This document shows positions 1-36,480 of a DNA stretch of 36,480 nucleotides, piece by piece. Source of the DNA: Phycisphaerales bacterium (GTDB taxonomy: Bacteria > Planctomycetota > Phycisphaerae > WQYP01); assembly GCA_027451365.1 (NCBI GenBank), contig DAIDJN010000037.1, positions 1-36,480 on the forward strand, written 5' to 3'. A program made the translations under genes and the position numbers. The notes under the pieces are model-generated. The model made no database searches. It saw only the letters and a list, made by a program, of their open reading frames with translations, and was not told where the DNA came from. The number at the start of each line of letters is the position of its first letter. Position 1 is the first letter of the stretch.

Positions 1-298
1 TCCCAGCCAATTCCTTACGCAAGGCGATATTCTCCGCTTCAAGCTTATTCAGCCGCTGCTGCTGGCGGTCGATCTTCTGATAGGCCTGATAGACCTCCGG
101 CCGAATAACCCGCAGTTCGCCTTCCAAGTCGTAACACCGCCCACGGTAATGGCTCAATTCCTCCTTGCGTTTGTCATATTGCTTGAGAAAATAATTAAAT
201 CGCTTGGTCAGATTACGGTATTGCGCCATGCTGAGGGTCTGATTTGCGACCGCGTTTGCGACCAGTTGTTTGCGATGTTTTTGAACTTCACCATCCAT
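1..298 (-). CDS. 5' part of a probable IS66-family (ISBst12-like) transposase, running off the window edge
   Basis: Not in the ORF track. Manual translation from ATG at 298 is open to base 1: MDGEVQKHRKQ...KIDRQQQRLNKLEAENIALRKELAG. This coiled-coil pattern is typical of IS66 transposase N-termini, and it sits just inside an IS66-like terminus. No catalytic domain is visible. Confidence 0.6.
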   Translation of the reverse strand, partial: MDGEVQKHRKQLVANAVANQTLSMAQYRNLTKRFNYFLKQYDKRKEELSHYRGRCYDLEGELRVIRPEVYQAYQKIDRQQQRLNKLEAENIALRKELAG

Positions 299-381
299 GG
301 TGAAGTCAAGCATAACACCAATTACCCGAGCGCGCCAGCGTCGTTATTGTGAATATTTGCCGCAGAGCGGTAAACAGTTAC
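1..381 (-). mobile_element. Left end of a probable IS66-family insertion sequence
   Basis: The minus strand from 381 reads GTAACTGTTTACCG, matching the GTAA(C/G)-type termini of IS66 elements, 83 nt upstream of the coiled-coil ORF. The other end is outside the window. Confidence 0.55.
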
Positions 382-482
382 CCCAAATTACGCCTCATCG
401 GTTATGCGGTCGGATAACTAAATATGGACATTCGGGCTTCATCGCCCCATCGACGCGGCGGATTTCACCCCTTCAGGCCACC

Positions 483-698
483 TCACCCGCTTGGCCTGCC
501 CTCCAATAAATGGCCGAGCGCAAGCAGAGCAATTGCTAGATAAATCAGCCACATCAGCCGCATCGGCATCCGAAATTGTGTGCCAGATCTGACGCGGCCC
601 ATAAAAGAAAGGACGATCGTGACGAGCATAACCGCCCCGGCCAGCACCACGCTGGCATAGCCAGCCACGATAATGAGCCTAGCCCAGAACTCCTGCAT
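483..698 (-). CDS. Small two-TM membrane protein, candidate Rhs immunity protein
   Basis: ATG at 698 lies 2 nt after the Rhs stop, with GAGGG upstream. Two hydrophobic segments: LIIVAGYASVVLAGAVMLVTIVLSF and LMWLIYLAIALLALG. Confidence 0.55.
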   Translation of the reverse strand: MQEFWARLIIVAGYASVVLAGAVMLVTIVLSFMGRVRSGTQFRMPMRLMWLIYLAIALLALGHLLEGRPSG

Positions 699-700
699 TT

Positions 701-1855
701 CTAGCCCTCGCAAGCAGTAATTGTAAATCCGCCGCCAACAGATATGCCAGTGCCCTGCCCGACCCCCATCCCCGCCTCAATGCGCGGCCGCAGGCCGGGC
801 GAACCGAGGCAGCCACGTACCCCGAACGTCCAGGACCAAAATCCGACAGACGCTGTCGCACAGACCTCGCCTTGGATTCCCTCATTGGGGCACCCCCATT
901 CGAGCCCATGCCGGAAGGGGACGCGGAGCCATTTTGCGGGCAAATGACGTTTTCTTATCTGCTGGAGACTTATGGGGGACCGCCAACTCGAGGGCGGTGG
1001 ATTCCAGCCGAACCGAATACTCCCCAGCTCGTAAATCCCTCCGCTAGCGGTTATATCCGCTATTGCGCAGATTTTTTTCCTACCATGTTCGCAACACCGT
1101 TTCACGTCAACGCTCCCGCAAACCGTTATTGCAACCACAGTGCTCGGAATGGGGCTAGGAAATATAAAGTTAAAGCAGGCCTTCGTCCCAAAGAATCCCA
1201 AATTCAGAATATCTCTCAGGTAGCCTAACATTGTACCCACAGCTCCCGTACCGGGCGCGTCGAGAGCTATGGCAGGCCGCCCCCCCAAATACTCATACAA
1301 ATTGATCCCGCCATCATATCCAATCGGATCACGTTGAATCCAGCGGCCAAGGACGGGGTTATAGATTCGATTGCGGACATAATAAAGCTGCGATTCCGGA
1401 TCAAATCGATAGCCGCAATAGATTATTTCATTGGCACCGTAATCGGACTGCGCATCATCATCGGTAAACCAAATGCCATCCGCACCCGGCGCGGTGAAAA
1501 TCAAGGTATTGCCGTAGGCATCGGTGTCATACGCCTCCACAACCTGCCCGCCAGAATTGGTCAGCGCCACCGCGCGGTACAGCAAATCCTGCAATAAATA
1601 ATACGCCCCGACAGGCACTGGTTGTGGCCCGGCGGCCACCAGCAGGTTCGACTGGATGCATTCGTCAATATATGTTTCCCAGATATATTGCCGAACCGGC
1701 GTATCCGTGCTGCCGCTGCCCCGGCGGCCGCAACTAACACTCTGTGCACTCGGTGATCTCTGTGGCTCGTCCGTTCCGCCGACCCCATACGCATATTGCC
1801 CGCCCGGCCACGGGGGACCAATCGCGTTTTCTATGCTATCCGCATTCATGACCAT
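701..1855 (-). CDS. Orphan (5'-truncated) Rhs repeat-associated core with variable C-terminal tip
   Basis: Rhs core motifs EAYDTDAYG, YCGYRFDPESQLYYVRNRIYNPVLGRWIQRDPIGYDGGINLYEY and PAIALDAPG (PxxxxDxxG boundary), followed by about 180 aa of unrelated sequence. The long YD-repeat region is absent and the start codon is uncertain. Confidence 0.88.
   Translation of the reverse strand: MVMNADSIENAIGPPWPGGQYAYGVGGTDEPQRSPSAQSVSCGRRGSGSTDTPVRQYIWETYIDECIQSNLLVAAGPQPVPVGAYYLLQDLLYRAVALTNSGGQVVEAYDTDAYGNTLIFTAPGADGIWFTDDDAQSDYGANEIIYCGYRFDPESQLYYVRNRIYNPVLGRWIQRDPIGYDGGINLYEYLGGRPAIALDAPGTGAVGTMLGYLRDILNLGFFGTKACFNFIFPSPIPSTVVAITVCGSVDVKRCCEHGRKKICAIADITASGGIYELGSIRFGWNPPPSSWRSPISLQQIRKRHLPAKWLRVPFRHGLEWGCPNEGIQGEVCATASVGFWSWTFGVRGCLGSPGLRPRIEAGMGVGQGTGISVGGGFTITACEG
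1740..1766 (+). repeat. Three tandem 9-mers (CTCTGTGCA CTCGGTGAT CTCTGTGGC)
   Basis: Read directly from the sequence; lies just 5' of where Rhs similarity begins. Confidence 0.6.
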
Positions 1856-2106
1856 TTTACGGCCCCGTTTGAACCAAAATCATCAAAACCGCGAACCCGG
1901 CATACCCATTTGCAATGTCCTGTTTATACCCCTCCAACATCCCCAACACAAGAAAAAAAAGCGAATCGCTCGCCGCCCATACGGAAGAAAAAATGGAAAT
2001 GCAGCATCCAGTGTTCAAGTGAAGCGGTTTATTCAAGGCGGACGATGCATTGCCGGTTCGTTAAAGGTCCCCATTGCGACCAGTTTGTTGCGCCCGCCGC
2101 GAAATC

Positions 2107-2191
2107 TTTAAGTGACGCATCGCATCGCGTCTCCTAAAGTAAGGCGCGGCCGCCATTTTCTTAATTCCGTCCCGGGCGGCGGTCTCGTTAA
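2107..2191 (+). repeat. Degenerate copy of the GTCTCATTAA/hairpin array
   Basis: TTTAA-GTGACGCATCGCATCGC-GTCTCCTAAA-GTAAGGCGCGGCCGCC-ATTTTCTTAA-17 nt-GTCTCGTTAA aligns unit by unit with 19314-19398. Confidence 0.7.
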
Positions 2192-2445
2192 ACCGAAGCT
2201 TCGCCCCCCGCCACAGATTGCCACAGATTGGCCTCTGGAATTCCCCCGATATGCGCGGCGAAGCTTGCCCTCCTTATATCGCCGGGGGCGACCGATTACC
2301 GGTGATTGCTTTTACACAAAGCGTCGTAGAACGCCGAACGGCCAATTCCAGCCTGCCCTTACCCGCCGCAACTCTCGGCGCAAACCGGTCAAGGCGTTAA
2401 ACTGACCACCGACCAATGGTCGCGTTTTTTGGAGCATCTGGATTC

Positions 2446-3171
2446 ATGCAACAGCGTGCGGTGGTTTTGTTGAGCGGCGGATTGGACTCCGCCACGGTAC
2501 TCGCCTGGGCCAAAAGCCGGAATTTCGCCGTCTATGCCCTCAGCTTTGACTACGGCCAGCGGCACCGGGTGGAACTCGCCGCCGCCCACGCCCTGGCCAA
2601 TGCCGCGGGTGTGGAACGCCACGTCACGTTGAAACTGGACCTTCGGCAATTCGGGGGATCAGCACTTACTGATCAAATTCCGGTTCCCAAAGACCGGGAT
2701 ATGGAATCTGTTGGCGGCAACCCCGCGTCCAACGCGATTCCCATTACTTATGTGCCGGCCCGCAATACTGTTTTTCTTTCCTGCGCGTTAGCCTGGGCGG
2801 AAGTGCTGGAAAGTTTCAACATTTGCATCGGTGTTAACGCGGTGGACTATTCCGGCTATCCGGATTGCCGCCCCGAATATATTGCGGCTTTTGAACGGAC
2901 TGCAAATCTGGCAACCCGCGCCGGCGTTCAAGGCTCTGGAACCTTCACCATTCATACACCGTTGATTCAACTTTCCAAGATGGAAATCATCAGGCTTGGA
3001 CTGTCGCTTGGCGTGGACTATGCGCAAACTGTCTCCTGTTATGACCCCACCCCGGAATCGATTGCCTGCGGCCATTGCGACGCATGTTATTTGCGGCTGG
3101 CCGCATTTGCCCGGCTTGGCATAAAAGATCCCGTCACATACGTCAGTCGGCCGGATGGCGAGCGGCCATGA
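2446..3171 (+). CDS. queC: 7-cyano-7-deazaguanine synthase
   Basis: [32 protein letters not shown] and Zn motif SCY...CGHCDAC. GGAG lies upstream of ATG 2446. Confidence 0.97.
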
Positions 3172-3863
3172 AAATTTCGGAAATATTTTATTCCATTCAG
3201 GGGGAAGGAAAGCTGGCCGGCACGCCGTCCGTGTTCATTCGGACCAGCGGCTGCAACTTGCGCTGCACCTGGTGCGATACGCCATACGCATCCTGGAATC
3301 CGACCGGCGGGGATATGACGATTAATCAGATTCTGGAGTCCGTTAAACCGCATCCCACGCGGCATGTGGTCATTACCGGCGGCGAACCGATGATTCAGAC
3401 CGACCTGCCCGCACTGGTTGACCGCCTGACCGTACTGGACCGTCTGGTTACCTTGGAAACCGCTGGAACGGTCTGGCTGGACCTGCCGCTGCACCTGGCC
3501 AGCGTAAGCCCGAAACTTGCCAATTCCAGCCCCATCGGCCGTGAGGGTGGCCGTTTTGCGGCCGCACACGACCGCCAGCGGCTGGTACCGGAAATTCTTA
3601 AGCGCTGGGGTCAAAGCCGTCGAATTACGGATATTCAATGGAAATTCGTGGTCGCCCAGCCGGAAGATGTAAATGAAATCCAACAGATACTCCACAGTAT
3701 CGGAAATGTTCGGCCTGAAGATGTCATACTGATGCCGGAAGGAATCACCGCTGCGGACCTGACAAATCGCAGCGGATGGATCGCAGAAATCTGCAAGCAG
3801 TTCGGCTGGCGTTTTGGCCCACGTTTGCATGTGCTGCTGTATGGCAATACGCGCGGAACCTAA
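3168..3863 (+). CDS. queE: 7-carboxy-7-deazaguanine synthase (radical SAM)
   Basis: [26 protein letters not shown] (CX3CX2C), ITGGEP and PRLH. ATGA overlap with queC. Confidence 0.95.
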
Positions 3864-3988
3864 TTTCCGCTAAAGAACCGAAGGCCGAACTGTTTTGTTT
3901 GTCGCCTTGCAACGGCCATATTATAACCGCAGACATTCGACTGGCCCGAACTTCCATTGAAAGAAAAAAAGGACGATTCGGCTGATGA

Positions 3989-4393
3989 AAAACAACAGGT
4001 CCTGGCTTCGCTCAAATTTATTCGCCAATAGCCCATGTTATAAGAATTCGCGCCGCTACCGCGGCGCAGACAGAGCTGGACCAGGTATCTCTGGCAATGT
4101 CGGCATACCGCGTCAGCCACGGTCGTTACCCGAATTCGCTGGCAGTGCTGGTCGGGCATTTTTTGCCGGTTCTGCCGGCAAACCCGTGTGCGGGCAAACC
4201 GTTGACCTATGCCCTGGGCACCACCCGCTGCCGCGTGTTGTCCATTGGATATTTCGCAACTATTAATAAGTATCAGCCGCCAGCGAACTTTATGCGATTT
4301 GGCACAATTAATTACACTTCGTTTTCCGCCCGGTCTCTATTCCTGGCCAAAGGGGATCACAAGGCCGGAAAAATAAATTCTCCAATGCGGTAA
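3989..4393 (+). pseudogene. Fragment of a hypothetical protein with a GspG/pseudopilin-like C-terminal motif
   Basis: Frame reads ...AAQTELDQVSLAMSAYRVSHGRYPNSLAVLVGHFLPVLPANPCAGKPLTY, similar to 'AY...G.YP.SL..L...P.DP..G.P..Y'. The motif begins upstream of the first ATG, and the frame is closed by TGA at 3986. Confidence 0.5.
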
Positions 4394-4541
4394 ATGAAAG
4401 GTCATTTGGCACCTGCGGCCGCACGTTTCCCGATTCCCGACCAACAAGGACCATGAAATATGCGAAGATGGCGTAACCGACGTATACTATATTCCGTTGA
4501 ATTTAGGGCTACCGCCCGTGCCCATTTGGAGAATTTAAGGT

Positions 4542-4928
4542 ATGGCACAGTCCAGAAAATCAGCCCATAAAGACAGCCCTGCTCTACAGCTTGAAACATT
4601 TGCCAATCCCCACCCCCACCGTGATTATGAAATTGAGCATGTCGCTCCGGAATTCACCTCTGTATGCCCCAAAACCGGTCAGCCTGATTTCGGCGTAATT
4701 CGACTTCTTTACACGCCTGATCGATTCTGCGTCGAACTTAAATCTTATAAGTATTACCTTCAAAGCTTCCGCAACCGCGGCATTTTTTACGAAGATGTCA
4801 CAAACGTCATCATGGACGATCTGTTAAACGCTCTTCGGCCACGGAAAATCATGGTCATAAGCGAATGGACGCCGCGGGGCGGTCTGCGGTCAATCGTGCG
4901 CTGCCAATTTGTAAAACCCGGCGATTAG
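4542..4928 (+). CDS. queF: NADPH-dependent preQ0 reductase (short unimodular type)
   Basis: PEFTSVCPKTGQPDF, QueF motif VELKSYKYYL, and TPRGG. Confidence 0.95.
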   Translation: MAQSRKSAHKDSPALQLETFANPHPHRDYEIEHVAPEFTSVCPKTGQPDFGVIRLLYTPDRFCVELKSYKYYLQSFRNRGIFYEDVTNVIMDDLLNALRPRKIMVISEWTPRGGLRSIVRCQFVKPGD

Positions 4929-5058
4929 GCGGTTGAATTGAACCCCAACCTGCGGACGGCCGCTTGGCCGCGTGCGGAATCTGATCGAAGACCGGCTGTC
5001 GGCTTACCGTGGTGCCGCTACTTGCATACAGTAGTAACCAACAGAACAGGAAATAAAC

Positions 5059-7428
5059 ATGGCAATGCCCCAACAATTCTCATGGCGACCTTTGGGCGTG
5101 GCGATTGGACTGCTGGCTTTGGTGCATGCGGGCACCGTTCGTGCGGATGTTTCCAGCCAGCAGGTGATTTCGGCCATACGCAAAGGCGTTCATTACCTGC
5201 TCAAGCATCAAAAGCGGCCCAAGCCGTGGGAAGAGGCGGACCTGACCATTGAGGGCAACGGCGAAAAGGGCGGCGAAAGCGCCCTGGTGCTCGAGTCGCT
5301 TTTAACTGTCGGCCAAAGCCTGCATATGCGAAATCTGAATATATTCCGGCCACCCATGCGGCGGGCCATTGCGTATGTCGCCAATGTGCGGTCACCAGAT
5401 ACTTATGTCATTTCGCTGCAGGCCAATGCCATGGCCCTGCTTCCGCCCAAAGCGGCATATATAAAGGTGCTGAAAAAAGACCGCTCATTTTTACGCGACA
5501 GCCTGTTTCCGCAGGGTGCCTACGGCTACAGTTGGCGTGCCAATGGTTCCAACAGTCATCGCCACTGGGATAATTCCAATTCGCAATATGGCGTACTGGG
5601 AATGTGGGCCGTCGCACACAGTGGTTTGTTGGTTCAGACAAGTTACTGGCACCGCGTCCGCCGCCATTGGGAATCGTGCCAGTACGCCTCGGGTTCCTGG
5701 GGCTACTGGCAGCACCTGCACGCCCCGGCACCGGATGTCGACTCCAGCCGGCCGCATGCGATGACTTCCGCCGGCCTGGCCAGCCTTTTTATTTGTGACG
5801 AGTTTCTGCAAAGCGGTGGCGGCGCCGCCTTGTCGCCGGACCCGGCCATTGTCCGCGGACTGGGCTGGATAAACCGCCACTTTAATTCGACAACTGGAAA
5901 TATGTACACTCTTTATGGTTATGTGCGAACAGGCCTTGCCTGCGGGCTTCAGAATTTTCGCGACCAGAACTGGTATCAGAAAATCGCCGCGGATGTGCTG
6001 GCCAATCAGCACTCCAATGGAAGCTGGTCATCGGATATTCACCATCCGCGAATCGACAGCCGCATTGTCGGAACCGCCTACGCCCTGCTGATTCTTGCCC
6101 GCGGGCTTAATCCGGTGGTTTTCAATAAACTGGATTACGGCACCCGGTATTACGGCCAGTGGAATGCCTATCCGCGCGATGACGCCAACGTCACATCCTG
6201 GATGACCCGCAATTTTGAAACACCTCTGAACTGGCAGGTTGTCAGCTTGCGGTCGCCGGTCCGGGCGTGGCTGGATTCGCCTTTACTGCTTATTACCGGC
6301 CATAAGGATCCTCACTTCACGGCTGGCGACATTGCGAAACTGCGGGCCTATGTGCAAGCTGGAGGAATTGTGTATTGCTCGTGCGATGGCAATTCCACCG
6401 CTTTCCGTCAGGCCATGATTGCCTGTGGCAAACAGGTCGCCGGTCCACAATATCCAGTCCGCCCGCTTGTACAAACCAGCGCAATTTATACCATGCAGCC
6501 ATGGTACAAATTTCAACATTCGCCCGGCCTCGTGGGAATTTCCAATGGCCTGCGATATGAATGGATCATCAGCCCGAAAGACACGAGTGCCGTCTGGCAG
6601 CAACGAAATTTTGCCCGCAAAGACTCCTGGGAACTGGCGGCCAATCTTTATTTCTACGCTACTGGAAAAGCCCCCCTTGCGGACAAACTGCAATCTCTTG
6701 CTGTTACGCCGAAGCTTGCGGCGATTACCCGCCAACTTTCAGTCGCGGCGGTTCAATACGCCGGAAACTGGAACCCCGAACCGGGTTCATGGCACCGAAT
6801 GGCTCAGCTTATGCCCATGCTTTCAGATATTCAGGTTGTTGCCGGCATACAGAAGATGTCGCAACTTAATCCCGCCAAATTCCCGTTGGCGCACCTCACT
6901 GGGGTTGGCGATATTCATTTTTCACATGCGCAGCGTTCTGCTCTTCTACGCTACCTTGACCATGGGGGTACCCTTCTGGCCGATTCTGGCGGCGGAAAAA
7001 CAGCGTTTACCAATTCATTTGAACGCATGATGGACCATCTGTTCCCCCACGCTCAGTTGGTGCAGATTCGCCGTCACAGCGTGCTGTACACCGGTACAAT
7101 TCCCGGCGGTGCCCGCGCCCGACCATTGATTTATCGCAAATTCACAATAGAAAAGCATGACAAACCGTCCGGTCGCCCTCTATGGGGAATCAGGCGGGAC
7201 GGGCGATGGGTTGTGATTTTTTCGCCACTGGATCTGACCAGCGGCCTGCTTGGAACCAATACCTGGGGCATCAACGGCTTTTCTCCGGCCACCGCGCAGG
7301 CTTTAGCCCGCAATATTCTGGCTTATGTGGCTCAGCGAGCGGCAAAACCGGTTCAGGCCACCACCAAGCCGAAACCCAAGGCTTCGCCAACAAGCTCCAG
7401 AAGCGGTCATAAAGGGCCGGGAATTTAG
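5059..7428 (+). CDS. Exported protein with prenyltransferase/squalene-cyclase-like repeats and two DUF4159-like domains
   Basis: Signal peptide, QW-like repeats (DNSNSQYGVLGMW, QYASGSWGY, QHSNGSW), and duplicated P.L..TG...F...LR.Y...GG...D domain ends. Confidence 0.75.
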   Translation: MAMPQQFSWRPLGVAIGLLALVHAGTVRADVSSQQVISAIRKGVHYLLKHQKRPKPWEEADLTIEGNGEKGGESALVLESLLTVGQSLHMRNLNIFRPPMRRAIAYVANVRSPDTYVISLQANAMALLPPKAAYIKVLKKDRSFLRDSLFPQGAYGYSWRANGSNSHRHWDNSNSQYGVLGMWAVAHSGLLVQTSYWHRVRRHWESCQYASGSWGYWQHLHAPAPDVDSSRPHAMTSAGLASLFICDEFLQSGGGAALSPDPAIVRGLGWINRHFNSTTGNMYTLYGYVRTGLACGLQNFRDQNWYQKIAADVLANQHSNGSWSSDIHHPRIDSRIVGTAYALLILARGLNPVVFNKLDYGTRYYGQWNAYPRDDANVTSWMTRNFETPLNWQVVSLRSPVRAWLDSPLLLITGHKDPHFTAGDIAKLRAYVQAGGIVYCSCDGNSTAFRQAMIACGKQVAGPQYPVRPLVQTSAIYTMQPWYKFQHSPGLVGISNGLRYEWIISPKDTSAVWQQRNFARKDSWELAANLYFYATGKAPLADKLQSLAVTPKLAAITRQLSVAAVQYAGNWNPEPGSWHRMAQLMPMLSDIQVVAGIQKMSQLNPAKFPLAHLTGVGDIHFSHAQRSALLRYLDHGGTLLADSGGGKTAFTNSFERMMDHLFPHAQLVQIRRHSVLYTGTIPGGARARPLIYRKFTIEKHDKPSGRPLWGIRRDGRWVVIFSPLDLTSGLLGTNTWGINGFSPATAQALARNILAYVAQRAAKPVQATTKPKPKASPTSSRSGHKGPGI

Positions 7429-7608
7429 ACAATCAGCCGGCAATAATCCGATTCGTGTAAGGACCACCCAAAGTTCAAGACCAATACAATAGCGATGCCG
7501 AATTTAGTCGGCCACGGCATGAACTGCGAGCCAATCAGGCGGTTTCAGGCTGGTGTCGAACTGTGGCGCGCTATTATATCTTGTGTTGTAATTTTGCGGA
7601 GATGGCTT

Positions 7609-9690
7609 ATGACAACTGACCCGTTTTCTTCCCGTCGGGGCGCTGACAAAACCGCGGAACGTAAAAATCGCGGTTTCTGGCTTTTTACCGCAACTCTGGT
7701 CATTTCCGGACTTTTAATATGGGGCATGGCCACGTGGCGCGGCCAAGGCAGTCCATTCTCCAGCAGAGCGTTAGGACAAACCACCGGGGCGTCCGAAAAG
7801 GCGCCTGATTTTCCAGCTGATTTTACCTGGATCAACACGCCAGTTCCCCTGAGTTTCAAATATCAACTCAAGGGGCAGGTAGTGCTGCTGGACTTCTGGA
7901 CCTATGGCTGCATCAACTGCATTCACATTATTCCGGAACTCGCTCGGCTGCAAAAACATTTTGCGGGTCGGCCGTTTATCATTATTGGCGTTCACAGTGC
8001 GAAATTTGCCAACGAAGGTCTGGCGGAAAATGTTCGCCAGGCGGTATTGCGATACAAAATTGATCATCCGGTTGTGGTGGACCAGAATATGCGAATATGG
8101 AACGACTACGGTGTTGATTCCTGGCCGACACTGGTGCTCGTGGGTGCAAACCGGAAAATTGTCGGGTCGGTTTCCGGAGAAGGGAACTACAGTCTTCTCA
8201 AACAATCCATTGCACACACCTTGGCAGCCGACAAAGCGAATGGCTCGCTGGCGGCGCAACCGCTGGTGCTGCCAAAGCAGAAAACAATGAAGTTTGCCAG
8301 TGGTCTGCTGTTTCCCGGAAAAGTTCTGGCAGACCACGCCAATGGACGCATTTTCATCGCTGATACGGACCACAACCGAATCGTCGCCGCCTCCTGGCCG
8401 AATGCCGAGGGCCGGTCTAAACTGCTGGCCGTTTATGGCAACGGCCGGCGTGGAACCCGAAATGGCCCGGCCGCCAAGGCTGAATTCAGCAGTCCCCAGG
8501 GACTGGCGATGGAGGGGCAAACACTTTATGTGGCCGACACCAACAACCATCTGATTCGCGCTATCAACTTAAACACCGGTCAGGTGAAAACGGTGCTGGG
8601 TACAGGTCACGAAGTATTTGATTTTACCGGCGGTGGTATCGGAAGAAATCAGGGAATCAATTCGCCCTGGGATTTGGCCATTGGCGGAAAATGGCTTTAC
8701 ATAGCCATGGCCGGCGAACACCAAATCTGGCGGATGAATATTAAGACGCATCAGGCCGCGGCGTTCGCCGGTTCCGGTGCGGAAGGCCTGCGAAACGGTT
8801 CGCTTTCCGATGCATCGCTCGCCCAACCTTCCGGACTGGCTCTGGCGGGCGACACGCTTTATTTTGCCGATTCGGAAAATAGTGCGGTTCGGGGAGTGAA
8901 TCTTGCGGCAAAACGGGTGTTCACGCTGGTTGGGCGCGGCCTTTTTGATTTTGGCGACCAGGATGGTCCGGCTGCCACCGCACTTTTGCAGCACGACCTT
9001 GGTGTGGCGTTATTGGGAAAAAATATTCTGGTAGCGGACACCTACAATGACAAATTGCGGCTGATCAGCACCGCATCCAAACAAGTGACAACATTTGCGG
9101 GAAATGGAAAGCCCGGAACCGGCACACCGGGCGGTCCGTTGCAGCTTTATGAACCAGGCGGACTATCTGTCTGGCATCATACTATTTTCGTGGCGGACAC
9201 CGATAACCAACGAATTGTCATGATCAATGCGTTATCCGGGCAATGGCACGAAGTCATGATTTCCGGCCTCCATATTCCGGCGGCGGCCGCATCGGCAATT
9301 GTCCAAGCGCATCTGCCCGCGGCCACCGACCTTTCCGCCGTTCTGCGGCCGGATGCTCGAATTTCAATTTCTGCGGACGTGGTTTTACCCGCCGACACCC
9401 ACTTGACCCCCGGCGTGCCGGTTTCGATACGTATTACCGACGGCAGCCGCACGGTAGCCCAGCAGACCATCGGCGCCCAAGCCTTACCGCTAGTGTTTCG
9501 CCTCCAGACAGGCAAATCATCACCGTTTCTCGCGGGCGGCAAAGCGCAATGGCACGTGGAAGTTTATTATGCCTATTGCACCAATTCCCAAAATGGAGTC
9601 TGTATGCCCGCCCAGGCGGCTTGGAATGTCAATGTAACGTTTGCACCAACCGGCCGAACGGAGTTAAAACTGATGCCGATGAAAAATTAA
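7609..9690 (+). CDS. Membrane-anchored thioredoxin-like + NHL-repeat protein (NHLRC2/SOQ1-like)
   Basis: LLDFWTYGCINCIH, IIGVHSAKF, repeated (Y/F)(V/I)ADT.N..I NHL blades and an N-terminal TM segment. GGAG precedes ATG 7609; the ORF track starts at 7495. Confidence 0.88.
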   Translation: MTTDPFSSRRGADKTAERKNRGFWLFTATLVISGLLIWGMATWRGQGSPFSSRALGQTTGASEKAPDFPADFTWINTPVPLSFKYQLKGQVVLLDFWTYGCINCIHIIPELARLQKHFAGRPFIIIGVHSAKFANEGLAENVRQAVLRYKIDHPVVVDQNMRIWNDYGVDSWPTLVLVGANRKIVGSVSGEGNYSLLKQSIAHTLAADKANGSLAAQPLVLPKQKTMKFASGLLFPGKVLADHANGRIFIADTDHNRIVAASWPNAEGRSKLLAVYGNGRRGTRNGPAAKAEFSSPQGLAMEGQTLYVADTNNHLIRAINLNTGQVKTVLGTGHEVFDFTGGGIGRNQGINSPWDLAIGGKWLYIAMAGEHQIWRMNIKTHQAAAFAGSGAEGLRNGSLSDASLAQPSGLALAGDTLYFADSENSAVRGVNLAAKRVFTLVGRGLFDFGDQDGPAATALLQHDLGVALLGKNILVADTYNDKLRLISTASKQVTTFAGNGKPGTGTPGGPLQLYEPGGLSVWHHTIFVADTDNQRIVMINALSGQWHEVMISGLHIPAAAASAIVQAHLPAATDLSAVLRPDARISISADVVLPADTHLTPGVPVSIRITDGSRTVAQQTIGAQALPLVFRLQTGKSSPFLAGGKAQWHVEVYYAYCTNSQNGVCMPAQAAWNVNVTFAPTGRTELKLMPMKN

Positions 9691-9716
9691 TCGATCCTTA
9701 GCTACCTCATCGGCGG

Positions 9717-12332
9717 CTACCGCATTTGTAGCGGGCGTTTGAACGTGCGCAGCAGCGGCAGGCCAACACCGGCAAAAGCCATGATAATCGTTGCGGCCGC
9801 GGCAATCGGGATGGCCATCCATGAAATAATCAGCATCGAATGAAAACCCGTCAAGCGATGATCAACCTGTGTGGCCATGAAAGTCATGTAAATTCCCAGC
9901 AGGCTGCCCAGCAGAATCGCCAGAATCAGATTCAACGACAATTCCGCCAGCAGAAGACGAAGTATCTGCCCACGTGAGGCCCCTACCGCGAATAGAATTC
10001 CGAGTTCATACCTTCTGGACCGGATGTCCGCAGCCACCAGCATACCGGCACCAATTCCCCCAGTCAGAAACACCGCCGTTGCCAGCAGGAGCATTGCCTG
10101 CATCACCCGTCGCACGACGGCATTCAGGCGGCGTTTCATCTGACGGACCGAGGTGCCACGAAGTTGCATTGCCTTTAAATTAAAAATATTGGAAAACAGT
10201 GTCGGATGCCGTGGCCGCCCCAGAAAGGCTTTAACTCCCATTACCACCGCCATACCTTTGAATCCCGGTTTAACCCTTAGCAGCACCATATTCGCCCCAC
10301 CTATTCCAAAATATTCAGCCGATTCCGCCAGCGTGCCCAATACAGAAATACTTGCCATCGAATGAAACATATGCCCGACGCGCATATATCCGGCGGCCAT
10401 GCTCATTCCGCGCGAATATACCACTCCGGCGACCTTAAAACGCCGTGGTCCCAACAGTGTCTGCAATACCAGAGAATTTGGAATTTCGCCCGCGCCCAGC
10501 CGCAATCGTGTAGCCACCAGAAGTCCGGTACCATTAAGCAGCGACGCCTGGGATTTTGCGGCTGAACCACGCACAAATTGCAGTCCTACCATCCGGCTGA
10601 ATCTGCGCGGTTGCACCGCCACAAACAGAATACTGTTTTCCTTGGGCGCGGCCTTTGCCGGTTCATTATTCTGGCGCGTCACCCAAAATGCGGTCAAGCC
10701 GGTCGCCGCTTTTATTCCCGGTACTTTGGCAGCAAGATTTTCCAGTCGGTTCTGCCGCAGCGGTGAAACCGGGCTGAACACAAATGCGTCTGGAAAATGA
10801 GCGGGAAACTCCCATGATTTAATCAATCCCGCGCCGCGACTTCGCATGGAAATAAAAAATGCGGTGCCGAACAGCAGCGACGCGATTAAAAATCCCGCCC
10901 GATACGGCGCGCGGTTCCAGGCCCCATGCAGCAGGGCACCTTCAATACGCCATATCCAGCCCAAAAAGCCCCGGCCTGTTCCCTCCAGCCACGATGCCAG
11001 CGGCGGCCCAAATGCAAAGGCTGAAAAAAATAACAGCGGTGCCCCCACCAGCGCATAGACCCCAACTGCCACCCGACTATCAGGAATTTCCCATAAACAG
11101 CGCTGAAGTGTAACGGCCAGCGCACCTGCCACAAATAACGGCCAGACCCGCCGCCGCAATGGACCGGCGCCCGCAACGCGCACCGCCGCCATGGGGCTGA
11201 CCCGCAGGGCCTGTCCCAGCGGTAGGAGCAGACCAATCAAGGTTGCCAGCACCCCGCTTATAAGTCCCCACGCCATCGCGGCGGTATCCAGCGGCAAGAT
11301 TCCAAAAATATTTCTGAAATGAAAGGCTATGGCCGCCGCCATTGGAATCGCCAGCCCAATTCCCACCAGAATTCCACACGACGCCGGCATCGCTGTTTCG
11401 CATATCACGGCCGCCGCCAGTTGGCCACGGCTCGCCCCGATGCAGCGCAATTGCCCAAGATAGCGTACGCGTTCGGCAAAGCCGATCAGCATAATGGCCA
11501 TGATGAACATCCCGCACCCGATGGCCGCCGGTACAACGGTCAGAACCGTTAGCCTGTTAAATATCTGCTGTATCTTTGCAAATGCGGCTCGCGATCCACC
11601 CGCAGTCACAATTTTTACCGCCGGTCCAAGCTGTCTCTGAAGCCGAGCGACAAAACTTTTTTTATTCACGCCAGTTTTCAAACGAATGTCAATTTGTGTC
11701 AAACCAACAGGACCATGCACAATGTCGCCCAACAACCCCATGCTTACATATCCGTGGGGCTGGGCCAAAAATCTTTTCACGGCGGATCGGCTCGCAATTC
11801 CGCACACCAGGACGCGCCGCGTCTTTGCGGCCGTCAGCCGAATTAGAATTGATTGGCCCACCTTCACATGCAGCGAGCTGGCCAGGCCGCCATCCAGCAC
11901 AATCTCCTGATTCCACCCCTGCGTCGTTCGGCGCGGCAATTTGCCCCGCACCATTTGCAGCGGATGCAATTTTCCCATGGCCGGCCATGAAAGGCCGGTA
12001 AGGGGTGCAATAATCGCGTGCTTCCGGAAAATAAATTGTGCGTAAACCTGGGCCTGCCCCCCCGCTGTTTGCACCTTTGAATTTTGCCTTAGCGTGCGAA
12101 GAAGTTTTCGCGGAAGCGTCTGGCCGGCCTTTGCCACCAGAGGACGCAGTCGCACATCCACACTGCCCAGCCAGCCGGTCATGCGTTGTTCAAAATGGTT
12201 CCGCGCCCCGGCCAGCAGCAGGCTGGTCAGTGTGACCAGTCCCACCGCAAGCAGCACCACCAGCGCGACCAGAATGCCGCGTGCCGGCTTAGCGCGCCAG
12301 TTCCTGATAGCGAGCTGCCAGACCGGCTGCAT
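9717..12332 (-). CDS. ABC transporter permease, duplicated FtsX/MacB type
   Basis: Two copies of the FtsX motif (ERVRYLGQLRCIGASRGQL; SRRYELGILFAVGASRGQI) with TM clusters and two large soluble domains. Confidence 0.9.
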   Translation of the reverse strand: MQPVWQLAIRNWRAKPARGILVALVVLLAVGLVTLTSLLLAGARNHFEQRMTGWLGSVDVRLRPLVAKAGQTLPRKLLRTLRQNSKVQTAGGQAQVYAQFIFRKHAIIAPLTGLSWPAMGKLHPLQMVRGKLPRRTTQGWNQEIVLDGGLASSLHVKVGQSILIRLTAAKTRRVLVCGIASRSAVKRFLAQPHGYVSMGLLGDIVHGPVGLTQIDIRLKTGVNKKSFVARLQRQLGPAVKIVTAGGSRAAFAKIQQIFNRLTVLTVVPAAIGCGMFIMAIMLIGFAERVRYLGQLRCIGASRGQLAAAVICETAMPASCGILVGIGLAIPMAAAIAFHFRNIFGILPLDTAAMAWGLISGVLATLIGLLLPLGQALRVSPMAAVRVAGAGPLRRRVWPLFVAGALAVTLQRCLWEIPDSRVAVGVYALVGAPLLFFSAFAFGPPLASWLEGTGRGFLGWIWRIEGALLHGAWNRAPYRAGFLIASLLFGTAFFISMRSRGAGLIKSWEFPAHFPDAFVFSPVSPLRQNRLENLAAKVPGIKAATGLTAFWVTRQNNEPAKAAPKENSILFVAVQPRRFSRMVGLQFVRGSAAKSQASLLNGTGLLVATRLRLGAGEIPNSLVLQTLLGPRRFKVAGVVYSRGMSMAAGYMRVGHMFHSMASISVLGTLAESAEYFGIGGANMVLLRVKPGFKGMAVVMGVKAFLGRPRHPTLFSNIFNLKAMQLRGTSVRQMKRRLNAVVRRVMQAMLLLATAVFLTGGIGAGMLVAADIRSRRYELGILFAVGASRGQILRLLLAELSLNLILAILLGSLLGIYMTFMATQVDHRLTGFHSMLIISWMAIPIAAAATIIMAFAGVGLPLLRTFKRPLQMR

Positions 12333-13050
12333 GCTGCACTTCCTCTATCAAAAAGCCGCCAGCCACATGGCCATCGCGCAGCACAACCACACGTTGCGAC
12401 TGCATCGCGGCGGTAGGTTCATGGGTTACCAGCAGGACTGTGGCCCGCAGCGAAGGCAAAACCGTCGCCAGAAGTTTCCAGAAATGGCCCGCATTTACAG
12501 AATCCAGATTGCCGGTTGGTTCGTCGGCAAGTATCACGGGTGGCCGCATAACCAGCGCGCGTGCAATTGCGGTGCGTTGTTGCTCGCCACCGGATAAGGC
12601 GTCAGGACGGTGGCGCTTTCTGGGTAAAAGACCGAGCCTTTCGATGAGTTCACCCGCCCATTCCACAGTGCCTTTTCCGCAATCGCGGGCCAGTCGGGCG
12701 GGCAACAGTATATTTTCCTCGACCGTCAGAGATGGAATCAGATTAAATTGTTGAAAAATAATGCCCACCGTCCGGCGACGAAATTGGACGGCCTGCGTCT
12801 CGGTCAGTGTTGCCAGCGAAAGGCCGGCAATTTCGATGTCTCCACGGTCCGGCTTGTCAAGAAGCGCACACAGGTGGAGCAGTGTGGATTTTCCAGATCC
12901 GCTGGCCCCCATGATCGCCACAAATTCCCCAGCCGCCGCCGACAAACTCACCTGATTCAGAGCCTGAATCTGATGAACACCCTGACGGTGAACTTTGTCC
13001 ACATTGCGGATGGAAATAGCGCCGGGAGTATTTGTTGATGCATCAGCCAT
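12289..13050 (-). CDS. ABC transporter ATP-binding protein (LolD/MacB family)
   Basis: Walker A GASGSGKST, signature LSGGEQQR, ILADEPTGNLD and VTHE. Start placed at MADAST. Confidence 0.93.
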   Translation of the reverse strand: MADASTNTPGAISIRNVDKVHRQGVHQIQALNQVSLSAAAGEFVAIMGASGSGKSTLLHLCALLDKPDRGDIEIAGLSLATLTETQAVQFRRRTVGIIFQQFNLIPSLTVEENILLPARLARDCGKGTVEWAGELIERLGLLPRKRHRPDALSGGEQQRTAIARALVMRPPVILADEPTGNLDSVNAGHFWKLLATVLPSLRATVLLVTHEPTAAMQSQRVVVLRDGHVAGGFLIEEVQHAAGLAARYQELAR

Positions 13051-13153
13051 TGGGAACATCATAGGCGGTGAGTGCCTCACCGGACAATCCCACTGCCACC
13101 ATGGCGAACGAACATCCACCAGAAATCCAAGCCGCCCCACTTGTGTTCGTCCC

Positions 13154-15146
<1,993 letters not shown>

Positions 15147-15336
15147 ACAAATCTGTTCCTGTTAGGTATCAGCGGCAATGCGTCGCAACCTTTCAAAGTT
15201 TTTTGCATACCGCCTGATCGCGTAAATCCGAGGTATTGACGGTCGCCGCATCAATTATCGGCCATTTACGGTGAGCAATTTGGTCAAAACCACCAAAATG
15301 GCGAATTCATCGGTTTTTGGCGCTCGTTGGGCGGCG

Positions 15337-16557
15337 TTAGGACTTATTCACCATCGCGTGAACTTTCATTGGCAGGCCCAAGAGCTTGATGAAGCCGATG
15401 GCATCTTTACCATCATATTCGTCGCCCATGGTAAAGCTGGCCAAGTCCTTCTGATACAGACTGTGGGGCGACGTGATCGCCGCAATCGTCGCGCGCCCCT
15501 TGAACAGCCGCAACTTTACACGTCCGGTTACATGGCGCATGGCATGGGTTACGAACGTATCCAGTGCCTCGCGCAGGGGATGGAACCATTGTCCATAATA
15601 AACCAGTTCCGCATATTTAAGCGCCACCTGCTGCTTGTAATGCAAGGTTTCCCGCTCCAGGCAAAGCGATTCAAGTCCGCGGATCGCCGTCAGCAGAATG
15701 GTGCCGCCCGGCGTTTCATACGCACCGCGGCTTTTCATGCCGACCAGGCGGTTTTCCACCAAATCAGTCTGGCCCACGCCATGCCGGCCGCCAAGGGCAT
15801 TGAGTGTTTCGATAATCTTGTGGGGCGCAGGCTTTTTGCCGTTCACGCCGACCGGGGTTCCGGCCTGGAAATCCACCGTCACAAATTCAGCGCGGCTTGG
15901 CGCCTTGCCCACCGGCACGCTCATGACCCACAGGTTATCCAACGGCTCGTTTGCCGGGTCTTCAAGGTCCGCTCCTTCATGTGAAATATGCCATAAATTA
16001 CGATCGCGCGAATATATTTTTTTTATACTCTGGGCAATTGGAACGCCTTTTTTCTTTGCATATTCAATGGCTGCCTCGCGGCTGCGGAGTTCAAACCGGT
16101 CGTCTTTCCATGGCGCGATTATTTTCAATCCCGGCCCCAGCGCCATATAAGTCAGTTCAAACCGCACCTGATCATTGCCCTTGCCTGTTGCACCATGCGA
16201 AACCGCATCCGCTCCTTCGTTGAGCGCCGTTTGCACCTGATATTTGGCAATCAACGGCCTGGCAATGGATGTTCCAAGCATATATGTATGTTCATATACT
16301 GCACCAGCCCGCAGCATGGGGAAGCAGTAGTCGCGGGCGAATTCCTCTCGCAGGTCTTTGACAATACACTTGTCGGCCCCGCTGGCCAGCGCCTTTTGTT
16401 TAATGCCCTCAAGTTCATCCCCCTGGCCAAGTTCCGCGGCAAACGCGATCACTTTGCAACCGGGGTAGTTGTCCTTGAGCCAGGGAAGAATGACCGAGGT
16501 GTCCAGTCCGCCGGAATAGGCGAGGACGATCTTTTTTACACTTTGGGTCTGGGCCAT
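15337..16557 (-). CDS. argG: Argininosuccinate synthase
   Basis: VLAYSGGLDTS, HGATGKGNDQVRFE, SRDRNLWHISHEG and ENRLVGMKSRGAYETPG. Confidence 0.98.
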   Translation of the reverse strand: MAQTQSVKKIVLAYSGGLDTSVILPWLKDNYPGCKVIAFAAELGQGDELEGIKQKALASGADKCIVKDLREEFARDYCFPMLRAGAVYEHTYMLGTSIARPLIAKYQVQTALNEGADAVSHGATGKGNDQVRFELTYMALGPGLKIIAPWKDDRFELRSREAAIEYAKKKGVPIAQSIKKIYSRDRNLWHISHEGADLEDPANEPLDNLWVMSVPVGKAPSRAEFVTVDFQAGTPVGVNGKKPAPHKIIETLNALGGRHGVGQTDLVENRLVGMKSRGAYETPGGTILLTAIRGLESLCLERETLHYKQQVALKYAELVYYGQWFHPLREALDTFVTHAMRHVTGRVKLRLFKGRATIAAITSPHSLYQKDLASFTMGDEYDGKDAIGFIKLLGLPMKVHAMVNKS

Positions 16558-16847
16558 AAAAACGCTCCTTCATAAGCCAAGCGGGATATCATGCGCATTT
16601 GCCGCCCGCTTGGCAACCCGCCCAGGCGCTTTTGGCCCTGTTGCGCGCGTCCATATTTTTGTTTTGCGTGCCATCGATTTTTGGCACCACGTCATTCAAA
16701 CGGTATTGCGAACGGTCATTCCGGCTTTTAATCCACTGTATTGATAGGAAACATGACCGGGCCGGCCCACACCAGCAAGACGGTAAGCCTGATTATTCAC
16801 ATACGCGGGCCTTTATCCAGCAGGGCTTAGCCTTAAGCCCGCAACCT

Positions 16848-18884
16848 TCAGTCGACCGCGTCCGGATAGGCGTCCAGAAATTCGCGCTCTCCAAGAATCG
16901 GAATTTTCAGTTTGCGGGCCTTTTCCAGTTTGCCGCCTGCTTCGGCACCGGCAATAACAAAAGCGGTCGATTTACTTACCGATTCCCCCGCTTTCCCACC
17001 CAGCTTTTCAATAAAACTCCGTATCTGGCTTCGTGTAAATTTTTCCAGAGTACCGGTCACCACGACAGTTTTTCCGCTTAAGGGCCCGTCCATAGCCTGC
17101 GTTGTCGCACGTGCCGCGTTGGTGTTTACTCCCAACCCCGCGAGTTCCTCCAGCAGAACCAGTCCGCCGAGATTATGGAGATAGTCGTAAAGCGATTGCC
17201 CCGCGACCTCGCCGACTCCTTCGGCCGTTTGGAAAGCATTAGGCGATGCGGCTCGCAACGCTTCAAGCGACGGAAAACAGGCGGCCACCAGTTCCGCAGT
17301 GCGGGTGCCGATGTGGCGAATTCCAAGTCCGCCGAGCAGCCGTTCAAGTCCGCGCGCTTTGCTTTTTTCAATACCCTGGAGCAGATTTTCCGCAGATTTC
17401 GCCCCCATGCGTTCCAGGGCCTCAAGCCGAGTCAACGAAAGGCGGTATAGGTCCGGAATACTCCTGACCAGTCCAGCTGTCATAAGTTGTTCAATAATCG
17501 CCGGGCCAAGGTTTTCAATATCCATCTGTCGGCGACCGCCAAAATATCGCAAGCGTTCCGCAAGCTGTGCCGGGCAAGCCGCATTCATGCAACGTACAAA
17601 ACCGCCCTCACGGACCGTTGCGGTCGCACAAGACGGGCATTGCTCGGGCGGCTTTATCGCCACGGCGTCGGCGGGCCGTTGGACCGGTGCCACCCCCACG
17701 ACATAAGGAATCACCTCGCCGGCCTTTTGGACCAGCACATAGTCGAACAGGTGAATATCTTTTCGCACAATTTCATCAAAATTATGCAGGCTTGCGCGGT
17801 ACACCTGAGTTCCGCTGATAAACACCGGCGGTTCAAATTCAGCGACCGGCGTAATGGTTCCGGTCTTGCCCACCTGGAATACCACACGCGCCAACCGGGT
17901 CGTAGCCTGTTCCGGTTGATATTTATATGCAATGCACCAGCGCGGCGCCCGTGACGTAGATCCCAATTCGCGCCGTTGGGCCAAGGAATCAACTTTTATC
18001 ACCACGCCGTCGGTATCGAACGGCAAATTGCGGCGAATGTCCGCAAATCGCGTCAGGAATTCCTGCACAGCCGCTATGTCGTCCACCATGGTGATGTGCG
18101 GTGCCAAAACAAATCCCAGATCAGAGAGATAATTCAGCCATATCCGATAGCCGACAAAATCAAACCCTTCCACTTGTCCTTGGCCATGTGGAAGAAACCG
18201 CAGCTTTCTGGCGGCCACCAAGCGTGAATCAAGTAGTTTCAAAGTTCCGGCCGCGGTATTCCGTGGATTGGCGTACAGCGCTTCGCCCATATCTTCCTGC
18301 TGCTGATTTATTAGCAGGAATTGATCACGTGTCAGAAACGCTTCACCCCGAATTTCCAGAATTTCAGGAATGACCGCCGGATACCCTGCTGTCGGCACCG
18401 GCTCCTGAAGTTTCAGTGGTATGTTGCGGATCGTGCGGGCATTAACGGTTACATCATCGCCCACCGCACCATCGCCGCGGGTGGCCGCCTGAACCAGGAA
18501 TCCATTTTCATAGCGCAGCGAAAGGGACACACCGTCAATTTTTGGTTCGCAAACATATGAAACCAGTGCATCACCGAGCAGTTTTCGCACGCGGGCGTCA
18601 AATGCGACAACCTCCCCTGTGGTATAGGTGTTGTCAATGGAAATCATGGGAACGGCATGACGAGCCTGGGCGAATTCTTCAATCGGTGCTCCACCGACCT
18701 TTTGCGTCGGAGAATCCAGTGCGGCAAACTCAGGATGCGCCGTCTCCAAAGCTCGCAATCGTTTAAACAAGTCATCATATTGCTGGTCGGTTAATTCCGG
18801 CTTGGCCAACTGGTAATACAGCCGATCATGATGGCGAATTTGATCGCGCAGTTCTTGAATCTGATTCTTTATGGCGTCTTGCAT
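16848..18884 (-). CDS. ligA: NAD-dependent DNA ligase
   Basis: Adenylation motif EPKIDG, ATRGDG, NPRNTAAG, DGVVIKV, Zn finger (CPSC...C...C), HhH and C-terminal BRCT (VVTGTL...GGK). Start placed at MQDAIK. Confidence 0.98.
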   Translation of the reverse strand: MQDAIKNQIQELRDQIRHHDRLYYQLAKPELTDQQYDDLFKRLRALETAHPEFAALDSPTQKVGGAPIEEFAQARHAVPMISIDNTYTTGEVVAFDARVRKLLGDALVSYVCEPKIDGVSLSLRYENGFLVQAATRGDGAVGDDVTVNARTIRNIPLKLQEPVPTAGYPAVIPEILEIRGEAFLTRDQFLLINQQQEDMGEALYANPRNTAAGTLKLLDSRLVAARKLRFLPHGQGQVEGFDFVGYRIWLNYLSDLGFVLAPHITMVDDIAAVQEFLTRFADIRRNLPFDTDGVVIKVDSLAQRRELGSTSRAPRWCIAYKYQPEQATTRLARVVFQVGKTGTITPVAEFEPPVFISGTQVYRASLHNFDEIVRKDIHLFDYVLVQKAGEVIPYVVGVAPVQRPADAVAIKPPEQCPSCATATVREGGFVRCMNAACPAQLAERLRYFGGRRQMDIENLGPAIIEQLMTAGLVRSIPDLYRLSLTRLEALERMGAKSAENLLQGIEKSKARGLERLLGGLGIRHIGTRTAELVAACFPSLEALRAASPNAFQTAEGVGEVAGQSLYDYLHNLGGLVLLEELAGLGVNTNAARATTQAMDGPLSGKTVVVTGTLEKFTRSQIRSFIEKLGGKAGESVSKSTAFVIAGAEAGGKLEKARKLKIPILGEREFLDAYPDAVD

Positions 18885-18949
18885 GAGGACGTTATAACCT
18901 GACCAGAGAACCCTTATCAACACAACCAGCCGCCCCCGACCGGATGGCC

Positions 18950-19060
18950 CATTGAGCAAGGAGGCGAAATCTCCCGACCGATGGTATCGGGACAGGAGCC
19001 GCCCATCGGGATTAAGGTGGCGCAGCCACCGTCCGCAAGGAAGAAAAAGAAGCGCAGCGC
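18950..19060 (+). repeat. Hairpin cluster, directly repeated at 20280-20372
   Basis: CATTGAGC(A/C)AGGAGGCGAAATC and CAGGAGCCGC(C/A)CATCGGGATT are shared with 20280-20331. Also includes GGTGGC-GCA-GCCACC and GAAGCGCAGCGC. Confidence 0.85.
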
Positions 19061-19070
19061 CCCCAAATTC

Positions 19071-19102
19071 TTCTAACTCCTAACTTCTAACTCCTAACTC
19101 CT
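19071..19102 (+). repeat. Heptamer tandem repeat (TYCTAAC) x4.5
   Basis: TTCTAAC TCCTAAC TTCTAAC TCCTAAC TCCT. Confidence 0.9.
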
Positions 19103-19105
19103 GTG

Positions 19106-19228
19106 TTTTAAGCGATGCGCCGCATCGCGTCTCATTAAGGTGGCGCAGCCACCGTCTCATTAAGTGAGGCCGGGGCCGAACGTCTCATTAAAGCCGCCGC
19201 AGGCGGCTGTCTCATTGAAGCGCAGCGC
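19106..19228 (+). repeat. GTCTCATTRA/variable-hairpin array, block 1
   Basis: Constant 10-mer at 19129, 19154, 19182 and 19209, each preceded by a palindrome; ends with AGCGCAGCGC. Confidence 0.92.
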
Positions 19229-19262
19229 CGCTCCCATGCCAAATACCAACCTCAACCTGGGG

Positions 19263-19281
19263 GGCGGGCGTCTCGCCCGCC
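19263..19281 (+). repeat. REP-like palindrome GGCGGGCG-TCT-CGCCCGCC
   Basis: Perfect 8-bp stem between the two array blocks. Confidence 0.65.
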
Positions 19282-19313
19282 AAATACTAAATATTAACTC
19301 GTGCTTCCTGCGC

Positions 19314-19433
19314 TTTTAAGCGATGCACCGCATCGCGTCTCATTAAGGTGGCGCTGCCACCGTCTCATTAAAGCCGCCGCAGCCGGCTGTCTCATTAATC
19401 CCGGCGCACCGGGAGTCTCATTGAGCGCAGCGC
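19314..19433 (+). repeat. GTCTCATTRA/variable-hairpin array, block 2
   Basis: Constant 10-mer at 19337, 19362, 19389 and 19415, each preceded by a palindrome; ends with GCGCAGCGC. Confidence 0.92.
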
Positions 19434-19436
19434 ACC

Positions 19437-19464
19437 TTGAACTTCCGCCTTGGCCTGTTATACT
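19437..19464 (+). promoter_or_regulatory. Sigma70-type promoter of the TA operon, probably leaderless
   Basis: TTGAAC-16 nt-TATACT with extended -10 TG; the ATG follows 6 nt after the -10. Confidence 0.65.
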
Positions 19465-19470
19465 AAAGGT

Positions 19471-19716
19471 ATGAAAACTGCAATCTCCATTCCTGATGAC
19501 ATTTATGCCAGGGCGGCACGGTTTGCCGCACGAACAAACAAAACGCGCAGTCGGCTTTTTACTGATGCCGTGCGGGAATACCTGGCCCACCACGCACCCG
19601 ATGAAATAACCAGGGCAATGAACGCGGCCTGCCGCGATGTGAAAGATTCAAATGATTCAAAGGATCCATTTGTCACTTCCGCCTCACGTCGCATGCTGGA
19701 GCGTCAGGAATGGTAA
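19471..19716 (+). CDS. Ribbon-helix-helix (CopG-like) antitoxin
   Basis: MKTAISIPDDIY...TRSRLFTDAVREYL RHH pattern; overlaps the toxin start. Confidence 0.88.
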   Translation: MKTAISIPDDIYARAARFAARTNKTRSRLFTDAVREYLAHHAPDEITRAMNAACRDVKDSNDSKDPFVTSASRRMLERQEW

Positions 19717-20054
19717 TTTCCCAAGGCGAAATATGGTGGGCCGAACTTGATGAACCAAAAGGCTCAAGCCCCGGCTTCCGGCGGCCCGTGGTGGTGGTAC
19801 AATCCGACGCCCTGAACATGAGCGACATTGGGACAGTCGTCTGCGTCCCGCTGACCAGCAATCTCAAATGGGCGTCCGCCCCGGGCAACGTCCCGCTTTC
19901 AGCGCGCCAGACTTCACTTCCGAAAGATTCCGTTGCGAACGTATCGCAGATTATCACGATAGATAAACAGATGTTAACCGTTCGGGCAGGCAAACTGACG
20001 CGTTCACGCCTGGAATCGATTCTGATCGGTATCGACATTATTTTGGGTAAATAG
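19710..20054 (+). CDS. mazF: PemK/MazF-family endoribonuclease toxin
   Basis: QGEIWWAEL, PGFRRPVVVVQSD, VPLTSN, DSVANVSQIITIDK. Confidence 0.93.
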   Translation: MVISQGEIWWAELDEPKGSSPGFRRPVVVVQSDALNMSDIGTVVCVPLTSNLKWASAPGNVPLSARQTSLPKDSVANVSQIITIDKQMLTVRAGKLTRSRLESILIGIDIILGK

Positions 20055-20222
20055 CCGCCTGTCGTCCGGCGGTAATTAACCGGCGACCCGCTCGTAACCC
20101 GGCCGCCGTTCCGAAATCCAAAATCCCCAAATTTCAAATCCCCCATTCCAAGGTCACCAAAGTAATCGCGCCGCAGCCGCAGGCTGCATGAAATCACAAG
20201 CTGCGGCGCAGCTTACCTCCGC

Positions 20223-20250
20223 TACTCATTACTCGTTATTCATTATTCAT
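20223..20250 (+). repeat. Heptamer tandem repeat (TAYTCRT) x4
   Basis: TACTCAT TACTCGT TATTCAT TATTCAT. Confidence 0.85.
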
Positions 20251-20372
20251 TGAGCGCAGCGCCGCCCCGAATCGCGTCTCATTGAGCCAGGAGGCGAAAT
20301 CCCGGTGCGGCAGGAGCCGCACATCGGGATTGAATCGCGGCGCTGCCACCCATCGGGATTGAAGCGCAGCGC
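20247..20372 (+). repeat. Hairpin cluster between mazF and the HNH gene
   Basis: TCATTGAGCGCAGCGC (same as the block 2 end), ATCGC-GTCTCATTGA at 20271-20285, two CATCGGGATTGA, terminal GAAGCGCAGCGC. Confidence 0.85.
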
Positions 20373-20448
20373 TGCGGCGGCCGTCTCTTCTCGCATTATT
20401 AATAACGCGGTACAATGCTCATATTATCGTAAATGGAGCCGTTAACAC

Positions 20449-21366
20449 TTGCCAAAGCGCCCGCCAATTCCCGCTGATGTGAAACGATCCGTGAGGAAAC
20501 GGTGCGGCTACGGTTGCATCATTTGCGGCAAGCCAATCTACGAGTACCACCATATAGAGGGATTCGTTGAAAAGATCGGGCACGTAGAATCCGAAATCAC
20601 AATCCTATGCGACACCTGCCATCGTAAAACAACGAACGGCATTTTTTCTCGCGACGCAATAGTCGCCGCTGACACAAACCCATTCAATCGGAGGCGCAGC
20701 ACCCCCGATGTCGTCTGGATGCATTACGGTGGAAACTGTCAGGTCGTGCTCGGAAACAATGTCGTCGAATTTGCCGAAATGCCCAGCGCGGCTGCCCTAG
20801 TAATGGACGGCAACCCTATCTGTTTCATGGAAAAAGAGGACGATTATTGGCTCTTAAGTCTTAAAATCTACGACGAGCATGACCGGCCGCTGCTCGCGGT
20901 CAGCAGCAACGAGCTAATTTACCGAACAAGCGATGTCGAAGACGTATGCTACCAAGGGGGAGTACTCACAATACGTCGCAATGGAAGAATTTGCTTCCGC
21001 GCAGGATTCAAGCCACCGGCATTGAGGATCATGGAGGCCGAGACGTGGTGGAATGGCATCCATCTAAATTTAACTGCCGACGGCCTCTTAATAAATCAGC
21101 GACCAGCCTTGGATAACTGCAAAGCTGTTAATTGCAGCGTGGCATTTATCGTTGGCAGGGATCCTTTCGCTTGGGGGTGCGGCGCAAGGCTCGGAGCGCC
21201 TACCCGCCTAATTTATCTATTGGGTAACGACGAGCTGTCGCCCTTCCCCGAGGACCTAATACCAATCAAGCCGTGGGAGTCAGCAGGCGAGCTATTCGAC
21301 CGACCGGCGCACACCGCAGCGTGCGCTCAGCAAGGCTTCACCTTCTTCATTTCACTCCCATTTTAG
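20449..21366 (+). CDS. HNH endonuclease with uncharacterised C-terminal beta-rich domain
   Basis: RPPIPADVKRSV...CIICG...EYHHI...H...ITILCDTCH (Zn-binding HNH). TTG start with GGAG upstream and TACAAT at 20411-20416. Confidence 0.8.
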   Translation: MPKRPPIPADVKRSVRKRCGYGCIICGKPIYEYHHIEGFVEKIGHVESEITILCDTCHRKTTNGIFSRDAIVAADTNPFNRRRSTPDVVWMHYGGNCQVVLGNNVVEFAEMPSAAALVMDGNPICFMEKEDDYWLLSLKIYDEHDRPLLAVSSNELIYRTSDVEDVCYQGGVLTIRRNGRICFRAGFKPPALRIMEAETWWNGIHLNLTADGLLINQRPALDNCKAVNCSVAFIVGRDPFAWGCGARLGAPTRLIYLLGNDELSPFPEDLIPIKPWESAGELFDRPAHTAACAQQGFTFFISLPF

Positions 21367-22074
21367 CCGCGGACGACAATATAACGTTTCCGTATCGCGA
21401 ACCGCTTGTCTGCGTGAACTCATAATGCGCTCATCTATCGCCGCCGCAAGCACAACGGGGACGGCGATGAACCCCAAGCAGTAACTCGCCAGGACATCGC
21501 ATCCGGCGTCCCGCACGCTATTGCCTGCCAGCCCGGCGGCCAAAAATAGTCCGCCGACGCCGCAGAAACAACGGCGTGCTTCTCATGCACGCCTATTATC
21601 CAAATCCGGAAATAATAGAGTAGACGCAGTTCGTAATACGGACACGGTCTTCATGTGCTTTCGTCCTCGGTTAAGGGTTTGATCGCCGTCCTGCGATTGA
21701 GCGTCTCACCCGGCTGGCGGCCGGTAGGCCGCGCGTCGATGCCGTCGCCACCGTTACCTGCCATGTTTTATTCGCTGACCATTACCGGTTTCGGCCCATC
21801 GCGTCTGGCATTTTGCCGATCATCAGGCGAATCCATTTTATTAGCGCTTGACGAAGGTGGCAAATTGGATCGCGATCACAGCCGACGGGATGCTGGCACT
21901 GGAAGCCTTGCATCAGAGTGACCTTTGGCAAACCTACTGGAAATCCAAGTTTAAACCTGCCGCCTGAAAATTTGCCAGAATCGCCCAGAATTGACTTTTC
22001 ATGGCCGCAACTTCTGTTACAATGCCAAATTCGGCTTTTGGGCAGGAAGGCCGACTTAGAAAGGACCATTTTCC

Positions 22075-23124
22075 ATGAACCAGATCTCCGGTGAGATATT
22101 TGATATTACAATTCTTGGCGGAGGCCCAGTCGGTCTTTATGCCGCATATTACGCCGGTCTGCGCCACATGAAAACGAAAATTATTGATTCCCTGGACCAG
22201 TTGGGCGGTCAACTGGCGACGCTTTATCCGGAAAAATATATTTTTGACGTAGCCGGTTTCCCCAAAGTTATTGCTCGCGACCTGGTTAAGAATTTAATAG
22301 AGCAGGGCCTGCAATATAATCCGTCGGTCTGTCTGAATGAAACCATCGCCGACCTGCGGCGCGATGACGCCCGCGACTGCTATGTTGTGACCTCTGCACA
22401 GGGGGAACATGCGACGCGTACACTCTTGATCTGTGCTGGTGCGGGGGCATTCCAACCTCGCAAATTGCCGATACCGGCGGCGGCATCCTTGGAAGGTCGC
22501 GGAATTCACTATTTTGTGGGTAAAAAATCCGCATTCGAGAATAAACGACTTTTGATTGTCGGTGGCGGCGACTCCGCACTGGACTGGGCGATGAATCTGC
22601 ATGGCATCGCGGGTGAAATCACCATTATCCATCGACGTAATCAATTCCGCGCGCACGAGGACTCCGTTCGAAAGGTTCAGAGCGCGGGAATACCAATTCT
22701 GACATTTTGGGAATTAAAAGAGGTCCTTTCGACCGATAATAAATTAAGCGGCGTGGTCATATATCATAACCAGACCAAGGAAGAGCGCTCGCTGGCAATT
22801 GATGCGATTCTTCCGCAGCTCGGATTTATCAGCTCGCTGGGTGCACTAAAGCAATGGCCCCTGAAAATTGAAGGGCAGTCCATCATGGTGGATCAAAAAA
22901 TGCAAACCAACATGAAAGGCATTTTTGCCGCCGGCGATGTGGCAGGATTTGATGGAAAACTGAAGCTGATTGCAACGGGGTTCGGCGAAGCGGCGACAGC
23001 TGTGAATTTTGCTAAAACGCTGATTGATCCCAAAGCCAAGGCTTTTCCTGGCCATAGCAGTGAAATGAGTCCGCAAACGGTTGCCACGGTTGAAGTTGGC
23101 CCGTCTGCAACTCTGGGCGTATAA
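22075..23124 (+). CDS. Ferredoxin--NADP+ reductase, TrxB-like (YumC type)
   Basis: GGGPVG, GGQLATLYPEKYIFDVAGFP, GGGDSALDWA, HRR, GIFAAGD, KLKLIATGFGEA and PGHSS; lacks the TrxB CxxC. Confidence 0.9.
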   Translation: MNQISGEIFDITILGGGPVGLYAAYYAGLRHMKTKIIDSLDQLGGQLATLYPEKYIFDVAGFPKVIARDLVKNLIEQGLQYNPSVCLNETIADLRRDDARDCYVVTSAQGEHATRTLLICAGAGAFQPRKLPIPAAASLEGRGIHYFVGKKSAFENKRLLIVGGGDSALDWAMNLHGIAGEITIIHRRNQFRAHEDSVRKVQSAGIPILTFWELKEVLSTDNKLSGVVIYHNQTKEERSLAIDAILPQLGFISSLGALKQWPLKIEGQSIMVDQKMQTNMKGIFAAGDVAGFDGKLKLIATGFGEAATAVNFAKTLIDPKAKAFPGHSSEMSPQTVATVEVGPSATLGV

Positions 23125-23309
23125 AGGCGTATGGGAAAGGAGGATAAAGGGCTGCTGTGTGTCGCAAAGATGAATTGCGATAATTTGACTTTGCGGCCAA
23201 TTCAACGATTCGCGGGACTGTGCATAAGCCGGGAATCGGGTTACAATTATGACAGGTGCTGTGGCTCCACGAATTGCGCGGAATGGATGCTGCCATTCGA
23301 CTGGTAAAA

Positions 23310-24203
23310 ATGAAGAAGACTGGATTGACAACCTTGAAGATGCTCGGCGTGGTGGCATTGGCTGCTTCGTTGGTATCGGTTTGGCCAGGCTGCAAAGGCA
23401 GCTCAACCACGGGCGGTGGTTCAGGTGACAGCGCAGTGGGCAATCAAGGTTCAGGCGCGGTATCGGCGCTGATAGCCAGCCCCGGTGCCAATGCGACCTC
23501 TGCAATGACAAATCCGACCACCAGCCCCTTCTGGAGCCACCAAGCAAAATTAAGTGTCAACACCCAGTCCCATTATCCGCCCGCTGGAACTCAAACAAAG
23601 TTGGCCACCGCTTACGGCAAAAGAGATATTTATATTTCCCTTATCAATACCGGCCGTGGTCCCTGGTACAAGCCCGGGGCGGCCCCAGGGTCACTTTGGC
23701 GCCGCGACTGCGTACAAGTTTGGCTGGATACTTCGCGACGGCAGAACGGCACGAATTTTTATGAAATCACGATTGCTCCCGATGGCCAGGTGAATCAGGT
23801 CTGGCATCGGTCCAGCACGCCGCCAGCACCAGATTCCAACGGCCAGATAAATTTACTTCAGCCGTACAGCCTGATTCCATGGAATGCCAAGGGATTGCAG
23901 GTTAAAACATTTCACGGAATCTATCATGGGCAGCCATCTTGGAATGTGGTGGTCCGCATTCCACTCAACAGTCTGCCGCGTCCATTGCGTGTAACGCCGC
24001 GGCCAAACGAACGGTTGCGTGCCAATGTGATCCGTTACGTCTGGCAGCCCGTCGGCGATTCGTCCAAACGCCGTCTGGTACAATTCAATCTTTTTCCAGT
24101 TGCGAAGGAATATCAGGCAATGGCACCCTATTGTATGGGGCGGCTTATTTTGTCACCGCCAGATCAGGGAAATCTGACCTTGGCACCTGCGCCAAACCCA
24201 TAA
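23310..24203 (+). CDS. Probable lipoprotein with CBM9-like/DOMON sugar-binding domain
   Basis: Signal peptide ending WPGC, G/S/T linker, then LWRRDCVQVWLD...FYEITIAPDG...WNVVVRIPLNSL...RANVIR. Confidence 0.65.
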   Translation: MKKTGLTTLKMLGVVALAASLVSVWPGCKGSSTTGGGSGDSAVGNQGSGAVSALIASPGANATSAMTNPTTSPFWSHQAKLSVNTQSHYPPAGTQTKLATAYGKRDIYISLINTGRGPWYKPGAAPGSLWRRDCVQVWLDTSRRQNGTNFYEITIAPDGQVNQVWHRSSTPPAPDSNGQINLLQPYSLIPWNAKGLQVKTFHGIYHGQPSWNVVVRIPLNSLPRPLRVTPRPNERLRANVIRYVWQPVGDSSKRRLVQFNLFPVAKEYQAMAPYCMGRLILSPPDQGNLTLAPAPNP

Positions 24204-24357
24204 TTCATGCAGAATTAAATTTTGAATATTCAGTGACTTTGCCATTTGCGGTCGTTCGTCGATCGACTGGCTATACCGCTACCGGGTTGGGGTGATACCT
24301 CGCAGACAGATCATGCGCGGCAGCGAAAACGGGCCGCCATCACGGGTGATGCGTATC

Positions 24358-25926
24358 CTAAAAATTTTTATCAATAGCCGTGTGTAACCTATCTGCTCCC
24401 GGCGCGGCATCCACACTCAGGGCTGCTCCGGCGCTTCCTGGCGCACCAGCGGCCTGAATTTCCAAAGGCATACCCATTTCCAGAGGATAGTCTGAAACCA
24501 ATTGCAAAAGGGCGTCTGTGGCCTGGCTGGAGGAATCCAGCATGGCCACAACCGTACCGCCGCCGCCGCTGGCACTTATACGGGCACCAAAGACCCCCGC
24601 CGCCGGTCCAGCCTGCATCAGACGGTTGACCAGCCAATCCGCCTGAGGACATGAAAGCCCCAGTCGCAGGCGATAACTGTGCTGGGAGGCCAGCAGCAAC
24701 CGGCCTGCGCGTTGTAGAACTAGCCGCCGCTGCCGCCCTTCCGGCGACCCGGGAACGACGGCCGCCCTGACGCTGGCGATTGATGCTGCGGGTTCAGAAA
24801 GGTCTTCCATGGCCTGGAGAAAGTTTTCCGCGTGTTCACGTTCCGATACCAGATGGTCGACCGCGGCGCGAACGCGATAAATTTCACCCGGCAGAATCAG
24901 CCCGGCCTCCGGTGAAAGCTCGCCATAGGAACGGAGAAAATCGCTGCCACGCAGCCGGCGCGGCAGCAGAGATCTGAAATATCTGCGATACAGTTCAGGG
25001 GATGTATTGCCCAGGTATCCATGCAATGGATTATGAATACGACCCAGGTCGCGATAAATCGTTTCCATAATTCGCAGGCCCATGTCACCGGCCAGCCGCA
25101 GGGCAAGCACTGTCTCGCCACTGCGCTTGGCGGAAATTCCCGTGTTCAATGCAAACAGTCGCACATCAGCGGGAAGCGGAATCTGGCCCATTAAATTGTG
25201 CGGCTGGGCGGAATATCGCAGGAGATGGGCGGGTGGACCATCCAGTGCGCACAAAATGGTGAGCGCATCGACCACGTGCCCGCTGGAGGGGCCGAACAGG
25301 CTTTCCGCCCGTTGAATTAAAACGGCTTTTTCCAGTGTGGAAAGGTTTAATTGTGCCGCCCGGCTGATGACCTGAAGCAGCGCCGCGGTAATAGCCGTGG
25401 AACTTCCTTGGCCTGCGTGCATGGCGATATCTGAATCAATGACAATCGTGGCACCGCGCATCTGCGGAATGTTGGACCGCGACAGCCCCGCGGCCAGCGA
25501 AGGCGCATAATGTCCATCTTTCGCCAGCAGGTAAAACAAACCAGTGAAGGGCAACGTCCACCAGCCTGCAGGTCCGATGCGCGTGACCAGTCGCTGCGGT
25601 TCAGGCAGAGCGTGGCCCGTGGCCGGAAATAGATCATCGGCTGAAAAGCGAATCATGGCATTTGCGGACGTGGAATCAGATGAGCCGAATAATCCTGGAA
25701 TTGTGCGGGCGGCATAAAACACCAGTTGGCCGTCGCTCCGGGGACTGAACGCAACGGCGGCGCGGCGCGGTAGGGCCATATGGGCCACCACTCCACCCGC
25801 CTCGCTGGAAAGCCCGCCAATGATATCCACTCGGCCCGGTGCGCTTTGCACATCGGATGGCCGCGCGCCTTCAATGGCGGCCGCGTGGGCGGTTGTGCGT
25901 TGAATAATGTTTAGAGCGCTGGACAT
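24358..25926 (-). CDS. GHMP-family sugar kinase (galactokinase/arabinokinase-like, divergent)
   Basis: APGRVDIIGG, SDIAMHAGQGSSTA (ATP loop) and GVFGARISASGGGGTV. Confidence 0.78.
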   Translation of the reverse strand: MSSALNIIQRTTAHAAAIEGARPSDVQSAPGRVDIIGGLSSEAGGVVAHMALPRRAAVAFSPRSDGQLVFYAARTIPGLFGSSDSTSANAMIRFSADDLFPATGHALPEPQRLVTRIGPAGWWTLPFTGLFYLLAKDGHYAPSLAAGLSRSNIPQMRGATIVIDSDIAMHAGQGSSTAITAALLQVISRAAQLNLSTLEKAVLIQRAESLFGPSSGHVVDALTILCALDGPPAHLLRYSAQPHNLMGQIPLPADVRLFALNTGISAKRSGETVLALRLAGDMGLRIMETIYRDLGRIHNPLHGYLGNTSPELYRRYFRSLLPRRLRGSDFLRSYGELSPEAGLILPGEIYRVRAAVDHLVSEREHAENFLQAMEDLSEPAASIASVRAAVVPGSPEGRQRRLVLQRAGRLLLASQHSYRLRLGLSCPQADWLVNRLMQAGPAAGVFGARISASGGGGTVVAMLDSSSQATDALLQLVSDYPLEMGMPLEIQAAGAPGSAGAALSVDAAPGADRLHTAIDKNF

Positions 25927-26200
25927 AACGCTGTATCATAAACAAATACAAGCCTCGCCTCCAGTGATACGCCATAGACCGGCCAACCAAAACGGGCCAC
26001 CGCCCTGCAGGCTCGGTCAGAAAGGCGGCAGATTTTAATGGAACGCCGATGTTTGGGCGGAATACTGATCGGGACGATTCAGATACAGAATTCAGTGGCG
26101 CAGCGGGCGGAAGGACCCTGTCTGGGCGGAATCTGGCCACGATTTAATTATCTGTGGCAGAAAAGGCGGCGCCGCCCCACCAGCATGAACATTCCCCATA

Positions 26201-26659
26201 TTAATGGGCATCATCGGCAAGCGGCTTTTCAAACTGTATCAGCAGATCACTGCGCATGGAATCCCAGCGGGTCCCGACAATATCATAACCTACCGCCAAG
26301 GCCAGATGCACCATCGCCTTGTGCCGATTAAGGGCTTCAAACCGGGAATATTCATAGCCATGGGTTTTAGCCCATTCATGATGCGATTCCATAAGCTGGC
26401 GGCCGATTTTCTGACCGCGTAAATCAGAATGCACGCCGACCAGCCAGGTGTAGAAAACGCCCGGCTTAAGTTCAAAGCCGATATTAAATCCGACGGGTCG
26501 GTTATCCAGCGAGGCCAGCATGACCAATACGTTATAGCGGCCCTGAAACCGGCGACGAAAATAATTTTCGTTTTCAGGCGGACGAAAAACCTGATTATAC
26601 AGATCCACGATCATGGGCAACTGTGTTTCTGTTATAATGGAGATATCTGCCTGGGCCAT
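26201..26659 (-). CDS. GNAT-family N-acetyltransferase
   Basis: WLVGVHSDLRGQKIGRQLM acetyl-CoA motif, then N...M...GY. Confidence 0.88.
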   Translation of the reverse strand: MAQADISIITETQLPMIVDLYNQVFRPPENENYFRRRFQGRYNVLVMLASLDNRPVGFNIGFELKPGVFYTWLVGVHSDLRGQKIGRQLMESHHEWAKTHGYEYSRFEALNRHKAMVHLALAVGYDIVGTRWDSMRSDLLIQFEKPLADDAH

Positions 26660-26827
26660 ACGCCATTTTCCATAAAGTCACAATTCTATCCGCAATGCAG
26701 CCGCGGACAGTTCAATGAACATCATATACCAATTCGCAAGAAATTTCCCATATCTGCCAAACCGCAGGACCCTAGCGGACGACAATTCGGAGGCCAAACC
26801 AAGCATTTCCCGCGGTCACATCAGCCG

Positions 26828-27508
26828 TCAGGTGCGGCGGCGCAGCAAAATGGTGGCACCACCTTTAACCATTTGTCCGACATGCACCAGCGTTTCCCAG
26901 TTTTCAGGATGGGGAACAATGAGTTCCGTCCTACTGCCGAATGCGATCATGCCAAATCTCTGGCCCCGCAACAGACGATCATTTGGCCAGAGCGGCGCGA
27001 TAATGCGCCGCGCAATGGCACCGGACACCTGGCGGAGCACCGCTACAGGTTCACCGTCGGCCGTCTGGCTGACACCGCGCAACACAATCAGGTTGGCCTC
27101 ATTGCGCTGTCCGCTTTGCGGGTGGCGCGCATCCAGAAATTCGCCGGGCGTGTAACGCGTGGAATCTACCACACTATCGCATGGGGAGCGGTTAATATGC
27201 ACATCCAGCACGCTTAGGAATATTCCAACGCGAATCGCGGGGCCGCCCAGATTGTCATCATGGTCCAGACGGGTAATTTCTGTAACTTTACCATCCGCCG
27301 GCGACACCATAATGCCCGCTTCTGTTGGAACCCGTCGAGGCGGATCACGAAAAAAAGCCATGCAGGCCAGTGTCAGGAGAAGAGTTAATGCAGCCAGAGG
27401 CAGGCATAGCGCCGCGATTGCCAGGGTGGCAATGGAACCCGCAACCAGCATGGGCAACCAAAAGGTCCAGCCAAACAGCGATAGCGGAAACCATGGTAAC
27501 GGCTTCAT
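26828..27508 (-). CDS. psd: Phosphatidylserine decarboxylase proenzyme (short type)
   Basis: FFRDPPR, VSPADGKV, IFLSVLDVHINRSP, RNE, GAIARRI and FGSRTEL self-cleavage motif. Confidence 0.92.
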   Translation of the reverse strand: MKPLPWFPLSLFGWTFWLPMLVAGSIATLAIAALCLPLAALTLLLTLACMAFFRDPPRRVPTEAGIMVSPADGKVTEITRLDHDDNLGGPAIRVGIFLSVLDVHINRSPCDSVVDSTRYTPGEFLDARHPQSGQRNEANLIVLRGVSQTADGEPVAVLRQVSGAIARRIIAPLWPNDRLLRGQRFGMIAFGSRTELIVPHPENWETLVHVGQMVKGGATILLRRRT

Positions 27509-28188
27509 GAATGCCCACTCGCGGAGGAACCATGTTTGGCTAGCCGCATGACTTGCGGATTGGGCTGCGGAACGAATACTCCGGCCTGCCCAAGGATAGA
27601 AATAAGTGAACCATCTACCACGAATCCCTTGAATTGGCCGTTAAGAATCTGAAAAAATGGATAACCCATAACTCCCGGAGCATTGCGGGGGGCGCCGTCA
27701 AACAGGAATTTGATTCGTGTGCCCCCAGGGAGAACACCGCGAATCCGATGCGAATATGCGGCCGGGTTCTGATAATAGCTTTGCAGAGAAAGCGGGCTCC
27801 CAATCGGCCCCAGCGGATCGCCAATGTAATCAAGATAATAACGTGACCATGCATCAGGCGGAATCAATCCGTTTTTCCCTATGCCGCCGCTGGCCCGCCC
27901 TTGGGCGGGTGAATGGCTCATGATGGTCCGCGGTTTAATCCAGATCAGCACCGGTTGGGTAAGCGTAAAGACCTGCCCGGCGCGATAGCCCGGACCACTG
28001 GCGACCGCTGGCAGTTTATAGCCAGGAAAACTGCCTGAAGGCGGATTCGGACTGGAACAACCCGCCAGAACCAAGGCGGCAAGGGTGATAGCTGCCCGCA
28101 GAGCAGTTCCCATGCGGCAGCGTACCGCGTGTGTTGTCGATCCAATTTGGGAATCATACCTCTGCCGTTCCTGACTTAAGTGAATCAT
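27505..28188 (-). CDS. Hypothetical lipoprotein
   Basis: Lipobox LAALVLAGC; stop overlaps the psd start (ATGA). The start could instead be 28113. Confidence 0.65.
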   Translation of the reverse strand: MIHLSQERQRYDSQIGSTTHAVRCRMGTALRAAITLAALVLAGCSSPNPPSGSFPGYKLPAVASGPGYRAGQVFTLTQPVLIWIKPRTIMSHSPAQGRASGGIGKNGLIPPDAWSRYYLDYIGDPLGPIGSPLSLQSYYQNPAAYSHRIRGVLPGGTRIKFLFDGAPRNAPGVMGYPFFQILNGQFKGFVVDGSLISILGQAGVFVPQPNPQVMRLAKHGSSASGHS

Positions 28189-28420
28189 GTCTGTTTACCT
28201 TCAAAAAAAAAGGAGCACCCGTCAACTGAGTCATCACGGATCGCCCGTTATGCCACTACTCTAATGCGAACAGTGATTTCAACCAAGTCGCGGCACGCCG
28301 GCCCAGGGGTGCGCGGCCCGAGAAAAACAGCAGGGAACCAACAATGGTCCCATAAACCAGCCGACGGGCTGTATAACCCTAACCGGCAACCGGCGCACAA
28401 TTTAACCCGGCCCGAGGTTG

Positions 28421-31063
28421 CTACTCGGGATTCTGTTCCAGGAGTGGAGCATCCCCTTCGGTATCTTCCGGGGCGACGCGAGCCACGCCTACCAGAATAT
28501 CGTTTTCATCCAGACGGATCAGCCGCACGCCCTGGGTGGCGCGCCCCATTTCACGCAGTTCGCCCGTAACTCCAATGCGCACTACCTGGCCGCCCTTGGT
28601 AATAATCATGAGTTCATCACTGTCGTTAATGGCCTGCACGCTTACAACCGGTCCATTACGATCGGTGGTGCGGATGTTGATGACACCCTTGCCGCCGCGA
28701 TGCGTCAGGCGGTATTCCTCTATGCGGGTGCGTTTGCCGAAGCCATGCTCGCAGGCGGTCAGCAAGGTCACCTGGTTATCGCCATGGTCCAGCCCCTGTG
28801 GAATGATTACCATGTCAATCACCACATCGTCTTTGTCCAGTTCGATGCCTTTAACACCACCTGCCTGGCGGCCCATGTCGCGCACTTCGGTTTCTTCAAA
28901 CCGAACAGCCATGCCGCCGCGGGTTGCCAGCACAATCTGGTCTTTCCCGTTGGTAACACCCACGCCAATGACCGAATCGCCTTTTTCCAGGCCAATAGCG
29001 ATAATACCGCGTTTCATCGGATTGCCGAACGCTTTAAGCAACGTCTTTTTAATGACGCCCTGGGCGGTGGTCATGACCAGATGCTTGGCTTCATCGGTGA
29101 AATCGCGCACCACCAGCACTTCGGCGAGTTTTTCATCAGCCTGCATTTCCACGAGATTTGCAATCGCACGGCCCTTGCTCTGGCGGCTCATGGATGGCAC
29201 GTCATACACCTTCTGCCAGTAGCAACGCCCCAGATTGGTAAAGAACATCAGGTAATCGTGGGTGGACCCAATGAACAGATGTTCAATGAAGTCCCCTTCC
29301 TTGCTGTCCGCTCCAACAATGCCACGGCCGCCACGACCCTGTTTTCGGTAGGTGTCCAGCGGCATGCGTTTGATATAGCCTTCATGACTGATGGTTACAA
29401 CCACCTGTTCATCGGCAATTAAATCCTCAATGTTAATGTCGGTTGCGTCATTGGTAATTTGGGTGCGGCGATCATCGCCGAATTTTTCCTTCAGTTCCAG
29501 GATGTCTTCGCGAATAATATCCAGCACCCGATTGTCGTCCGCCAGAATCAATTCATAATCGCCGATTTCCTCAACGAGACGGTTGTATTCCTCGGTCAGC
29601 TTGTCGATTTCCAGACCCACCAGCCGCTGCAGTTGCATGGAAAGAATGGCATCCGCCTGAGCACTGGAAAGTGTCATGCCGCCTTCGGCCGCTTCGGCTG
29701 CATCAATCCGCTTGCGGAATGCCTTGGGAATAGCGGCCTTCCAGCTTAAGGATTCATCAATACTGAATTTTTTCTTCATTAAATTCAGCTTGGCGGTCGG
29801 CACATCGGGGCTTAGCTTGCGGTTGCGCAAAAGTTCTATCACGCCCATGACATCCACTTTGCCGCCCGAGGTCTTGCGGACGTCTTCGGCGTGAATATCC
29901 GCCAGGGCAAGAATCAAACCCTCCAGAATGTGGGCTCGCTGCCGCGCTTTGCGCAAGCGGAACGCGGTGCGCCGGCGAATCACTTCCTTGCGGTGCAGGA
30001 TGAAATATTCCACCATTTCCTTGATGCTCAGCGTACGCGGCTGGCGATTGACCAGCGCAATATTGATGATGGAAAAAGTGCTTTGCAGCGGCGTAAACTG
30101 ATACAACTGATTGATGACCACATTCGGGTCGGCATCTCGCTTCAGTTCCACCACCACGCGCACATCATGTTCGCGGTCCGATTCATCGCGCACGTCGGAA
30201 ATATCCTTGATGCGTTCTTCCTTCACTTGGTCGGCGATGGATTCGATGATGGTTTTCTTGAGCACCTGGTACGGGATTTCTGAAATGACAATCTGCTCGC
30301 GCCCACCCTTTAATTGTTCAGTATGTACCCGGCCGCGAACCGTGATTTTGCCACGGCCGGTTTCATAACCCTCTACAATGCCGGCCCGCCCGCAAATGAC
30401 GCCACCGGTGGGAAAGTCGGGGCCTTTAATGACCTTCATAAGGTCCCGAACCGTGCATTGCGGTTCGTTTATAACCTTGACGATGGCATCGCAGACTTCG
30501 CGAAGGTTGTGCGGCGGCAGACTGGTAGCCATGCCTACCGCGATTCCCTGGGCACCATTGACCAGCAGATTTGGAAATTTGCTCGGCAGCACGGTCGGTT
30601 CGGTACGAGCCTCATCGTAGTTGGGAATAAAATCGACCGTGTCCTCTTTCAGGTCGTCCATCATTTCATGCGAAGCGTCCGCCATGCGGGCTTCCGTGTA
30701 ACGCATGGCGGCCGGTGGATCGCCATCAATGGAGCCGAAATTTCCCTGACCATCCACCAGCAGATGTCGCATATTCCATTTTTGCGCCATGCGCACCAAT
30801 GTGGGATAAATGACCGCTTCACCATGCGGGTGATAGTTGCCGGACGTGTCACCGGCAATTTTAGCGCATTTACGATGTTTGCTTCGCGGAGTTAGCTGCA
30901 AGTCGTTCATGGCGACCAGAATTCGTCGCTGGGACGGCTTTAATCCGTCACGCACATCCGGCAGCGCTCGATCCATGATTGTGCTCATGGCATACGTGAG
31001 ATAGCTTTCCTGCAACTCGGTTTCAATCTGCAGGTCGGTAATCCGGGCGTCCTGATCGAACAT
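28421..31063 (-). CDS. gyrA: DNA gyrase subunit A
   Basis: RALPDVRDGLKP, YHPHG, catalytic AAMRYTEAR, GyrA box QGRGGRG and C-terminal pinwheel repeats. Confidence 0.97.
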   Translation of the reverse strand: MFDQDARITDLQIETELQESYLTYAMSTIMDRALPDVRDGLKPSQRRILVAMNDLQLTPRSKHRKCAKIAGDTSGNYHPHGEAVIYPTLVRMAQKWNMRHLLVDGQGNFGSIDGDPPAAMRYTEARMADASHEMMDDLKEDTVDFIPNYDEARTEPTVLPSKFPNLLVNGAQGIAVGMATSLPPHNLREVCDAIVKVINEPQCTVRDLMKVIKGPDFPTGGVICGRAGIVEGYETGRGKITVRGRVHTEQLKGGREQIVISEIPYQVLKKTIIESIADQVKEERIKDISDVRDESDREHDVRVVVELKRDADPNVVINQLYQFTPLQSTFSIINIALVNRQPRTLSIKEMVEYFILHRKEVIRRRTAFRLRKARQRAHILEGLILALADIHAEDVRKTSGGKVDVMGVIELLRNRKLSPDVPTAKLNLMKKKFSIDESLSWKAAIPKAFRKRIDAAEAAEGGMTLSSAQADAILSMQLQRLVGLEIDKLTEEYNRLVEEIGDYELILADDNRVLDIIREDILELKEKFGDDRRTQITNDATDINIEDLIADEQVVVTISHEGYIKRMPLDTYRKQGRGGRGIVGADSKEGDFIEHLFIGSTHDYLMFFTNLGRCYWQKVYDVPSMSRQSKGRAIANLVEMQADEKLAEVLVVRDFTDEAKHLVMTTAQGVIKKTLLKAFGNPMKRGIIAIGLEKGDSVIGVGVTNGKDQIVLATRGGMAVRFEETEVRDMGRQAGGVKGIELDKDDVVIDMVIIPQGLDHGDNQVTLLTACEHGFGKRTRIEEYRLTHRGGKGVINIRTTDRNGPVVSVQAINDSDELMIITKGGQVVRIGVTGELREMGRATQGVRLIRLDENDILVGVARVAPEDTEGDAPLLEQNPE

Positions 31064-31319
31064 TTATATGGTCCTCATGCCTGTTGGGAGGCGGCATTTC
31101 CGTTGCCGGCCACGCGGGCGATTTTTCCCGCTTTTCAACCGGCCGCATCTTAACATAAATACACGAAATTCGCGAGTGTTCCCGCCATGCCCGCTGCAGG
31201 GACTGGCCGCTCCGCAGGGTTGTAATATTCATGCCTGTTCACGGCCCGGATTATGCCTGCCCGAGCATATCGGTCGTATGGTGGCCAGCGGCCTGTTGCA
31301 GCGAACATACGCAGCCGCT

Positions 31320-32027
31320 TTACAGTCCGATCCATGAATCAAATTCCGCCAGGTCCAGATGTGCCAGGTCAGGTACAGCAAAATCAGCCCAATGCTTTAC
31401 TCGCTCCAGCGGCGAATTCGTAGCCACGCCCAAGACGCGAATTCCCGCGGCATGCGCGGCGATCGCGCCCCCATTGGTATCCTCAATCACCAGACTGCAG
31501 TTGGCGGGAAAATTGCGGTCATCCAGTTCGTTAAGCAATTGCCACGTTTTGGAATAACCTTCGGGGTCTGGCTTGCCATGACGCACGTCTTCAATCGCGG
31601 TAATGACCGGGAAAAAGGCCGCGATGCCGAAGGTCTCCAACAGCGGTTGAATTTCATGGCGCCGCGCGCCGCTGCAAATGCCGGTCGGTACCTTATGATC
31701 AGCCAGATGATCCAGCAAACGGCGAACGCCTGGCAGCAGACCGGCGTATTCCACAATGTCACGGTCCATCATACGGTCCTTCGCGGCTGCGAGTTCCGCC
31801 ACAAGTTCTGGTGCGGCCGTGATACCGGCGTCCTGCAATATCAGCCCGAAACCTTCAATCGTTCCATAGACGATATAACGCGAAAAATATCGTTCTGGCG
31901 TAATCACTATCTCCTTTCCCAGACGGGAGCGAAGTTCCTGGAGTGCGTGGTTGTACGCCATCAGATGAATTTCTTCGGTATTGGCTATTACGCCGTCAAA
32001 ATCAAAGATCACGCAGCCATGGTTCAT
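31320..32027 (-). CDS. HAD-superfamily phosphatase (beta-phosphoglucomutase-like)
   Basis: IFDFDGVI, CSG, KPDPEGY and VIEDT..G..AA..AG; AGGAG precedes ATG 32027. Confidence 0.9.
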   Translation of the reverse strand: MNHGCVIFDFDGVIANTEEIHLMAYNHALQELRSRLGKEIVITPERYFSRYIVYGTIEGFGLILQDAGITAAPELVAELAAAKDRMMDRDIVEYAGLLPGVRRLLDHLADHKVPTGICSGARRHEIQPLLETFGIAAFFPVITAIEDVRHGKPDPEGYSKTWQLLNELDDRNFPANCSLVIEDTNGGAIAAHAAGIRVLGVATNSPLERVKHWADFAVPDLAHLDLAEFDSWIGL

Positions 32028-32329
32028 TTCCGAAGCTCCTGGGTAAAAAGATTTTCCGAATTGCCAGCATAACCGATACTGTAATAAACTGCCCCCGCCC
32101 AAAACCGGAAAAACACTGCACGGCTCATTTATTTGTGGGCTAGCAGTTTGACCAAAGTGTTAGTTAAAGACCTGATTATCCGCCAATTTGCAAAAATTCA
32201 GTTTCCAACGCCAACCGGTCAGAAGCCCCGGAGGAAACGGGCCTGGGCGCAACCATGACAACGCGCGTATCAATGTAAGCATTGCGTAATGGCACCGGAA
32301 CCGTTGCGTTCACCTCGGGTGCTGGACAG

Positions 32330-33727
32330 CTAATCGCTGACAGGCGACGGTTCGTCACGCGGGTCATGCCAGCCATCTGCGTCGGGAATTAATGCGCGGG
32401 CCTCCGCGGGTCCCCAGGTATTGGGATCATAGGCATGAATGGGAGTCGCATCGCCAAGAATCGCATCGACAATTCGCCATGCTTCCTCTACCTGATCCTC
32501 ACGGGCAAAGAACTCCGAAGTCCCATTGGCCGCGTCAAGCAGCAGTTTTTCATAGGCGGGCATTTCATCGCGTGTCTGCCGCTGGGCGATTAATTCAACA
32601 TCTGTTCCAACCATGGTGCCACCCGGCTTTTTAACACGCGCCCCCAGCGCAATGACCACCTGGGGACTCAGGCGGAATCGAATGTAATTTGGATTTCCGT
32701 GGGCAGCCTCGTCAAACACTTGTTGAGGCGGTCTTTTGAATTTTATCATAATTTCGGTGCAGGAAATGGGCAGGCATTTGCCTGCCCGGATATAAAATGG
32801 AATGCCCGCCCAGCGCCAACTGTCAATCATTAATCGCACCGCGACGAAGGTTTCAACAGTGGAATTCGGGGAAACACCGGCCTCCACCAAATAACCCTTA
32901 AACTGGCCGCGGATCACATCGTCAGATGATAAAGTCCGGACCATGGAAAGAACCTTGGCGCGTTCATCGCGCAGCGGCTCGCCAATGGAAGCGGGTGGCT
33001 CCATCGCCAGACATGCGACAAGCTGAAGTATATGGTTTTGCAGCACGTCGCGGATGGCACCGGCTTCCTCATAAAACTTGCCACGCCCCTGCACGCCAAA
33101 TTTTTCCGCCATGGTAATCTGCACCGACTCGATTCGATCACGATTCCAGAGCGGCTCAAACATAGAATTGGCAAAGCGCGAATAAAGAAGACTCTGTACG
33201 GGTTCCTTGCCAAGGTAATGGTCAATTCTGAAAATGGCGGTTTCCGGGAAATATTGCTCCAGAGTGGCGTTCAACTGGCGCGCCGACAGAAGATTCCTCC
33301 CAAAAGGCTTTTCCACGATTATTCGCGCCCCCTTCTGGCAGCCTGAGCGAGCCAGATTTTCCGCGACCGTGGCGAACATGCTGGGGGGAATGGCCAGATA
33401 ATGCAGGGGATGCTTTGCCTGATTAAGCGCCTGGCGCAGCTGCGCAAAAGTCTTGAGATCATTGTAATCGCCATCCACATATTGCAATGTGGCAAATAAC
33501 TGCTCAAGTACCCGCGGATCCGCTCCGCCCCCATGTTCGTCCAGGCTGGCCTTAATGCGAGCCTGCATTTGTGTTAAATTCCAGCCCGCCTTGGCCACGC
33601 CGACCACAGGCATGTTCAGATGACCGTGGCGAATCATGGATTGCAGTGCGGGAAATATTTTTTTGTACGCAAGGTCTCCGGTCGCGCCAAAAAATACCAG
33701 TGCATCGGAATGGTCTGTCACCGCCAT
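32330..33727 (-). CDS. zwf: Glucose-6-phosphate 1-dehydrogenase
   Basis: FFGATGDLA, EKPFG, RIDHYLGKE, RDVLQNH and RWAGIPFYIRAGK. Confidence 0.97.
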   Translation of the reverse strand: MAVTDHSDALVFFGATGDLAYKKIFPALQSMIRHGHLNMPVVGVAKAGWNLTQMQARIKASLDEHGGGADPRVLEQLFATLQYVDGDYNDLKTFAQLRQALNQAKHPLHYLAIPPSMFATVAENLARSGCQKGARIIVEKPFGRNLLSARQLNATLEQYFPETAIFRIDHYLGKEPVQSLLYSRFANSMFEPLWNRDRIESVQITMAEKFGVQGRGKFYEEAGAIRDVLQNHILQLVACLAMEPPASIGEPLRDERAKVLSMVRTLSSDDVIRGQFKGYLVEAGVSPNSTVETFVAVRLMIDSWRWAGIPFYIRAGKCLPISCTEIMIKFKRPPQQVFDEAAHGNPNYIRFRLSPQVVIALGARVKKPGGTMVGTDVELIAQRQTRDEMPAYEKLLLDAANGTSEFFAREDQVEEAWRIVDAILGDATPIHAYDPNTWGPAEARALIPDADGWHDPRDEPSPVSD

Positions 33728-33731
33728 ACTC

Positions 33732-34757
33732 CTATTTTGTTTCGTCAGTCTTTTCCAAATGACCGCCAAATTCGTACCTCATGGCGGAAAGTATGCGGTC
33801 CGCAAATTGAGCTTCGCCACGCGAACCAAATCTTTCGTACAACGCGGAACTAAGCACCGGAGCGGGCACAGATTCGTCGATAGCCGCGGTGATTGTCCAG
33901 CGGCCTTCACCCGAATCCGATACTCGGCCTGCAAATGTATCCATAGTCGGATTTTTCGCCAGTGCAATCGCCGTCAGATCCAACAGCCAGGAACCAATCA
34001 CAGACCCGCGTCGCCACACTTCGGCGATATCCGGCAGGTTAAAGTCGTACTGGTATCTTTCCGGGTTGCGCAATGGCGTGGTTTCGGCATCGGATTCGCC
34101 GCTTTTCTTGCCGATATTTGCGTGTTTTAGAATATTGAGGCCTTCCGCGTATGCCGCCATAATGCCGTATTCGATTCCATTATGCACCATTTTTACAAAA
34201 TGCCCCGCGCCCACCGGGCCGCAATGGAGATAGCCATTTTCCGCCGTACTCGGAGGCAAATGGTCCCGACCGGGTGTCGGTTCGGTATGACCGATGCCGG
34301 GCGCGAGTGTGCTAAGAATCGGATCAATATGTTTGACGATCGACGGTTCGCCACCCACCATCAGGCAATAACCTCGCTTTGCCCCCCACACGCCGCCGGA
34401 TGTGCCAACATCCACATAATGAATGCCACGTTCTTTTAACTTTGCAGCACGAAGCAGGTCGTCATGATAATAAGAATTACCGCCGTCGATAATAATATCG
34501 CCCGTTTCCAGCAATGGGGCGAATGTTTGAAGAGTGGAATCCACCACACCGGCGGGAACCATCAGCCAGAGCGTTCGCGGCGTGGCCAGCTGTTTTACGA
34601 AATCTTCGGGTGTGGAAGCCCCCCTTGCCCCTTTCGCCACGGCTGCTTGCACATTTTGGGGCTTTACATCAAACACAATACAGCGATGGCCGCCGTGCAA
34701 AAGTCTTTCCACCATATTTGCGCCCATGCGGCCCAGACCAATCATGCCTATTTCCAT
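33732..34757 (-). CDS. gnd: 6-phosphogluconate dehydrogenase, decarboxylating (short form)
   Basis: [37 protein letters not shown] and [16 protein letters not shown] precedes ATG 34757. Confidence 0.96.
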
Positions 34758-34981
34758 CGTGAACTCCTTGCGGATAAAAATACACTGTTGCACGTCTGTT
34801 GATTATGCGCCTCGGACACTTTGCGTTTGATGTCTGGTGTGGTCAATTTGTTCAGCACCCTTTTCTCAAGCAGAATAGATACTAGACCACACAGCAGTCA
34901 CTGTTGAGCATAGCGCGGGCCGCCTGATGGGGCAAATGATAACAATTTCAATGGATCCACGGGTGCGAACGTTGATCCGAA

Positions 34982-36325
34982 TTAAAATTGAATGCCCATC
35001 TGTATTGTAGCCACCAGAGCATTTCGATAGGTGCCGCCAGGATTTACAATATACTGCACATCGGGTTGGACACTAAGCCAGGGCGTAAGCGCCGCAGAGT
35101 AAAAGCCTTCAACGGAAAGTTCAAAGTTTTGCGGAGTCTGGGCATACGGACTCAGGTGAACCCACGTGGCACCCAAACCGGTGTTGTCGTCCGGGCGGCC
35201 GGGAAGCGGGCCGCGCCAGCGCAGACCGCCGCTGATGTTCTGATCCATTTCCGTAAGCCGGTCATCCGCCCAGGCATACTGCATAAATGCGCCGATGCGT
35301 GAAGCAGCCTGTCCGGCGGGGCAAGCAAACTTCCACAGAGTCTGATCAATGTACCCATAAAAGCCAAACGCACCCTGCCTTGTTCCCCCCGCATACGTTT
35401 GGAACCCGCCGGTATGAAACCACTGGCCGACTGTAAGTGTTCCACTTAATTTGTTGCGACCGGCCGACCAGTTCAGACTTTCCTCCGTCAGCGCCATAAG
35501 CCCATAAGGATTTTCCACCGCATACGGATCAATACTGGGAATCGCAGGCAGTGTGTTGGACGTATTGCCATCAAACAGACCGCCGCGAAAAGCCAGACTG
35601 CTGATTGGCTGCCATGAAAATTCCCCACCCCAGGCGGAAAACGGATAACTGGGAAAAACAAAAATTGAAGGAGCAAATCCGAATGAACCATTCAGAAACG
35701 GCTGAGCGTCCCGGATGTGGTCAAGATCATAGGTGGTATCAATGCGACCTGCCTTGAACCAGAGTTTTCCGTCAAACAAATTCTGCTGATACCATATCTG
35801 GTCCAGCCGTGTATCCGGATTCTGATCAATTGCGCTGACGGCCTGCAGTTCCCCGACCAGATCATTTGCCGGGTTCTGACCGCCATGGGCCAGGAAGTCC
35901 ACAAATGCCGTTCCCCCTTTCCAGCCGAACACTTTTTGAGTATCCAGTGTCATTGTCGCATCCAAACGGTAGCGCCAGTCGATTCGATTGGTGCGAATGC
36001 CGCCGGAGAAATTCTCGCTGGCCGCCTGCAAAAGTGTAACCGATGGCGTAATACCGTCATCCTCCATAGTTCCAAGCGCCCCCCACCAGCCACCTGTAAG
36101 GTTACCGCGGGTCAGGAGATTGTGAACAAACGCATCAAACGATGTCGGAGCAGGCCGCACGGCCACGGGTTGAGTCGCCGCACCGGCCGGACCTGCAGGC
36201 GACTGAGCGCTGTCCACCGAAAGCGAAGCTGTTTCCCCGCGCGAGTCTGCGGAAGGTGCGTTACCCCGGGCTGATCTGGCGACCAAATATCCAACCACAA
36301 GCATAAGGAAAGCCCGTCGTATCAT
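34982..36325 (-). CDS. Carbohydrate-selective porin, OprB family
   Basis: Signal peptide, NLTGGWWG, WYQQNLFDGKL..KAG, GPLPGRPDDNTGLG, E..Y...LTPWLSVQPDVQYIVNPG and terminal Phe. The ORF track starts at 36445. Confidence 0.9.
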   Translation of the reverse strand: MIRRAFLMLVVGYLVARSARGNAPSADSRGETASLSVDSAQSPAGPAGAATQPVAVRPAPTSFDAFVHNLLTRGNLTGGWWGALGTMEDDGITPSVTLLQAASENFSGGIRTNRIDWRYRLDATMTLDTQKVFGWKGGTAFVDFLAHGGQNPANDLVGELQAVSAIDQNPDTRLDQIWYQQNLFDGKLWFKAGRIDTTYDLDHIRDAQPFLNGSFGFAPSIFVFPSYPFSAWGGEFSWQPISSLAFRGGLFDGNTSNTLPAIPSIDPYAVENPYGLMALTEESLNWSAGRNKLSGTLTVGQWFHTGGFQTYAGGTRQGAFGFYGYIDQTLWKFACPAGQAASRIGAFMQYAWADDRLTEMDQNISGGLRWRGPLPGRPDDNTGLGATWVHLSPYAQTPQNFELSVEGFYSAALTPWLSVQPDVQYIVNPGGTYRNALVATIQMGIQF

Positions 36326-36480
36326 GGGCTGAAAATTAAACCGTAGTTCCCCCCAGTTTAAGCCTATCGAGTCGTTTACAAGCCTTTGATTTATCGTGGT
36401 TTGCAGCGATTTTTCGGGTCGATTTTGCCTTAAATTTGTACCCATGTAAATGTCGTGTTGTAACTTGACATTGTCTTTAT

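What the first reader, a model, noticed from the sequence alone, without database searches (positions are those of the whole stretch)
19106..19433. Array of a constant 10-mer (GTCTCATTRA) alternating with interchangeable DNA hairpins
Seen: two blocks share one grammar, TTTTAA-[hairpin-GTCTCATTAA]x3-[hairpin-GTCTCATTGA]-(A)GCGCAGCGC. Block 1 hairpins: A GCGATGC-GCC-GCATCGC, B GGTGGC-GCA-GCCACC, C GT-GA-GGC-CGGG-GCC-GA-AC, D AGCCGCC-GCA-GGCGGCT. Block 2: A' (loop ACC), B' (loop GCT), D' (one stem mismatch), E TCCCGG-CGCA-CCGGGA. The order is A-B-C-D versus A-B-D-E, so whole units differ precisely at the 10-mer. The A and B differences fall in loops while the stems are kept. This inverts CRISPR logic: the repeat is unstructured and the 15-18 nt 'spacers' are the palindromes. 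Inference: an enzyme-maintained modular element or structured ncRNA. TTRA at each hairpin foot resembles the tetranucleotide at the foot of REP (GTAG) and IS200/IS605 hairpins used by HUH Y1 transposases. I do not recognise this as a named family.
Basis: partly seen in the sequence, partly recalled or inferred. Interest (0 to 1): 0.85.

Follow-up and report, generated by a model that had tools for sequence, protein, structure and literature searches.

The report
Modular hairpin-and-linker repeat of Phycisphaerae
The chain of small, swappable DNA hairpins joined by a fixed 10-base linker is real: it is one arm of an uncatalogued, two-armed repeat scattered between genes in one family of uncultured planctomycete bacteria, and it behaves like known palindromic repeat mosaics, not like a CRISPR-type memory.

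Summary
The array is not local. Related arms occur at 9 clusters of this genome and in 8 of 45 genomes of its order, but in 0 of 356 other class members.

Relatives show that the window holds single arms of a larger element: two inverted arms around an AT-rich core of 31-33 bp. About 31 hairpin types occur. Stems covary, GNA triloops sit only on the linker strand (28 of 52 versus 0), and two units are swapped at one orthologous site.

No Y1, GIY-YIG, four-helix-bundle or GxxExxY gene examined is flanked by the array. The linker runs into CTCATTA-type heptamer repeats. In one relative the array rides inside an element whose ends also bracket a Y1 transposase gene. Several copies sit at junctions of toxin-antitoxin, pilin and polysaccharide genes.

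Best reading: a DNA-level, BIME-like mosaic, reshuffled at its 10-bp direct repeats and spread as a passenger. The scan met this architecture before on other DNA (Gut-1-type arrays) but not this sequence. No dedicated enzyme was found.

The parts
19106..19228 (+). Arm 1: TTTTAA, hairpins A (19112-19128), B (19139-19153), C (19164-19181), D (19192-19208), each followed by the 10-bp linker, then the GCGCAGCGC end
19314..19433 (+). Arm 2: TTTTAA, hairpins A' (19320-19336), B' (19347-19361), D' (19372-19388), E (19399-19414), linkers, GCGCAGCGC end
19264..19280 (+). Separate REP-type hairpin between the arms; a related hairpin flanks a Y1 gene in a relative (L229)
18950..19033 (+). Degenerate arm piece: long branched unit, TTAA, hairpin B, broken linker
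19040..19105 (+). GCGCAGCGC mini-hairpin and CTAACTC-type heptamer run; a like module lies upstream of a four-helix-bundle gene on contig C59
19437..19464 (+). Promoter-like site directly after arm 2, 6 bases before the ATG of the probable antitoxin (leaderless start inferred)
19471..19716 (+). Probable antitoxin (weak RelB-like match, below cut-off); neighbour, not part of the repeat
19710..20054 (+). PemK/MazF-type toxin; neighbour
20227..20380 (+). Degenerate arm cluster: CTCATTA/TTCATTA heptamers, GCGCAGCGC, one exact linker (20276), long branched unit
20449..21366 (+). HNH-like gene following the degenerate cluster (Pfam match just below cut-off); neighbour
2107..2194 (+). Decayed arm upstream of queC
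16848..18884 (-). ligA, divergent neighbour; the DNA upstream of ligA holds no array in 4 of 4 relatives with a match

Best explanation
A lineage-specific, non-coding DNA mosaic repeat of the BIME kind. SHOWN: the full element is left arm (inverted) + AT-rich core + right arm; an arm is TTAA, an A-type hairpin, then further hairpins each followed by the linker, often a heptamer tail and a GCGNAGCG end; the window holds single arms. SHOWN: stems are kept by compensatory change and stable-loop motifs lie on the linker strand only; arrays differ by whole units; one hairpin type (E) is also a free high-copy palindrome that invades genes, other repeats and array units. INFERRED: the linker is a unit of the CTCATTA heptamer family, whose inverted runs also bracket a four-helix-bundle gene in two relatives. 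INFERRED: units are lost, doubled and sometimes reordered by slippage or recombination between the 10-bp direct repeats, and new hairpins enter by replacement from roaming palindromes. INFERRED: arms spread as passengers, by recombination among repeat clusters and, in G058, inside a gene-less inverted-repeat element probably moved by a Y1 transposase. INFERRED: the hairpins act in single-stranded DNA, bound by a hairpin-reading protein not yet identified, and the clusters serve as exchange points for toxin-antitoxin, pilin and polysaccharide genes.
For: Dispersal: 9 own-genome clusters with array units (31 hits in 15 clusters, 0 in the reversed genome); 8 of 45 genomes of the order, 0 of 356 others; 42 matches in G058. 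Units: 79% of 112 have at least 70% paired stems against 6.6% in shuffles; 12 cells with double change, 0 of 500 shuffles as high. Two-armed form: 6 cores of 31-33 bp; nearly the same element at two loci, L300 and L318. Strand bias: GNA triloops 28 of 52 against 0; GA/GA tandem mismatches 5 units against 0. Order swap upstream of orthologous genes 93% identical. Hairpin E: 100 copies in G057, 48 in G003, which has no exact array. Heptamer tail on 31 of 65 arrays; another heptamer run nearby in 18 of 65 against 4 of 627 control gaps; the same heptamers bracket a four-helix-bundle gene. Outer inverted repeats around 7 G058 copies, a copy of that frame without the array (L588), and the same repeats around a Y1 gene. 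Toxin-antitoxin pairs between arms in L309, L315, L318.
Against: No enzyme is tied to the array: 0 of 15 Y1 loci, 0 of 20 four-helix-bundle loci, 0 of 9 GxxExxY loci and 0 of 9 small GIY-YIG loci of relatives are flanked by it. These families occur in 37-41 of 45 genomes, so they do not track the 8 carriers. The outer inverted repeat has 0 exact copies in this genome, so that route does not explain the window. No consistent target duplication. The 15 G058 loci scanned have mostly housekeeping neighbours, so the toxin-antitoxin link is not general, and it was not tested against a matched background. Units are related by descent, which inflates the covariation and loop counts; the heptamer control came from this genome only. 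Linker invariance across three genera is more than drift and slippage alone easily explain.
Confidence: 0.55

Rival explanations
1. Enzyme-maintained cassette array: a site-specific single-strand DNA enzyme cuts at TTRA, inserts or excises hairpin+GTCTCA units, and collects hairpins from other repeat families; the arms also act as integration sites for small gene cassettes.
For: Units end exactly at the linker; 3 type pairs occur in both orders, one at an orthologous site; the free palindrome E appears as a clean unit; strand-biased loops; arms separate tandem toxin-antitoxin pairs; core length is nearly fixed.
Against: No candidate gene beside any array; order is mostly fixed and fits deletion from longer arms; A-type and D-type hairpins were found almost only in arrays; E invades many other sites too.
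Confidence: 0.15
2. Structured non-coding RNA or mRNA element of the Gut-1 type: a row of stem-loops that binds a protein or protects transcripts.
For: Same architecture as Gut-1, short stems joined by a constant linker; G-T pairs 10 against A-C 5 on the linker strand; RNA fold z -2.5.
Against: No Rfam match near a gathering score; GNRA loops 3 of 29, UUCG 0; no orientation bias to neighbouring genes, 14 against 22 and 17 against 19; both strands fold about equally as RNA; in the two-armed form the favoured loops lie on opposite strands.
Confidence: 0.12
3. Concatemer of 5' halves of CGTC/SRM repeats, the targets of Ssn GIY-YIG single-strand nucleases.
For: The linker reads H-GTC-T-C in 147 of 149 cases, matching the start of the SRM pattern (PMC11893778). 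The end unit has the same spacing, GTC + 5 bases + GAGCGNAGCG, as the repeats flanking an Ssn-like gene in G011.
Against: The SRM pattern does not match the region and is not enriched in the genome, 17 against 29 in the control; the base before GTC is set by the hairpin; no closed form found; the only GIY-YIG hit in this genome lies in a 598-aa frame.
Confidence: 0.1
4. Spacerless CRISPR-repeat mimics processed by the type I-G Cas6-like protein.
For: A CRISPR-like repeat of this genome is a hairpin followed by ...ATTGAAGC, as at the end of arm 1; Csb2 (PF09609) is present.
Against: Rfam CRISPR match E 3.2, far below cut-off; 4 of 8 carriers, among them the two richest, had no PF09609 hit (69-88% complete); 0 of 53 viral loci hold a hairpin array; 4 against 5 bases between stem and handle.
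Confidence: 0.03
5. Local duplication with no wider family.
For: Arms 1 and 2 share A, B, D and could stem from one A-B-C-D-E ancestor.
Against: Copies on four other contigs and in three genera, with different hairpins.
Confidence: 0.02

Closest known systems
REP / BIME / REPIN elements and TIR elements of Y1 transposases (PMC3733652, PMC6006769, PMC3337134; passages read, and section 16 of the first)
   Same: Short extragenic palindromes, clusters and inverted doublets, patchy high-copy spread, nesting with other repeats; one relative carries the array inside an inverted-repeat frame that also brackets a Y1 gene.
   Different: No GTAG/GTGG or CnGA foot; many unrelated hairpins joined head to tail by one constant non-palindromic linker; no transposase gene flanked by the array.
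Gut-1 motif (Rfam RF01706; PMC2864571; passages and part of the supplementary alignment seen)
   Same: Row of short variable stems joined by a constant linker; function unknown.
   Different: Different linker, no covariance-model match, different phylum; loops here favour DNA.
Neisserial NIME arrays, dRS3/NTS repeats and Ssn nucleases (PMC1797815 passages; PMC11893778 passages and section 7)
   Same: Constant element alternating with variable parts, arrays dynamic at syntenic sites, found beside surface genes; HGTC-like start of the linker.
   Different: In NIMEs the constant part is the palindrome; the SRM pattern is not matched; no Ssn gene beside the array.
Heptamer-flanked four-helix-bundle (PF05635) units and ORF-bearing 23S intervening sequences (PMC4990558, passages)
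   Same: Inverted heptamer arms; the CTCATTA family brackets such a gene in G059 and G055.
   Different: No gene in the loop; GC-rich hairpins are threaded between the linkers; not in rRNA.

Membership tests
REP/BIME/REPIN | Multi-copy short palindromes, mostly between genes | tested here: met
   9 own clusters; 5 of 64 arrays wholly inside an ORF of 150 aa or more
REP/BIME/REPIN | GTAG/GTGG (class 3: CnGA) 0-2 bases 5' of the stem | tested here: not met
   Foot is TTAA on the linker strand and AGAC on the other
REP/BIME/REPIN | Inverted doublets at conserved spacing | tested here: met
   6 cores of 31-33 bp; longer cores also seen; most copies are single arms
REP/BIME/REPIN | Cognate Y1 transposase gene flanked by the repeat | tested here: not met
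   None found in this genome; 0 of 15 Y1 loci examined, of 29
REP/BIME/REPIN | Cleavage by TnpA-REP | not testable with these tools
   needs biochemistry
CGTC repeats / SRM-Ssn | Match to the published SRM pattern | tested here: not met
   0 matches at 18900-20450; genome 17 against 29 control
CGTC repeats / SRM-Ssn | HGTC tag at the foot of the stem | tested here: inconclusive
   HGTC in 147 of 149, but 7 bases from the next stem
CGTC repeats / SRM-Ssn | Small GIY-YIG gene flanked by the repeat | tested here: not met
   0 of 9 loci
Gut-1 (RF01706) | Covariance-model match | tested here: not met
Gut-1 (RF01706) | Variable short stems joined by a constant linker | tested here: met
CRISPR array | Constant repeat with unique spacers of about 25-45 bases | tested here: not met
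   Variable parts are 7-27 bases, palindromic and recurrent
CRISPR array | Linkage to cas genes | tested here: not met
   No cas gene among the 29 window ORFs scanned; Cas3 beside 1 of 40 relative loci; CRISPR-like repeats near L287
MITE / TIR element | Terminal inverted repeats | tested here: inconclusive
   Present around 7 G058 copies as an outer frame; 0 exact copies in this genome
MITE / TIR element | Target-site duplication | tested here: not met
   No consistent duplication beside the G058 frames
Heptamer / four-helix-bundle unit | Inverted heptamer arms | tested here: met
   Tail on 31 of 65 arrays; left-arm heptamers in 7 of 7 framed G058 copies; in the window only at 20227-20250
Heptamer / four-helix-bundle unit | PF05635 gene between the arms | tested here: not met
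   0 of 20 loci of relatives carry the array

The most novel reading that the evidence does not exclude
The element is a single-stranded-DNA cassette platform: an unidentified enzyme adds, removes and reorders hairpin units at the TTRA junction, collecting hairpins of other repeat families, and the arms with their 31-bp core serve as integration sites that stack toxin-antitoxin, pilin and polysaccharide gene cassettes without an integron integrase.
Probability: 0.13. Interest if true: 0.85.

Novelty: new variant of a known kind. Interest (0 to 1): 0.45.

Why it matters
As an ordinary repeat, it is a well-resolved case that joins three unexplained repeat classes in one element: heptamer runs, mini-hairpins and inverted-repeat frames of Y1 transposases. 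It gives a second, unrelated family with Gut-1 architecture and evidence that such rows work as DNA. It also shows how a free palindrome becomes a fixed unit. If an enzyme does act at the linker, it would be a new route for shuffling DNA modules and stacking defence and surface genes. The unit swap at one orthologous site makes that directly testable.

Tried and rejected
Rfam: nothing near a gathering score in the window region or in 6 related loci.
Enzyme co-occurrence across 45 genomes: Y1 41, GxxExxY 37, GIY-YIG 40, four-helix bundle 39, Csb2 19; none tracks the 8 carriers.
Viruses: 53 pattern matches, 0 with GC-rich hairpin spacers.
Of 85 hits for the end motif, I saw the grammar outside the family only in two Hymenobacter records.
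Closed SRM-like form: 0 hits.
tRNA origin of the linker: suggested by hairpin E inside tRNA-Asn-like copies beside small GIY-YIG genes; rejected because E invades many sites.
Cis-regulatory role: no orientation bias.
Sequencing runs: no RNA holder listed. The four runs laid were contigs that sum many organisms and none spans the array, so unit gain or loss in one strain could not be read.
A dif-like role for the core was considered from memory only and not tested.
A fuzzy genome scan timed out and was replaced by BLAST.
Literature: ten searches listed no paper describing this element. The library lacks most subscription papers; the text on Gut-1 in supplementary file 1 of PMC2864571 and the figures of PMC3733652 were not seen.

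Full report
1. Observation. Both blocks are present as described. The linker occurs 12 times in the window at up to one mismatch, against 2.99 expected; 12 of the genome's 16 exact copies belong to this family. The array lies between ligA and a probable antitoxin plus a PemK/MazF toxin, followed by a decayed cluster and an HNH-like gene. The hairpin between the two blocks belongs to another, REP-type family.

2. Spread. BLAST with the window's units gave 31 hits in 15 clusters and none in the reversed genome; 9 clusters hold array hairpins. The exact pattern linker-spacer-linker occurs in 8 of 45 genomes of the order, in three genera, and in 0 of 356 other genomes of the class. The congener G001 has no match, and the DNA upstream of ligA lacks the array in 4 of 4 relatives with a ligA match. 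In the genome collection, 18 of 20 loci titled Planctomycetota or Phycisphaerae have hairpin spacers against 6 of 99 others. In metagenomes 19 of 95 loci hold GC-rich hairpin arrays, some from the same contig; in viruses 0 of 53. G058 has 42 matches in 1.5 Mb, and the hisS loci of 7 congeners hold no linker where G058 has an array.

3. Units. Of 112 units (84 distinct; own-genome hits outside five contigs were dropped), 79% have at least 70% paired stems against 6.6% in shuffles. In 66 arrays of 2-5 units the hairpins fall into 31 clusters; an A-type hairpin usually comes first and order is mostly fixed, with 3 type pairs in both orders. One swap lies upstream of orthologous glycosyltransferase genes, 93% identical. 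For the A type, 12 cells change on both sides and 0 of 500 shuffles reach that value; kinship inflates this. GNA triloops lie on the linker strand in 28 of 52 triloop units and on the other strand in none; GA/GA tandem mismatches show the same bias, 5 against 0, while GNRA tetraloops are 3 of 29. That C-GNA-G loops are especially stable in DNA is recalled knowledge; my search for it listed no fitting paper.

4. Full anatomy. In L196, L300, L318, L309 and L315 two arms point away from an AT-rich core of 31-33 bp (6 distinct cores); L193, L212 and L213 have longer cores. Linkers of opposite arms pair in predicted folds (z -15 as DNA), which inverted repeats do by construction. L300 and L318 carry nearly the same element in different surroundings. 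The window and most other copies are single arms. The last linker runs into CTCATTA/TTCATTR heptamers in 31 of 65 arrays, and another heptamer run lies within 150 bp in 18 of 65 against 4 of 627 control gaps of this genome. The same heptamers bracket a four-helix-bundle gene in G059 and G055. A two-unit version sits beside an inverted heptamer run in two Hymenobacter records. I infer that the linker is a heptamer unit between which hairpins were threaded.

5. Source of hairpins. Hairpin E is a free palindrome: 100 copies in G057 and 48 in G003, which has no exact array. It interrupts a transposase-like gene, a Y1 gene, tRNA-Asn-like copies, other hairpin repeats and other array units. A-type and D-type hairpins were found almost only in arrays. 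So replacement by a roaming palindrome is shown for one type; general capture is not.

6. Mobility. In G058, 7 of the array loci examined lie inside frames of 285-443 bp bounded by a 12-bp inverted repeat; 6 more showed only the right repeat, several near contig ends; L588 is the same frame without the array; no consistent target duplication was seen. That repeat has 214 copies in G058 and 167 in G019 and brackets a Y1 gene in G057, 1 of 15 Y1 loci examined, as in the TIR elements of PMC3733652 (section 16). I infer hitch-hiking. The frame is missing from this genome, as is any Y1 hit, so the window's arms spread otherwise or earlier.

7. Neighbours. They are mixed: toxin-antitoxin pairs, restriction genes, prepilin-type genes, glycosyltransferases, and in G058 mostly housekeeping genes. 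In L309, L315 and L318 arms separate successive toxin-antitoxin pairs in polysaccharide clusters, mixed with other repeats. In the window a promoter-like site follows the arm directly. Arms show no orientation bias to flanking genes. No array flanks any of 15 Y1, 20 four-helix-bundle, 9 GxxExxY or 9 small GIY-YIG loci of relatives, and none of these families tracks the carriers.

8. Mechanism. Most likely (0.55) a DNA-level mosaic: direct 10-bp linkers allow unit loss, doubling and occasional reordering; hairpins are kept because they act in single-stranded DNA on one strand per arm, or are renewed by copying from the opposite stem arm; roaming palindromes replace units; arms travel inside larger repeats. 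Rivals are an enzyme-kept cassette array (0.15), a Gut-1-like RNA (0.12), concatenated SRM halves (0.10), CRISPR mimics (0.03) and local duplication (0.02).

9. Known families. It works like BIME/REPIN and NIME mosaics (passages of PMC6006769, PMC3337134, PMC1797815) and shares the build of Gut-1, but fails the membership tests for REP (foot, cognate transposase), SRM (pattern, gene), Gut-1 (model) and CRISPR. Ten literature searches listed no description of it. Earlier notes of this scan report the same build in gut bacteria and heptamer-flanked four-helix-bundle units in many genomes; they gave leads and are not support. A look-up by this sequence found nothing.

10. Verdict. Real, uncatalogued, a new variant of a known kind; interest 0.45. 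The bold reading, an enzyme-run hairpin and gene-cassette platform, stays open at about 0.13.

Noticed in passing
L249, L228, L223, L447-L450 (G057, G056, G050); G003: The 16-bp palindrome E is a free element of up to 100 copies that lands in transposase genes (in frame in a Y1 gene), in other hairpin repeats and in tRNA-like copies, often where half of it already resembles the site.
   Followed up: partly
L017, L447, L448, L449, L450: Small GIY-YIG genes follow an intact tRNA-Asn-like gene and end in a copy of its 5' part that carries palindrome E; tandem partial tRNA copies lie upstream.
   Followed up: partly
G058 and G019 genome-wide; L228:885-1979: A 12-bp inverted repeat with 214 and 167 copies forms pairs around varied interiors and brackets a Y1 gene in G057: a probable TIR-element family.
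   Followed up: partly
L193, L212, L213 (G056, G059): Arms lie in or next to the 5' ends of prepilin-type genes and can be read in frame as leader extensions.
   Followed up: no
L309, L315, L318, L576: Runs of toxin-antitoxin pairs (PIN, DUF433/DUF5615, nucleotidyltransferase-HepT, Gp49/HI1420) inside polysaccharide clusters, several with a like -10 box 6-7 bases before the ATG.
   Followed up: partly
G000 C29:139-711, C42:78961-79821, C41:63416-63556: CRISPR-like arrays; the C42 array abuts a tandem run of REP-type hairpins, and single repeat-like units sit inside a REP cluster on C41.
   Followed up: no
window 18950-19076 and 20187-20408: Summed contig depth in four mine-drainage or sediment runs is far above that of ligA (about 35,000 against 60 in one run), so these modules are high-copy in such communities.
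   Followed up: no
window 19355: Most contigs laid read A here, restoring the GCA loop of hairpin B.
   Followed up: no
window 19644-19651: A 9-base repeat in the probable antitoxin gene varies in copy number among contigs.
   Followed up: no
L452 (G011): Small GIY-YIG gene flanked by inverted TGTC-tagged repeats, a likely Ssn unit.
   Followed up: partly
L501, L541: Two Hymenobacter records show the same linker with GCGNAGC mini-hairpins beside an inverted heptamer run.
   Followed up: partly
window 701-1855: ORF with an RHS core match, next to the decayed arm at 2107.
   Followed up: no
G001: The congener without arrays also gave no hit for four-helix-bundle, GxxExxY or Y1 genes (93% complete).
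   Followed up: no
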